From Synergistales bacterium (lineage in GTDB: Bacteria > Synergistota > Synergistia > Synergistales > JAFGMB01): a DNA stretch of 64,000 nucleotides. The first letter of the stretch is position 1; each line of letters starts with the position of its first letter. The notes under the pieces were generated by a model, which had not been told where the DNA came from, made no database searches, and was given only the letters and a program-made list of their open reading frames with translations. This document shows, one piece after another, positions 1 to 64,000 of this stretch. The stretch lies in contig OY762654.1 in the NCBI GenBank assembly GCA_963666205.1, forward strand, positions 2,848,001 to 2,912,000, given 5' to 3'. The position numbers and the translations under genes are program-made.

Positions 1-40
1 GGTCTGGGTGTTTTTTCAACAAGGATCAGATGAATAGGAT

Positions 41-709
41 ATGGCAGAACTGATAGATAAAGCTCCAGGCAGAGAAGGGCTCGAATATGCTCTCTACAGG
101 AGTGGTGATGAGTATATAATCAGGGTCAACGGTTATGAGCTTATGACAAGTTATTGCCATGGATCTGAAGAAAAGCTTGCCTTGAGTACCTTCGAAAACA
201 TAAAGTCTGCAAATGCTCCAAGGGTTCTTGTTGGGGGATTAGGGATGGGGTTTACTTTAAGAACACTTCTTGATCTCCTGCCTCTTGAAAGCGCAGTGGA
301 TGTTTCGGAGATCGAGCCATCTGTGATCAGGTGGAATCGCAGTATTTTCAGGAATATAAATGGAAATGTCCTTTCGGATCCCAGAGTGAACCTTCATGAA
401 AGTGATGTGGCTGTCAGGATAATTGGTCCTGAACTTTATGATGCCATTATTCTGGACATTGATAATGGTCCACATCCTCTCTCTGCCCCCGGGAACAGTT
501 GGTTATATTCTGATGAGGGTATAGCCTGTATCTATGGATCGCTTAAAACGACAGGGGTCTTTACCCTATGGTCCGCTTTCATGGATAAGATGTTTCTTGA
601 AAGGCTTGAGAGCTCAGAATTTAAAGTAATAGTGGAACACACTTTTTCTAATAATGACAGGAGTTCCGGAGAATATATCATATATAAGGGCCTTAAGATG
701 GGAAATTGA
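41..709 (+). CDS. Spermidine synthase-like SAM-dependent methyltransferase-fold protein
   Basis: 222 aa ORF with VLVGGLGMGFT SAM-binding loop, acidic residue after strand 2 (VSEIE) and YDAIILDIDNGP motif. Confidence 0.75.
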   Translation: MAELIDKAPGREGLEYALYRSGDEYIIRVNGYELMTSYCHGSEEKLALSTFENIKSANAPRVLVGGLGMGFTLRTLLDLLPLESAVDVSEIEPSVIRWNRSIFRNINGNVLSDPRVNLHESDVAVRIIGPELYDAIILDIDNGPHPLSAPGNSWLYSDEGIACIYGSLKTTGVFTLWSAFMDKMFLERLESSEFKVIVEHTFSNNDRSSGEYIIYKGLKMGN

Positions 710-833
710 AGATATTTTATTCTTTTTTTGAATAGGAAAAGAAAGTAGTATCAAAAATGTATTTTAATTTTCCAGGGATGAACCTGTTCCTCCCTTCGGG
801 GATTATTGATAACCCTTTTATTTTCGTGGTACA

Positions 834-866
834 AGTTGGGTCGAAAAAACTGTTTCCGACCCAACT
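834..866. terminator. Stem-loop between convergent genes, at the 3' end of the pur operon
   Basis: Inverted repeat AGTTGGGTCG (834-843) / CGACCCAACT (857-866), 6 nt past the purE stop; no strong U-tract. Confidence 0.5.
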
Positions 867-872
867 GTATCT

Positions 873-1391
873 CTAAAAAGCATCTTCAGGTGCTGAGGGA
901 AGGTCTCCTATTTCCTGCCTGGATCCTATAACCTTTTCTGATTGTTTTTCCATGTAACTGGCAAGCCTCGACGAAATAGTCTCATCTGAAATTGCGAGGA
1001 TTCTTGCTGCAAGCAGAGCACCATTTCTGCCATTATCGATGCCTACAGATGAAACAGGAATACCTGGAGGCATCTGGGTGATTGATAGAAGAGCATCCAT
1101 CCCACCGAGGCTTCCAGCTGAAACAGGGACACCTATTACAGGGAGAAGAGTATGGGCAGCAACGACACCAGGCAGGGCTGCAGATAACCCTGCAACCGCT
1201 ATTATTACTCCGATCCCTCTAACCACCGCTTTTTCTGAATAGCTTTTTACGTCTCCAGGTGTTCTATGTGCTGATGCTATCGTTACTTCGTAAGGTATTT
1301 TCAGTTCTTTAAGGATAGTTCCGGCCTTTTTCGCCTGTTCAATGTCTGAAATAGAACCTAGAATGATACCTACTTTCTTTTCTCCACTCAT
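873..1391 (-). CDS. purE: N5-CAIR mutase PurE
   Basis: GIILGSISD, ASAHRTP, AGLSAALPG, QMPPGIPV motifs; ATG at 1391 follows an AGGAGG SD (track ORF starts at 1412). Confidence 0.95.
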   Translation of the reverse strand: MSGEKKVGIILGSISDIEQAKKAGTILKELKIPYEVTIASAHRTPGDVKSYSEKAVVRGIGVIIAVAGLSAALPGVVAAHTLLPVIGVPVSAGSLGGMDALLSITQMPPGIPVSSVGIDNGRNGALLAARILAISDETISSRLASYMEKQSEKVIGSRQEIGDLPSAPEDAF

Positions 1392-1408
1392 ATTTAAGGT
1401 CCTCCTGT

Positions 1409-2692
1409 TCAAGAAAAATCTTTTGCTTTTGATGCTATATCTTTTCTGAAATGCATTCCTTCAAAATGGATCTTCTCAACAGCCAGGTAGGCTCGTGAAA
1501 CCGCATTATCGAGACTGTCCTTATCCATCCCTACGATGCTCAGAACTCTTCCTCCGCTGGTGACTATATTTCCTTTATCATCTTGACTTGTCCCGGCATG
1601 GAAAATTAGAACATTTTCAATGGCATTCGCTTCGTCCAGGCCTTGAATTACGATATCCTTCTTGTATTTTCCAGGATATCCACCAGATGCTATAACTACA
1701 TCTGCAGCCCATTCTTCAGTTTCATCCATTTTTGCATCAGCGAGTTTTCCTAAACAGCATTTTTCCATTATCTCTGCGATATCCCCCTTGAGTACCGGGA
1801 GTACCACCTGCGTTTCCGGATCTCCGAAACGAACGTTATATTCGATAACCCATGGATTCTTGTTTTCATCTATCATCAGGCCTGCATAAATTACTCCGCA
1901 GAAGTCAATCTTTTCTCTTTTAAGACCATTTAAGGTTGGTTCTAGAACTTCAGAAACAACTCTATCCATGAGTTCAGATCCTGCCCATGGAACAGGGGAG
2001 TAGGCCCCCATACCACCTGTATTAGGGCCCTTGTCATTATCATATATTCTTTTATGATCCTGACTTGGAGAGAGTGGGCGTATTGTATGGCCATCTGTAA
2101 TGGTAAGGACGGTCAGCTCAGTTCCTTTCAGACAATCCTCTATGATTATTTTTTCTCCAGCTTTGCCAAGAGATCTATTTACAAGAAGGTCCTCCGCTTT
2201 GGAGATGGCTTCTTCAATGGATTCAATGACAAATGCACCCTTCCCAGCGGCCAGACCGTCTGCTTTTACTATATAAGGGGACTTTCTTTTCAGTAGAGCA
2301 TCCCTGGCCTGATCCATGTTGGTGCATATGTCAAAAGATGCTGTTGGTATACCGTTCCTTTTCATAAATTCCTTGGAAAAAGCTTTACTACCTTCAAGTC
2401 TGGCTCCATCTTTACCTGGTCCGAAAACCTTGATCCCAGATTCTCTGAGAAGATCAGCGACACCTTCTACAAGAGGAGCCTCTGGTCCTATTACTACCAT
2501 ATCTACATTGTTCTTCAGTGCCAGGGCCCTGACTGCTTTTCCGTCACATGGATCAAGATCCGATATTCTTGCTATATGAGCAATTCCAGGGTTACCTGGA
2601 GAAACTGTTAAGTCAGTCACCTTTGGTGAACGTGATAAAGCCCATGCCATTGCATGTTCTCTCGCACCTCCACCGAGTAAAAGAACTTTCAT
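1409..2692 (-). CDS. purD: Phosphoribosylamine--glycine ligase
   Basis: MKVLLLGGGAREHA, KADGLAAGKG, QDHKR, GPNTGGMGAY, EYNVRFGDPETQ motifs. Confidence 0.97.
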   Translation of the reverse strand: MKVLLLGGGAREHAMAWALSRSPKVTDLTVSPGNPGIAHIARISDLDPCDGKAVRALALKNNVDMVVIGPEAPLVEGVADLLRESGIKVFGPGKDGARLEGSKAFSKEFMKRNGIPTASFDICTNMDQARDALLKRKSPYIVKADGLAAGKGAFVIESIEEAISKAEDLLVNRSLGKAGEKIIIEDCLKGTELTVLTITDGHTIRPLSPSQDHKRIYDNDKGPNTGGMGAYSPVPWAGSELMDRVVSEVLEPTLNGLKREKIDFCGVIYAGLMIDENKNPWVIEYNVRFGDPETQVVLPVLKGDIAEIMEKCCLGKLADAKMDETEEWAADVVIASGGYPGKYKKDIVIQGLDEANAIENVLIFHAGTSQDDKGNIVTSGGRVLSIVGMDKDSLDNAVSRAYLAVEKIHFEGMHFRKDIASKAKDFS

Positions 2693-2710
2693 AATGGATT
2701 TCCCCCTTAT

Positions 2711-4240
2711 TTAATGGCGAAAGGTTCTCCAGTCACTGATAAACATGCTTATGCCAAGTTCCTTTGCCCTGGCAAACACTGATTCATCGTTTCTGGAACC
2801 ACCTGGCTGAATGATTGCATGTATTCCAGCAGCAGCAGCAGATTCTACAGCATCAGGGAAAGGGAAGAAAGCATCCGAGGACATCACAGCTCCCTGGGCT
2901 TTAGTACCAGCCTGTTCAACTGCAAAATTAACTGCAAAAACTCTGCTGCAGAATCCCATACCTATACCGACGGCCTCGCCATCTTTGACAATCGCCACTG
3001 AGTTGCTTTTTGAAACATAAGCTGTTTTCCATGCAAGAATAAGATCTTCCCAAAGGTCTGGTCTTGGTTCGCCTATCCATACGCCCTTTTCTTCAACCGG
3101 GAGAGGAGGAAGGTCGTCATTCTGGATAAGAATGCCGCTCCATGTTCCTGTAACCTGGAATGAAAGTATCCTTCCGCCTTTCCACCTGAGTATCCTCAAA
3201 GAGGGTTTATTTTCCGAGAGGAAGAGAAGGGCTTCTTTATCATATTCTGGAACGAGAAGGACTTCTGTGAAATTTTCTGAAATTGCTTTTGCAGTTTCGA
3301 GGTCAAGTTTTCTCGTAAGACCTACTATGCCACCGAAAGCTGAAAGGGGATCACATCGGAAAGCTTTTTCATAGGCTTCTCTAGTGGTTTTTCCATAGGC
3401 CATACCGCAGGGAGTTGTGTGTTTAATAACGAGGCATCCGCAACTATCCTGCATTATGGAACAGCCTCTCATCGCACAATCCAGATCAAGGATATTGTTG
3501 TAGGAAAGGGGTTTGCCCGATAATTGTTCCCAAGGTAGTTCTGAAAGGGGAGGAAGATATAATCCGGCCTTCTGGTGAGGATTTTCACCATATCTCAAGG
3601 ATTGATGGAGATGGAGGTTCATGGGAATAGTTTCTGCAAGTCCATCTTCTTCCAGTCCCGTACTTGCTTTGAGCCCTGTATAAATAGTAGTGTCATATTC
3701 TGCTGTATGGCAAAATGCTTTTAGCGCTAATCTTTCCCTTGTCTGTAGGGGCAGATCTCCCTCAGAATGCATATCTTCCAGGATGACTGCGTAATCTTGT
3801 GGGTCAGTACAAATGATAACCTGGCTAAAATTTTTTGCAGCAGCCCGAATAAGGGTAACTCCACCGATATCTATATTTTCAAGAAGTTCGTCCAGTTCGC
3901 TTCCTTTCCTGGCTGTTTCTTCGAAAGGGTAGAGATTGCAGACTACCATATCGATAAGGGGGATTTTAAATTGTTCTACATCTGAAAGATCATTGCTCAA
4001 GTGTCTCCGGGCAAGAATTCCTCCGAAAATTGCTGGATGAAGGGTTTTAACTCTCCCCCCCAGCATTTGAGGATATCCAGTCAGTTCCGATACCTCAAGA
4101 ACCTCAAGTCCAGCATCCCTCAACCTCCGGGCAGTACCGGAACTTGATACTATCTGCCATCCCATGGATGCTAATCCATGGGCGAATTCCTCTATGCCTG
4201 TTTTATCATATACTGATATAAGTACTCTTTTTTCAGCCAA
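2711..4240 (-). CDS. purH: Bifunctional AICAR transformylase / IMP cyclohydrolase
   Basis: LISVYDKTG, GGRVKTLHP, DIGGVTL, LRYGENPHQ, SDAFFPF, C-terminal RTFRH; likely TTG start at 4240 after GGGGAGG. Confidence 0.96.
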   Translation of the reverse strand: MAEKRVLISVYDKTGIEEFAHGLASMGWQIVSSSGTARRLRDAGLEVLEVSELTGYPQMLGGRVKTLHPAIFGGILARRHLSNDLSDVEQFKIPLIDMVVCNLYPFEETARKGSELDELLENIDIGGVTLIRAAAKNFSQVIICTDPQDYAVILEDMHSEGDLPLQTRERLALKAFCHTAEYDTTIYTGLKASTGLEEDGLAETIPMNLHLHQSLRYGENPHQKAGLYLPPLSELPWEQLSGKPLSYNNILDLDCAMRGCSIMQDSCGCLVIKHTTPCGMAYGKTTREAYEKAFRCDPLSAFGGIVGLTRKLDLETAKAISENFTEVLLVPEYDKEALLFLSENKPSLRILRWKGGRILSFQVTGTWSGILIQNDDLPPLPVEEKGVWIGEPRPDLWEDLILAWKTAYVSKSNSVAIVKDGEAVGIGMGFCSRVFAVNFAVEQAGTKAQGAVMSSDAFFPFPDAVESAAAAGIHAIIQPGGSRNDESVFARAKELGISMFISDWRTFRH

Positions 4241-4835
4241 TGAAAGCACGCCTCCCCTCAATCTTTACAAGGTTTCCTAAGATAAGTTCCTTAATTGTTT
4301 TCCAGTAAATATTGTGTTCAACAGAATGTATTTTCCCTTCTAGATCTTCAATAGAATCAGATTCTTCCACCATGACGGGTATCTGGGCAAGGATAATCCC
4401 ATGATCAACTTCTTCGTCTACGAGATGTACCGTAACTCCTGTTATCTTTACGCCATAATTCCATGCATCTTCTATCCCTTTGGCTCCCGGGAAGGATGGG
4501 AGTATAGATGGATGGATGTTCACTATTTTCCCCTGATGTTGTTTTACAAATTCAGATGAAAGGATCTTCATGAAACCGGCAAGTACTATCCACTCAGTAT
4601 CAGTTTCTTTTATCAATCTAGCCAGATGCTCTTCAGCAGCCTTCCTGTTACCTCTATCGTATGGAAGAAGTTCGGTTCTAAGTCCTGCTTCCTGTGCTTT
4701 TTTCAGCCCAGCTGATCCGGGGTTATCGCTGGCTATAAAAGTCAGTTCTGCGGGAAGGTCTCCTGACTCGATCTTCCTGCAGATAGATTCCATATTTGTA
4801 CCTCTTCCAGACACAAGGATCGCCATGCGTGTCAT
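4233..4835 (-). CDS. purN: Phosphoribosylglycinamide formyltransferase
   Basis: LVSGRGTN, LAGFMKIL, NIHPSILPSFPG, GVTVHLVDEEVDHG motifs. Confidence 0.96.
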   Translation of the reverse strand: MTRMAILVSGRGTNMESICRKIESGDLPAELTFIASDNPGSAGLKKAQEAGLRTELLPYDRGNRKAAEEHLARLIKETDTEWIVLAGFMKILSSEFVKQHQGKIVNIHPSILPSFPGAKGIEDAWNYGVKITGVTVHLVDEEVDHGIILAQIPVMVEESDSIEDLEGKIHSVEHNIYWKTIKELILGNLVKIEGRRAFIG

Positions 4836-5828
4836 TCAGGAAACCTCTCCGATTATAGCCGGATCTTCTCCGATCTGTGAGAGGAGGTCAACAAGTGAGC
4901 TCTGGTTATCCTTTCCCACGATGAATGTATAACCGATACCCAGGTTGAAAACCCTTCTCATTTCTTCTTCATCTATACCTCGAGAGGCTAGTAAAGAGAA
5001 AACAGGAGGCCGTGTCCACGCTGAAAAATCGAGTCTGGGGTGTAATCCTTTGGGTAAGATCCTTGAAATATTTTCCTGAAGGCCTCCACCTGTAATATGG
5101 GCCATTCCTTTCACTGAGCCACTTTCTGTTGCTTTTAAAGCCTGGTTGACATATAGCCTGGTAGGTTTGAGAAGAGCATCAGCAAGGGACTCTTCAAGCT
5201 CAGGATACACGGAATTTATTTCCAGAGGTGAGTCTTCTCCGAAAAGAACTTTTCTGACAAGAGAAAATCCGTTACTGTGAATTCCCGAACTGGGTAGACC
5301 AACAATAAGGTCTCCTTTTTCTATGGAGGTTCCGTCGATAACATCAGATGGATCCAGGATCCCAACAGCAAATCCAGCCAGGTCAAACCCGTCCTGTGGA
5401 TAGACATCGGGCATCTCTGCGGTTTCTCCGCCGAGAAGCGCACATCCACATGAACTACAAGCATCTACAATACCCCGGACGATTTCGGAAAGTACATCAG
5501 TATTCAATCTTCCACAGGCTATGTAGTCCAGAAAAAACAGTGGCCTGGCTCCGCCTGTGACCAGGTCATTAACGTTCATGCCTACCAGGTCCTGACCCAG
5601 CCCTCTGTATTTCCCAGCTGCTCTGGCAATTTCCAGTTTTGTACCGACACCGTCACAACATGCAGCCAGAAACTGATTGTCGTTCAATCGGTAAAGTCCA
5701 CTGAATCCACCAATACCACCAATAACGTTACTGTCAGAAGGGACATCAGAAAGAATTGTTTTGACCATATCTACCCAGTTATTGCCTTTAGATATGCTTA
5801 CGCCGGCTTTTTCATAGTTCCATTTCAT
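4836..5828 (-). CDS. purM: AIR synthetase
   Basis: YEKAGV, DGVGTK, GGETAEMP, SSGIHSNG, HITGGG, VFNLGIG; ATG at 5828 with GGAG SD. Confidence 0.96.
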   Translation of the reverse strand: MKWNYEKAGVSISKGNNWVDMVKTILSDVPSDSNVIGGIGGFSGLYRLNDNQFLAACCDGVGTKLEIARAAGKYRGLGQDLVGMNVNDLVTGGARPLFFLDYIACGRLNTDVLSEIVRGIVDACSSCGCALLGGETAEMPDVYPQDGFDLAGFAVGILDPSDVIDGTSIEKGDLIVGLPSSGIHSNGFSLVRKVLFGEDSPLEINSVYPELEESLADALLKPTRLYVNQALKATESGSVKGMAHITGGGLQENISRILPKGLHPRLDFSAWTRPPVFSLLASRGIDEEEMRRVFNLGIGYTFIVGKDNQSSLVDLLSQIGEDPAIIGEVS

Positions 5829-7185
5829 CTGTATGGTCTCCTTCCATATAGTTCCCTGTAAAGCAGGCTGTACAGACATCACGTGTGGGAAGTCCGATAG
5901 CTTCGATAAGATCCTCCTCGGTGATATAGGCTAGAGAATCGGCCCCTACCTGGCTCTCCAACTGTTTAATATTCATCCGGGCGGCTGCAAGCTCCTCTCT
6001 GGTCGGAGTATCGATTCCGTAATAACATGGAAAACGGACCGGAGGAGAGGATATCCTTACATGTACTTCTTTTGCGCCATGATCTTTGATCATGGCGATC
6101 ATACGCTGACAGGTAGTACCCCTTACTATTGAGTCGTCTACTATTACTACTTTTTTGTCCTTGATCATGTTCATTATCGGGTTCAGCTTGATCCTTACGC
6201 CAAGGTCTCTGACTCTCTGAGTAGGTTCTATAAAAGTCCTTCCAACATAGCGATTCCTTACGACAACCTTTTCATAGGGAAGTCCCGAAACTTCTGCATA
6301 CCCCATTGCAGCTATGGTCCCACTGTCAGGCATTCCTGTAACAAGGTCTGCATCCGGACAAGGTGCTCTTTCTGCCAGTTTCCTTCCCAGTGCTTTTCTT
6401 ACTTCATAGACAGTCTTTCCATTAAAGATGCTGTCAGGTCTAGCGAAATATACATATTCGAAAGAACAGGCAAAACCTTTTTTTACATCCTTGGGAATTC
6501 TCATGGAATGAAGACCTTTTTCATCAATTACTATTACCTCACCTGGTTCAACTTCTCTTATAATAGAGGCTCCCACAAGATCCAGGGCGCAACTTTCAGA
6601 TGAGACGTATACAATGTTGTCCCTTTCTCCAAGTATAAGGGGTCTGTTTCCCCAGGGGTCTCTTGCGGCAACCAGTCTTGAATCAAGAATAACTGCAAGA
6701 GAGTAGGCTCCTATGAGACGTCTTAAAGAGTCAACAAAGGCATCCAGCCTTGGTTTATGGGGTTGATGAGCCATCAGATGAAGAATGGCTTCCGTATCTG
6801 TCCTTGACTGAAAGATTGCCCCTCTGTTTTCCAGATAGTTTTTAATCCCTTCAGCATTTGTAAGGTTGCCATTATGAGCAATAGCGACGGAACCTCTGGA
6901 GGACGTAGCAGTAAGAGGTTGAGCATTAGTCAGTTCTGATCCTCCCGCGGTGGAATACCTTACATGACCAATGGCACAGTTTGTATCGATGGAAGAAAGC
7001 TGCTGTTGGTTGAGGGCAAGATGGACCAGTCCTGTACCCTTGAGGGAGTGCATGATCCCCCTGGTATTTATCCAGGCAACTCCTGCTGATTCCTGTCCTC
7101 TGTGCTGGAGCGCGTATAGACCTAGATAAACATCTTCAAGGACCGATTGACCATTTTTCGCAAAGGCTCCAAATACACCACACAT
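5812..7185 (-). CDS. purF: Amidophosphoribosyltransferase
   Basis: N-terminal MCGVFG (Ntn Cys), LQHRGQES, GHVRYST, VDDSIVRGTT, PCYYGID and Fe-S cysteines. Confidence 0.97.
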   Translation of the reverse strand: MCGVFGAFAKNGQSVLEDVYLGLYALQHRGQESAGVAWINTRGIMHSLKGTGLVHLALNQQQLSSIDTNCAIGHVRYSTAGGSELTNAQPLTATSSRGSVAIAHNGNLTNAEGIKNYLENRGAIFQSRTDTEAILHLMAHQPHKPRLDAFVDSLRRLIGAYSLAVILDSRLVAARDPWGNRPLILGERDNIVYVSSESCALDLVGASIIREVEPGEVIVIDEKGLHSMRIPKDVKKGFACSFEYVYFARPDSIFNGKTVYEVRKALGRKLAERAPCPDADLVTGMPDSGTIAAMGYAEVSGLPYEKVVVRNRYVGRTFIEPTQRVRDLGVRIKLNPIMNMIKDKKVVIVDDSIVRGTTCQRMIAMIKDHGAKEVHVRISSPPVRFPCYYGIDTPTREELAAARMNIKQLESQVGADSLAYITEEDLIEAIGLPTRDVCTACFTGNYMEGDHTDEMEL

Positions 7186-7187
7186 AT

Positions 7188-9344
7188 TTATTCCTGCCTC
7201 CAGATCTTTTGAAGTTCTTCCACTGGTATATTGAGGTGTCCTTCAATGTAAAGAGATCTGCCTCCAGCTTTTGCAAGCATTACAATGGGGAATCCCCTCC
7301 ATGTGTGGCGAAATTCAACTATCTTGTCAGATGGAACTGCATAAATTGCCCTGGGTCCTCCTTCTCCAAAAAGGAGAATATCCTTGCGGGTTGGAATGTT
7401 GAGTTTCATTTCTGCCCCTATGCCGCTGGAAATACATTCTTTCGCAAGTGCTGAAGCAAGACCCCCTCCAGCGATGGCTCGTCCACTTCTGGCCAGTCCT
7501 TCCCTCGCTGTTTCAAGTGCCCTGGCAACGAAATCCGATTCTGCCTGTCCGTTAAAAACGAGTGGTCTTCCTTTAGGAGTACCCATTTTCTGCATCTGAT
7601 AATGACTTCCGGAAAGAGATGGATCAGAAAGACCTACATAAAAAATATGGTCGCCTTCTTCCCAGGATCCACATCCGAGCATTGCATTCTCATTTCTTAT
7701 CAGTCCAACGACTCCCACGAGAGGAGAGGGAAGGATTCTCTGGGATGCTGTTTCGTTATAAAGACTTACATTTCCTGATACAACAGGACAATCCAGTTCA
7801 GAGCAGCATGCAGCCATACCTTTTACACTTTCTGAAAGTTCCCAGAACTGTTCAGGGATCTCTGGTGAAGGGTAGTTCAGGCAGTTCGTCATACCTAGAG
7901 GTTCGGCTCCCGCAACAGCCAGAGCACGAATGGATCTTGCCACCGTTTCTGCCCCCCCCCTGTAAGGGTCAAGGTAGCATTTCCAGGGATCTGACTCCAT
8001 TGATACTCCTACAAGCTTTTCTGAACCTTTTATCCTCAGAACGCTTATGTCTCTGTTTCCTGGTCCTGTTACTGTGTTGAGCTGGACCATCTGATCATAC
8101 TGTTCATAGATCCATTTCTTGTCTCTAAGGTTGGGAGATGATATCAGTTCCCTTAGATCAGGAGTCAGATCATTGTTAAAGGGAATATCCTCTACATCGA
8201 AATTCCATCTTTCATCAAGATCTGAAGGAACAGATGATTTCCAGTCTGGAGAAGGGCAGTCACTTCCAATGAGGGTAGCCGGGAGATCTACAACTATGTT
8301 TTCCCCGTCCTTAATAATATAGTCATTCCCTTCAATTACCTCACCTATCACGGCAGCATCAAGATCCCATTTTTCTGCAATGGAAATTACACGGGAGACA
8401 TTCTCAAATTCAACGATCATAAGCATTCTTTCCTGAGATTCGGAAAGAGCTATTTCCCATGGTTCCATACCTGTTTCTCTAAGGGGGACCCTGTCAAAGT
8501 GCATTATCATTCCAACACCGCTCTTTGCAGCAATTTCACTGGATGACGATGTGATACCTGCAGCTCCCATATCCTGCATACTGATTATTAATCCCTTTTC
8601 CTTAAGTTCAAGACATGCTTCTATCAGGAGTTTTTCAACAAAGGGATCACCGATCTGGATGTTAGGCCTGCTGGATTTTGTATCTTCTGACAGTTCTATC
8701 GAGGCAAATGCCGCCCCTGCTATCCCGTCTCTGCCTGTTTTGGAGCCAATAAGCACCACTGCCTGTCCAGGACGGGCAGTCTGCGAACTTATAATCTGGT
8801 CGAGTTTTACATGGCCCAGGCACATGGCATTTACAAGGGGATTATCAGTATAGGATTTATCATATATGGTCTTTCCCCCAACAGTAGGGACTCCTACAGG
8901 GTTTCCATAGCCTCCTATACCTCTGACTATTCCATCGGAAAGGTTCTTGGTTTTCTGAATTTCCGGATCTCCGAAAAAAAGGCCATCGAGGGAAGCTATT
9001 GGACGGGCTCCAAGAGCCAGAATATCCCGGATAATACCTCCTACTCCTGTTGCCGCTCCCTGGAAAGGGGCAACAGCAGAAGGGTGATTGTGGCTCTCTA
9101 CCTTGAAGGCTATTCCATTTCCGTCACCTATATCAACTATTCCAGCATTTTCGCCTGGTCCCAGGACGACACTTTTCCCTTCAGTAGGGAAAAGGCTCAG
9201 TAATGGTTTAGTTGACTTGTAACTGCAATGTTCAGACCACATTACACCCATAATAAGCAGTTCACATTCATTGGGTTCTCTACCCAGAGTCTCGACAAGG
9301 GCCTTGTATTCATTCTCCCTCAGACCAGCTTCGCTGTAATGCAT
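7188..9344 (-). CDS. purL: FGAM synthase large subunit
   Basis: MWSEHCSYKS, KVESHNHPS, GAATGVGG, QDMGAAG, LSESQER, VSGNVSLYN; ATG at 9344 likely (GTG at 9353 overlaps the SD). Confidence 0.97.
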   Translation of the reverse strand: MHYSEAGLRENEYKALVETLGREPNECELLIMGVMWSEHCSYKSTKPLLSLFPTEGKSVVLGPGENAGIVDIGDGNGIAFKVESHNHPSAVAPFQGAATGVGGIIRDILALGARPIASLDGLFFGDPEIQKTKNLSDGIVRGIGGYGNPVGVPTVGGKTIYDKSYTDNPLVNAMCLGHVKLDQIISSQTARPGQAVVLIGSKTGRDGIAGAAFASIELSEDTKSSRPNIQIGDPFVEKLLIEACLELKEKGLIISMQDMGAAGITSSSSEIAAKSGVGMIMHFDRVPLRETGMEPWEIALSESQERMLMIVEFENVSRVISIAEKWDLDAAVIGEVIEGNDYIIKDGENIVVDLPATLIGSDCPSPDWKSSVPSDLDERWNFDVEDIPFNNDLTPDLRELISSPNLRDKKWIYEQYDQMVQLNTVTGPGNRDISVLRIKGSEKLVGVSMESDPWKCYLDPYRGGAETVARSIRALAVAGAEPLGMTNCLNYPSPEIPEQFWELSESVKGMAACCSELDCPVVSGNVSLYNETASQRILPSPLVGVVGLIRNENAMLGCGSWEEGDHIFYVGLSDPSLSGSHYQMQKMGTPKGRPLVFNGQAESDFVARALETAREGLARSGRAIAGGGLASALAKECISSGIGAEMKLNIPTRKDILLFGEGGPRAIYAVPSDKIVEFRHTWRGFPIVMLAKAGGRSLYIEGHLNIPVEELQKIWRQE

Positions 9345-9345
9345 C

Positions 9346-10050
9346 TCAAGCACCCTCCCTATCGATCCAGGTTTTGATTGAATTCCACATCAAGGCACCA
9401 TCTGCTCCACCCATGATATGCTCGCTTGCTCTTTCAGGATGAGGCATGAGACCAAGGACGTTCCCCTGTCTGTTAACTATCCCCGCAATATTATTCAGCG
9501 AGCCATTAGGATTCCCATTTTCTGAAATCTCGCCTGAGGAAGTACAGTATCTGAAAACGACCTGTCCATTCTTTTCTATTTCCCTAAGGCTGTCCTGAGG
9601 CAGGAAGTAGAGTCCCTCGTGGTGAGCGATGGGGAATTGTACGACCTGGTCGTTTTTATATTTGAGAGTGAAGGGAGTGTCTGTTTTTTCCACTTTAAGG
9701 AAGCATTGTTTACAGATAAAGGTAAGGGTTTTATTTGCCAGCAGAGCTCCAGGGAGAAGTTTGGATTCTGTAAGTATCTGGAAACCGTTACAGATACCAA
9801 GAACTAGTTTTCCCCTGGATGCATGTTTTTTAACAGATACCATTATGGGAGACCTGGCTGCCATGGCGCCACATCTGAGATAGTCGCCATAGGAAAACCC
9901 TCCAGGGATTATGACCAGATCAGTTGACGCAGGGATCGCTGTATCCTTGTGCCATACAGGAACAACTACTGAGCCTGTTATCTCCCTGACTGCATGGATT
10001 ACATCCCTGTCGCAGTTGCTCCCGGGGAATATCACAACTGCAGTTTGCAT
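9346..10050 (-). CDS. purQ: FGAM synthase glutaminase subunit
   Basis: FPGSNCD, PGGFSYGDYLR, GICNGFQ, MPHPER motifs. Confidence 0.97.
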   Translation of the reverse strand: MQTAVVIFPGSNCDRDVIHAVREITGSVVVPVWHKDTAIPASTDLVIIPGGFSYGDYLRCGAMAARSPIMVSVKKHASRGKLVLGICNGFQILTESKLLPGALLANKTLTFICKQCFLKVEKTDTPFTLKYKNDQVVQFPIAHHEGLYFLPQDSLREIEKNGQVVFRYCTSSGEISENGNPNGSLNNIAGIVNRQGNVLGLMPHPERASEHIMGGADGALMWNSIKTWIDREGA

Positions 10051-10302
10051 TTACTGTTCCTCCACTTCAATGCTGTAATCTTCGATCAATTCATTCACCA
10101 GAAGGTCATCACACATTCTGTCTGCTTCCTGATAAGCCTTTTCCGCTGAATCTGCATCGATCCATAGCTGGATATATTTACCCACTCTGGCGTTTCTCAA
10201 GTTGGAATAGCCTGAATCAGTGAGAGATTTAGCAACGGTCTTTCCCTGGGTGTCAAGAACCCCTTCTTTTAAATAGATCAGGATCCTGGCATGAAAGGTC
10301 AT
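10051..10302 (-). CDS. purS: FGAM synthase PurS subunit
   Basis: 83 aa between purC and purQ; LKEGVLDTQG, VGKYI, LLVNELIEDY. Confidence 0.93.
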   Translation of the reverse strand: MTFHARILIYLKEGVLDTQGKTVAKSLTDSGYSNLRNARVGKYIQLWIDADSAEKAYQEADRMCDDLLVNELIEDYSIEVEEQ

Positions 10303-10305
10303 AGT

Positions 10306-11022
10306 CTACTCATCTCTCGAGGAAATTCTTTTCCAGATTTCCTCGTATGCACCAAGAACATTGCCCAGATCTTTTCTGAATCTGTCCTTGTCGAGTTTTT
10401 CTCCGCTTTGGATATCCCAGAATCTGCATGTATCAGGTGAGACTTCGTCGGCAAGGATAAGGTTTCCCTCACTATCCCGACCAAATTCAAGCTTGAAATC
10501 GACAAGAATTATGCCAAGCTCTTTAAAGTAATCGGATAGAAGGGAGTTGACCTTGAGAGTTATTTCCTTGATCTGATCAAGTTCTTCTTTTGATGACCAT
10601 TTAAACAGGATTGCGTGATCTTCAGTGATTATAGGATCCCCAAGTTCGTCATTCTTAAAATAGAATTCTACAAGAGGGTAGGGTAGTTTCATTCCTTCTT
10701 CCACTCCGAGCCTTTTGCAGAGGGTTCCTGTGGTGATATTTCGAGTAACTACTTCTACAGGGATTATGTCAACTCTTTTTACAGTTTGATGGTTATCGTC
10801 TATCTTCTCTAAAAAATGGTTTGGAATCTGATTTTCTGTAAGAAACCTGAAAATAGTTGAGCTGATCAGATTGTTCAGAACTCCTTTTCCTTCCATTTCT
10901 GCTTTTTTCTGTGCATTGAAGGCAGTCAGTGAATTTTTGTACTCAATAAGAAGAACATTTTCATCTTCAGTGGTAAACATCTTTTTAGCTTTCCCTTCAT
11001 AAAGCATTTTCCCTTTTTTCAT
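10306..11022 (-). CDS. purC: SAICAR synthetase
   Basis: LYEGKAK, LVDFKLEFG, LADEVSPDTCRFWD, LDKDRFR motifs. Confidence 0.97.
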   Translation of the reverse strand: MKKGKMLYEGKAKKMFTTEDENVLLIEYKNSLTAFNAQKKAEMEGKGVLNNLISSTIFRFLTENQIPNHFLEKIDDNHQTVKRVDIIPVEVVTRNITTGTLCKRLGVEEGMKLPYPLVEFYFKNDELGDPIITEDHAILFKWSSKEELDQIKEITLKVNSLLSDYFKELGIILVDFKLEFGRDSEGNLILADEVSPDTCRFWDIQSGEKLDKDRFRKDLGNVLGAYEEIWKRISSRDE

Positions 11023-11051
11023 GGGGCACCTCCAGAGGAATATTTGTTTAC

Positions 11052-11080
11052 ATTATTCCTAAGGTATCCTTAAAAGTCAA
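11052..11080 (-). promoter_or_regulatory. Putative sigma70 promoter of the pur operon
   Basis: TTGACT-N17-AATAAT on the minus strand about 30 nt upstream of the purC ATG. Confidence 0.5.
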
Positions 11081-11412
11081 TAGAAACAAATACAGGAGAC
11101 CATGATCTTGTGTTGGAAATTAAGTTATATCCACCATGTGATTCTTTTTTTTAATTTTCTTATTAACATTTTCCCGGGTCTTTTACTGTAAAATACAATA
11201 GATCTGTTTACGTAAGGAGAGCAGTTAGCATATAATCGATTCCCTAGCGGGAGAGATTGATGGATCAAGAATAATACCTGGTGTCTTTAAACCCGGCTTA
11301 CTTATAAGATCTTGGGAAATCTCGAGAAAACATGGTCTGAACAATATTTTATTTCAGACCGAAAGGAAAATAGTTAAATATAGATGAATCTTCAGAGAGG
11401 TGTGTATCCTTT

Positions 11413-13227
11413 ATGGATCTGGAAAGAATAAGGAATTTTTGCATTATTGCTCATATAGATCATGGGAAGTCAACTATTGCAGATCGTCTTCTTGAAATTA
11501 CAAATACGGTTGATTCCAGAATGATGAAAAACCAGGTACTGGATTCCCTTGAACTTGAAAGAGAAAGAGGGATCACAATTAAACTTGTTCCTGTAAGGAT
11601 GAATTATAAAGCCCTGGACGGGAAGGATTATGTCCTTAACCTCATAGATACTCCTGGACATGTCGATTTCGGCTATGAAGTATCCAGGTCTCTTGCTGCC
11701 TGTGAAGGTGCACTGCTTGTTGTGGATGCTGCCCAGGGAGTAGAAGCGCAGACTATGGCAAATGCCTATATGGCAGTTGAACAGAATCTTGAAATAATTC
11801 CTGTTATCAATAAGATCGACCTCCCATCGGCAAGGCCGGAATATGTCAAGAACGAGATTGAGGAAATTATCGGGCTCGATGCCTCCGGTGCTATTCTTGC
11901 CAGTGCCAAGGAAGGAAAGGGAATAGTCGAGATACTTGAGGAAATAGTGCATACGATTCCTCATCCTTCAGGAGACAGTTCCGCTCCTCTCCAGGCTCTT
12001 GTCTTCGATTCCATATATGATAATTATCGCGGTGTAGTTTGTAATATAAGGGTTGTAAATGGAACCATCCGGACTGGCCAGAATGTACTTTTCATGGTAA
12101 CGGGAAAGAGCTATCTTGTAGAGGAAATAGGAGTTTTCAGACCATCTTATCAGCCCGTAAAAGAACTTGGTCCAGGAGAAGTTGGATATATCATTGCAAA
12201 TATTAAAAGTCTATTTGAGGCTCATGTAGGGGATACTGTCACAGATGCTTCTCATCCTTCAGCAAAACCTCTTTCAGGATATAAAAATCCTAAACCTGTG
12301 GTTTTCTGTGGTTTTTATCCCGTTGAAAGAGAGGATTACAGTCAACTGAGAGAGGCTCTGGAAAAATTACAGCTTAACGATTCCGCTATTTCTTTTGAAC
12401 CAGAAACTTCAGTTGCTTTGGGTTTTGGTTTCAGATGCGGTTTTCTTGGACTACTTCATATGGAAATTTCGAAGGAGAGACTCAGAAGAGAGTTTGGAGT
12501 GGAACTGATAGCAACGGCTCCTAATGTTATCTATAGAATAGACACAAAGGAAGGGGGTTTTGTTGAGGCTCACCGTCCTTCCGACTTTCCTGAGATCGGA
12601 GATATTCATGCTGTTCATGAACCTATCATACGTCTTACAGTTTTTGTTCCATCTGAATATGTCGGAAAGGTAATGCAGTTATGCCAGGAAAAAAGGGGAG
12701 AGTATGTATCTATGGATTATCTTTCTCCTGAAAGGGTCAGAATTGTCTATAATCTTCCCCTTGCCGAATTTATTCTTGATTTCCACGATAAACTTAAGTC
12801 TCAGACCAGAGGATATGCTTCACTCGATTATGAACATAAGGGTTTTAGGGAGGCAGACCTGGTCAGAGTGGATGTTCTTATTCAGGGAGAAGCCGCAGAT
12901 GCATTTTCCTTCATTTGCCATAGAGATGAGTCCTATAGAAGGGGGCAGGCCGTAACAAGAAAACTTAAGGACCTCATACCTCGACAGCTTTTTGAAGTTC
13001 CCATTCAGGCCTCGGTTGGTAAAAAAGTCATTGTTCGCCAGAATATCAAAGCATTGAGAAAAGATGTTCTTGCTAAGTGTTATGGTGGAGATATAACCCG
13101 AAAGAGGAAACTTCTTGAAAAGCAGAAGGAAGGGAAGAAGAAAATGAAAAAGATCGGCAAGGTGTCTATTCCACAGGAAGCATTCCTTGCATTTCTTAAA
13201 GTAGAAGATGAAGAAGAAAAAAAATGA
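11413..13227 (+). CDS. lepA: Elongation factor 4
   Basis: [54 protein letters not shown]. Confidence 0.98.
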
Positions 13228-14380
13228 ATTGATCTTCAAGACAGGACTCCTGGAGAAAGAACATAATAATTCTCTATCAGTCTATGTTCATATCCCATTC
13301 TGTATAAGCAAATGTCCCTATTGTGCCTTTTATAGCAGGCTTGTAACTAATGATGATATCAACCTATACCTTGAGGCTCTTTCCAGAGAGCTCGAATGGT
13401 GGAGTTCTTTTTTCCCGAAAAGGAGGATCGTTACAAAAACTCTCTATATCGGGGGAGGTACTCCCACTATTCTTTCTGCTTATCAATGGGAACAACTTAT
13501 TTCCATCCTTGATCATCATCTTGATCTTTACCAGGGCTGTGAAATCTCTGTAGAAGCAAATCCTGGTTCCGTAACAAAGGAACACCTTTGTTTATGGAAG
13601 GATTGGGGGCTGACCAGAGTGAGCCTGGGTGTTCAGAGTCTTCACAATGACGAACTTAAGTGGCTTGGAAGGGCCCATGATTCAGCTACAGCCATAAAGG
13701 CTCTTAAACAGATCAAGGATGCAGGATTTGATCTCAGTGCCGATTTGCTTTTCGGGTTATCCGGACAGAGCATCAGAAAATGGTATGATTCCCTTAAGGG
13801 AGTTCTTCAATATGGTGTCGATCACATTTCTGTTTATCAGCTTATGCTGGAAAGAGGAACTCAATGGGGGAAAAGACCTCCACAAGGGGTTTTTAACGGT
13901 TATCCTCACTATCGTTTTGCCCAGTGGTATCTTGCTCACAAGGGACTGGATCAGTATGAAGTAGCAAGTTTTTCCAGACAGGGGAAATGGTGCAGACACA
14001 ACATTGCATACTGGTACCAGAAAAATGTTCTTGCCCTGGGACCTTCTGCCTGGGGGTACTTCAATGGTGCTAGATACTGGAACCACAAAAACTTTTCTGA
14101 TTATCTGATTGCAACAGAATCGAAAGAGGGTGCTACTGCGGGATTTGAGTTTCTTGAAGAAGAGAGAAAGATCCGCGAGGCCGTCATACTTGCTACGAGG
14201 ACAAAATGGGGTGTTTCACTCAATAATTTCTATAATAAGTTCAATAGGGAGATTCTTGACAATATCCTTTCAGAGCTGAGTGAGATTCCTAAGGATCTTT
14301 TCTCAAAGGAAGAACTTCGAATTGCCCTCAGCGCAAAGGGAATGAGAGTCGGGAACGCCATATGGGAAAGAATCGTTTAA
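13208..14380 (+). CDS. hemW: Radical SAM heme chaperone HemW (HemN-like)
   Basis: YVHIPFCxxxCxYC, GGGTPT, EANP, HNxxYW motif; follows lepA as in Firmicutes. Start could be TTG 13229. Confidence 0.88.
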
Positions 14381-14407
14381 ACATTCTTCTGGGAAGGTGA
14401 TCCTGGT

Positions 14408-15001
14408 ATGGAGTATGGGCTTATCAAAATATCAGAAACGAAAGAAACCTTTATCGAAAATCTTCTTATATCTCTTGCTGGTTATAAACCTCAAGCAAGT
14501 TCTTTTTCCGGCTATCAGTTCAAGGTTCATGATTCTTTGAAAGATGTGCTCTGTTTTCTTGATGGAGAAGATGACGAGTTTAAATGTATCCTTGAAAGAC
14601 AGTTATTCAGAGTATACGCATGTTCAGAGGAAGATGTCGATGAGGTGCTTGTGGTGGGTGATTCCCTCAAAGGATGGGGTAAGGTTTTTGTAAAGGAGAA
14701 CCAACTGAGCGAATCTGTTTTGTCAGTTCACATTTTTTCCTCCTGCAAGGAAGAAATTGAGTGGGGACTTATCGGAATAGCAGCACCCGGGTGGGTACTG
14801 CTATTTGAGGAAGATCTGGATTACGCTGTCAAGGATTACCTTAATGATACCATCAAAGTAGGATACATTCCTGCAGATGAATCGTTTCTGGATTCTGTAG
14901 GGCCGTCTTTAAATTCAAATATTATGCTTCAATCCCTGCTTGAATTGATCCTTCAAAACCTGCCCCGTAGAAAAAACAGAAATGACTATGAACTAGATTG
15001 A
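14408..15001 (+). CDS. Hypothetical acidic protein
   Basis: 197 aa ORF with GAAGGTGA SD, same strand as lepA-hemW; no motif recognised. Confidence 0.7.
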   Translation: MEYGLIKISETKETFIENLLISLAGYKPQASSFSGYQFKVHDSLKDVLCFLDGEDDEFKCILERQLFRVYACSEEDVDEVLVVGDSLKGWGKVFVKENQLSESVLSVHIFSSCKEEIEWGLIGIAAPGWVLLFEEDLDYAVKDYLNDTIKVGYIPADESFLDSVGPSLNSNIMLQSLLELILQNLPRRKNRNDYELD

Positions 15002-15589
15002 AATTACTTTATCAACTTTCATCAGACTTTCTGTTATATCAAACATGTTTGATATAACTCCCACACCTACTTCTTCCGTGACCCCGAAATGGTTTGTACA
15101 TGTTCCGCAAACAAGGATCTCGCAACCCTTTCTTTCAAGTTCCTGGAGATAGTCACATGTGGAGGTTCCCTTAAGTGCAAGTCTTATGCCTTCATTCATC
15201 AGAGAAATATATCTGGGAGGGAATTCCATCTGCACGAGAGTCCCAAGGAAAGATTTGATGAGGACCTCTCCCAGTTCCCTGTCATTTCCTCCTATTATTT
15301 CTCTTGAAATCAATATTGTGAGATTTCCCTTTTCAATTATGTCTTTGCTTTTCATGGATGTCAGGACAGTCTCATTATTCGATGAGATATTGCCTCTGAC
15401 AGTTATCAGATCATTCTTTTCTTCTGTGCTGGTTTTATAGCCCATCTTCTCCAACAGTCGTTTGACATTTCCGGAAGCAACCTTGTTATCAACAATTACT
15501 TCAACCTCATCAGGTCTATCACTTATGATCTTTCTTGTCATAATAACTGGTTGAGGACAGGACTTACCCCTTGCATCCACTATTTTCAA
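14993..15589 (-). CDS. yedF: Selenium metabolism protein YedF-like (TusA/SirA domain plus DsrE-like domain)
   Basis: VDARGKSCPQPV (TusA CPxP) at the N-terminus, ILVCGTC and ISNM at the C-terminus; TTG start with GGAGG; lies near selAB. Confidence 0.85.
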   Translation of the reverse strand: MKIVDARGKSCPQPVIMTRKIISDRPDEVEVIVDNKVASGNVKRLLEKMGYKTSTEEKNDLITVRGNISSNNETVLTSMKSKDIIEKGNLTILISREIIGGNDRELGEVLIKSFLGTLVQMEFPPRYISLMNEGIRLALKGTSTCDYLQELERKGCEILVCGTCTNHFGVTEEVGVGVISNMFDITESLMKVDKVISI

Positions 15590-15609
15590 CTGATCAACCT
15601 CCCTGTATT

Positions 15610-16221
15610 TTATTCTGTATTTAAAGATGAAAGGTTTCTCTTCACCTCGGCCGAGGAAGATACAGTCACTCCAGCATTCATCATCTTTTCAAATGCCATG
15701 TAAATATCTCCTTCGGTGACCTCAACTCCCCGAACTGCATCTTTAACTACAATTACCCTGAAACCTTCTTCTACACCATCGAGGGCGGTGGATTTTACAC
15801 AATAGTCAGTCGCTAGTCCACAGATGATAATACACGTTACTTTTTGATTTCTTAATATCTGCAAAAGTTCAGTGCCATCAAAAGCCGAATATGCCTCCCT
15901 GTCCTTTTCTGTTGCTTTATTGACTATCCTGGAATCAGATGGAATCTTCAGAAGGGGGTGAAAATCAGAACCTTCTGTTCCTTTTACACAATGTTTTGGC
16001 CAGATACCTCCCTCATCGGTGAAGCTCATGTGATCAACAGGGTGAAAATCCCGGGAAAAGATTACCGGCAGGCTATTGGCATGGAAGATGTCTATTAAAT
16101 CGTTGATAACAGGTATGATAGAATCACCTTCAGATATTCCAAGAGCACCTCCGGGACAGAAGTCAATCTGAAGGTCAACCACGATGAGTGCGTATGTTAT
16201 TTGTCTTACCATGGTTATCAT
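15610..16221 (-). CDS. pncA: Nicotinamidase/pyrazinamidase
   Basis: VVDLQIDFCPGGAL, DFHP, WPKHCV, EAYSAF, GLATDYCV. Confidence 0.92.
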   Translation of the reverse strand: MITMVRQITYALIVVDLQIDFCPGGALGISEGDSIIPVINDLIDIFHANSLPVIFSRDFHPVDHMSFTDEGGIWPKHCVKGTEGSDFHPLLKIPSDSRIVNKATEKDREAYSAFDGTELLQILRNQKVTCIIICGLATDYCVKSTALDGVEEGFRVIVVKDAVRGVEVTEGDIYMAFEKMMNAGVTVSSSAEVKRNLSSLNTE

Positions 16222-16365
16222 CCCTCTTTATGGAATAATTATTATAAAATTATAGCATGAGTTTTTCTTTCGATAATCTGGAGAAGTAATGAAAATTCTT
16301 TTGTAGCTGTTTTTATGATATGTTTGAGCAGGAGAAAAATATAACTTTTTTACTCTGGAGGAATC

Positions 16366-17775
16366 ATGCAAATGGAAAATTCTCAAAGACAGATACTGAG
16401 GTCGTTGCCTCCAATGGACGAACTTCTTGAAAATGAATGGCTCTTTCCCTATTATCAGGAACTTGGGAGAGATACAGTTAAAAAAACATTAAGTGATCTG
16501 ATGAGTAATATAAGGGAAAAAGTGATTGATGGAAAAGTTAAGACAGTAACTATGAACTATATCAGGACCGGAGCAGAAACTATTCTCGAGTCCAGGCGTA
16601 AAATGAGTCTCCAAAAGGTTGTTAATGCTACAGGAGTGGTTGTCCATACCAATCTTGGAAGATCATGTCTCGCTTCTGCTGCTGTAGAGGCGGTAAAAGA
16701 AGTGGCTTCCGGATACAGCACACTGGAGTATAACCTTGAAAAGGGAAAAAGGGGACAACGTAACGAACATGTAGAATGGCTTTTGTGCCAGGTTACGGGA
16801 GCAGAAGCCGCACTGGTTGTCAATAATAATGCCGGGGCAGTTATGCTGTGTCTTGCTGCTCTCGCGAGAAACCGGGAGGTTATCGTTTCGAGGGGTGAAC
16901 TTGTGGAGATTGGAGGTTCTTTCCGTATCCCGGAAATTATGGCTTTTTCAGGATCTCAACTAGTAGAGGTAGGGGCTACCAACAGGACACATTTAAGAGA
17001 TTATGAGGGAGCGTTAACTGATAATACAGTTATGTTTCTGAAAGTTCATCCCTCTAACTTCAGAATAGAAGGCTTCTTTTCTGATGTCCCCAGAGAGGAC
17101 CTTGCCCAATCTGCTCATGATAATGATCTTATCTTCATGGAGGACCTGGGAAGCGGAATTCTTGTTGATGTAAGTAATTTGGGTCTTTCTGGAGAACCTA
17201 CTGTCAGAGATTGCGTGAGCTCGGGAGTAGACATTGTTACTTTCTCCGGAGACAAAATGCTTGGAGGACCCCAGATCGGGGGTATAGTGGGGCGAAAGAC
17301 TATCATAGACAAATTAAGAAACTATCCTCTTCTTAGAGCATTAAGGGTTGACAAGATGACCCTGGCTGCTTTTGAAGCCACATTGAGACTTTATTTAAAA
17401 GGTAAATGGAGAGAGATACCTACACTGACTATGCTTTCTCTTACAATGAAGCAAATGAAAAACAAGGCATCTTCTTTGGCCAGACGACTGAAACAGATCA
17501 TCCCAGAGGCGGAAATCAGGGTTCTGGAAGTCGAGGATGCTGTAGGTGGAGGTGCTTTCCCTGCCACTATCCTTCACGGTTATGGTATAGCTATCAAAAA
17601 ACACCCCTGGGGAAGTTCCGGCAGACTGCAATCTTTGCTGCGTTCTGGAGATATACCTGTAATAGCTGGTGCGGGAGATGATTCTGTAGTAATACATGTC
17701 AGGACTCTGCTCGAAAGAGATGACAGACTTCTGTTGGAGGCATTTTCTTCGCTTCCTGGTAGAGGGGATGATTAA
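16366..17775 (+). CDS. selA: L-seryl-tRNA(Sec) selenium transferase
   Basis: VNATGVVVHTNLGRS, VNNNAGAV, SRGELVEIGGSFRIP, FSGDKMLGGPQ (PLP Lys), RALRVDK. Confidence 0.97.
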   Translation: MQMENSQRQILRSLPPMDELLENEWLFPYYQELGRDTVKKTLSDLMSNIREKVIDGKVKTVTMNYIRTGAETILESRRKMSLQKVVNATGVVVHTNLGRSCLASAAVEAVKEVASGYSTLEYNLEKGKRGQRNEHVEWLLCQVTGAEAALVVNNNAGAVMLCLAALARNREVIVSRGELVEIGGSFRIPEIMAFSGSQLVEVGATNRTHLRDYEGALTDNTVMFLKVHPSNFRIEGFFSDVPREDLAQSAHDNDLIFMEDLGSGILVDVSNLGLSGEPTVRDCVSSGVDIVTFSGDKMLGGPQIGGIVGRKTIIDKLRNYPLLRALRVDKMTLAAFEATLRLYLKGKWREIPTLTMLSLTMKQMKNKASSLARRLKQIIPEAEIRVLEVEDAVGGGAFPATILHGYGIAIKKHPWGSSGRLQSLLRSGDIPVIAGAGDDSVVIHVRTLLERDDRLLLEAFSSLPGRGDD

Positions 17776-17776
17776 A

Positions 17777-19699
17777 TTGAGCGGTAAAGAAATCTCTCTT
17801 GTTCTCGGAACGGCTGGCCATATTGATCACGGAAAAACTACTCTTATAAAGGCAATCACCGGGGTAGACTGTGATAGCCTGGTAGAAGAAAAAAAAAGGG
17901 GTATAACAATTGAACTTGGTTTTGCCCCGTTGAGGCTGCCAAGTGAAAAAATTGTAAGCGTAATAGATGTTCCTGGCCATGAAAAGTTTATTAGACAGAT
18001 GGTCGCAGGTGTTTCCGGAATTGATGCCGTCCTTCTGGTTGTTGCAGCTGACGAAGGTGTAATGCCTCAGACCAGGGAACATCTGGATATTCTGGAGCTT
18101 CTTGGTATCCATGATGGTTTTGTTGTTCTTACAAAGGCAGATCTCGTCGATGATGAAATGATAGAAATGGCTACAGAAGACGTAAGTGAACTCCTTCAAG
18201 GTTCCTTTCTCGAAGGAAAGAAGATAATTCCAGTTTCTTCAGTTACACGTAAAAATCTTGATACGGTGATAGATGAAATAGAAAGGCTAGTATCCTCTTC
18301 ACATCCAAGGAGTAGAAAAGGACCATTTTTCATGCCCATAGACAGAGCTTTCCCTGTCGCTGGTTTCGGGACTGTTGTAACAGGTACGGCATATGGGGGT
18401 AAGATCTTCCCGGGAAGAGAAGTTAGCATTTTACCTCTTGAAAAAGATGCAAGAATCAGGAGTGTTCAGGTACATAGTTCCATGGTAGAGGAGGCATGGG
18501 CAGGGCAGAGGGTGGCCATGAGCTTAACGGGAGTATCAGTAGATGATCTCCACCGGGGTGATGTAGTATGTGAAAAAGGGCTTTTTAAGAAAACTAGCTG
18601 TTTTGACACCTATCTTAAAATTCTTCCCTCATCACCGGAACCCCTTACCCACTGGCAGAGGATAAGACTTCATATAGGGACTTCTGATGTCCTGGGGAGG
18701 GTATCCCTTCTGGGTGAAAAGGAAATTCTACCTGGTCAGGTTGGTTTTGCTCAAATAGTTACTGAAGAGGATGTAGTAGCATCTTTTTCAGAACGTTTTA
18801 TCATTCGTTTCTATAGCCCCCTTGTAACAATAGGTGGGGGAGAGGTTCTGTTCCCTTATGGTCGTAAACCGCGTGGACGTACTTCCAGAATTGAATATCT
18901 CAAGATGCTTTCAGATCTCAAAAAAGCTCCACCAAATGAAGGTAAACTGGCGGCTATAGTTCTATCCCGGGAAATGATCCCTGTTTCTGAAGCAAGCATT
19001 CTTATACAGGAATCTGAACAGAATCTTCTTGCTAAGCTGAAGAAAATGGAGAAACAAGGAGATGTCCTGGTTACAGAATCGTCACCAAGGATGATCTTTT
19101 CCAGGAGGGCCATTGAAAAATATTCAAATGAGATTAATGAGATCCTTTCTTCCTTCCATGAGGAGCAACCTTATAGTCCTGGTCTTTTACCACCAAAACT
19201 GGCAGAACTTATAAAATGGAATTATGATATCAAGGCTCTGAAAACTCTTCTTTCATACCTAAGTGAACTTTCAATAGTTTCTTATGAAGATGGGATTGTA
19301 TGCCAGTATGGTTTTACTGCTCAAGATGACAAGTTCTTTGAAGAAAACAGTAAAAAAGTTCTGGATCTATGTATCCATAAGGGTTTTCATTTCCCGACAA
19401 TAGAAGAGATATCACTTGAACTGAACTTGGATAACAAACGTTTTTCCTCTTTCTTTGAAAATCTTAGGAACATGGGAGAGGTAGTTATTCTCCAGGGGAA
19501 TTTTGTCCTGCACAAAGAACTTCAGAGCAGATTTGTAGATCTTTTAAAGGATATAAGACAGGATATTACTATCGCAAGTGTCAGGGATAAAACGGGAAGT
19601 TCCAGAAAGTTCATACTTCCGGTTCTGGAATATCTGGATTCCAGAAAGATAACCCGAAGGGTAGGAGATAAGCGTATTTTACTTCTGAAAAATTTATAA
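17777..19699 (+). CDS. selB: Selenocysteine-specific elongation factor
   Basis: GTAGHIDHGKT, EEKKRGITIELGF, DVPGHEKF, C-terminal winged helix SSRKFILPVLEYLD...TRRVGD. Start is TTG 17777 or ATG 17768. Confidence 0.97.
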   Translation: MSGKEISLVLGTAGHIDHGKTTLIKAITGVDCDSLVEEKKRGITIELGFAPLRLPSEKIVSVIDVPGHEKFIRQMVAGVSGIDAVLLVVAADEGVMPQTREHLDILELLGIHDGFVVLTKADLVDDEMIEMATEDVSELLQGSFLEGKKIIPVSSVTRKNLDTVIDEIERLVSSSHPRSRKGPFFMPIDRAFPVAGFGTVVTGTAYGGKIFPGREVSILPLEKDARIRSVQVHSSMVEEAWAGQRVAMSLTGVSVDDLHRGDVVCEKGLFKKTSCFDTYLKILPSSPEPLTHWQRIRLHIGTSDVLGRVSLLGEKEILPGQVGFAQIVTEEDVVASFSERFIIRFYSPLVTIGGGEVLFPYGRKPRGRTSRIEYLKMLSDLKKAPPNEGKLAAIVLSREMIPVSEASILIQESEQNLLAKLKKMEKQGDVLVTESSPRMIFSRRAIEKYSNEINEILSSFHEEQPYSPGLLPPKLAELIKWNYDIKALKTLLSYLSELSIVSYEDGIVCQYGFTAQDDKFFEENSKKVLDLCIHKGFHFPTIEEISLELNLDNKRFSSFFENLRNMGEVVILQGNFVLHKELQSRFVDLLKDIRQDITIASVRDKTGSSRKFILPVLEYLDSRKITRRVGDKRILLLKNL

Positions 19700-19720
19700 T
19701 CAATTTCTGCTTAAAGGTAC

Positions 19721-19778
19721 TTGCTTTTTTCTTGACATGTTATTATAATTTGAGATTTCCTTACTATTCTGATATAAT
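19721..19778 (+). promoter_or_regulatory. Tandem sigma70 promoters of veg
   Basis: TTGCTT-N17-TATAAT (19721-19749) and TTGAGA-N17-TATAAT with extended TG (19750-19778). Confidence 0.75.
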
Positions 19779-19810
19779 TATTTAAAATGTGTACAGAGGG
19801 GAAATGTCCT

Positions 19811-20056
19811 ATGGCAGCATGTCTGTCTGAAATAAGGAAAAAGGTGGCCCTTTATAAAGGTGCCAGGATCAAGTACCGAACTTCTAAAGGGAGAAGAAAG
19901 GTAGAAGAGAATCAGGGGGTTATCATTGAGACTTACCCTAACATTTTTACCCTCTGGGTTGAATCTCAGAAAAGTAAAATCTCTTTTAGCTATGCAGAAT
20001 TGCTTACCCGTGAAGTGGAACTTGAATTGATGCCTGTGAACAAAAAGTCCGGTTAA
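19811..20056 (+). CDS. veg: Veg family protein (DUF1021)
   Basis: KGRRK...GVIIETYPNIF...SFSYAELLTREVEL signature; precedes ispE-purR as in Bacillus; ATG 19811 after AGAGGGG. Confidence 0.88.
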   Translation: MAACLSEIRKKVALYKGARIKYRTSKGRRKVEENQGVIIETYPNIFTLWVESQKSKISFSYAELLTREVELELMPVNKKSG

Positions 20057-20079
20057 TAGTTCTCTTGCTTGATCGCCTT

Positions 20080-20113
20080 ACCCCGGCGCAATGATAATTG
20101 CGCCGGGGTTTTT
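20080..20113 (+). terminator. Intrinsic terminator after veg
   Basis: 13-bp stem ACCCCGGCGCAAT/ATTGCGCCGGGGT, GATA loop, T-tract. Confidence 0.88.
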
Positions 20114-20133
20114 CTGTGAATTGGAGAGTAGCC

Positions 20134-21006
20134 ATGTATAACGAAGAATTCAGTCCATGTAAAGTCAATCTTTCCCTTAGGATAACCTCTATCAGAGATG
20201 ATGGATTTCATGATCTGGTATCCCTTTTCTATAAAATTCGCAAAGTCGAAAGGTTGACAATTAACGAAATAACCAGTAATAATGTTAAGGATGACATTAT
20301 CTGTCATAATTTCAATATTCCACAACAGAATATCATTGAAAAAGTCTTGTCTATCCTCAGGGAGGAAGGGTGGAATATCCCTCCACTGGAAATTGAAATA
20401 TTCAAGGAACTTCCCCCTGGGACAGGCCTTGGCGGCGGAAGTGGGAATGCATCCGCTCTTTTGAATTGGTTGGGGAAAAGATATAGCATACATATTCCTC
20501 CCGAAAGATCAAGAAATATTGGTGCCGATGTAGCTTTCCTTAACAGCAGGTACAGTTGCGCTCTCGTCAGTGGAATAGGGGATCAATTTGTTCCAAGATC
20601 GATCATTCCGGGTCTTGTTTTTGTGATTTTTATCCCCAAATGGACTTCAGGGACTATTGAGTCCTACAGGAATATTGATATGTGGTACAAGACACAAGGG
20701 TTTCCCCTTCGAAAACCTGCGGCTGAAGCAGAGGCCGATGCTATAGTTGCCAGACTGAACAAAAGGTTGCGGTGGGGCTGTCTTCCTAACGATTTCCTGC
20801 CAGTACTTATTCATGAATGGCCGGAGTATTTACATCTTTTTGATTCGCTGGATAAGACTGATGCTCTTGCGTGGGGGATAACAGGCAGTGGAAGTGCTTC
20901 TTTTGCAATATTTCAAAATGATAGAGAGAAGATTGAACGGTGCTTGAACGTCTTTAATTCATTTACGTGGCTTAATAGAATCTTTTTATGGAGTGATGAT
21001 CGATGA
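20134..21006 (+). CDS. ispE: 4-diphosphocytidyl-2-C-methyl-D-erythritol kinase
   Basis: SPCKVNLSL, RDDGFHDL, PPGTGLGGGSGNA (GHMP), GADVAF, ITGSGSA; ATG 20134 after GGAG. Confidence 0.92.
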   Translation: MYNEEFSPCKVNLSLRITSIRDDGFHDLVSLFYKIRKVERLTINEITSNNVKDDIICHNFNIPQQNIIEKVLSILREEGWNIPPLEIEIFKELPPGTGLGGGSGNASALLNWLGKRYSIHIPPERSRNIGADVAFLNSRYSCALVSGIGDQFVPRSIIPGLVFVIFIPKWTSGTIESYRNIDMWYKTQGFPLRKPAAEAEADAIVARLNKRLRWGCLPNDFLPVLIHEWPEYLHLFDSLDKTDALAWGITGSGSASFAIFQNDREKIERCLNVFNSFTWLNRIFLWSDDR

Positions 21007-21800
21007 AAGGACAAAGAACAGAACGTCTTATCCAGACTGCTGCAAGATTTCTCAGTGCTCCTTCCAGGCAACTTTCTTTAACTCAACTTGCGGAAAACTT
21101 TAGTGTTTCGAAGACTGTGATAAGTGATGATGTTTCCATTATCGACAAAGCTCTTGTTCATGAAGGACTTGGCGGTATTCATGTTGACAGGGGGCGAACA
21201 GGAGGAGCATCCTTTACACCTTCTGTCTCAGATGAATATAGGAAAAGTCTGCTTCAGGACATCGTTTCCCAACTTTCGTCTCATGAAAGAGTTCTCCCGG
21301 GAGGATTGATCTATTATAGTGACATCCTCTTTAATCCAGCCTATGCAATGCCCCTGGGCCTGACGATGGCTTCAATGTTCAGAGATACTAAACCGGACAT
21401 AGTTCTTACGACTGAAGTAAAGGGTATACCCATTGCAATTTTCACAGCCCATGCTCTTGGAGTTCCTCTGGCCGTCTGCCGGTTCAGGAACAGGCCGAGT
21501 GATGGGTCTGCAGTTTCAGTCCATTATCCAACCAAAAATGGAGATGTCCGGGCTATGTATCTTGGAACCAAAAAACTAACCAGAGGGAACAGGGTCCTGA
21601 TTATTGATGATTTCATGCGTGGCGGGAGTACTGCTTCAGGAATGCTTCTTGTGGCAAAGGAATTTATGGCAGAAATTGCAGGAATAGGGTTCTTTATGAC
21701 TTCATCAGAGCCTGAAATCAAGGCTATATCAAGATATAAGTCTCTGTTAACCCTTCACGGAGTCAATCAGGAGAATCCTAAAGTTGAGGTTTCTCTCTGA
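21003..21800 (+). CDS. purR: Bacillus-type pur operon repressor (wHTH plus PRT domain)
   Basis: N-terminal RTERL...SKTVISDD, RVLPGGLIYYSD, VLIIDDFMRGGST PRPP-binding motif. Confidence 0.9.
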   Translation: MKGQRTERLIQTAARFLSAPSRQLSLTQLAENFSVSKTVISDDVSIIDKALVHEGLGGIHVDRGRTGGASFTPSVSDEYRKSLLQDIVSQLSSHERVLPGGLIYYSDILFNPAYAMPLGLTMASMFRDTKPDIVLTTEVKGIPIAIFTAHALGVPLAVCRFRNRPSDGSAVSVHYPTKNGDVRAMYLGTKKLTRGNRVLIIDDFMRGGSTASGMLLVAKEFMAEIAGIGFFMTSSEPEIKAISRYKSLLTLHGVNQENPKVEVSL

Positions 21801-21816
21801 TATGTATACATTAAGT

Positions 21817-21845
21817 TTGACTCTGGCCCGTTCCTGATATAAAAT
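21817..21845 (+). promoter_or_regulatory. Sigma70 promoter of the ferredoxin gene
   Basis: TTGACT-N17-TAAAAT. Confidence 0.65.
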
Positions 21846-21872
21846 CCTCCCGTAAAGGAGGTGGCCGTTCTC

Positions 21873-22058
21873 GTGCGAGTTACCCTGGATGAAAATGAAT
21901 GTATAGGTTGCGGAGTATGTGCCCAGATATGTCCGGAAGTGTTCCTCCTTGATGAAGATGCTGGCGTATCCAAGGTCATAAGACCCGAAGGTTCTGATTG
22001 CGTGAAAGAAGCTGCAGATAGTTGTCCTGTTTCCTGTATCTATGTTACAGAGGACTAG
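21873..22058 (+). CDS. fdx: Monocluster [4Fe-4S] ferredoxin
   Basis: CIGCGVCAQICP...DCVKEAADSCPVSCI, resembling Thermotoga-type single-cluster ferredoxins; GTG 21873 after AAGGAGGT. Confidence 0.92.
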   Translation: MRVTLDENECIGCGVCAQICPEVFLLDEDAGVSKVIRPEGSDCVKEAADSCPVSCIYVTED

Positions 22059-22118
22059 TGGCGGAACAATTTAAACTTTCTGGAAAAGGGCGGGGGGAAA
22101 ATTTTTTTATTTTAAGGC

Positions 22119-22148
22119 TTGCATTTTCCCCATGAAGGAGCTTATAAT
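22119..22148 (+). promoter_or_regulatory. tRNA promoter
   Basis: TTGCAT-N18-TATAAT with an A/T-rich UP-like tract upstream. Confidence 0.65.
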
Positions 22149-22160
22149 TAGCTTCGCTTT

Positions 22161-22237
22161 GGGCCTATAGCTCAAGTGGCTAGAGCCACCGGCTCATAAC
22201 CGGAAGGTTCCTGGTTCGAGTCCAGGTAGGCCCACCA
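22161..22237 (+). tRNA. tRNA with CAU anticodon, most likely tRNA-Ile2 (lysidine-modified)
   Basis: Cloverleaf: GGGCCTA/TAGGCCC acceptor stem, CCGG-CTCATAA-CCGG anticodon arm, TTCGAGT T-loop, encoded CCA. It lacks initiator features (1-72 mismatch, GGG/CCC anticodon stem) and resembles Bacillus Ile2. Confidence 0.93.
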
Positions 22238-22247
22238 AAGCCAGAAC

Positions 22248-22279
22248 AGCCGCTTCCTGTATTGGAAGCGGTTTTTTTT
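22248..22279 (+). terminator. Intrinsic terminator after the tRNA
   Basis: CCGCTTCC-TGTATT-GGAAGCGG followed by T8. Confidence 0.9.
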
Positions 22280-22407
22280 ATATTCCGTGTGCTAGTGAAT
22301 GTGTAGTTTTATCGGTTCCTTTTTCCATCGGTTAGCATTTTCTTATATAAAGTATAATAAACTCATAAAGGGAAATTGTTATATCCTGTAACTGAAAGGA
22401 ATAATCC

Positions 22408-23187
22408 ATGAATATTAGAGCCTTTCTGGATTCGATCAAAGACTTTGCTGATCTTGAGTGGGCCGAGGAATGGGATAATTCAGGTATTATGGTTGGTTCT
22501 CTTTCCTGGGAAGTCTCCAAAATCGGTGTTGCGCTGGATGCCCTCGAGGATACCATGGTAGAAGCAGTCAGGAATAGTTGTGATCTTTTGGTTGTCCATC
22601 ACCCTCTGATCTTTTCTCCATTAATGAAGATAGACATGTCTGATCTTTCTTCAAGACTGGTTTATTACGCTATCGAAAAAAAGCTTGGAGTGATAAGCCT
22701 CCATACCAATTGGGATGTTTCACCAAAAGGGGTCAATGTATGTCTTGCTGAATCCATTTCCATTTCCAGGATGTCTCCCCTGATCCCGAATTCAGACTCT
22801 TCGTGGGGAATGGGGATCTCTGGTTGTCTGGAACCCTATTTACCTATGGACAGTTTTGCAGTGAGAGTTAAAAAAAGATGGAATCTTTCCTGGCTCAGGG
22901 TTTACGGATCTACCAATGAACCTGTCAGGAACGTAGCCCTTTGCGGGGGATCTGGTGGAGAACTCTGGAAAAAGGCTTTTGAAAAGGGTGCTGATACGTA
23001 TATTACAGCTGATATGAAATATCATCAGATCCTTGAAGCATGTTCCATGGGTATGAGGGTCATGTTAGTAGACCACGGCGAAATGGAGAAAGTATCCATC
23101 CCTGCTCTTGCAGATCTCATTTCAGAAAATACGGGTTTTCCCGTGAAACTACTTGATTCTGCTGGTCCAGAATGCAGAATTATCTGA
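22408..23187 (+). CDS. Nif3-like dinuclear metal protein (YbgI/YqfO)
   Basis: EWDNSG, VHHPLIF, HTNWD, GGSG, ITADMKYH, DHGEME motifs. Confidence 0.92.
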   Translation: MNIRAFLDSIKDFADLEWAEEWDNSGIMVGSLSWEVSKIGVALDALEDTMVEAVRNSCDLLVVHHPLIFSPLMKIDMSDLSSRLVYYAIEKKLGVISLHTNWDVSPKGVNVCLAESISISRMSPLIPNSDSSWGMGISGCLEPYLPMDSFAVRVKKRWNLSWLRVYGSTNEPVRNVALCGGSGGELWKKAFEKGADTYITADMKYHQILEACSMGMRVMLVDHGEMEKVSIPALADLISENTGFPVKLLDSAGPECRII

Positions 23188-23274
23188 TTAATTATCTTTA
23201 AGGTATTTACATATACGAATCCTGATTGTCTAATCGTAGTTTTTACCATCAATCTTTTTATGGGGTGATTTTTA

Positions 23275-24270
23275 ATGAAAAAAAGAGTTTTCAGCGGAAT
23301 GCGTCCTACAGGTAAACTTCATCTCGGCCATCTGGCAGGTGCTCTTACTAACTGGATCAAACTTCAGGATGACTATGAATGCGTCTATGGAATAGTTGAT
23401 TGGCATGCCCTGATGTCTGATTATGCAGATAGTAGCAAGATAAGGGGAAATTGCAGGGAGGTCCTGCTTGACTGGCTTTCTTCCGGTCTGGATCCTGATA
23501 AGAGTATAATATGTGTTCAATCCCATGTGCCTCAGCATGCTGAACTTCATCTGGCGCTTTCGATGATCACTCCCCTTGGATGGCTTCAGCGATGTCCTAC
23601 ATATAAGGAACAGATAATCAATATACAAAACAAGGATCTGAGTAATTATGCCTTTCTTGGTTATCCGGTACTTATGGCTGCAGACATTCTTCTGTATAAA
23701 TCACATTTGGTACCGGTAGGAGAGGATCAGTCGGCACACCTTGAAATCTCAAGAGAGATAGTCCGGAGATTTAATAATTTTTACGGAGAAATCCTTGTAG
23801 AGCCACAGATATTACTTACCCCCACTCCCAAAGTACCAGGAACAGACGGTAGGAAAATGAGCAAGTCCTACGGAAATGCAATAGATATTTCAGATTCTCC
23901 TGAAGCTATGTGGGAAAAACTAAGAACCATGATGACGGATCCGGCAAGGGAAAAAAGGAAAGATCCGGGCACTCCAGAGAAATGCCCAGTCTGGGATATA
24001 CATAAGGTCTTTAATAATGATGAAGATCAGAAAGCTGAAATTCATGAAGGTTGCCTGAATGCTGGTATAGGCTGTGTAGAGTGCAAAAAAAGACTTAGAG
24101 AGCATGTCGAGAGAGTCATGGCTCCTATAAGGGAGAGAAGAGCATATTACGAGAAAGATGAAGACCTTCTTACTGATATTCTGATCGAAGGGGCCAGTAA
24201 AGCTAAAATAATTGCCCAGGAAACAATTGATCAGGTAGTGACGGCGATAGGATTTGTCCCAAGAGGCTAG
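23275..24270 (+). CDS. trpS: Tryptophanyl-tRNA synthetase
   Basis: SGMRPTGKLHLGH, YPVLMAADIL, VPVGEDQ, KMSKS. Confidence 0.97.
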   Translation: MKKRVFSGMRPTGKLHLGHLAGALTNWIKLQDDYECVYGIVDWHALMSDYADSSKIRGNCREVLLDWLSSGLDPDKSIICVQSHVPQHAELHLALSMITPLGWLQRCPTYKEQIINIQNKDLSNYAFLGYPVLMAADILLYKSHLVPVGEDQSAHLEISREIVRRFNNFYGEILVEPQILLTPTPKVPGTDGRKMSKSYGNAIDISDSPEAMWEKLRTMMTDPAREKRKDPGTPEKCPVWDIHKVFNNDEDQKAEIHEGCLNAGIGCVECKKRLREHVERVMAPIRERRAYYEKDEDLLTDILIEGASKAKIIAQETIDQVVTAIGFVPRG

Positions 24271-25051
24271 AACTGTCAGTACTATAAAACGTTTATCAGA
24301 GCTGGAGGTTTCTGTTGAGGGCTTTTCGGGTCCTCTGGATCTTCTGTGCTGTCTTGTGGAAAATAGAGAAGTCGAGATATCTTTAATCAAGATCAGTGAG
24401 ATCGTAGGCATTTATGGGGCCTTTCTTTCAGGTTCTGGAAGGGCTCCTCTGAATGTGATCGCAGACTTTATTTCCGCAACAGCAGGGCTTATCCTTGAAA
24501 AGGTTCTGTCTCTACTTCCTGGATATTTTCAGGAATCTCCAGAAAAACAGACAGAAAGGGAAATATCAGAGGAAGAACTTCGTGTGATCCTGGAAAGATA
24601 TCTTCCCTATCGTAATGCTGCCAGGCATCTACTTGTTTTGAAATCGGAACGGGATCTGCTTTTTTCCCCAGAGCATGAAGAAGAAAGCCCTCTTTATACT
24701 CTGGGGGATCTTTTCAGCTTATCTTCACTCTGGTGGGAACTTCTTGAAAAAAAGGTAGTAAAGTCCAAGATAAATACAGGTAAAAGATCTCTTCATCTTG
24801 AAGGAATGCCAGTACCCGTTCCGGATGAAAAACAGGTTGAAACCAGAATATCGGAATTGATGGTTCTGATGGAACGTGTAAAAGATGTTAACTTGCGTAG
24901 AGTTATGGGTTCTCAATCCGATATTCCCAGATTTGTGGTCACCCTTCTGGCTCTCCTGGAGTTATCCAGATTAGGCAAGATATCACTACAACAGGAGGAA
25001 ATGTTTGGAGATGTCAGGATCATCTGCTGTGAAAAACTTGACAGAAATTGA
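24254..25051 (+). CDS. scpA: Segregation and condensation protein A
   Basis: FSGPLDLL at the N-terminus, FVVTLLALLELSR...QEEMFGDV at the C-terminus. Confidence 0.9.
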   Translation: MSQEARTVSTIKRLSELEVSVEGFSGPLDLLCCLVENREVEISLIKISEIVGIYGAFLSGSGRAPLNVIADFISATAGLILEKVLSLLPGYFQESPEKQTEREISEEELRVILERYLPYRNAARHLLVLKSERDLLFSPEHEEESPLYTLGDLFSLSSLWWELLEKKVVKSKINTGKRSLHLEGMPVPVPDEKQVETRISELMVLMERVKDVNLRRVMGSQSDIPRFVVTLLALLELSRLGKISLQQEEMFGDVRIICCEKLDRN

Positions 25052-25586
25052 AATGAAGATAGAGGCTATCCTTTTTGTTGCTTCTCAACCTGTGACGATT
25101 AAAGAGTTTAATGAAGTTCTTTCCTCGAAAAACAGGGAAATCGTACAGGCTCTGCAGAACCTTCAGGTTCATTATGATAGTGGACATGGTTTGTCTTTAA
25201 AAAAGATCAGTGGTGGATGGAAGCTCTTTACAGATCCCTCTCTTAATGAGATTTTATCAATATTCAGAGATACTTCAGAAAGACAGCATGTTCGCCTTTC
25301 AAAGGCTGCAATAGAGAGCCTGGCTGTTATTGCATATAATGAACCCGTTACACGCTCTGAAATCGAAGAGATAAGAGGAGTAAGGTGTGAGAGGGTCATA
25401 GAAACACTTCTTTCCCACGGATTGATAAGAATAGCTGGGAGAGGTAAAGGTACCGGTTCTCCTCTTTTGTACAGAACAACTCCAGATTTTCTTGATATCT
25501 TCGGGCTGGATTCCATTTCTGAACTTCCTACTCTTGACGAACTCAAAGATTTATCTGCAGAATTCTCTTTGACTGGAGTCGAGTGA
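25005..25586 (+). CDS. scpB: Segregation and condensation protein B
   Basis: IEAILF, LSKAAIESLAVIAYNEPVTRSEIEEIRGV, LYRTTPDFL...LP. Confidence 0.95.
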   Translation: MEMSGSSAVKNLTEIEMKIEAILFVASQPVTIKEFNEVLSSKNREIVQALQNLQVHYDSGHGLSLKKISGGWKLFTDPSLNEILSIFRDTSERQHVRLSKAAIESLAVIAYNEPVTRSEIEEIRGVRCERVIETLLSHGLIRIAGRGKGTGSPLLYRTTPDFLDIFGLDSISELPTLDELKDLSAEFSLTGVE

Positions 25587-26350
25587 GACTCATGCGGGTT
25601 TCGGATAGTAAGAATGGGAGATTAGAAGAGGATATAAGGTTGAATCGTTACCTGGCCATGTGCGGTCTGGGTTCCCGCAGAGAAGTGGAATCTCTTATTA
25701 TTGCCGGAAGAATAACAATCGATGGAGATCCGGTCATTGCCCTTTCTACCAGAGTCAAAACAGGTAGTGAAGTGATGCTTGACGGAAAAATAATCTTTCC
25801 GGAGTCCAATTTATACCTTTTAATGAATAAACCCCTGGGAGTAGTTTGTGCAGTAAAGGATAAATATTATATTACAATAACGGGAATACTTCCTGAGATA
25901 TACCAGAAGAAACATGTCTTTCCCGTAGGAAGACTTGACAGAATGACATCTGGTCTGATAATCCTTACAAACGATGGAGACTTTGCCCAGAAGGTAATTC
26001 ACCCAAGGGCCGGAATCGAAAAGATGTATGAGGTACTCCTGAGCAGAAAACTTTCTGATGAAGACCTTTCTAAATGGAGAAAAGGAGTCCGTATCGATAA
26101 CAAACACCTTGTACCGGTTTCAGTCATTCCTATTTCAAGAGAGCCTTATGGTCAATGGGTAAGGGTTACCCTTAGCGAAGGTGTTAAGAGAGAGATCCGG
26201 GTAATGGCCCAGCTCCTTGGATATTCAGTGAGTAAACTTTCCAGAAAAAGAATAGGGAAAATGGAATTAACGGACCTTCCCCCTGGTAGTGTGAAAGCAT
26301 TAACCAAGGAGAAGATATGGGAGATGATAACCAGGGGCGGTAAGATCTGA
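25583..26350 (+). CDS. rluB: Ribosomal pseudouridine synthase (RluB/RsuA family)
   Basis: S4 domain RLNRYLA...SRRE, NKP, VGRLDRMTSGLIILTNDG, EGVKREIR. Confidence 0.9.
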   Translation: MRLMRVSDSKNGRLEEDIRLNRYLAMCGLGSRREVESLIIAGRITIDGDPVIALSTRVKTGSEVMLDGKIIFPESNLYLLMNKPLGVVCAVKDKYYITITGILPEIYQKKHVFPVGRLDRMTSGLIILTNDGDFAQKVIHPRAGIEKMYEVLLSRKLSDEDLSKWRKGVRIDNKHLVPVSVIPISREPYGQWVRVTLSEGVKREIRVMAQLLGYSVSKLSRKRIGKMELTDLPPGSVKALTKEKIWEMITRGGKI

Positions 26351-26400
26351 GGAATGATTATTGAATCCTTGCATTAAAAAATCTTGTGGAGGCAGTATTA

Positions 26401-27075
26401 ATGATAGAGAGAATGATTATTGCAATTGATGGTCCATCCGGTTCTGGAAAAAGTACCATAGCAAAGCTTGTGGCGAAGAAACTAGGACTTCGCTACCTGG
26501 ACACAGGTGCAATATACAGGGCAGTAGCATTTATCCTTGATGAGTCGGGCATTGAACCAAAGGAAGGTCCTGACCTTGAAAATGAGCTAGACAGAATCAA
26601 CGTAAATCTGAAGGATGCTTCTGTCGTAGTGAATGGAAGGGATGTTTCAGATAAAATCCGAAATCCTCATATAAGTGCTATGGCTTCCCTTTTTTCCGCC
26701 CTGCCGGCAGTCAGGCAAAGGCTGCTTCATATCCAGCGGGCACAGGTTGATTCCGGAGGTATTGTTGCTGAGGGACGAGACATGGGTACTGTCGTTTTTC
26801 CGGAGGCCAGGGTCAAGATTTTTTTGACAGCCAATGAAGAGGTACGAGCTTATAGAAGATGGTTAGAACTGAATAGAAAAGGAATTAATGTAGAGAGATC
26901 TGAGATCCTTTCAAATATCCGTCTCAGAGATCAAAATGATTCCAGCAGGAGGATCGCTCCTCTGATCAAGGCAGATGATGCGGTTCTGATTGACACATCA
27001 GATCTTAGCATTGAAGATATAGTTGAAAGGATACTTGATCTAATTAAAGAGCGTGTGACATTGGACGATCGCTAG
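26401..27075 (+). CDS. cmk: Cytidylate kinase
   Basis: IAIDGPSGSGKST, LDTGAIYR, EGRDMGTVVFP, RDQNDSSR. Confidence 0.96.
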   Translation: MIERMIIAIDGPSGSGKSTIAKLVAKKLGLRYLDTGAIYRAVAFILDESGIEPKEGPDLENELDRINVNLKDASVVVNGRDVSDKIRNPHISAMASLFSALPAVRQRLLHIQRAQVDSGGIVAEGRDMGTVVFPEARVKIFLTANEEVRAYRRWLELNRKGINVERSEILSNIRLRDQNDSSRRIAPLIKADDAVLIDTSDLSIEDIVERILDLIKERVTLDDR

Positions 27076-27082
27076 AGAGAGG

Positions 27083-27736
27083 TTGATCGTGAAAAAGATT
27101 TTTTATGTCTTTACAAAAATGTTTTTTTTCATCTGTCTCAAGGTCTATAATCGTTTTAAGGTAATCGATATTACAAAGATTCCTCATAATGGCAGAGTAA
27201 TAGTTGTAGCCAATCATTGCAGTAATCTTGATCCTATAGCTGTTGGAGTAGCTTTCCCAGGCAGGCTTAGTTATCTTGCGAAGGCAGAGCTTTTTAAAAA
27301 CCCCATCCTTTCCTTCTTCATGAAAGCTATTGGAGCTATTCCTGTAAGCAAGGAAAGTAATCAGTCTGCAGGGGCTGCACTAAAAGCTTTCCTGGATATT
27401 CTGGAATCCGGATCAAGTGTTCTCCTTTTTCCTGAAGGAGCACGATCTTTTAACGGTAGGCTCCAGCCCCTCGAGGGTGGAGCTGCTCTAATAGCCCTGA
27501 AAAGCAAAGTCCCTGTCCTTCCGGTATATATTTCTGGAACACATGAGGCTATGCCAAGAGGGTCTTCCAAGATCAGACCAGTAACAATATCAGTTATTTT
27601 TGGTGATGTCATAGATCCTGAAGACGTATCTGAGGGGTTCTCTTCAAAGGAATCCAGAAAACTGATGATCCGCAAGATAGAAGAATCTCTTCTTTCACTG
27701 GAAAGCAAATATGGGAAGAAGCTTGATTCAGATTGA
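27083..27736 (+). CDS. plsC: 1-acyl-sn-glycerol-3-phosphate acyltransferase
   Basis: NHCSNLD (HxxxxD), LAKAELF, FPEGARS. Confidence 0.92.
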   Translation: MIVKKIFYVFTKMFFFICLKVYNRFKVIDITKIPHNGRVIVVANHCSNLDPIAVGVAFPGRLSYLAKAELFKNPILSFFMKAIGAIPVSKESNQSAGAALKAFLDILESGSSVLLFPEGARSFNGRLQPLEGGAALIALKSKVPVLPVYISGTHEAMPRGSSKIRPVTISVIFGDVIDPEDVSEGFSSKESRKLMIRKIEESLLSLESKYGKKLDSD

Positions 27737-28863
27737 AAATCTATAATAAAGCAGTCATTGTAGGGATTGAAACTCCTGATGATATTTTTGAGACTTCTGT
27801 GCTGCTTGAGGAGCTTAAACTTCTCCTTTCAAATCTGAACATATATGTTGTCGGTGAGGTAGTTCAAAAAAGGAGAGCCCAAGACCCGGCTTTTCTTATA
27901 GGAAAAGGCAAAAGTACAGAGGTGTCTCTTTTTTGTAAAACCCAAGGTGCAGATCTTCTTGTTACTGATGAAGAGCTGACCCCGATCCAAAAGTTGAACC
28001 TGAAGAAAGCTACAGGACTAGAGGTCTGGGATCGTCCCTATGTGATAATGAAAATCTTTGAAGCCAGGGCTCATACAGCAGAAGCCAAACTTCAGGTTGA
28101 GCTTGCCAGATGCAGGTATGAAATTCCCCACCTGAAGGGACTTGGATTGCAGATGTCAAGACCTGGTGGTGGAATAGGGACTAGAGGACCGGGTGAAACT
28201 GAGTTTGAAAGGCATAGGCGAAAGCTGGAGAGAAAAATAAAAAACATTTCAGCCAGTCTTGATGAAGTAAAAAAACGGAGGAGCCTCCAGAGAAAGCGAA
28301 GAAAGAAAGCGGGTCTTGTCACTTTTTCTCTTGCCGGTTATACGAACAGTGGTAAATCAACACTTCTGAAGATTCTTTCTTCTGATAAGAGCATCATTGT
28401 AAAAGATCAGCTTTTCTGTACACTTGATACTTTTGTAAGACAAATCCTTCTCCCCAGCGGGAAGAAAGTATTGTTAGCAGATACGGTTGGCTTTATAAGG
28501 AAATTACCGCCGGATCTTGTGGCAGCATTCAGGACAACCCTTGAAGAGATTGTCCTTTCAGATGTTATCCTGATAGTACTTGATGGCAGTCTCGAAAAGG
28601 TTATGGAGCATTTTGCGGTAATTCAGGAAACGATTCATAATTTTGGAGCGTCCCGGATACCCCGGTTGATAATCTTAAATAAAATGGATCTGGTAACTGA
28701 AGAAGATAGAAACTTTTTACTTTCAAGGTTTATCCATATGGGTGAAAATGTGGTTGCAGTTAGTGCTTTAACCGGGTTAGGTCTTGATACGTTAAAAGAA
28801 AAACTGGAGAAGGAAACTATCCTTTCCAGGGATATGAAGAGGAGTGAAGGTTATGCTTCTTAG
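27733..28863 (+). CDS. hflX: Ribosome-splitting GTPase HflX
   Basis: EAKLQVELA, GTRGPGE, GYTNSGKST, LFCTLD, DTVGFI, NKMD. Confidence 0.96.
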   Translation: MKIYNKAVIVGIETPDDIFETSVLLEELKLLLSNLNIYVVGEVVQKRRAQDPAFLIGKGKSTEVSLFCKTQGADLLVTDEELTPIQKLNLKKATGLEVWDRPYVIMKIFEARAHTAEAKLQVELARCRYEIPHLKGLGLQMSRPGGGIGTRGPGETEFERHRRKLERKIKNISASLDEVKKRRSLQRKRRKKAGLVTFSLAGYTNSGKSTLLKILSSDKSIIVKDQLFCTLDTFVRQILLPSGKKVLLADTVGFIRKLPPDLVAAFRTTLEEIVLSDVILIVLDGSLEKVMEHFAVIQETIHNFGASRIPRLIILNKMDLVTEEDRNFLLSRFIHMGENVVAVSALTGLGLDTLKEKLEKETILSRDMKRSEGYAS

Positions 28864-29737
28864 CATGACGGGTTTCAGTAGAGTCTCCAGGGATTTTAAT
28901 TGGGGCAGAATTTCTGTGGAAATGTCCTCGATAAATCACAGATACCAGGAAATAACGCTACGACTTGCAAAAGAACTGAGCTCTTTTGAACCTCAGATAA
29001 ACCAACAGATAAGAAAATCTTTCAGAAGAGGCAAGATCAAACTCAGAGTTGATCTTGTTCTGGCGGCAAAAATATGTGCAGCCCAGATTAATAGCGAAAT
29101 TCTTGAACGCTATTATCGACAGCTTGATGAGTCCAGAGATCATTTGAAAATAATCGAAAATATTCGAATAGAGAGTCTACTGCAACTTCCAGGAGTTCTG
29201 GATTCCCCATCATTTACCAGCCTTATCGAAGAGGAGGGGGAGTCCTGCCTTTCTCAAGTGGTAGATGAAGCAATAACATCTCTTATTGAGATGAGACAAA
29301 ATGAAGGAGAACATCTCTTTGAGGATATTTCAATGAACCTTGCATCTTTTGAGAAAATAATTGATTCAATTGATTCTTATTGGGATAAGGGCAGAGAAGA
29401 ATCTTTATCAGCTTTTCAGCAACGTCTGGGTAAACTTATTACAGATCATGAAGGAGATCTGGATGTTGGCAGACTAGCCCAGGAAGTTGCTATCCTTGCA
29501 GATAAATGGGATATTTCTGAAGAACTCTCCAGATCCAGAAGTCATCTTTTAAAGTTCAGATCCACCCTTGCCATGGCAACTTCTGAAGGTAGGAAACTTG
29601 ACTTTCTGCTTCAGGAAATGAATCGTGAGATCAATACAATGGGTTCCAAAATATCTGATGCAAGTCTGAGATGGATGGTAGTCGAGGGTAAGACTTTTCT
29701 TGAAAGAATACGGGAACAAGTCCAGAATGTGGAGTGA
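28853..29737 (+). CDS. yicC: YicC/YloC family endoribonuclease
   Basis: [40 protein letters not shown]. Confidence 0.94.
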
Positions 29738-29742
29738 TAAGA

Positions 29743-30006
29743 ATGCCGTATAAGCTAGTTCATATAGGTTTTGGCAATATGTTAGTGGCGGAACGTATTG
29801 TTGCAATTATTCATCCATCCTCTGCCCCTATAAAAAGGTTGAAAGAGGAGGCAAAAGAAGGAGCTCGTCTTATTGATGCTACCCAGGGAAGGAAGACAAG
29901 GGCCATTATAGTTACGGACAGCAATCATGTTGTGCTCTCTGCAATTCAACCTGAGACAATCGTCCATCGTTTTGAGAGTGAAAGTGAAGATGCATCACAG
30001 GATTAG
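29743..30006 (+). CDS. remA: RemA/DUF370 family regulatory protein
   Basis: [33 protein letters not shown]; sits between yloC and gmk as in Bacillus. Confidence 0.92.
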
Positions 30007-30556
30007 TGGACATCTTTTTATAATTTCCGGACCAAGTGGTGCTGGCAAGGGTACTTTGAGAAAGCTTCTTTTTGAGAGAATACCTGATCTGATATTTTCT
30101 ATTTCCTGTACAACACGCTCTCCAAGAGAGGGTGAGCTTGACGGGGTTGACTATCATTTTATTGATGAAGTATCTTTCAGACGTATGATAGCAAGAGGTA
30201 AATTTCTTGAATGGGCTAAGGTGCATGATAATTATTATGGAACCTTAAGAGAAGATGTAGAAAGAGAATTATGTGCCGGCAAAAATGTTATCCTTGAAAT
30301 AGATGTCCAGGGTGCTCATCAGGTCAAGATGAATTGCCCTGGTGCAATCATGATATTCGTTGCTCCTCCATCTATTTCAGAACTGGAGAAAAGACTTAGG
30401 AAAAGAGGGACTGAAGAGGAAACAGTTCTTCAGGTCCGTCTTCAGAATGCCATTGCAGAAATGGATGATTCTTACTGTTTTGACCATCTGATAGTGAATG
30501 ACGAGGTTGCACGGGCAGTTAACGAACTGGAAAATGTCATACATAGTTATGAATAG
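29990..30556 (+). CDS. gmk: Guanylate kinase
   Basis: [33 protein letters not shown]. Confidence 0.96.
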
Positions 30557-30584
30557 AAGAATTCTGATACTGGAGGAATGAAAT

Positions 30585-30839
30585 TTGAAGTTTTATGATA
30601 TTGATAAACTTGCTGAAAAAAATGGTATTACAAACAAATATCTTCTGACATCCATGGTTTCAATAAGGGCGAGACAGATCAGCGAGTCCAAGTTAAGGTT
30701 GCTGGAAGAAGGGAAGGAAAAATATATTTCTCTTGCTCTGGAAGATCTGGATAAGGTAAAGATAATGATCCTCGATCCGGAGAAATCTTTCGAAGAAAGA
30801 GGATCAGGAGAGCAAACTGATGTTAAGTTGGAAGAATAA
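30585..30839 (+). CDS. rpoZ: RNA polymerase omega subunit
   Basis: NKYLL...RARQI motif; position between gmk and coaBC. Confidence 0.85.
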   Translation: MKFYDIDKLAEKNGITNKYLLTSMVSIRARQISESKLRLLEEGKEKYISLALEDLDKVKIMILDPEKSFEERGSGEQTDVKLEE

Positions 30840-32034
30840 TCGAAAAGTTCTTCTTGGAATAACGGGGGGCATATCCGCGTATAAAACGCCCGATATCCTC
30901 AGAGAGCTTATCAAGAATGGCTGTGATGTTGAGGTTGTGTTGACCGAAGATGCCGAGAATTTCGTTAGCCCTATGGTACTCTCAACACTGCTGTCCAAGA
31001 AGGTCTGGAGACAGAAAGACTTTCTTTCCTCAGATGAGGGCTGGAAAATCCCCCATATCCATCTTGCTGATTGGGCCGAGATAATTCTGATAGCGCCCGC
31101 AACTGCAGAAAGTATTTCAAGAGCAGCCAGGGGGGAAGCCAGTTCTTTGTTGGGCGCTGTTTTACTGGCTGCCAGGTGTCCTGTTCTGTTTTTCCCGGCT
31201 ATGAACGTTAACATGTGGGAGCACAAGGCTACAGGTTCAAATCTGGCTGCTATTACGGAAATGGGTTACCAGATCGTTGAACCTGCATCTGGAGATCTTG
31301 CATGCGGCTACAGTGCAAAGGGAAGGCTTCCAGACAAAGAAGTAATTATTCATGAAATCTGGAGAACTCTTTGCCCGGTGCAAGATCTTTCTGGGAAAAA
31401 CGTACTGGTAACGGCTGGTCCTACCTGGGAGTTCCTTGATCCCGTTCGCTTCCTTTCCAATCCCAGCAGCGGGAAAATGGGTTTTGCACTGGCTCGAACA
31501 GCCTGGTACCGTGGGGCAAATGTCACTGTCGTAAGGGGTCCCGTCGAATTATCTGATATTCATGATCTTGTCATTATCCCCGTTACCTCGGCAAAAGAGA
31601 TGCTGGATGCTGTAATTAGTGTACTTCCAGGGGCCGATTATATCGTTAAGGCTGCTGCAGTAGGCGATTACAGGCCTGCCTCAATCTCGGAGCATAAAAT
31701 CAAGAGGCATGAAAAAGATACGGTTCTCCTTGAACTTATACAGAATCCTGATATAGCATTTGAAGTTGGAAGACGAAAAAGGCATGATCAGATACTTGTA
31801 GGATTTGCTGCTGAAAGTCAGAACCTTCTCAGAAATGCCACAATGAAAATGCAGAAAAAGAATCTTGATTTCATTGTGGTTAACGATATAACTGCCTCTG
31901 ATGCCGGTTTTCGCACAGATACCAATACTGTTAAGATAATAAATTCTTTAGGTACCTCCCGTGATATTTCAGGATCAAAAGAGTATGTTGCTTCTACTAT
32001 CTGGGATTCCGTAATGGGACAAGAGGAAATCTGA
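30820..32034 (+). CDS. coaBC: Bifunctional PPC decarboxylase/synthetase
   Basis: GITGGISAYK, APATA, PAMNVNMW, LACG, TAGPT...DPVRFLSNPSSGKMG, AAAVGDY, GFAAES. Confidence 0.96.
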   Translation: MLSWKNNRKVLLGITGGISAYKTPDILRELIKNGCDVEVVLTEDAENFVSPMVLSTLLSKKVWRQKDFLSSDEGWKIPHIHLADWAEIILIAPATAESISRAARGEASSLLGAVLLAARCPVLFFPAMNVNMWEHKATGSNLAAITEMGYQIVEPASGDLACGYSAKGRLPDKEVIIHEIWRTLCPVQDLSGKNVLVTAGPTWEFLDPVRFLSNPSSGKMGFALARTAWYRGANVTVVRGPVELSDIHDLVIIPVTSAKEMLDAVISVLPGADYIVKAAAVGDYRPASISEHKIKRHEKDTVLLELIQNPDIAFEVGRRKRHDQILVGFAAESQNLLRNATMKMQKKNLDFIVVNDITASDAGFRTDTNTVKIINSLGTSRDISGSKEYVASTIWDSVMGQEEI

Positions 32035-32038
32035 TTCC

Positions 32039-33868
32039 TTGACTATTTTTGCTGAAATTGTCATTCCCGGACCCTGGTGGAACAAGCTTACTTATCTTTC
32101 CGAAATAGACCTTGTCGAAGGAATAAGGGTTGAAGTTCCTGTCGGAAGGACCAGAAGATTCGGTTTCGTTTCTCGAGTACACCGGGATGAGGATTCTCTT
32201 GAATTTAATCTTTCGAGATTGAGATCAGTGAACTCTATCGTTGATGAATATCCCCCCTTATCTCGAGATCTCTGGAAACTGAGTGACTGGATTGGAAGGG
32301 TTTATCTGTGTGGACAGGGAGAGGCTCTGTCTGTTATCTGCCCAGCACCCCTTCTCAAGGGTACATCTGTAGAATCAGTTCCCCCTGAAGGATCAAACTC
32401 GGACTTCAATTATGACTTGAATACTACTTTTGTGACAGATGACAGAAGTAGATATCATACATATATTGAGGCTATAGCTAATAATAAAGGTTCCTCTTTG
32501 ATAACATTTCCGGAGCAGGAACAGGCTAGGCAGTTCTTTTCCGTTCTTCCTGACTCTATCAAAAATAATACCCTTATATGGCCATCTACCGGCGGAGCTA
32601 AATTGTGGAAGGTGTGGAACTTAGTAAGAAAAGGCTTTAATGGTCTTGTTCTGGGTGGTCAAAGTGCTGCTTTTGTACCATCTCAACAATTATCACTTAT
32701 TATTGTTGAGGAGGAGAGCAGTGGAGCTTATGTACAGCAAAGATTTCCCTTCCTTAATGTAAAGAGTGTTTTAGCCAAGCGGGCCGAACTCTGCGGAAGT
32801 AAATTGATCCTGGGAGGGAGACTCCCTTCTTCAAGGGTCTACTTGAATAAAGAAATAACCTGCAAGGATAAACCTTCTCCTTCGAGGACTTTTTTTGTGG
32901 ATATGAAGGCGGCCTTTTCTTCCCATCTACAGGGAGTGGTCCATCCCTTGAGGATCAGCGAAACCGCCTTGAGAGAAACTATAAAGACGATTAGTGAAAA
33001 CAATGTTGTAATATGGATCCTTGATAGAAAAGGTTATGTCGGGGAAGTCGCATGTGAGGAATGCGGGAGAAGCATCGAATGCGGTAAATGTGGAGGTATA
33101 TATAACTGGGACAATAGGTCCGGAAATCTGAAATGTTCTTTGTGTGGTGCAGAGATTGCATTTCAAGCAGAATGTCCCTATTGTCGAGGCAGCCTCATGG
33201 TTGGGAAACGCCCCGGAATTGATGCTTTATCTGAAATAGCAAATGAAATATTGATTTCTGATAAACCTATGGTACAATGGCATGCCGATTTCCCTAAGAA
33301 GATCGGTGAGTCCAGGAAAATTATGGAGTGTCTTAACAAGGGGGGGCTTGTGATCGGGTCGAGACTTGCTTTGAATTTATGTGATAAACTGCCTGTCGGA
33401 TCAATTGTCTGGATCGACGCTGATTCAGAAGCAAGAAAACCCTTCTATAATTCCAGTTTTAAAGCATTCAGCATGATTTGGGAATCATGCTGGAGAGGAA
33501 TTTCTTATGAAGATAGGTCGGTTATAATTCAGAGCAGGATTCCAGGAATAGGGTGGCAGATGGGACTTTCTGCAGGTTGGGATTATTTCTGGAGAAGGGA
33601 ACTTGCAGAACGGAAAGAACTGCAACTTCCGCCCTTTTGCTATCTGGTTCAAATTGATTTTCCTGAAAGATGTGTTAAGGACGAAATAACATCTGCCCTT
33701 ATGAGAGAAGACATAAATGTTATGGATCCAGGAGAAGGTGAAAATGAACACTTTCGGATCTGGGTCACTGTTGAGAAACTGAACATTCTTATGTCAGCAC
33801 TGGACCCCTTTTTCAATATCTCCAGATCAAGTAGGGGTTTTCCTAGTATCAGGATATGGAGTGATTGA
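32039..33868 (+). CDS. priA: Primosomal protein N' (PriA), helicase motifs degenerate
   Basis: N-terminal 3'-binding domain (LTY...RVEVPVG), four CxxC pairs after RKGY, RKELQLPPF; follows coaBC; no Walker A or DExH. Confidence 0.85.
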   Translation: MTIFAEIVIPGPWWNKLTYLSEIDLVEGIRVEVPVGRTRRFGFVSRVHRDEDSLEFNLSRLRSVNSIVDEYPPLSRDLWKLSDWIGRVYLCGQGEALSVICPAPLLKGTSVESVPPEGSNSDFNYDLNTTFVTDDRSRYHTYIEAIANNKGSSLITFPEQEQARQFFSVLPDSIKNNTLIWPSTGGAKLWKVWNLVRKGFNGLVLGGQSAAFVPSQQLSLIIVEEESSGAYVQQRFPFLNVKSVLAKRAELCGSKLILGGRLPSSRVYLNKEITCKDKPSPSRTFFVDMKAAFSSHLQGVVHPLRISETALRETIKTISENNVVIWILDRKGYVGEVACEECGRSIECGKCGGIYNWDNRSGNLKCSLCGAEIAFQAECPYCRGSLMVGKRPGIDALSEIANEILISDKPMVQWHADFPKKIGESRKIMECLNKGGLVIGSRLALNLCDKLPVGSIVWIDADSEARKPFYNSSFKAFSMIWESCWRGISYEDRSVIIQSRIPGIGWQMGLSAGWDYFWRRELAERKELQLPPFCYLVQIDFPERCVKDEITSALMREDINVMDPGEGENEHFRIWVTVEKLNILMSALDPFFNISRSSRGFPSIRIWSD

Positions 33869-33901
33869 ATATATACCCATTCCAGGAGGAGAAGTATATA
33901 A

Positions 33902-35212
33902 ATGGCTATAGTAACCATAGTAGGCCGTCCAAATGTAGGTAAATCATCCCTTTTCAATAGACTGACCGGGAGACGGAATGCGATAGTAGATAACATGCCC
34001 GGGGTAACAAGGGATCGGATTTATGGGGAAGTTGAATGGCGCGAGAAGTCTTTTTTTGTCGTCGATACAGGTGGCCTTATTGTTAACGAGGACCATCCTC
34101 TTATGGATAGTATGAAGCGTCAGATTCAGCTTGCCGTTGATGAAAGTGATCTTATACTCCTTGTGATCGATGGCCAGTCTGGTTCTAACTGGATGGATGA
34201 AGATGTAGCAATGCTTTTGCGACGTACTTCAAAACCGGTTATTGTTGTAGCTAATAAACTGGATGATCTTAAACACGATGAAATGATCTATGAAGCCTAT
34301 GGACTGGGATTTGAAAAGGTTATCGGAATAAGTGCTCTTCATAAAAGAAATATTTATGAACTCTGCGACCTGATTCTTGAAAACCTTCCAGAAGAAGAAA
34401 TTGATGCTCAAGATGAAAAGGAGATCCGTGTTGCAATTGTTGGCAGACCAAATGTAGGGAAGTCAAGCATAGTCAATTACCTTACAGGTCAGGAACGCTC
34501 TATAGTGAGCGAAATCCCGGGTACCACAAGGGATGCTGTCGATTCTGTCATCTACAGAGAAGATCTTAAATATAGAATTGTGGATACAGCGGGTTTGCGT
34601 AGACGCAGCAGAGTTAAGGATGATCTGGAGTACTATTCCCTTGTCAGGACTCTGGAAGCAATTGGCAGATGTGATGTCGCTGTCCTGGTGATGGATTCTT
34701 CTGAACCATTTACTGATCAGGATAAAAAACTGGCATCCCATATTGTGGAAAAGGGAAAAGGGCTTGTTTTACTTATGAATAAGTGGGATCTTCTACCTAA
34801 AAGAGATAAAGCAGGGGACAAAATGATAAAGGACCTGAAGGAAGAAATGGTGTTTGTGAAACATGCACCTGTTCTCTTTGCCTCTGCACTGACAGGAAGA
34901 GGGCTTGAAAAACTTTACGAAAAGATTGAATCGGTATATATCAACAGGCAGAGAAGGATTAGTACTAACATTCTGAACCGTATGGTAAGAGATATTCTGG
35001 CTTTTGAAAGGCTACCTTCGGATGGTAAGGGTAAATTCTTCAAGATCTATTACTGTACTCAGTCGGATATCGAACCACCAACATTTGTCTTTTTTGTGAA
35101 TGACCCTAATATTGTGAACAATCCTTTTCAGGGGCATTTGGAAAAAGAGTTAAGAGGTCTGGCAGACTTTGAAGGAGTCCCTATAAGAATTTTCTGGCGT
35201 CCCAAGGCTTAA
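33902..35212 (+). CDS. der: Ribosome biogenesis GTPase Der (EngA)
   Basis: Two GRPNVGKSS P-loops, DTGG/DTAG, NKLD/NKWD, C-terminal KH-like domain. Confidence 0.97.
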   Translation: MAIVTIVGRPNVGKSSLFNRLTGRRNAIVDNMPGVTRDRIYGEVEWREKSFFVVDTGGLIVNEDHPLMDSMKRQIQLAVDESDLILLVIDGQSGSNWMDEDVAMLLRRTSKPVIVVANKLDDLKHDEMIYEAYGLGFEKVIGISALHKRNIYELCDLILENLPEEEIDAQDEKEIRVAIVGRPNVGKSSIVNYLTGQERSIVSEIPGTTRDAVDSVIYREDLKYRIVDTAGLRRRSRVKDDLEYYSLVRTLEAIGRCDVAVLVMDSSEPFTDQDKKLASHIVEKGKGLVLLMNKWDLLPKRDKAGDKMIKDLKEEMVFVKHAPVLFASALTGRGLEKLYEKIESVYINRQRRISTNILNRMVRDILAFERLPSDGKGKFFKIYYCTQSDIEPPTFVFFVNDPNIVNNPFQGHLEKELRGLADFEGVPIRIFWRPKA

Positions 35213-35317
35213 AAAATATTTTTAGGTCTTGACCTTCCTTGGTATTACTGGTATTAATAGTAATTGGCGTGGACTTGAAGTGAACAATATTAAAAACCAA
35301 ACAGGAGGTGGCTTGAA

Positions 35318-35590
35318 TTGACTAAAACTGATCTGGCAAACGCTGTTGCAAAGGCTACAGGTCTCAGCAAAAAGGCCTCAGGAGAAGCGGTCGGAGCAAT
35401 TTTCGCAGCTATTGAGGATTCCCTTGCCAAGGGAGAGAAGGTTCAGCTTGTGGGGTTTGGAACTTTTGAAGTAAGGGAGAGAGCTGCTCGTCAGGGCCGT
35501 AATCCCCAGGATCCTTCCAAAGTTATACAGATTGCTGCCAAAAAAGTACCCGTTTTCAGGCCAGGTAAAGCACTTAAAGAGAAAGTCTAA
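35318..35590 (+). CDS. hup: DNA-binding protein HU
   Basis: [37 protein letters not shown] start after AGGAGGT. Confidence 0.97.
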
Positions 35591-35618
35591 GTATTTATTC
35601 CCAAGTTTTAAAATCCTT

Positions 35619-35658
35619 ATAATCAAGGCGGCTTTAGTGGCCGCCTTGATTATTTTTT
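35619..35658. terminator. Terminator between convergent hup and rsmA
   Basis: 14-bp stem ATAATCAAGGCGGC/GCCGCCTTGATTAT with a T-tract on the + strand. Confidence 0.85.
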
Positions 35659-36474
35659 CATATAAGGTCCTATCATTTTAAAACAATTGAGCCACTGGTC
35701 TGTGGTCAGTTGCTCAGGTCTGTTTCGCCCATCAATCCCAAGTTCTGACATTATCTTTCCAATGTCAGCCTTCCCTATGGATTCAATGAAGGGAACAAGG
35801 TTATTTAATAGTGTTTTTCTTCTTTGAGCAAAGGCAGTTCTTAACATATTTTTCCATGTCGGATCAGAACCAAGCTGGAAATTGTTATGAAGTTTTATCT
35901 CCAGCAATATCGAGTCGACCCGGGGAATAGGCCTAAAGGACTGGGGAGATACCTTCAAGAGAGGTTTTGCCGTGCCCATGGCATCAATAGTGATACCCAG
36001 AGGATATCTCTCTTTCGTACCAGGGGGTGCACAGAGCCTTTCAGCAGCTTCTTTCTGTACCATAAGGATAAAATAATTCAGCCCCTTATCTACAAGGGTG
36101 GTGATGATCTTCCATAGCAGAGGAGTAGTTATATGGTAAGGAAGATTGGCTATCATCTTGTTAGGGAGGGGGTCCAAACGGCAAGAGTAGTCGAACTTTA
36201 CAGCATCAGTCCAGATAAGTGAAAGATTTGAAAATTCTTCCTCCAGGGGTAAAAGGTATTCTTCAAGTCTTTTATCTATTTCAAGAGAATAAAGCTTTTG
36301 ACATCCCTTTAATGCCAGTTCTCTGGTAAGAATGCCCATTCCGCTTCCTACCTCCAGAACCACGTCATGACTTGAGATGTTGGAATATTCTACAATCTTG
36401 CCAAGTATATTCCTGTCTATAAGGAAATTCTGGCCGAGGCTGGTTTTATGGATGAATAAAGGCTTATGTTTCAT
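35650..36474 (-). CDS. rsmA: 16S rRNA A1518/A1519 dimethyltransferase
   Basis: LGQNFL, VLEVGSGMG, ANLPYHIT, MVQKE, PRVDS, FAQRRKTL. Confidence 0.96.
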   Translation of the reverse strand: MKHKPLFIHKTSLGQNFLIDRNILGKIVEYSNISSHDVVLEVGSGMGILTRELALKGCQKLYSLEIDKRLEEYLLPLEEEFSNLSLIWTDAVKFDYSCRLDPLPNKMIANLPYHITTPLLWKIITTLVDKGLNYFILMVQKEAAERLCAPPGTKERYPLGITIDAMGTAKPLLKVSPQSFRPIPRVDSILLEIKLHNNFQLGSDPTWKNMLRTAFAQRRKTLLNNLVPFIESIGKADIGKIMSELGIDGRNRPEQLTTDQWLNCFKMIGPYMKK

Positions 36475-36488
36475 TGTTGTATGCTCCT

Positions 36489-36525
36489 AAAAAAGGAAGC
36501 GGGAAACCTTTCCGGCTTCCCGCTT
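36489..36525 (-). terminator. Terminator-like hairpin between tRNA-Pro and rsmA
   Basis: Minus strand AAGCGGGAAGCC-GGAAA-GGTTTCCCGCTT then CC-T6. Confidence 0.75.
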
Positions 36526-36532
36526 TATCTTC

Positions 36533-36610
36533 TGGTCGGGACGAGAGGATTCGAACCTCCGACCACCTGCACCCCATGCAGGTACGCTAGCCAGGCTGCG
36601 CTACGTCCCG
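36533..36610 (-). tRNA. tRNA-Pro (GGG)
   Basis: Reverse complement CGGGACG...CCTGC-ATGGGGT-GCAGG...GGTTCGAATC...CGTCCCG-A-CCA; full cloverleaf. Confidence 0.96.
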
Positions 36611-36622
36611 TAAACAGAAGGT

Positions 36623-36651
36623 ATTTTATCGTTCCTTGAGGCTTAGGTCAA
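36623..36651 (-). promoter_or_regulatory. tRNA-Pro promoter
   Basis: TTGACC-N17-TAAAAT on the minus strand, 12 nt upstream of the tRNA. Confidence 0.75.
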
Positions 36652-36777
36652 GTATCAAAAATCAACTCTGGCATATTATCCTGTTTTCAATATAAAGACA
36701 ATTTCTTGAAATACCAGAGAGCATCAAGATATGATCTGAGATCCTGGAAATTCTTATGTAAATATGTCAGGTTGCTC

Positions 36778-36826
36778 GAATAAAAAAAGAGACAGGATAT
36801 AATATATCCTGTCTCTTTTTTTATTC
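36778..36826. terminator. Perfect 23-bp inverted repeat, PFOR terminator
   Basis: GAATAAAAAAAGAGACAGGATAT-AAT-ATATCCTGTCTCTTTTTTTATTC; symmetric A7/T7 tracts; 26 nt past the PFOR stop. Confidence 0.88.
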
Positions 36827-36852
36827 AAAGATTTCTAAAAAACAGAGGAAAG

Positions 36853-40419
<3,567 letters not shown>

Positions 40420-40501
40420 TTATTCTCATTCATGGGACTTATTGTTCCTGAATGAGTTTGTGCCTAAATTATCAAATGGAACCTAAAAGATATTAAAGAT
40501 G

Positions 40502-40531
40502 ATGATATTACAATGCTATCGAGTGTGTCAA
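40502..40531 (-). promoter_or_regulatory. Putative PFOR promoter
   Basis: TTGACA-N18-TATCAT on the minus strand. Confidence 0.55.
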
Positions 40532-40600
40532 TTTGTTGCATAAAATATACAATAATATTAAGGAAAAAAGTATAAAATTAGTCGGAAATTAATGTTATGC

Positions 40601-40629
40601 TTGCAATATATCATCTGCAATATTATGAT
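40601..40629 (+). promoter_or_regulatory. Putative trmB promoter
   Basis: TTGCAA-N17-TATGAT. Confidence 0.55.
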
Positions 40630-40748
40630 TTACCCTCACTCTTTCCATTATACTCATTAATCAGTTCTCTTTCTCGAAATCTTTTTCTATACACAATAAT
40701 GAAAAGAGTGGGAGATAAACATTTATTCTACTGAGTGGAGGAGATACA

Positions 40749-41690
40749 ATGCTCCCTGGAATGGAACAAATAATTTTAAGTCCTGAAAAAAGCCCTCTTC
40801 CATTGGAAATATCCGACTGGTTAAATAGACCTGTATTGCTGGAGATAGGTTTTGGCAATGGAGAATTCCCAGTCCATTTAGCCAGATCCAGACCAGAAGA
40901 TATTGTGGTTGGAATTGAAGTATCTCTTACATGTGTTATGAAAGCTGCAAGGAGGGCTATTCGAGAGGGAGTGGGTAATGTCCATTTCATTATGGGGGAT
41001 GCAAGGTTTCTTCTCAGAGAATGTTTTCCAGATATGTCTCTGGATGTAGTATACATGAATTTCCCCTGTCCTTGGCCCAAGAGCCGTCATGCCAAGAGAA
41101 GGGTTACGAATCCATCCTTTGCCGATGCCCTTGCATCTGTGCTGAAGATGGGAGGTTATTATGAACTTGTAACAGATGAAGAGTGGTATGCTCACGAAGT
41201 TGGAGACATTCTCGGATCCCATCCTTCAATGAGGCTGGAAAGATATACAGTCAATCCAGCACGTCCAGTAACAACAAAGTATGAGCGTAAATGGATGGAG
41301 ATGGGTAAGGATATTCATCTTGTGCGGATCGAAAAAATAAAAAACTTTACCATTGAACGTGTTTTATCGGAGGTCGATGCCGAAATGCACCTTAAAGCCC
41401 ATATCAAGGATCTAAACCTTGCAAAGCTAAGGAACCTGTTTAATCACGAAGGTGGCAATAAATATAGTCATTGGATTTTCAAGGACTCCTTTTCCAATGG
41501 ACAAGGAGTCTATCTGATCGAGATTATTGTTTCTGATGAAAGTTTTGAGCAGAAATTCTTCATAAGGATTGCGGAAAGTGGGGAGGGCGTTATCTTTAAA
41601 CTGGCTGAAACAGGGTCTCCCTTCAGGACCCCTGCAGTCAGGGGGGCGCTTCATGATTTATGTGACAGATTGAGAACTGAATCGGAATAA
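40749..41690 (+). CDS. trmB: tRNA (guanine-N7)-methyltransferase with C-terminal extension
   Basis: LEIGFGNG, GIE, NFPCPWPKSRHAKRR, VTD, TKYERK; about 100 extra C-terminal residues. Confidence 0.92.
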   Translation: MLPGMEQIILSPEKSPLPLEISDWLNRPVLLEIGFGNGEFPVHLARSRPEDIVVGIEVSLTCVMKAARRAIREGVGNVHFIMGDARFLLRECFPDMSLDVVYMNFPCPWPKSRHAKRRVTNPSFADALASVLKMGGYYELVTDEEWYAHEVGDILGSHPSMRLERYTVNPARPVTTKYERKWMEMGKDIHLVRIEKIKNFTIERVLSEVDAEMHLKAHIKDLNLAKLRNLFNHEGGNKYSHWIFKDSFSNGQGVYLIEIIVSDESFEQKFFIRIAESGEGVIFKLAETGSPFRTPAVRGALHDLCDRLRTESE

Positions 41691-42088
41691 TGAAGAGCTT
41701 ACCTGTTTCTTTCTCGATAGAGCCTATAGGAATAGTAAGATCCGAAGTCGAAAAGACTCATCTTCCGGAATATTTCCATGGTAGAACATGTTACATTGAG
41801 ATCTATCCTGAATTTGAAGAAGCATTGGATGGAATAGAACATGAAGAATTTATTCTTGTTCTATTCTACTTCCATAAATCTGAAGGGTATCCATTGAAAG
41901 TCCACCCCAGAGGAGATCCTGAAAGACCACTCAGAGGTGTCTTTGCGACCTGTTCTCCAAAAAGGCCTAATTTTATCGGGGTAACCAGATGCAGGCTTAT
42001 AAATAGAAGAGGCATTTTCCTGGAGGTTAAGGATCTTGATGCTTTAAATGGGACTCCGATTATTGATATCAAACCCTACCGGTTATAG
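41690..42088 (+). CDS. tsaA: TsaA/TrmO-like (YaeB) SAM-binding protein
   Basis: PIG, FYFH, RGVFATCSPKRPN, LDALNGTPIIDIKPY. Confidence 0.9.
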   Translation: MKSLPVSFSIEPIGIVRSEVEKTHLPEYFHGRTCYIEIYPEFEEALDGIEHEEFILVLFYFHKSEGYPLKVHPRGDPERPLRGVFATCSPKRPNFIGVTRCRLINRRGIFLEVKDLDALNGTPIIDIKPYRL

Positions 42089-42156
42089 TCTTGCTACACT
42101 ATAATCAGGATAGATACACATATTATCAAATATTTTATTGATCGGAGAAGAGAGAT

Positions 42157-42693
42157 ATGAAGGAAGTGCGTCCTACGTCCGGGAAAGTGCTCCAGGCTCT
42201 TTTCAATATGATCGGTCCTTTGAAGGATAAGTCTTTCCTTGACCTTTTTTCTGGTACCGGCAGAGTAGCATTGGAGGCATGGAAAAGAAATGCTGAAAAT
42301 GTTGTAGCAGTGGAACTGTTAAGAAATCGGAGTTCATTGATAAAATCGCCAAATCTTTCCGGGGATGGACGCAAATTTATTGTACTTTCCATGGATGTCC
42401 GACGTGCAGTTAAATTTCTTATCCGGAAAGGTTTTGCCTTTGATATTGTTTTTGCTGATCCGCCTTATAATGCTGGATGGCCTGATAAGATACTGGAAAT
42501 AGTCATTAATAATCCGGACCTGCTTCTTAAGGACGGACAATTGTTCCTGGAGCATACAGTAAGAGAACCTCTCGCTGAGATAGGGAAAGGCTGGATTCTA
42601 TCAGACCAGAGAAGATACGGAGATACTTTTCTGTCGATAATTTCCAGAAAAGAAGAGAGTATCGGGGGTGACATAGATGAAACGTCAGATTAA
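42157..42693 (+). CDS. rsmD: 16S rRNA m2G966 methyltransferase
   Basis: VRPT, LDLFSGTG, FDIVFADPPY, YGDT; upstream of coaD. Confidence 0.9.
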   Translation: MKEVRPTSGKVLQALFNMIGPLKDKSFLDLFSGTGRVALEAWKRNAENVVAVELLRNRSSLIKSPNLSGDGRKFIVLSMDVRRAVKFLIRKGFAFDIVFADPPYNAGWPDKILEIVINNPDLLLKDGQLFLEHTVREPLAEIGKGWILSDQRRYGDTFLSIISRKEESIGGDIDETSD

Positions 42694-43180
42694 GGCTGTT
42701 TACCCAGGCTCATTTGATCCTATAACCAATGGACACATCTACATAGCAGAAAGGGCTGCCGCCCTTTTTGATGAACTCGTTGTCTCTGTTCTCCTGAATC
42801 CCCAGAAACAGGCAACCTTCAGCATTGAAGATCGGCGTGCTATGGCCAGAGAAGCCTTGAGCCACCTGCCTAACGTAAAAGTGAATTCCTTTACCGGACT
42901 ACTTGTTGATTTTCTTCGCAGGGAACACAGCCGGATAATAATCAGAGGACTGAGAGCACTTTCGGACTTTGAATATGAATTCCAGCTTGCACTTATGAAC
43001 AGACAATTGGCACCCGACATAGAAACCCTTTTTATCGTAACAGATGCTAAATATTCTTATCTTTCCAGTAGAGCTGTCAAGGAGATCTTCCATTTTGGGG
43101 GTCCTGTTCAGGACATGGTTCCTCCAGGTGTATACAGACGGCTGAGAGAACGGTTTGCCAGGAGGTCCATCACACCATGA
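42677..43180 (+). CDS. coaD: Phosphopantetheine adenylyltransferase
   Basis: YPGSFDPITNGH, RGLRALSDFEYE, LSS. Confidence 0.97.
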   Translation: MKRQIKAVYPGSFDPITNGHIYIAERAAALFDELVVSVLLNPQKQATFSIEDRRAMAREALSHLPNVKVNSFTGLLVDFLRREHSRIIIRGLRALSDFEYEFQLALMNRQLAPDIETLFIVTDAKYSYLSSRAVKEIFHFGGPVQDMVPPGVYRRLRERFARRSITP

Positions 43181-44378
43181 GGGGAATTCTTTTCTTTTCA
43201 TGTTCTGAAACAGGTGATTCAATCAGCAATTCCCATATTGCCCCTGCTCTATGTTCAATATCCATCATTTTTCTTGCGTAGGGAGAGTATGGGGCGGAGG
43301 CCCTTGTTATCACCGGGAGGGTTGCTGTTTCCCTCATTTTCCTTATCATTGCCTTTCCTCTCTTGTTTGCACCAAGTATGCGGATATATGCAGGTCCCAG
43401 TTTCTGGAAGGAACGGTTATCCCAATGATCTATACCAAGAAGGATATGTATGAGATTTCTTTGCACTCTCCCCCTGGGATATCTTCTGGAAATACAGGAA
43501 TTGACTAATTCCTCCCAACTGGTTGCGTTTGGCGCCATTTTCTTAAATAAATTTTCTATCCCCTCGGAAATCTCTGCATAACCACCAAGAGAGCCAGATT
43601 CAGACCGGAGAATGGTTGTTTTTAAAATGCGCCAGAAAATATCCATGCTAAGCAGAGCTCGGCCTGATAAAATGTTTTGAGTAAACAAATCTCTGGTCTG
43701 GCGAGGAATGGATTCGCTTGCCAGCTGGATCTGGCCTTTCCGAATTGCTGTACGGATGGATGTGGCGCTGGAAATAGGGCCTTGTAAATTCTCTTCGTGA
43801 TAACCACTCGAGATCCTTTTTACTGGGATAACCTTGAGGGAATAACTGGATTCGCGTATTCTTTTTACGTAGGAGAGAGCAAGACTATTATTGGGTCTGT
43901 TAAGGAAATCTGCAGCACCAGGCACCAGTTCTTCCAGACTTTTAGCCCTTGCTTCAACAAAAGAAAAACCCATATTCAGAAAAGATCGTAAAAGAAACTT
44001 GAAAGGTTCGGGTTCCTGAATTAAAATGTCGGAGATTGTGTTTACAAGAATGGTGGGAGTTTCCATGCCGAAAGAAACATATTCAACAATCCCTGTGCTT
44101 TTAAGCAGATCTATTGCTGCATTAGCGAAGACTCCTGCATTATGACACGAATAGACAGTCGGAAGTTCTATTACAAGATCTGCTCCGGCCAGAAGTGCCA
44201 TTTCTGAGCGGGTCCATTTATCCAGAAAAGCAGGTTCTCCTCTTTGGACGAAGTGAGAGGACAGGACAATAACTATGTCATGAGATCCGGAAAGTTCTCT
44301 GCTTTGCTGTATGTGATGAAGGTGTCCATTATGGAGAGGGTTATATTCAGCAACGATGCCAATTGCTTTTTCTGACAA
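43170..44378 (-). CDS. tmcAL: tRNA(Met) cytidine acetate ligase (YlbM/TmcAL)
   Basis: GIVAEYNPLHNGH, FVQRGEP, PNNSLALSY, SATSIR, YIRILG; TTG 44378 after AGGAG; divergent from ackA. Confidence 0.9.
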   Translation of the reverse strand: MSEKAIGIVAEYNPLHNGHLHHIQQSRELSGSHDIVIVLSSHFVQRGEPAFLDKWTRSEMALLAGADLVIELPTVYSCHNAGVFANAAIDLLKSTGIVEYVSFGMETPTILVNTISDILIQEPEPFKFLLRSFLNMGFSFVEARAKSLEELVPGAADFLNRPNNSLALSYVKRIRESSYSLKVIPVKRISSGYHEENLQGPISSATSIRTAIRKGQIQLASESIPRQTRDLFTQNILSGRALLSMDIFWRILKTTILRSESGSLGGYAEISEGIENLFKKMAPNATSWEELVNSCISRRYPRGRVQRNLIHILLGIDHWDNRSFQKLGPAYIRILGANKRGKAMIRKMRETATLPVITRASAPYSPYARKMMDIEHRAGAIWELLIESPVSEHEKKRIPLMV

Positions 44379-44485
44379 TTTCCTTCTCCTTTCCAGTTTG
44401 CAGAAACATGGGTTTCTGTAGAGATACGTCGTTGAAATCATAAAGGTCAAGTAGATTTAGGTCAAATATAGGGAGGCTCTATAAA

Positions 44486-45688
44486 ATGAAAGTTCTTGTT
44501 CTTAACTGTGGAAGTTCATCACTGAAATATCAGCTTTTTGATATGGAAACCGAGCAGCCAATGGCTAAAGGGCTAGTGGAAAGAATCGGGATCGATGGTT
44601 CAAGGATCAAGCATACCAAGTTGGGCAGTGACAGTGTGACGAAAAATGTAGATATTGCAAATCATAAGGTAGCAATAAAACTTGTTCTTGAAGAACTTCT
44701 TGATGACAAAGTTGGTGTTATTAAAAGTCTGGATGAGCTTACTGCAGTTGGTCACAGGGTCGTTCATGGAGGAGAAAAATTTGCCTGTTCCGTTATGATC
44801 GACAAGGATGTAATAGATGCCCTGGAGGAATGTGTTCCCCTTGCTCCGTTACACAATCCTGCGAATCTTATGGGAATTGAAGCTATGGTGGATGTCCTTC
44901 CTGATGTTCCCCAGGTAGGAGTATTCGATACTGCATTTCACCAGACAATGCCCGATTACGCATATATGTATGGAGTACCCTACCATTACTATGAAACATA
45001 CAGGGTGAGGAGATATGGTTTTCATGGAACAAGTCATTTCTATGTTGCAAACAGGGCAGCTTCCATCATAGGTAAACCAGTAGAAGACCTCAAGATAGTT
45101 ACCTGCCATCTCGGAAATGGAAGTTCTATTTCTGCAGTTGATGGAGGGAAATCAGTGGATACGAGTATGGGCTTTACGCCTGTTCCCGGTGTAATAATGG
45201 GGACAAGATGTGGAGATCTGGATCCCCTCCTTATAACTTTCCTTGCCGAGCAGGATGGTATAGATCCTAAAGCTATGAGCCATATACTCAATAAAGAAAG
45301 TGGCATATTGGGTATTTCAGGAGTAAGCAGCGATCTTCGCGATGTCGAAGAAGCTGCTGAAAAGGGGAATATCAGAGCCGAACTTGCCGAAAAAATGCTT
45401 TATTACGGAATCAGAAAATATATTGGAGCCTATGCTGCAGCAATGGGTGGTTTAGATGCAATAGTATTTACGGCCGGCATAGGAGAGAACAGTATTTCTG
45501 CAAGGGCCAGAGTGTGCCAGGGTCTTGAATTCCTTGGAGCAGAAATTGATATTGAAAAGAATAATGTTCGCGGGAAAGAAACCTTCATAAGTACAGATGA
45601 GTCAAAGGTCAAGATTATGGTTATCCCGACTAATGAGGAACTTGTAATTGCAAGAGATACAAAAAAGATTGTTTCAGAAACAAAATAA
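44486..45688 (+). CDS. ackA: Acetate kinase
   Basis: LNCGSSSLK, GHRVVHGG, APLHNP, FDTAFH, YGFHGTSH, HLGNG, FTAGIGEN, PTNEEL. Confidence 0.98.
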   Translation: MKVLVLNCGSSSLKYQLFDMETEQPMAKGLVERIGIDGSRIKHTKLGSDSVTKNVDIANHKVAIKLVLEELLDDKVGVIKSLDELTAVGHRVVHGGEKFACSVMIDKDVIDALEECVPLAPLHNPANLMGIEAMVDVLPDVPQVGVFDTAFHQTMPDYAYMYGVPYHYYETYRVRRYGFHGTSHFYVANRAASIIGKPVEDLKIVTCHLGNGSSISAVDGGKSVDTSMGFTPVPGVIMGTRCGDLDPLLITFLAEQDGIDPKAMSHILNKESGILGISGVSSDLRDVEEAAEKGNIRAELAEKMLYYGIRKYIGAYAAAMGGLDAIVFTAGIGENSISARARVCQGLEFLGAEIDIEKNNVRGKETFISTDESKVKIMVIPTNEELVIARDTKKIVSETK

Positions 45689-45717
45689 ACCATTTGCCCT
45701 TGATGAGGGGTGTTATT

Positions 45718-46290
45718 ATGGCAATAACAGAAATGCCAGACGAATGGAGTTTTTTCCTTAACCTTCCAGATCCCGAAGAAAGTGGAGTAATTGAAAAATC
45801 CTGGGAAATCCAGATATTGTCCGAATTAGCTTATCTGGGACAGGATTACAGGTTTCTGGAACCACTGAAAGTTGATGTTAGAGGGAGCTGGACTAGACCT
45901 GATTTTTATGTTGAAATATGGGTCGCTACAAAGGTCGAAGTCCCATGTTCAAGGTGTCTTGATCCAGCAGGAGTTGCAATTAAGGAGAAATTCAGTTATC
46001 TTTATGGTCTGTCTTCTAAAAACGATTCTTCCGAGCGTTTTGATGGACATGGAGATGATAGTTTTATTTGTGTCGATTCATGGGGGGCTTATCTGGATAT
46101 AACATCCCAGATATGGGATTCTTTTATATTGAGTCTCCCGGGGAAGGTGCTTTGTAAAGAGGATTGTCACGGTATTTGCCCGGTTTGCGGAGTTAACCTT
46201 AACAGTGGATCATGCAATTGTATCAGGAAAGAAGTTGATCCAAGATTTGAGATTTTAAAGAACATCGAGCAGGATGATACAGGAAAATAG
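45718..46290 (+). CDS. yceD: YceD/DUF177 family protein
   Basis: CSRCL, LCKEDCHGICPVCG, DPRF; precedes rpmF. Confidence 0.9.
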   Translation: MAITEMPDEWSFFLNLPDPEESGVIEKSWEIQILSELAYLGQDYRFLEPLKVDVRGSWTRPDFYVEIWVATKVEVPCSRCLDPAGVAIKEKFSYLYGLSSKNDSSERFDGHGDDSFICVDSWGAYLDITSQIWDSFILSLPGKVLCKEDCHGICPVCGVNLNSGSCNCIRKEVDPRFEILKNIEQDDTGK

Positions 46291-46311
46291 GCGGTAAAGG
46301 AGGGAATAGCA

Positions 46312-46509
46312 ATGGCAGTGCCAAAAAGTAGGGTTTCTCATGCCCGTAGTCATAAAAGGAAATCACAGTGGCTAGGTTCAGCGACGGCTCCTCAGATGAC
46401 GACCTGTTCTCATTGTGGAGAAGTTATCGTGAATTACCACGCTTGCCCTGAATGTGGCTTTTATAAGGGCAGGAAAGTAGTCCAGACAAAAGAGGCAGAA
46501 GAAGAGTAA
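46312..46509 (+). CDS. rpmF: 50S ribosomal protein L32 (Zn-ribbon type)
   Basis: MAVPK...CSHCG...HACPECGFYKGR. Confidence 0.97.
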   Translation: MAVPKSRVSHARSHKRKSQWLGSATAPQMTTCSHCGEVIVNYHACPECGFYKGRKVVQTKEAEEE

Positions 46510-46561
46510 TCTTCAGATGTGCTTAAGGAATAATGAGGTTTGGATCTTATATGGATCTTGC

Positions 46562-46597
46562 AAACTGGGGGGCTTTAAGCCCCTCAGTTTTGTTTTT
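46562..46597 (+). terminator. Intrinsic terminator after rpmF
   Basis: AAACTGGGGGGC-TTTAA-GCCCCTCAGTTT plus T-tract. Confidence 0.85.
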
Positions 46598-46609
46598 AGT
46601 TTCTCCCCC

Positions 46610-46638
46610 TTGACCATTCCCTGAAAAATAATTATACT
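46610..46638 (+). promoter_or_regulatory. Promoter of the fapR-plsX-fab operon
   Basis: TTGACC-N17-TATACT. Confidence 0.8.
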
Positions 46639-46660
46639 CACCATGTCTTTGGAGCTGATA

Positions 46661-46677
46661 TTAATAGCAGGTACTAA
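46661..46677. promoter_or_regulatory. FapR operator
   Basis: 17-bp TTAATAGCAGGTACTAA (reverse complement TTAGTACCTGCTATTAA) fits the Firmicutes FapR consensus TTAGTA-N5-TANTAA; lies between the -10 and the SD. Confidence 0.82.
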
Positions 46678-46694
46678 AAGGGGAGCTGTTCAAA

Positions 46695-47288
46695 ATCCGT
46701 TCACTTAATAAAAGAGCCAGGCAACAGAAGTTACAGAAACTGATAAGACAGAACCCGCTTTTTACAGATAAAGAACTTTCCGAAAATCTCGGAGCAAGTC
46801 TTGGTACTGTTCGTCTTGATAGAGCACTTATGGGTATCCCAGAGCTTCGGGAACGTATGCGCCTTATGGCTCAAAAAGCAACGAGCAAGCTCAGGTCACT
46901 GAAGCAGGAAGAAGTGACAGGAGAGCTTCTGGAGTTGGAGCCTAATAAATGGGCTCTTTCCATGCTTCAAACAAAAAAGGATATGGTCTTCAGGCATACC
47001 GATCTTATATGGGATCATTATATATATGCCCATGCCAGCTCTCTTGCCATTGCTGTGATAGAAGCGGATATGGTAATAGTCACTTCAATGAGGGGAAGAT
47101 TTAAATCCCATGCCAAGGTTGGAGATATACTTACTGCCAGAGCAAAAGTCGGAATACATAAGGGTAACAGGTATATCGTGAGTGTGCGTACAAAGGTCAG
47201 TAATGAAGAAATCTTTGTCGGAAGATTTATAGTCAGTTCTGTATATCCTGAAGAACAAAATACCTTGGAGGGGAGTGTGCGCTTTTGA
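46695..47288 (+). CDS. fapR: Fatty acid biosynthesis regulator FapR (probable non-canonical ATC start)
   Basis: Frame is open from 46668 and encodes RSLNKRARQQKLQKLIRQNPLFTDKELSENLGASLGTVRLDRALMGIPELRER (FapR HTH) ahead of the track's ATG 46830, then a hot-dog domain. The start position is inferred. Confidence 0.88.
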   Translation: MRSLNKRARQQKLQKLIRQNPLFTDKELSENLGASLGTVRLDRALMGIPELRERMRLMAQKATSKLRSLKQEEVTGELLELEPNKWALSMLQTKKDMVFRHTDLIWDHYIYAHASSLAIAVIEADMVIVTSMRGRFKSHAKVGDILTARAKVGIHKGNRYIVSVRTKVSNEEIFVGRFIVSSVYPEEQNTLEGSVRF

Positions 47289-48289
47289 TCTTGGCTCTTG
47301 ATGCCATGGGTGGAGATCATGCTCCGAAAGAAACCTGTCTGGGTGCGATTGAAGCTTGTGAATTACATTCCGATCTGGAGGTCCTCCTGGTCGGTGATGA
47401 AAATCTTATAAAAAAAGAATTATCATCAGTTGAAAGAAAAGCTTTAAAAGGTTTACATGTTGTTCATGCGGAGGAATCAATTGGCATGAATGAGCTGCCT
47501 GCTGTAGCTATCAGGAAAAAAAGGCATTCAAGCTTGAGGGTAGCTATGCAGATGGTTCGTTCAGGAGAAGCACAGGGATGTGTTTCAGCAGGGAATACTG
47601 GTGCTATTGTTGCAGGAGGAGTTCTGGTCATAGGGCGAATACAGGGTATTGACAGGCCTGCCCTTGGTGTTGCTCTTCCAACCCTTAATAAGGATACCTT
47701 TCTTCTGGATGTAGGAGCCACAGTGCGATGCAAACCTGTAAACCTATACCAGTTTGCCCTGATGGGTGACTTTTATGCAAAACATATCCTGGGTGTCGAT
47801 TCTCCCAATATTGCCCTTCTGTCCAATGGGACCGAAGAAATAAAGGGAGATGAAGTCGTTTCTGCTGCAAGGGATCTAATTAAGTCCAGTCTCTTAAACT
47901 TTTCCGGGTATCTCGAGGGAGATTCCATTCCCTTTAGTGTAGCGGATGTAGTTGTCTGTGATGGTTTTACGGGAAATGCTGTCCTGAAATTTGCAGAAGG
48001 CCTTGGACAGGCAATATATTCTATCCTTAAAGAGGAAATGGGGCATAGAGTTCTTCCCAAGGTAGGGATGATGTTCATGCTTCCAATGCTGAAAGATCTA
48101 TGGACTCGTTTTGATTATGAAAAACGAGGAGGGACTCCTCTTCTTGGGGTTAATGGAGCCGTCATAAAAGCTCATGGAAGATCTAAATCTACTGCTATAA
48201 AGAGTGCTCTGAGTGTTGCGAGAAACTTCGTCCTACAACAGGGGGTAGAACTGATTAAACAAGAATTAGAGCAGGGAGGAGAACGCTAA
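47285..48289 (+). CDS. plsX: Phosphate acyltransferase
   Basis: ALDAMGGDHAP, SAGNTGA, DRPAL, DVVVCDGFTGN, KAHGRS. Confidence 0.97.
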   Translation: MILALDAMGGDHAPKETCLGAIEACELHSDLEVLLVGDENLIKKELSSVERKALKGLHVVHAEESIGMNELPAVAIRKKRHSSLRVAMQMVRSGEAQGCVSAGNTGAIVAGGVLVIGRIQGIDRPALGVALPTLNKDTFLLDVGATVRCKPVNLYQFALMGDFYAKHILGVDSPNIALLSNGTEEIKGDEVVSAARDLIKSSLLNFSGYLEGDSIPFSVADVVVCDGFTGNAVLKFAEGLGQAIYSILKEEMGHRVLPKVGMMFMLPMLKDLWTRFDYEKRGGTPLLGVNGAVIKAHGRSKSTAIKSALSVARNFVLQQGVELIKQELEQGGER

Positions 48290-49287
48290 TGGCTTTATTT
48301 TGCGGTAATTCTGTTTCAATAATCGGAACGGGAATCTATATTCCTGAAAAAGTTCTTACAAATAATGATCTGTCTAAAATGGTAGATACCAGTGATCAGT
48401 GGATAGTCGAGAGAACAGGAATCAAGGAACGCCATATTGCTTCTGACAATGAGATGACAAGTGATCTTGCATTGATGGCAGCAGAGTCAGCCCTTTTAGA
48501 TGGGGGTATAGACAGGTCAGAAATAGATATGATCATCGTAGCCACTAATACTCCGGATACACTTTTCCCTGGGGTCGGGCCTATTGTACAGGGAAAACTA
48601 GGAGCTTCAAATGCTGGCGCGTTTGACTTGCAGGCTGGTTGTACCAGTTGTATTTATGCATTAGCTGTTGGAGCCTCAGGAATTGCTTCAGGAGTATGGG
48701 ATAAGGTCCTTGTAATTGGAGCAGAGATACTTTCCCGTATTGTCAACTGGAAAGACAGGAATACCTGTGTCCTTTTTGGCGATGGCGCCGGAGCTGTTAT
48801 TCTTGGAAAATCTGATGGTATTTCCTCCAGATTTCTCGCTACAAGACTATGCTCTGATGGAGAAAAGTCTGAACTGATAACTCTTCCTGCAGGGCTGATT
48901 GCCAACCCTGCAAATCTGGAAACGCTGCAGAACAACCTGCATTATGTGCATATGAAAGGCAATGAGGTATTCAAATTTGTAAATAGGGTTCTACCTCCGT
49001 TCATTACTGAATTGTGTGAGAATTCCGGGTTTTCAATTGAAGATATTGACTGGTGGATATTTCATCAGGCAAATCTTCGCATAATGGAAAGTGTAATGAA
49101 AAGGCTCTCTGTACCTTCAGAAAAGGCTGTAATAGATCTTGACAGATACGGTAACACATCTGCCGCTTCGACACTGATAGCGCTTCATGAGGCAATGAAG
49201 GATGGACGTATCAAGCAGGGAGACAGAGTCCTTCTTACCAGTTTTGGAGCGGGAATGACATACGGCTCTTTGATCTATCAAGCTTGA
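48289..49287 (+). CDS. fabH: 3-oxoacyl-ACP synthase III
   Basis: DTSDQWIVERTGI, AGC, LFGDGAGA, HQAN, GNTSAAS, FGAGMT. Confidence 0.97.
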   Translation: MALFCGNSVSIIGTGIYIPEKVLTNNDLSKMVDTSDQWIVERTGIKERHIASDNEMTSDLALMAAESALLDGGIDRSEIDMIIVATNTPDTLFPGVGPIVQGKLGASNAGAFDLQAGCTSCIYALAVGASGIASGVWDKVLVIGAEILSRIVNWKDRNTCVLFGDGAGAVILGKSDGISSRFLATRLCSDGEKSELITLPAGLIANPANLETLQNNLHYVHMKGNEVFKFVNRVLPPFITELCENSGFSIEDIDWWIFHQANLRIMESVMKRLSVPSEKAVIDLDRYGNTSAASTLIALHEAMKDGRIKQGDRVLLTSFGAGMTYGSLIYQA

Positions 49288-49298
49288 GGTGATCATAA

Positions 49299-50249
49299 AT
49301 GTGGAATAACAGGGTAACCAGACTTCTTAATATAGAATATCCTTTGATTCAGGGAGGAATGGCATGGGTTGCTGATGCAATTCTAGCTGCTGCTGTAAGT
49401 AATGCAGGTGGTCTCGGAATTGTTGCTGCTGCTAATATGCCCCCGGAACTTCTTGATCTGCAACTGAAAAAAGTTAAGGAACTGACAGATAAACCCTTTG
49501 GTGTAAATATAATGCTTCTTTCTTCGACTGCTGATGATGCCATCGAACTGGCTTATCAACATAAAGTACCTGTAGTGACTACAGGGGCAGGAACACCAGG
49601 CAAGGTGATAGAAAGACTTAAACCAATCGGTACAACCGTAATACCTGTTGTGGCTTCTGTTGCCCTTGCTAAAAGAGCCCAAAAACAGGGAGCCGATGCT
49701 GTAGTTGCAGAAGGAACTGAAGCAGGTGGACATGTAGGAGAACTTACAACTATGGTCCTTGTTCCACAAATTGCAGATTCAGTGGATATACCTGTATTTG
49801 CCGCAGGTGGTATTGCAGATGGAAGAAGCCTTGTAGCTGCTTTTGCCCTAGGGGCAGAGGGAGTACAGATAGGCACCAGGCTGGCTTGTTGCTCCGAATC
49901 CAATATACATGAATCCTATAAACAGTCGATAGTATTGGCAAAAGACAGGAGTACTGTCGTTACGGGAAGATATACAGGACATCCTGTCAGATGTATCAGA
50001 AATAAACTAACTTCTGAACTTGAAAGAATGGAACGGGATAACGTTCCTGTCGAAGAATTTGAAAAACTTGGTAGTGGAAAACTACGGGCTGCTGTTGTAG
50101 ATGGTAACGTCATATGGGGTTCAATTATGGCTGGTCAATGTGCTGCCCTTGTAAAAGCTGTTCAGCCTGCTTCGGATATTATTAAGGAAATGTTCAATGA
50201 GGCAGATGCAGTAATCAATGAACTCTCTCGCATGTTTAGACATGTTTAG
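49299..50249 (+). CDS. fabK: Enoyl-ACP reductase FabK
   Basis: IQGGMAWVA, PFGVNIML, EAGGHVG, AAGGIADG, GSIMAGQ; inside the fab operon. Confidence 0.93.
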   Translation: MWNNRVTRLLNIEYPLIQGGMAWVADAILAAAVSNAGGLGIVAAANMPPELLDLQLKKVKELTDKPFGVNIMLLSSTADDAIELAYQHKVPVVTTGAGTPGKVIERLKPIGTTVIPVVASVALAKRAQKQGADAVVAEGTEAGGHVGELTTMVLVPQIADSVDIPVFAAGGIADGRSLVAAFALGAEGVQIGTRLACCSESNIHESYKQSIVLAKDRSTVVTGRYTGHPVRCIRNKLTSELERMERDNVPVEEFEKLGSGKLRAAVVDGNVIWGSIMAGQCAALVKAVQPASDIIKEMFNEADAVINELSRMFRHV

Positions 50250-50280
50250 AACTGTAAAATCTGGATCTGAGGTGAAAGAA

Positions 50281-51234
50281 TTGACCTATGCAGTAGTCTT
50301 TCCCGGACAGGGAGCTCAGGAAGTAGGAATGGGCAAGACCCTCTATAATAATTTCGATGCTGCAAAGTCTGTTTTTGATTGTGCTGACGAAGCTCTTGGT
50401 TTTAAACTCAGCGATATTATTTTTGAAGGTCCGGAATCTGAATTACAGAAAACAGCCTATACTCAACCAGCCATCCTTACCATGAGCATTGCTGTTTTGA
50501 GAACACTGACCATCAATATGGGTCTGAAGATAACTCCTGATTATATGGCAGGTCATAGCCTTGGCGAATATACTGCTCTTGTTGCCTCAGGTGCTCTTTC
50601 TCTTGAAGAAGGGGTCAGGCTTGTCCATTTAAGGGGAGAATTGATGCAGGAAGCTGTTCCCCTTGGAGAAGGTACAATGGCAGCCATATTGGGTCTTCCT
50701 TCTGAAGAAGTTATTTCCTTGTGCAATGAAGCATCCGGTAGTAAAGTCTGCCAGGCTGCGAATTTTAATTCTCCAGGTCAGACAGTAATATCGGGACACA
50801 GGGAGGCTGTGGAAAAAGCCCTTACCATTGCAAAACAGAGGGGTGCCAAACTTGCCGTTATGCTGAAGGTAAGTGCTCCCTTTCATAGTCAGTTGTTAAA
50901 GTCGGTAGCTCCCAAACTCAGAGAAGCAGCAGGAAAATGTGCCTTGTCAAGGCCAGCCTGTCCAATCGTAGCCAATTTTTCTGCCAAAGCTGTACTGGAT
51001 CGGGAGGAAATAATTCACGCATTGGCCGAGCAGACATATATGCCTGTTCTATGGTCGGATTCGATTTTTTATATGCGTGAAAATGGTATAAAATCCTTTC
51101 TGGAGATAGGTCCAGGAAAAGTCCTTTCCGGACTGATAAAGAAAACAATAAAGGGTTCAAGAGTCCTGTCAGTTTCAGATACTGAATCCCTTGATTCTGT
51201 GTCTGATTTTTTAAAGGAGAGTGATCAGATTTGA
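50281..51234 (+). CDS. fabD: Malonyl-CoA:ACP transacylase
   Basis: FPGQGAQ, TQPAI, GHSLGEY, VSAPFHS, EIGPGKVL; TTG 50281 after GAGGTG. Confidence 0.96.
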   Translation: MTYAVVFPGQGAQEVGMGKTLYNNFDAAKSVFDCADEALGFKLSDIIFEGPESELQKTAYTQPAILTMSIAVLRTLTINMGLKITPDYMAGHSLGEYTALVASGALSLEEGVRLVHLRGELMQEAVPLGEGTMAAILGLPSEEVISLCNEASGSKVCQAANFNSPGQTVISGHREAVEKALTIAKQRGAKLAVMLKVSAPFHSQLLKSVAPKLREAAGKCALSRPACPIVANFSAKAVLDREEIIHALAEQTYMPVLWSDSIFYMRENGIKSFLEIGPGKVLSGLIKKTIKGSRVLSVSDTESLDSVSDFLKESDQI

Positions 51235-51977
51235 ATTCAAGGAGGAAGATCGCCCTTGTAACCGGATCAGGCAGAGGCATCGGACGTGCTATAGCAATGG
51301 AACTTGCATTAAAAGGATATGGAGTAGCAGTGAACTACGCAAGAAGTGAAGCTCCGGCAATGGCATTATGCGAACAGATAGCGATTCTCGGAGTACCTTC
51401 CATGCCTATACATGCAGATGTATCTGATCATGACTCAGTGAAGAAAATGTTCTCTGCTGTAAGGGATGAATTGGGTTCTGTGGATATTCTTGTAAACAAT
51501 GCCGGTATCACCAGGGATAGTCTTTTAATGAGGATGAAGGATGAAGACTGGGGTTCTGTGCTGGCTTCAAATCTCTCTTCCGCTTTTTACTGTTCCAAAG
51601 AAGCCATAAGACCTATGATGAAAGAGAAGTGGGGGAGGATAATTAATATATCGTCCGTTGTTGCTCTTACAGGTAATCCTGGACAGGCTAATTATGTTGC
51701 TTCAAAAGCCGGGATCATTGGTTTAACAAAGACTCTGGCACGGGAATATGGATCAAAGGGAATAACAGTCAATGCTGTAGCTCCCGGTTTTATTGAAACT
51801 GATATGACCAGTATATTGAGTGATTCTGCCAGAGATGCAATGTTGCGTCAGATACCCCTGGAAAGGGCTGGTTTGCCCGTAGATGTCGCTAAGCTGGTTG
51901 CTTTTCTTGCCTCTGAAGAGGCTGGTTATATATCTGGACAAGTTATTGCCGTAGACGGCGGAATGACTACGTGTTAA
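51231..51977 (+). CDS. fabG: 3-oxoacyl-ACP reductase
   Basis: [30 protein letters not shown]. Confidence 0.96.
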
Positions 51978-52002
51978 TAATTACGGAGGGAGGTGAAGGA
52001 GA

Positions 52003-52254
52003 ATGAAAAAGGAAGAGCTTCTTGGAAGACTGAAAGAAATTATAATAGACAGGTTGGATGCTGAAGAGGATCAGATAGTTCCTGATGCCTCTTTTGTTGA
52101 GGATCTTGGTGCCGATTCCCTGGATATAGTTGAACTTATCATGGGTATCGAGGAGGAATTTGATATTGAAATACCCGACGAAGATGCTGAAAAGCTTACA
52201 ACCGTCGGAGAGGCTATGAATTACACATTCAACAAGCTTAATGTAGAGGAATAA
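52003..52254 (+). CDS. acpP: Acyl carrier protein
   Basis: [14 protein letters not shown]...[15 protein letters not shown]. Confidence 0.98.
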
Positions 52255-52289
52255 TTAGAAATATCCTAAATTATGTGGTTTGAATTCAT

Positions 52290-52323
52290 GGGGGAGGCGG
52301 ATTCTTCTCAGCCGCCATCCCCC
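52290..52323 (+). other. Intergenic stem-loop between acpP and fabF
   Basis: GGGGGA-GGCGG...CCGCC-A-TCCCCC bulged GC-rich stem with no U-tract. Confidence 0.6.
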
Positions 52324-52367
52324 TTAAGTAACTATTCTGGAGATAGGGTAAATACCCTTTTAGAGGA

Positions 52368-53615
52368 GTGACAAACTTGAGAAGAGTGGTCCTTACAGGT
52401 CTTGGAGTTGTAAGTCCAATAGGAAACGGCAAAGAAAATTACTGGCATGCTTTAAAAAATGGGGTAAATGGAGTTGCACCCATTGCTCAGTTTGACGTAG
52501 AAGGATATCCAGTAACCTTTGGAGCAGAAGTGAAAGATTTCGACCCAACGATGTGGCTCGATAAAAAAGAGGCAAGACGATCCGACAAGGTTATACATTT
52601 TTCTGTAGCTGCTTCTTCAATGGCTGTTGATGACGCAGCCCTGGATGTAGAAAAACTGGATTCTTATAGATTTGGAGTTTACATCGGAACAGGTCAGGGT
52701 GGAATAGAAACGAGTTACAATAATTTCCATACTCTTATGGAAAAAGGTCCTACAAGAGTGAGCCCGTTTTTTATTCCCATGATGATAAGTAATATGTCTG
52801 CAGCATATGTTGCAATAAAACATCAGGCTAAGGGGCCATGTATGTGCATCGTTACTGCCTGTGCTACGGCAACAGATACCATCGGTCAAGCCTATCATAC
52901 CATTGTGAGAGATGATGCTGACGTTATATTGGCTGGTGGTTCAGAGGCGGCCTTAAGATCCATAGGTATTGCCGGTTTCGCTGCTATGAAAGCTCTTTCC
53001 ACCAGGAACGATGAACCTCACAGGGCATCCCGACCCTTTGATAAGGACAGGGATGGTTTTATTATGGGAGAAGGCGCAGGTGTCCTTGTCCTGGAAGAAC
53101 TCGAACATGCACTGGCAAGAGGTGCCCATATCTATGCGGAGATAGTTGGATATGGATGCACCTGTGATGCAAGCCATATAACAGCTCCTGACCCCGGAGG
53201 AGAAGGCGCGGTAAGGGCTATCAGGCAATCCATGATCAAGGCCAATTGGAGGCCTGAAGATGTTGATTTAATTAATGCGCATGGAACATCTACTCCTCTT
53301 AATGACAAGATGGAATCTACTGCTATAAGGACTGTATTCGGAGAACATACAGATTCTTTGCTTATTAATTCCACGAAATCAATGATAGGACATTGTCTCG
53401 GAGCTGCAGGAGCCCTGGAGACTATAGCCGCAATACAGTCGATAGAGGAAAGTTTTGTCCATCCTACCATTAATTATGAAAATCCGGATCCTGATTGCAA
53501 TATTCCAATTGTTGGGCAACATGGTGTAAACCAAGCTGTTTCACGTGTCCTGATTAACAGTTTTGGCTTTGGTGGCCATAATGGAGTACTTGCAATCCAG
53601 AAATATGAGGGATAA
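52368..53615 (+). CDS. fabF: 3-oxoacyl-ACP synthase II
   Basis: RRVVLTGLG, TACAT, RPFDKDRDGF, NAHGTST, KSMIGHCLGAAG, NSFGFGGHN. Confidence 0.97.
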   Translation: MTNLRRVVLTGLGVVSPIGNGKENYWHALKNGVNGVAPIAQFDVEGYPVTFGAEVKDFDPTMWLDKKEARRSDKVIHFSVAASSMAVDDAALDVEKLDSYRFGVYIGTGQGGIETSYNNFHTLMEKGPTRVSPFFIPMMISNMSAAYVAIKHQAKGPCMCIVTACATATDTIGQAYHTIVRDDADVILAGGSEAALRSIGIAGFAAMKALSTRNDEPHRASRPFDKDRDGFIMGEGAGVLVLEELEHALARGAHIYAEIVGYGCTCDASHITAPDPGGEGAVRAIRQSMIKANWRPEDVDLINAHGTSTPLNDKMESTAIRTVFGEHTDSLLINSTKSMIGHCLGAAGALETIAAIQSIEESFVHPTINYENPDPDCNIPIVGQHGVNQAVSRVLINSFGFGGHNGVLAIQKYEG

Positions 53616-53620
53616 TACTC

Positions 53621-54340
53621 TTGCAGCAGAAAAAAATCGTTTGGTGGAATAAAGCCCTTTCACAATTTCAAAATAAAACAGGTTATTTCTTTAAAGATCT
53701 GTATTTGCTTGAACAGGCCCTGACTCACTCTTCCTATGCCCATGAGTCGGGGCTTTCTTCTTGTAATGAAAGGCTCGAGTTCCTGGGAGATTCAGTTCTA
53801 GAGCTTTGTGTTTCCCAGTTTCTTTATGAGTCATATCCTTTATCAGATGAAGGCAATCTTACAAGACTAAGATCTAATCTTGTCTGCAAATCGGCCCTTT
53901 CGAAATGGTCTTTGGAATTGGGGATTCCTGAATTACTGCGCTTGGGTAAAGGTCTTGCTCGAATAAGGAATAAAGATCCAGAGTCAAGAGTGATCAGGTC
54001 TCTAAGCGCGGATTCTCTTGAAGCCTTTCTAGGGGCTCTTTTCCTGGATGGTGGATATCCAGCTGCCTTTCCTTTGATAAAGACATACATTTCTGATAGT
54101 TACAAGATACCTGATTCTGAAGTCTTTATTGATCCAAAATCCAGACTTCAGTTTTTAACCCAGGAAAGAGGTTGGGGAAAGCCTTCATACAGACTTGTAA
54201 ATGTCAGCGGCGAAGATCACATGCCCTATTTCGAGATTCTAGTCAAGGTTGGAGATAATATAATAGGTACAGGAAAAGGACCTTCGAGAAAATCAGCAGA
54301 ATTCAGGGCTGCTTCTGAAGGATTGAAACATCTTTTATAA
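53621..54340 (+). CDS. rnc: Ribonuclease III
   Basis: ALTHSS, NERLEFLGDSVL, ADSLEAFLGA, dsRBD DPKSRLQ...KSAE. Confidence 0.96.
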   Translation: MQQKKIVWWNKALSQFQNKTGYFFKDLYLLEQALTHSSYAHESGLSSCNERLEFLGDSVLELCVSQFLYESYPLSDEGNLTRLRSNLVCKSALSKWSLELGIPELLRLGKGLARIRNKDPESRVIRSLSADSLEAFLGALFLDGGYPAAFPLIKTYISDSYKIPDSEVFIDPKSRLQFLTQERGWGKPSYRLVNVSGEDHMPYFEILVKVGDNIIGTGKGPSRKSAEFRAASEGLKHLL

Positions 54341-54343
54341 ACA

Positions 54344-54381
54344 TGCAACCGGTTGCAACATAATTTGCCAATTGTTATAAT
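54344..54381 (+). promoter_or_regulatory. pyrR promoter with overlapping palindromic operator
   Basis: TTGCAA(54353)-N17-TATAAT(54376) with extended TG; perfect palindrome TGCAACCGGTTGCA at 54344-54357. Confidence 0.75.
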
Positions 54382-54491
54382 CCCCCTGGATTCATAAATT
54401 CGATGGACGTAAAAATATTTCAGATTCTTTGCAATAGTTAATCCGCACATGACCATATACTCGGGATATGATCTGTTTTTCAGGAGGTGAA

Positions 54492-55040
54492 ATGTTGAAC
54501 TTCAACGAAAAAGCTCTTATTATGACTGCTGATGATATGGCCAGAATATTACGCAGGATAGCAATTGAAATAATAGAAAGAAACAGAGGCTTGACTGGTA
54601 TTGTTCTTCTCGGTATCCAACGCAGGGGAGTCCATCTAGCCAACAGATTGAAAAAGATATTTTCTGAAATGGAAAATATCAAAATTCCTACAGGTGAACT
54701 TGATATAACCCTTTATCGGGATGATATTACCATGTTGAGCGAACAACCTGTCGTTCACAGCACATCTATACCTGTTGATATAGCGGGGAGAAAGCTGATT
54801 CTGGTTGATGATGTCATCTATACTGGACGAACTGTCAGAGCGGCTCTGGATGCTTTAATGGATCTTGGAAGACCTGAAAGTGTCCAACTTGTCGCTTTAA
54901 CGGATAGAGGACACAGGGAACTGCCTATTCAACCGGACTACATAGGGAAAAAAATTCCAACTTCAAATGAAGAAATTATTCAGGTTATGGTGCTTGAACT
55001 TGATGGACAAGATAAAGTTCTTATTGTTGAAGGGCAATAG
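54492..55040 (+). CDS. pyrR: Pyrimidine regulatory protein / UPRTase PyrR
   Basis: RIAIEIIERN, GIQRRG, LDITLYRDD, LVDDVIYTGRT, DRGHRELPI; start ATG 54492 or TTG 54495 after AGGAGGTG. Confidence 0.95.
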   Translation: MLNFNEKALIMTADDMARILRRIAIEIIERNRGLTGIVLLGIQRRGVHLANRLKKIFSEMENIKIPTGELDITLYRDDITMLSEQPVVHSTSIPVDIAGRKLILVDDVIYTGRTVRAALDALMDLGRPESVQLVALTDRGHRELPIQPDYIGKKIPTSNEEIIQVMVLELDGQDKVLIVEGQ

Positions 55041-55076
55041 CGGACTTATATCTTATTTTGAAGGGAGAGAAACAAT

Positions 55077-55799
55077 TTGGCTGGAAAAGATTTACCCCTG
55101 ATCCTGGCATTAGATACATCGAATATATCTGAAGCTGAGAATATTCTTGATGAAATAGGCGAAAATCTTAAATTTATCAAAATTGGGCACCGACTTTTTG
55201 CTCAGGGTGGGAGTTCGTTTATTACCTCAACAATAAAAAAAGGTTTTGAAGTCTTTCTTGATCTTAAACTTCATGATATTCCCAATACTGTTAAAATTGC
55301 TCTTGAAGAATATCTGGATCTCGGGATATGGGCAATTACGTTACACACTGCAGGAGGGCAGCAAATGCTCGAATACGCAGTGGAAGTAAAGAAAAAACTT
55401 GGTTCTTGTACCAATATACTTGGAGTTACAGTTCTCACAAGTCATGATGAACAGTCCTGGGAAGGCGTAAATCCTGGATGTGGTATGAATGATGCTTTGA
55501 TAGCAAGATCGAAAGCATGCAAGAATGCAGGCCTTGATGGACTTGTATGTTCCCCGGTCGATCTCCCTGTAATCATGAACTTTGCAGGAGCGGGACTGAT
55601 GAAGGTAGTACCGGGAATCCGTTTGAATGCAGATATGGATGACCAGAAAAGGATAAATTCCCCCATTGATGCTATCAGGGGAGGAGCAGATTACATAGTT
55701 GTAGGAAGACCGATCCTTTCAGCTCCGGACAAAAGGGAAGCGGTCAAGATGATCGCAGATCAGATTCAGGAGGGACTTTTATGGAAAAACAGGCTTTAA
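55077..55799 (+). CDS. pyrF: Orotidine 5'-phosphate decarboxylase
   Basis: LALD, FLDLKLHDIPNT, VTVLTS, PGIR, DQKR, VVGRPI. Confidence 0.96.
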   Translation: MAGKDLPLILALDTSNISEAENILDEIGENLKFIKIGHRLFAQGGSSFITSTIKKGFEVFLDLKLHDIPNTVKIALEEYLDLGIWAITLHTAGGQQMLEYAVEVKKKLGSCTNILGVTVLTSHDEQSWEGVNPGCGMNDALIARSKACKNAGLDGLVCSPVDLPVIMNFAGAGLMKVVPGIRLNADMDDQKRINSPIDAIRGGADYIVVGRPILSAPDKREAVKMIADQIQEGLLWKNRL

Positions 55800-56365
55800 A
55801 CGAAAAGCTGAAGGGCATGATGGTTAAAAGCGGGGCTTTACTGGAGGGTCATTTTCTTCTTTCTTCTGGCCTTCACAGTGGTAATTACCTGCAGTGTGCC
55901 CTTATGCTAAGATTTCCTGAATATGCAGAATTCTGTGGAATAGCCCTTGGGAATAAACTTGCTGATCTAAAGCCTGATTTTATTGTAGCTCCGGCAATGG
56001 GAGGTCTTATTATCGGTCATGAGGTTGCGCGATACCTCAAAATTCCCTTTCTTTTCTGTGAGCGGGAAGAAGGAGAAATGAAGTTGAGAAGATTTCCCTT
56101 TCCGTACGGTAAAAAAGCTGTGGTAATCGAAGACGTTATCACAACAGGCGGTTCAGCTAATGAAGTTGGTATACTGATGGAGGTAAATAAAGTCGAATGG
56201 GTATCCACTGCGTGTATTGTGAACAGAAGCAGTGGGAGAAATGTATTGCCTTCACATCCAGTTTCTCTGATGGATGTTTCATTCCCGACATACCAGCCAT
56301 CAGAATGTCCCTATTGCCAAAAGGGGCTGGACCTGGTCAAACCAGGAAGCAGAAAAAAACCCTGA
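55781..56365 (+). CDS. pyrE: Orotate phosphoribosyltransferase
   Basis: GHFLLSSGLHS, VIEDVITTGGS, C-terminal CPYC...KPGSR. Confidence 0.95.
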   Translation: MEKQALNEKLKGMMVKSGALLEGHFLLSSGLHSGNYLQCALMLRFPEYAEFCGIALGNKLADLKPDFIVAPAMGGLIIGHEVARYLKIPFLFCEREEGEMKLRRFPFPYGKKAVVIEDVITTGGSANEVGILMEVNKVEWVSTACIVNRSSGRNVLPSHPVSLMDVSFPTYQPSECPYCQKGLDLVKPGSRKKP

Positions 56366-56385
56366 TCTTTACGAGGTCCATCCAA

Positions 56386-57348
56386 TTGTCTTTGAAAAAG
56401 GGCTTTATTCTTTTTCTTTCAAGAAAATGCAGGGAAAAAGTGTGCGAAATTATCCTTGGTATACTCTTTCTTTACATGGTTCTTGGAATTAATCCGAACC
56501 CTTGTTATCCTTCCGGGTTGGATATCTGGTGTACATCTCCGTGGATATCATTAATGGCTGATTTTATTGGCGGAATACATATCTCTGTCCATTCGATAGA
56601 GAACTGGGATGAAACTGGAGAAAAGGTCAATCTTCGGATGGTTGCAAATGAAGAGATTCCTCAGGATGCTATGATATTGGCATTAGATCGTGTTCAGGCG
56701 GAAAAACTTGGTATATCCAACGATAATTTCCCGAATCTTAAAACCCTTTATACCCGGATCCCTGTCAGGTCAGAAATGTTACGATCCCTGTATTATGACC
56801 CTTCAACTCTGCCTTTTCTTGCTCAAAGAGTAATGAATGTGCTATCAGGTTATGATCCAGTTCATTATTCCTATTTTCAAAGACGACTTGCTGAATTTCA
56901 AACAAGACTCGACAGTACAGTTCTTGTAGGCAGAAAGCTTCTTATGGGTACCGATGTGATTTCTATCGGGATGGATGTTTCACAGCTTATGGTAGCTGCA
57001 GGTTGTAATATACAACCCTTACCGGCCGATCTTATCCCTCCGCCTCCCCTTGAAAGTAAGGATAAAAAGAAAAATAAACAACAATCAGATGATTTTAATC
57101 AAGCAATGGATAAGCTTATAAGCTATCTTCAGGAAGAGAGGCAAAAGGGTTCTATTACAGTTATGGATCCATGGACGCCACTATATCTGAGGGAAAGACT
57201 TCTGGAAATCAAGACTGTGATAATGTTGCCGCGACCTTCTCTTGAAGCAGAATACATTCTATTTCTTAATGATCATTACCTGGCTTTATGGAATGGACTT
57301 CGCCTTCTGAATAATTCAAATGAGGGAAACGCTCAAAAGATAAGCTGA
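56386..57348 (+). CDS. Exported protein resembling cluster A-I (ZnuA/TroA-like) solute-binding proteins
   Basis: Probable TTG start at 56386 after GAGGT, basic-then-hydrophobic N-terminus, and YYDP...AQRV..VL..YDP.HYSYF..RLAEF..RLD matching the ZnuA backbone-helix region. The family call is tentative. Confidence 0.6.
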   Translation: MSLKKGFILFLSRKCREKVCEIILGILFLYMVLGINPNPCYPSGLDIWCTSPWISLMADFIGGIHISVHSIENWDETGEKVNLRMVANEEIPQDAMILALDRVQAEKLGISNDNFPNLKTLYTRIPVRSEMLRSLYYDPSTLPFLAQRVMNVLSGYDPVHYSYFQRRLAEFQTRLDSTVLVGRKLLMGTDVISIGMDVSQLMVAAGCNIQPLPADLIPPPPLESKDKKKNKQQSDDFNQAMDKLISYLQEERQKGSITVMDPWTPLYLRERLLEIKTVIMLPRPSLEAEYILFLNDHYLALWNGLRLLNNSNEGNAQKIS

Positions 57349-57464
57349 GAGCACAATTTCCATTGTGCAGAATGTTGTATTTCTAGCGGCAACGTATTAA
57401 ATAAATACTGACAATTCTGGACCTTTCATTATTCCGGTGCTGGACGCCATGTTTTAGAGACCTA

Positions 57465-57660
57465 TTATCCATGGAAAAACCAGACTGGGAGAACAGATAT
57501 GCTATCTTTAGCATGCCGGTAACAAATAAATGCTAATGCATAGATACAAAGAACTGTTGTTAGTAGTTCCTTTTTCTGAAATCTTTCAGCAATTTCTTCC
57601 CGATAGAAGGATGGCACCAGTCCGGGAAAAAAGAGAAGATCCCCAGGATAAGCCAGGCAT
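57465..57660 (-). pseudogene. Possible decayed MFS transporter fragment
   Basis: Three frames together give WLILGIFSFF / TGAILLSG / IAERFQKKELLTTVLCIYALAFICY, resembling MFS motif A flanked by TM helices; needs frameshifts, and a stop follows. Confidence 0.35.
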
Positions 57661-57709
57661 TGGCCCTCCGGTTCTGAGTCTGCTGTCTTTTATCATTACC
57701 TGAATACAT

Positions 57710-57739
57710 AAAAAACCCGTTGTCCAAAGACAACGGGTT
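57710..57739 (-). terminator. Intrinsic terminator after selD
   Basis: Minus strand AACCCGTTGTC-TTTG-GACAACGGGTT followed by T-tract. Confidence 0.88.
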
Positions 57740-57782
57740 GCAATTTCTGATAAAGTTAATTAATAGATTGACTTTGACGATA

Positions 57783-58829
57783 TCAGATACTATCAACCAA
57801 CCTTATGAGACCTTTCCCTTTCGTAAAAATTCCTATTTTAGCTGATCGTTCGAATCCCGCCAGAAGGAGTCCTTCGAGGATCTTATGGAATCTATCTTCC
57901 GGTACAGCGAGAAGCAGTCCTCCGGAGGTCTGGGCATCAAAAATCATGTCGACAAGGGTTTCAGGATGGTTTTCCTTGTTAATTACCTTATCCTCGTATT
58001 GTATTCTGTTGTTATATGTTCCTGCAGGAAGAAGTCCCATCTCTGCCAGTTCAACAGCACCAGGGAGAAGCGGTATGTTATTGATATCAATAAGGAGATC
58101 CAATCCCCCCAAAGAAAGCATGTCAAGAGCATGACCTGCTAGTCCGAAGCCAGTGACATCAGTACATGCTGAAACAGCTGAGAGGAGTCTGTCTTCAAGG
58201 AGAACGGGGACATTATTGAGGGTTGACATCCAACGGATCGATTCTTCCGGCCCCCTGGGATCCTCCACCATGTCAGCCTTGATAGCGGTCGATATTACTC
58301 CTGTACCGATGGGTTTTGTAAGTATAAGCACGTCACCCGGTTGTGCGCCTGTTACCTGCCACATATGGTTTCTCTGGACTTCTCCGAAAACTGCAAGACC
58401 GTATTTGGGTTCTTCGTCTTCAACACTATGGCCACCCATAAGAAATCCTCCAGCTTCTGAGACCTTCCTATGTCCTCCCTGAAGGATATTTTCAAGGACG
58501 GAAAGTTCGAGGGTCTTAACTGGAAAAGCCACAATGTTAAGAGCTATCATTGGTTTTCCGCCCATTGCAAAGACATCACTCAAAGCATTCGCAGCGGCTA
58601 TTTCCCCCCATTTTCCTGGATCATCAACTATTGGTGTTACAAAATCAAGGGTTAATATTCCGACACGGTTCTCATCTATCAACCACATGGCGGCATCTTC
58701 TCCGGATGCCCATGAACTGAGAAGCCTTCTATCCACAGGTTTAGGTAAGTGCTGTAAAACCTTTTCCAGGTCCGCCGGACCTATTTTTGCTGCTCAGCCA
58801 CTTGTCTTGGCCATTTCAGTTAAACGCAT
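57783..58829 (-). CDS. selD: Selenide, water dikinase (selenophosphate synthetase), selenoprotein with Sec12
   Basis: ATG 58829 after GGAGG gives MRLTEMAKTSG-TGA-AAKIGPADL in frame with the track ORF (EDAA, ANALSDVFAMGG, GGHS, TDVTGFGLAGH, DAQTSGGLL); 348 aa. Confidence 0.96.
58768..58782 (-). promoter_or_regulatory. Bacterial SECIS-like hairpin in selD
   Basis: AGGTCC-GGC-GGACCT on the mRNA, beginning 11 nt after the UGA at 58796-58794; G in the apical loop. Confidence 0.75.
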
Positions 58830-58898
58830 GGTCAAAGCCTCCAATCCATGTACAAATTATCATAAGGATTATAACAGAAAGTGAAGGTTTAGTATTTG

Positions 58899-59900
58899 TT
58901 AAATATAAGGACGATGGACTATATCAGCTGCAGAAAAAGAGATCATCCTGTCATTGACCAATACTACGATTTCTCCTCCGGATGTTATGTCGACCGCCTT
59001 TCCCCTGAATACATTATGACCTGTGATTATTTCAATATCTTTACCCAGGGTGGAGCAATTCTTCCTGTATTTATCCAATAATCCTTCCGGTCCGTTCTTC
59101 TCTATTTCTGCCATTTCAATGTGAAAATCTGAAGTGATCTTTCCTGCTAGTATTCCCCGGTCGGTTAGATTTCCAGTGATATTGTAAAGTGATGTGGCCT
59201 TTGAGCTTATATCTTCTGGATAAGAAGATATCTCAGAATTAACGTTGATTCCTATTCCTGTAACGGCAAAATGTATCCTGTCCGACTCGATTGAGGCTTC
59301 GGAAAGGATACCACACAATTTCTTTTCGTCATAAAGGATGTCATTAGGCCATTTTAATTGGCAATCAATCCCTGTAATTTCCTTTATGGAAGAGAGAATA
59401 GCCATTCCTGCAGCCAGGTTTATTAATTGAAGCATAGAGGGGTTCATCTGAGGAAAGAAAACGATAGACATGTAGATATTGCTGCCTGGTGGAGAATTCC
59501 ATCGGCGTTCCATCCTTCCTCTCCCCAATGTTTGTTCTTCAGCAAGAACCACAGTTCCATTACTACAGCCTTTCCGGGCAAGTCCTTTGGCCATTATCTG
59601 TGTCGAATCTATACTTTTCAGAACATAGACTTCTTTGCCCCATGGATCTGATGGGTCGGTATTGACTGCTATCCATGTGGGAGAAAGGTCATATTGATTT
59701 GTCGGGACAAGGCTGTAACCCCTATTGGGTATGGAGATAATCTGGAATCCTTCCTCTCTCAGGGATTCTATGGATTTCCAAATTGACTGACGACTTACGT
59801 TTACTTTCTCTGACAGATTTCCGCTGGAAACAAGTTTCTCAGCAGATTCCATAAGATTTTTCAGTATGGCAATCCTGGTGATGTTAGTTTTCAGAATCAC
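58899..59900 (-). CDS. birA: Bifunctional biotin ligase / repressor
   Basis: N-terminal wHTH (VSRQSIWKSI..LREEG), DSTQ, QTLGRGR, LKWPND, KLCGIL, GIGIN. Confidence 0.95.
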   Translation of the reverse strand: MILKTNITRIAILKNLMESAEKLVSSGNLSEKVNVSRQSIWKSIESLREEGFQIISIPNRGYSLVPTNQYDLSPTWIAVNTDPSDPWGKEVYVLKSIDSTQIMAKGLARKGCSNGTVVLAEEQTLGRGRMERRWNSPPGSNIYMSIVFFPQMNPSMLQLINLAAGMAILSSIKEITGIDCQLKWPNDILYDEKKLCGILSEASIESDRIHFAVTGIGINVNSEISSYPEDISSKATSLYNITGNLTDRGILAGKITSDFHIEMAEIEKNGPEGLLDKYRKNCSTLGKDIEIITGHNVFRGKAVDITSGGEIVVLVNDRMISFSAADIVHRPYI

Positions 59901-59997
59901 TTATGGTTACTCCTCTCTGTGATGGCTTACCAACGATGATATAATGAAAAACCTGAAGGAACAATGTTTATGAAATACAACTTGGGAGGTTTATGAA

Positions 59998-61093
59998 ATG
60001 GGTAGCTTTGCAAATAATACTCTTTTGGAAGAACTGCATTCATCGTTGGATGAACTGCAGGACAGTCTTTGACCAGGAAAAGGATAAATCGAAGGTAGAA
60101 AAACTGGAAAAGATGGTTTCGGAGCCAGGATTCTGGAATAAGGAAGAGGCACAGGACATTTCCAGAGAGCTTTCCCTGCTTCAGAATAAAATAGATGACT
60201 GCAATGATATTCTCAATGAGTTCCAGGAATTGGAGATACTTGCAGAAATGCTGGAAGAACAGGAAGATAACGAATTACAACTTGAGTTTGATCAACGGAT
60301 CGGTATATTAATCAAAAGAGTAGAAGAGAAAAAACTGTTCCTCCTTTTAAAAGATGAGCATGATGAAAGAAACGCTATTCTATCTATTCATGCAGGAGCA
60401 GGAGGTCTTGATTCTCAGGACTGGACGGAGATCCTGTATAGGATGTATCTGAGATGGGCCGAAAAAAGGAACTATAAAGTGAAAATACTTGACCTTATCC
60501 AGGATGAAGAAGCTGGGATCAAAAGCGTTACGCTTCTTGTAGAAGGTACAAATGCCCATGGGTTTCTGAAATCTGAAATGGGAGTTCATAGACTTGTAAG
60601 AATATCTCCATTTGATACGGCAAAAAGACGTCATACCAGTTTTGCTTCTGTGGATGTTTCTCCTGAACTTCCTGATGATGTAGAAGTTGATATACGGCCA
60701 GAAGACCTTAGAACTGATACCTTCAGGGCCAGCGGTGCCGGTGGTCAGCATGTTAATATGACCGATTCTGCAGTGAGGATAACCCATCTTCCAACAGGCA
60801 TAGTCGTAAGTTGTCAGAATGAAAGATCTCAGCATATGAATCGTCATATGGCAATGCAGATTCTCCGTTCCAGGCTTTACGAGCGGATCATGCAGGAAAG
60901 ACAGAAGGAACTTGATCATATTCAGGGTGAGAAGAAGGGCATAAGTTGGGGAAGCCAGATAAGATCTTATGTTCTGCATCCCTATACAATGGTTAAAGAT
61001 CATAGAACCGGTATGGAGATCGGGAATGTACAGGGTGTGCTTGATGGAGATATTGACACTTTCATCATGGCATACTTGAGGTGGAAACTCTAG
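59998..61093 (+). CDS. prfB: Peptide chain release factor 2 (programmed +1 frameshift)
   Basis: ATG 59998 (7 nt after GGAGGT) reads 24 codons to CTT-TGA-C (60067-60073); the +1 frame continues with SPF and GGQ motifs; 364 aa in total. Confidence 0.96.
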
Positions 61094-61130
61094 TATGGGG
61101 GATATTCCCCAGTTGCAGAGGTGTAAAATT

Positions 61131-62930
61131 ATGAAACTTTTGAGAAATCTTTTTATTCTGATCTTCCTGGGCCTTGGGGTTGTTTCATTCCCTTTACGTG
61201 CTTACAGTTCATCCTTTATACCGTCGAAACCTGTCATGGGGGTACAAGATCTCAGACCGGGTATGAAGGGAGAGGCCCTTACTGTGATACAGGGACAAGA
61301 AATAGTATCTTTTCCTGTAGAGATAATCAGTGTAATTCCGAAAAAGGGTATTCCCAGAAATCTTGTAATGATAAAGGCAACTGGTCCGGTAATCGAGAAA
61401 ACAGGTGGTATAGCATCAGGTATGAGCGGTAGTCCCGTATATATTCAGGGGAAACTTATTGGTGCTATCGGATATGGGTGGAACTTTACCGAGCATGATC
61501 TTGGTCTGGTGACCCCTATAGAGGATATGGCCTCCATATGGGAATGGCCAGAAAGAGTTCCTGAATTCACCAGAACTGTTCAGTTACCAGCAAAAACAGA
61601 GAAAGGGAAGATGCAATCTGATCCATCAAGTGAAACAGAGAAAGAAACTTTCAGTGATAATTTACTGAAAGAAAGGGCGGCCCCCCTTATGGCTGATGGA
61701 TTGAGCCCCAGATCTCTTGAAAATATTGGCAATCTGTTGCATCGGAATGTACTCGCTGTTGGAGGTTCGGGATCTACAGATCTTCCTGTGATATATAGCG
61801 CCTCAATATTTCCGGGACAGGCAATTGGAGTCCTTCTTGCATGGGGTGATGTGACCATGGGAGCGACAGGGACTATTACGTCCATCTCCAGTGATGGACG
61901 TTTTGTCGGTTTTGCTCACCCTTTCCTGAACCGGGGAAATGTTGCTTATCCTCTTACAACAGCCTGGGTGCACAGTGTCGTACCCAGTATTCAGGCACCT
62001 TTTAAGGTTGGAACTCCTCTTCAGATAATAGGATCTGTTACTCAGGACAGACCTCAAGCGATAGGTGGTCGCATAGGAGTATTTATGCCATCTGTAGATG
62101 CTTCTGTCAGCTTTTCTGATATGGATACAGGTTACAAATCAACAAGAAAGTTTCATGTGGTATATGATCCCTTTATGATCTCGGAAATTCTTCCTGAAAT
62201 GGTTGCAGGGATAATTGATGAGACATGGGGGCGAAACGGAGAGGGTACAGCCAGGGTTAATCTGACGATAGAAGGTGGAGGACTGCACAAGGGTTGGGAA
62301 AGATCTAATTATTTCTTTTCTGATAAAGACACAGTCAAGGAGTGTATAAAGGAAATCAGTGAGATCACCCGAATAATTTCCCTTAACCCTTTTCAGGAAA
62401 TTGTCCCGTTGGGTATACACGTTGATGTAGAGTTAACCTCTCTGCCTAAGATCCTTTTTATAGAGAATCTCAATGTTGAGAAAAAGGAAGTTAAACCTGG
62501 AGACAAGGTTTCTGTAGAGGTAAAGTTGAGACCTTATAGAAAATCTCAGGTCTTGAAGAAGTATACACTGACTGTACCTGAAGATGCTTTTGGACCCTGT
62601 GAAATCCTGGTCAGGGGAGGAGGCATAGCTGAATTGGGACAAGAGACTATTGCCCAGGGTTACCAGAGTATTTCTTCTTTTTCTCAGATGTTGAGGGAGA
62701 TGAATGCAAAAGAGGCTAATAATGAAGTTATCCTTGAAATCCTGTGTGAAAAGAATCCAGTCTCTCAGTTAAAAGAACAAGATGAAGAAGAGCTTCTGAG
62801 CGAAGTAAAGGCACGAAGAATAAAAGATGGAACATTGCGTGTCTTTAAATCCGATTACTATGTGGAAGGTCTTCTCAGAAAGACAATATCTGTAAATACT
62901 TCCAAAGGAGCAACGGGGACTTCGCCCTGA
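61131..62930 (+). CDS. Exported SpoIVB-like peptidase S55 domain protein
   Basis: Signal peptide, TGGIASGMSGSPVYIQGKLIGA, FVGFAHPF; ATG 61131 after GAGGTG. Confidence 0.85.
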   Translation: MKLLRNLFILIFLGLGVVSFPLRAYSSSFIPSKPVMGVQDLRPGMKGEALTVIQGQEIVSFPVEIISVIPKKGIPRNLVMIKATGPVIEKTGGIASGMSGSPVYIQGKLIGAIGYGWNFTEHDLGLVTPIEDMASIWEWPERVPEFTRTVQLPAKTEKGKMQSDPSSETEKETFSDNLLKERAAPLMADGLSPRSLENIGNLLHRNVLAVGGSGSTDLPVIYSASIFPGQAIGVLLAWGDVTMGATGTITSISSDGRFVGFAHPFLNRGNVAYPLTTAWVHSVVPSIQAPFKVGTPLQIIGSVTQDRPQAIGGRIGVFMPSVDASVSFSDMDTGYKSTRKFHVVYDPFMISEILPEMVAGIIDETWGRNGEGTARVNLTIEGGGLHKGWERSNYFFSDKDTVKECIKEISEITRIISLNPFQEIVPLGIHVDVELTSLPKILFIENLNVEKKEVKPGDKVSVEVKLRPYRKSQVLKKYTLTVPEDAFGPCEILVRGGGIAELGQETIAQGYQSISSFSQMLREMNAKEANNEVILEILCEKNPVSQLKEQDEEELLSEVKARRIKDGTLRVFKSDYYVEGLLRKTISVNTSKGATGTSP

Positions 62931-62994
62931 TCTGATGAAGTTAACCGGAGTAGGGACTTTTTCATCCATATGATAAAGGAGTCACAGATCTGTA

Positions 62995-63606
62995 ATGTTG
63001 ATAACTATTGAAGGCATCGATGGAGCCGGGAAAAGTACCCAGGCTGAAAAAGCGTTTGTAGTGCTTAAAGATTCATTTGGCAGGGAAAATGTGATCTGGA
63101 CAAGAGAACCTGGAGATTGGAATGGAGGTAATCTTTTAAGGGAACTCCTTCTAGAAAGAGAATTATCTCATCCCTTATCGGAATTATTTCTTTTTCTTGT
63201 AGATAGATGTGAACATGTTTTAGAAGTTATTGTGCCTGCCATCAACGAAGGAAAGATAGTTTTATGTGAGAGATATACCGATTCTACCCTTGCTTATCAG
63301 GTATGGGGCAGAGGTTTACCTCTGGAAAGAATCGAAGATTTGTTCTTATGGTCGCAGTTTCCTGTTCCTGATCTGACTTTATGGCTGGATGTGCCCCTTG
63401 AAGAAGCGACCCAAAGGATCAACAGCAGGGGAAGATTGGACAGAATAGAGTCAGATGGTTTAGAATTCCTATCCAGAGTTCGTGACGGTTATTTGCATTT
63501 AAGAAACAGATTCCCTGACCGGATAAGAAGGGTGGATGCTTCAGGAAGTGTGAATGAAGTTTCTTGTATTATAAGGCAGGAACTGAAGAGCTTTTTGAAG
63601 GTTTGA
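62995..63606 (+). CDS. tmk: Thymidylate kinase
   Basis: ITIEGIDGAGKST, TREPG, ERYTDSTLAYQ, PDLT, DRIE. Confidence 0.96.
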   Translation: MLITIEGIDGAGKSTQAEKAFVVLKDSFGRENVIWTREPGDWNGGNLLRELLLERELSHPLSELFLFLVDRCEHVLEVIVPAINEGKIVLCERYTDSTLAYQVWGRGLPLERIEDLFLWSQFPVPDLTLWLDVPLEEATQRINSRGRLDRIESDGLEFLSRVRDGYLHLRNRFPDRIRRVDASGSVNEVSCIIRQELKSFLKV

Positions 63607-63670
63607 TTGATGGCCTTATATTAGAAGGAAATACCTGGGCTCTTATTTCAAGCTTAGGCAGGGGGATCTA

Positions 63671-64000
63671 TTGGATAACAAGTTGGAAATAATCAGGGAA
63701 AGTAGAGCATGGAACGAAATATGTAAAGCATTGGATGACGGGAAAAGACCGCATTCTATTGTTTTTAAAGTAGATGAATCCCTCCATCAGGAGTGTTCCA
63801 CACTTTTTTCAAAGGTCTTTCTGTGTCAAAATAGTATAGATATCAGTAGTCACAGTTCTAAAAGTAATGACATTGGAGGAGGGCCTCATCCCGATCTTAT
63901 TCTTTCCGGGGATATAGGGTGTGCACCCGGCATAGAACGGTGCAGGGAAATAGCACGGGAATTATCGATAAAACCTTTGAGAGCCCCTGGTAGAGTCGCT
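63671..64000 (+). CDS. holB: DNA polymerase III delta' subunit, N-terminal part (runs off the window)
   Basis: Not in the track. TTG 63671 after AGGGGG reads MDNKLEII...PHSIVF...VFLC...HPDLI...GIERCREI..ELSIKP...RVA with no stop; follows tmk. Confidence 0.75.
   Translation, partial: MDNKLEIIRESRAWNEICKALDDGKRPHSIVFKVDESLHQECSTLFSKVFLCQNSIDISSHSSKSNDIGGGPHPDLILSGDIGCAPGIERCREIARELSIKPLRAPGRVA

Follow-up and report, generated by a model that had tools for sequence, protein, structure and literature searches.

A probable near-cognate ATC start codon for fapR behind its own predicted operator in a Synergistales bacterium

Analysis of a 64,000-nucleotide stretch of DNA from an Acetomicrobium-like Synergistales genome (the window) suggested that translation of fapR begins at ATC 46695, a near-cognate codon (rough probability, 0.8), giving a 197-residue FapR that would contain a complete N-terminal helix-turn-helix domain. 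This start was favoured because no canonical start yields a FapR with a DNA-binding domain. A start at this codon, behind the gene's own operator, had been proposed in a preliminary description of the window, and the proposal appears to be supported by the codons of relatives, selection, the Shine-Dalgarno (SD) sequence, and independent assemblies. The gene and its internal and downstream features are as follows.

46695 to 47288, plus strand: proposed fapR coding sequence, 197 codons plus TGA, with an equivalog match to NF003359
46695 to 46697, plus strand: proposed fapR initiation codon ATC, based on the codon column of relatives, SD spacing, and family N termini
46764 to 46823, plus strand: approximate helix-turn-helix TDKELSENLGASLGTVRLDR, placed by the alignment to 4a0x, the motif limits being an estimate
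46830 to 46832, plus strand: first canonical in-frame start, ATG, of the public 152-residue call (P0122, identical to the open reading frame [ORF])
47285 to 48289, plus strand: plsX, whose TTG start overlaps the fapR stop (TTGA)

The fapR frame is limited upstream by an in-frame TAG at 46665-46667 and contains no further stop until the TGA at 47286-47288. The codons that follow the TAG are CAG GTA CTA AAA GGG GAG CTG TTC AAA ATC CGT, and the first ATG, GTG, or TTG in the frame is the ATG at 46830, which opens the listed 152-residue ORF. The frame thus lacks a start over 54 codons, a run exceeded by only one other among the window ORFs of at least 120 residues; that longer run and the next three after fapR each overlap a longer ORF kept in the ORF set. 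The length of the run is unremarkable, and the run is meaningful for encoding a conserved domain.

The read-through product (P0001) was identified as FapR by the NCBIfam profile NF003359, with a score of 216.1 bits versus an equivalog cut-off of 183. Positions 4-183 of the 190-position profile aligned with residues 12-191 of P0001, and profile position 2 corresponds to the ATC. Full-length FapR from Staphylococcus aureus (4a0x) gave one continuous alignment between query residues 5-188 and chain residues 3-183 (E = 4e-30), and a Pfam scan of the read-through protein returned 0 families. According to passages of PMC3536700, FapR is built from an N-terminal helix-turn-helix DNA-binding domain, a linker helix, and a C-terminal hot-dog effector domain. 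The alignment to full-length 4a0x indicates that the proposed product would have this two-domain build, and the helix-turn-helix at 46764-46823 would be missing from a protein begun at 46830.

The region upstream of the ATC contains the following features.

46312 to 46509, upstream gene: rpmF (L32), matching TIGR01031 with 65 bits
46562 to 46600, plus strand: intrinsic-terminator-like hairpin after rpmF, with a 13-pair stem at 46562-46590 and then TGTTTTTAGT
46610 to 46638, plus strand: sigma-70-like promoter, with a -35 box TTGACC (46610-46615), a 17-nt spacer, and a -10 box TATACT (46633-46638)
46643 to 46708, plus strand: short ORF of 21 codons, opened by ATG 46643 and shifted by one base relative to the fapR frame
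46661 to 46677, no strand assigned: predicted FapR operator (fapO-like), a 17-bp imperfect inverted repeat TTAATAGCAGGTACTAA recognized by its match to Bacillus subtilis fapO
46678 to 46685, plus strand: SD sequence AAGGGGAG, directly 3′ of the operator, with an SD score of 16
46686 to 46688, plus strand: CTG, a rival near-cognate start that opens a 200-residue ORF, with an aligned SD spacing of 1 nt

The hairpin and T-run after rpmF are predicted to mark the end of the upstream transcription unit. The promoter reached 10 of 12 in the promoter scan, a score that is not significant alone (1 site seen versus 2.3 expected). The sigma-70-like promoter was accepted because its -35 and -10 boxes are conserved among relatives and not on the scan alone, the TTGAC and TATACT columns being invariant or nearly so in an alignment of 23 sequences (A1). 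The predicted operator, located 22 nt 3′ of the -10 box, contains the in-frame TAG at 46665-46667 and is identical at 15 of 17 bases to B. subtilis fapO (TTAGTATCAGGTACTAA, as printed in passages of PMC5788913 and PMC7372789). A search of the window allowing up to 3 mismatches detected this fapO-like site and no further FapR box (0.04 expected), and alignment A1 revealed that the operator is kept between the -10 box and the SD sequence in relatives. The leader RNA (46644-46740) displayed no significant structure (z = +1.06; 181 of 200 shuffles folded at least as well), and an Rfam scan of the whole window detected two tRNAs, without a leader RNA element in the vicinity of fapR. A structural RNA switch is not proposed for the fapR leader.

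The SD sequence AAGGGGAG is separated from the ATC by 9 nt (46686-46694), corresponding to an aligned spacing of 10 nt. SD scores were obtained with a generic bacterial anti-SD sequence, the 16S rRNA of the organism lying outside the window. Scores of at least 11 were found for 43 of 53 window ORFs, with a modal aligned spacing of 8-10 nt (18 of 43), so that, assuming the generic anti-SD sequence, the ATC at 46695 is at the usual spacing of this organism. The neighbouring plsX gene has a similar arrangement, with GGAGGGGAG, 9 nt, and then a TTG start. The ATG at 46830 has no SD sequence, the best match being TGAT with a score of 9. All sequence statements of the preliminary description were borne out, and its operator claim was supported: the frame is open from the TAG without ATG, GTG, or TTG before 46830; the SD sequence at 46678-46685 lies 9 nt ahead of the ATC and is abutted by the CTG at 46686; the stretch 46695-46829, aligned with NF003359 and 4a0x, encodes the N-terminal DNA-binding part of FapR; and a predicted operator lies directly ahead of the start, with the 15/17 fapO match at 46661-46677 found at the same place in relatives.

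The codon at this position was compared in 26 Synergistota 5′ ends, namely, the window and 25 of 26 loci (locus L026 lacks the 5′ end). The column contains ATC in 12 of the 26 sequences (the window, L001, L002, L005, L006, L008 to L013, and L021), ATT in 3 (L015, L016, and L025), ATG in 3 (L017, L020, and L023, with products beginning MRSE), and other codons in the remaining 8. The codon is therefore not private to this DNA, a possibility that the preliminary description had held against its own reading, and one of the relatives with ATC, L002, has only 78% amino acid identity to the window. A G-rich run is present 5-9 nt upstream of the codon in all 15 ATC/ATT genes, and a G-rich SD run is present 4-10 nt upstream in all 18 genes with ATC, ATT, or ATG in the column. 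No canonical in-frame start occurs 3′ of the operator in 7 of the 15 ATC/ATT genes (the window, L001, L002, L008, L009, L011, and L015). In the 15 genes, operator and codon are 23, 23, 26, 22 (five genes), 23 (three genes), 24, 30, 44, and 32 nt apart. These values fall in all three frames, and that of L013 differs by 1 nt from that of the near-identical L008. The stretch between operator and codon was considered to be non-coding because this distance varies over all three frames while the spacing from SD sequence to codon is constant. ATA was found in the start column in 0 of the 15 genes, and it accounts for 26 of the 99 codons at the remaining conserved Ile columns of these genes; both this comparison and the association between SD sequence and codon are uncorrected for kinship. 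The other Ile codons in fapR of the window are ATA (8), ATC (3), and ATT (1).

In the FapR tree, ATC/ATT genes occur in both main subclades of a clade of 23 rows, and the three genes with ATG at the column form the sister clade of this group (midpoint root). In eight of the 15 ATC/ATT genes (L005, L006, L010, L012, L013, L016, L021, and L025), an ATG, TTG, or GTG in the same frame overlaps the G-run, five codons upstream of the Ile codon, and in the related L007/L014/L024 clade the upstream ATG clearly reads as the start. The Ile codon of these eight genes could thus be no more than an internal codon, and the argument from conservation is weaker as a result; shared ancestry and these alternative starts both partly confound the conservation of the near-cognate codon. 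Ile is also kept behind a canonical start two codons upstream in some homologues (P0012, MTIRS; P0114, MRIKS). Judged from the aligned 5′ ends, ATC or ATT together with an SD sequence is common to a large part of the phylum, with no conserved canonical alternative.

The position of the ATC was also compared with the N termini of the family, 58 of 150 listed 50%-identity representatives being full-length. The offset of the N terminus from the ATC had a mode of 0 (11 of 58), and 49 of the 58 fell within -4 to +5. Together with the ATG in the same column of L017, L020, and L023, this mode agrees with the initial proposal that the ATC is located where the initiator Met of homologues aligns. Four NCBI-sourced proteins (P0040, P0066, P0079, and P0120) have M exactly at the ATC position, the codon being unseen in these protein sequences. 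One of them, P0066, is equal in length to the L006 translation from ATC and matches it in 187 of 188 compared residues.

Codons 1-45 were considered to be translated because purifying selection acts on them. Comparison of the window with L002 in this interval revealed 19 synonymous and 10 non-synonymous codon differences, the base differences being distributed 9/5/24 over the three codon positions. The six pairs among L008, L009, L011, and L013 gave 3-19 synonymous versus 0-2 non-synonymous differences. Within the coding sequence, 21 of 27 differences between the window and L001 are at third positions. Between the TAG and the ATC, the differences from L001 are at 46673 and 46691, both of which are third positions of the fapR frame; this is the pattern that coding sequence would show, and two sites prove nothing.

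Translation from the CTG at 46686, three codons upstream of the ATC, would give a 200-residue FapR from a start that is also non-canonical, and we consider it improbable. CTG is a start codon in table 11 and opens a listed 200-residue ORF, in which the difference from L001 at 46691 is synonymous. Two homologues (P0006 and P0007, 83% and 82% identical) were called from a canonical start in this column (MFLIRS), Leu is found there in P0002 to P0005 and in P0132, and initiation at CUG and AUC is similarly low in E. coli according to excerpts of bioRxiv 10.1101/063800. However, the CTG abuts the SD sequence at an aligned spacing of 1 nt, and a spacing of 1 or 2 nt occurs in 0 of the 43 SD-bearing window genes, the six window genes with a spacing of 0 or less appearing to have mis-set longest-ORF starts. 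L002 has GTA in the CTG column and retains the SD sequence and the ATC. In the relative represented by P0132/P0133, no canonical start was called before a Met inside the helix-turn-helix, from which we infer that the Leu codons are not TTG. A start in the CTG column is common to no other clade. Production of only the 152-residue hot-dog-fold protein from ATG 46830, without a DNA-binding domain and with the upstream frame as a decaying remnant, is very improbable, even though this ATG is the first canonical start and was reported by gene callers on 5 contigs (P0122). Codons 1-45 change mostly synonymously in several lineages that have no canonical start, and the promoter, operator, and SD sequence upstream are all conserved, as opposed to the lack of an SD sequence at 46830. 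The entire 197-residue product scores above the FapR equivalog cut-off. The protein lacking the helix-turn-helix was rejected on the basis of selection on codons 1-45 and of the missing SD sequence, which also speak against the outcome, raised in the preliminary description, that the only protein made starts at Met 46830.

A start at the upstream ATG 46643, possibly leaderless, would reach fapR through a frameshift or if ribosomes reinitiated behind the 21-codon ORF. This ORF spans the operator and the SD sequence and stops at 46706-46708, 11 nt 3′ of the ATC. In P0003, P0004, and P0005 (85-91% identical), the homologous ATG shares the fapR frame, and the gene was called from there. In the window and in L001, however, the ATG is displaced by one base from the fapR frame, and L002 has no ATG at the equivalent position. 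ATG 46643 is located only 4 nt 3′ of the -10 box, which is closer than usual for a transcription start. No frameshift-prone motif was seen, and the variation of the operator-to-codon distance over all three frames in relatives also argues against this start. The combination of ATG 46643 and a frameshift, rejected on its frame in the window and L001 and its absence from L002, is regarded as highly improbable. ATC is one base from ATG, and ATG is found exactly at this position in L017, L020, and L023, but the likelihood that the ATC arose from an ATG by faulty assembly or by private mutation is next to negligible. L001, an Acetomicrobium hydrogeniformans metagenome-assembled genome with 41 differences over 801 compared bases, has the same ATC, as do L002 and nine further loci, and another three loci have ATT. 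The 152-residue call P0122, which implies that there is no ATG, was made on contigs from NCBI, Logan, and ENA (5 in all). The occurrence of ATC in independent assemblies and in diverged relatives contradicts both an error and a private mutation, and the concern raised in the preliminary description about an assembly slip at this codon is thereby answered.

Initiation at the ATC would take place in an arrangement with the rpmF terminator followed by a sigma-70-like promoter, a fapO-type operator in the early transcribed region, the SD sequence, a 9-nt spacer, and the codon itself. The initiator tRNA would read the ATC and insert an N-terminal Met, as has been shown for AUC in E. coli. Excerpts of bioRxiv 10.1101/063800 report that AUC initiation in E. 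coli reaches 1-2% of that at AUG, with an N-terminal Met, and that AUG, GUG, and UUG initiate at 10-100% of AUG. Initiation of fapR translation would, by analogy, be much weaker than at AUG, and the autorepressor would be made slowly from the same mRNA that gives far more lipid-synthesis enzymes. FapR bound to the operator would repress the operon until released by malonyl-CoA, as in Bacillus and Staphylococcus. It is plausible that the weak start keeps repressor levels low.

A more speculative extension, to which we give low odds, is that a large Synergistota clade inherited the AUC/AUU start from its ancestor and that selection has long kept this start to throttle translation of the first cistron, fixing a low ratio of repressor to enzymes and rendering FapR dosage and membrane lipid synthesis responsive to the initiation machinery through rejection of near-cognate starts by IF3. 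If this were true, the lineages in which a canonical start at a distance of one to five codons, or within the operator, has taken its place would have retuned the ratio, with at least three replacement lineages (L003/L004, L007/L014/L024, and L018/L019) and perhaps L022. Apart from this extension, fapR would provide a natural near-cognate AUC start conserved over family-level divergence, with several independent switches to canonical starts nearby, and is well suited to the study of start-codon strength versus the repressor/enzyme ratio on one mRNA.

The gene order downstream of the promoter is fapR, plsX, fabH, fabK, fabD, fabG, fabF, and rnc. The fapR gene is at the head of this plsX/fab cluster, in which FabK scores 450.0 bits, just below its cut-off of 453.1; the genes inspected (plsX, fabH, fabK, and fabG) each have their own SD sequence and an ATG or TTG start. 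Similar to the fapR-plsX-fab operon of B. subtilis and S. aureus, the cluster begins with fapR, followed by plsX and fab genes; its FapR belongs to the same family (NF003359 above cut-off; 4a0x, 4e-30); and a 17-bp inverted-repeat operator, here a 15/17 match to fapO, is predicted just 3′ of its own promoter. The Synergistota operon differs in its host, which is not a Firmicute, in the additional presence of fabH, fabK, and fabF, and in the proposed ATC start. A complete FapR/fapO module thus appears to be present in Synergistota, although FapR is treated in reviews as a Gram-positive regulator, with fapR reported only from Gram-positive genera (PMC5052256).

The infC (IF3) and pcnB genes of E. 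coli start with AUU and not AUC. Like the fapR codon, their start codon departs from AUG in the third base only, is conserved in relatives, and follows a normal SD sequence, and low or regulated amounts of the product are required. The codon of fapR is mostly AUC (12 of 15) and is AUU in 3 of 15 genes. IF3 discriminates against near-cognate start codons (PMC9723500); FapR, unlike the infC product, is a metabolic repressor and not a translation factor, so that no direct IF3 feedback is implied. In the case of lacI, PMC11445065 indicates that the GTG start sets the basal expression of the controlled operon and that regulator genes throughout a family are under selection for starts other than ATG. 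Both lacI and fapR are repressor genes with a start codon weaker than ATG, but GTG is canonical and a far stronger start than AUC, and lacI is transcribed separately from the genes that it controls, whereas the operon that FapR is predicted to repress has fapR as its first cistron. No report of a non-canonical fapR start was found in the literature among the matches listed for FapR and AUC/ATC start codons.

Gene callers restricted to ATG, GTG, and TTG are expected to miss an ATC start. The public calls for fapR and its closest relatives are 152 residues long, without the helix-turn-helix, or 205 residues long, from a GTG inside the operator, or are truncated to 172-177 residues in relatives, and judging from the features described above they are most likely wrong. 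One truncated relative, P0098, bears a thioesterase-like name from its source.

The preliminary description had placed the start of fapR at ATC 46695, directly behind the gene's own operator, and its account of positions 46661 to 46832 was borne out by the window sequence itself. An in-frame TAG (46665-46667) is followed by CAG GTA CTA AAA GGG GAG CTG TTC AAA ATC CGT TCA, and the frame is open from this TAG until TGA 47286-47288. No ATG, GTG, or TTG occurs in frame before ATG 46830, the first codon of the 152-aa ORF on the mechanical ORF list. The near-cognate codon CTG 46686 adjoins the Shine-Dalgarno (SD) sequence with no gap. The upstream region comprises the following features.

Upstream of fapR: ackA, then a 198-aa ORF, then rpmF
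46562-46590: terminator-like hairpin 3' of rpmF
46610-46638: promoter-like site, TTGACC (46610), 17-nt spacer, TATACT (end 46638), the sole such site in the scan
46661-46677: fapO-type operator, 17-bp imperfect inverted repeat TTAATAGCAGGTACTAA
46678-46685, + strand: SD sequence AAGGGGAG, 9 nt before ATC 46695

The read-through protein of this frame (P0001) is FapR, since its score for the NCBIfam equivalog NF003359 was 216.1 bits (cut-off, 183). Residues 12-191 aligned with profile positions 4-183, placing profile position 2 at the ATC, and the alignment with full-length Staphylococcus aureus FapR (4a0x; E = 4e-30) begins at residue 3 of that protein. A Pfam scan of the read-through protein gave 0 matches. 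phmmer, run against 1.84 billion representatives, found 278 matches at E up to 0.001; of the best 150, 58 were full-length with a match beginning within query residues 1-10. The offset of their N termini from the ATC had a mode of 0 (11/58) and lay between -4 and +5 in 49/58, so the initiator Met of homologues does align at the ATC, as had been claimed.

The promoter scan was without significance by itself (1 site versus 2.3 expected); the -35 and -10 boxes are near-invariant across 23 aligned related leaders. The operator is identical at 15 of 17 bases to Bacillus subtilis fapO, given as TTAGTATCAGGTACTAA (PMC5788913, PMC7372789), and like the latter it lies directly downstream of the gene's own promoter. 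It is the only fapO-like site at ≤3 mismatches in the whole window (0.04 expected). No notable structure was found in the leader RNA. A 21-codon ORF (46643-46708), whose ATG lies 4 nt past the -10 box, spans the operator and the SD sequence; it is off the fapR frame by one base in the window and in frame in the calls of three homologues (P0003-P0005) from relatives at 85-91%. The ORF between ackA and rpmF (45694-46290) had no NCBIfam match at E up to 1e-5. The TTG of its longest-ORF call lacks an SD sequence, and its real start looks like the ATG a few codons inside, behind GAGGGGTG.

Codon comparison indicates that the N-terminal part of fapR is translated. Over codons 1-45, the window and L002, a Synergistota fapR locus, differ by 19 synonymous and 10 non-synonymous codons, with 9, 5, and 24 base differences at the three codon positions; against the coding sequence of the closest locus, L001, third positions hold 21 of 27 differences by our own count. 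SD sequences were scored with a generic anti-SD sequence, assumed because the 16S rRNA of the organism lies outside the window; on this scale, 43 of 53 long window ORFs scored at least 11, with an aligned spacing of 8-10 nt in 18/43. ATC 46695 scored 16 with an aligned spacing of 10. No SD sequence precedes ATG 46830, the best match being TGAT (score 9). An unlikely alternative is a start at CTG 46686: the calls for two homologues (P0006 and P0007) place a canonical start in this column, and the two window/L001 differences between TAG and ATC both fall at third positions of the fapR frame, as expected of coding sequence, although two sites carry no weight as proof. The spacing of 1 at the CTG is, however, shown by none of the 43 SD-bearing window ORFs. 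A start further upstream than the ATC must also be weighed for relatives: in 8 of the 15 ATC/ATT genes, ATG, TTG, or GTG occurs in frame five codons before the Ile codon and overlaps the G-run. Such a start can be real, as the L007 clade shows (see below), and these eight genes may carry the Ile codon internally or may initiate at both sites. Among the homologues listed, P0012 and P0114 retain the Ile but have a canonical start two codons before it. The other seven ATC/ATT genes (window, L001, L002, L008, L009, L011, and L015) have no canonical in-frame start 3' of the operator.

A single scan of genome contigs matched 70 stretches, 26 of which encode a relative, with the 5' end present in 25. 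Among the 26 5' ends (window plus 25 loci), the column aligned with ATC 46695 holds ATC in 12 (window, L001, L002, L005, L006, L008-L013, and L021), ATT in 3 (L015, L016, and L025), ATG in 3 (L017, L020, and L023; MRSE... versus IRSL... in the window), and other codons in 8 (L003, L004, L007, L014, L018, L019, L022, and L024). Wherever the column holds ATC, ATT, or ATG (18 sequences), a G-rich SD run lies 4-10 nt before the codon. The cleanest second case of an ATC start is L002 (78% identical), in which TAG is followed by ten in-frame non-start codons, AGGGAGG and an 8-nt spacer precede the ATC, and GTA stands in the column of the window CTG. The operator-to-codon distance is 23, 23, 26, 22 (five loci), 23 (three loci), 24, 30, 44, and 32 nt, and thus all three frames are represented. 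The close relatives L008, L009, and L011 (23 nt) differ from L013 (24 nt) by one base, and the first 45 codons of these four loci show 3-19 synonymous versus 0-2 non-synonymous changes. This combination indicates that the stretch up to the SD sequence is non-coding and that initiation occurs between the SD sequence and the conserved codons, where ATC/ATT is the sole candidate start in this comparison.

A midpoint-rooted FapR tree (maximum likelihood, 26 rows) groups the three genes that carry ATG in the column as one clade, sister to the remaining 23 rows (100/100 support), and both main subclades of these 23 rows contain ATC/ATT genes. Other canonical starts occupy separate sites: ATG one codon upstream of the column in L003; GTG one codon downstream in L004, behind AGAGGTGA and 8 nt; GTG within the operator in L018 and L019; and ATG followed by ATC in L022. 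In L007, L014, and L024, the ATG precedes the column by five codons, a GGAAAAA-like sequence is what remains of the G-run, and GCC, GCC, and GTC have taken the place of the Ile codon; AGGTGA, an operator half-site that ends 4 nt ahead of this new ATG, may double as an SD sequence. The ATC/ATT start thus looks like an old one replaced repeatedly in separate lineages, on a midpoint root that leaves the direction of change unfixed.

Codon choice fits a constraint beyond the encoding of Ile, in counts that ignore shared ancestry: the start column of the 15 genes holds ATC 12, ATT 3, and ATA 0 times, versus ATA 26, ATC 43, and ATT 30 in seven other conserved Ile columns. Ile codons are ATA (36.5%), ATT (34%), and ATC (29.5%) window-wide, and ATA (8), ATC (3), and ATT (1) in the remainder of the window fapR.

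The 152-aa ORF is identical to P0122, found on 5 contigs from NCBI, Logan, and ENA. The window organism is Acetomicrobium-like, and L001, from an A. hydrogeniformans MAG (98% amino acid identity), differs at 41 of 801 aligned bases with 0 indels and has the same ATC and CTG. The five contigs and L001 make an assembly error a very unlikely source of the ATC. The L001 operator has GTG in place of the window GTA, and the public call there (P0125, on a contig that equals L001's in length at 697,359 bases) accordingly has 205 aa and begins inside the operator; these near-identical genomes carry two unlike gene models, neither beginning behind the SD sequence. Public models for the window fapR and relatives (P0122-P0125, P0133, P0097, P0098, and P0108) conflict, at 152 aa (without the helix-turn-helix [HTH]), 205 aa, or 172-177 aa (truncations). 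Among the best 120 of 404 homologues (E up to 1e-10), calls in the ATC/ATT clades begin at many sites, including MEGTS-I, LEGTS-I, VVNEGATS-I, LRGATS-I, long read-throughs, and truncations within the HTH (P0097, P0098, P0108, and P0133). Annotation seems to be systematically faulty in this clade. The source name of truncated P0098 is PaaI-like thioesterase. Four of the NCBI-sourced FapR proteins listed have M exactly at the Ile column (P0040, P0066, P0079, and P0120), and P0066 and the ATC-initiated translation of L006 agree at 187 of the 188 residues compared, both being 189 long. We infer that the NCBI pipeline already takes ATC as the start in some relatives.

Downstream of fapR lie plsX, fabH, fabK, fabD, fabG, fabF, and rnc. 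The fapR TGA and the plsX TTG share bases (TTGA, 47285-47288), a junction also present in L001-L004 and L007; that of the L017 group (L017, L020, and L023) is ATGCTGA. The plsX start region reads GGAGGGGAG, 9 nt, TTG, with this SD sequence inside the 3' end of fapR. The overlap and the internal SD sequence suggest translational coupling of plsX, which needs reconciling with a weak fapR start. The enoyl-ACP reductase (49299-50249) is FabK-type, with 450.0 bits, just under the curated cut-off of 453.1.

Sequence and comparison establish the order of elements (promoter, fapO-type operator, SD sequence, ATC, fapR, and overlapping or following plsX/fab genes) and show that the near-cognate codon is conserved. 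From work elsewhere, FapR is known to bind a 17-bp repeat and so repress the operon that encodes it, until malonyl-CoA releases it (PMC5052256, PMC3536700). In Escherichia coli, initiation at AUC, AUU, AUA, and CUG reaches 1-2% of that at AUG, and GFP started at AUC has an N-terminal Met (bioRxiv 10.1101/063800). Non-canonical starts are barred by IF3 (PMC9723500), and the lacI GTG start tunes basal expression of its operon (PMC11445065). A weak ATC start would yield less FapR relative to the enzymes on the same transcript; plsX, fabH, fabK, and fabG each have their own SD sequence and canonical start. A link of FapR output to the IF3 level is speculation. Near-cognate starts, weak starts on repressor genes, FapR, and fapO are already known. 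Our literature search found no description of an ATC or ATT start of fapR. What appears to be new is such a start across a large part of the Synergistota, its apparent age and replacement several times, and the probable omission of the ATC start from public gene models of the window genome.

Two tRNA calls in the window were also considered. ARAGORN reported a 90-nt tRNA-Glu(ttc) at 23445-23534, within ORF 23275-24270; it is probably a false positive because Rfam, at gathering score, found no tRNA there. In the tRNA with anticodon CAT (22161-22237), positions 1 and 72 pair and the anticodon stem is without the three G-C pairs; by the usual criteria, it is not the initiator tRNA but either an elongator Met tRNA or tRNA-Ile2.
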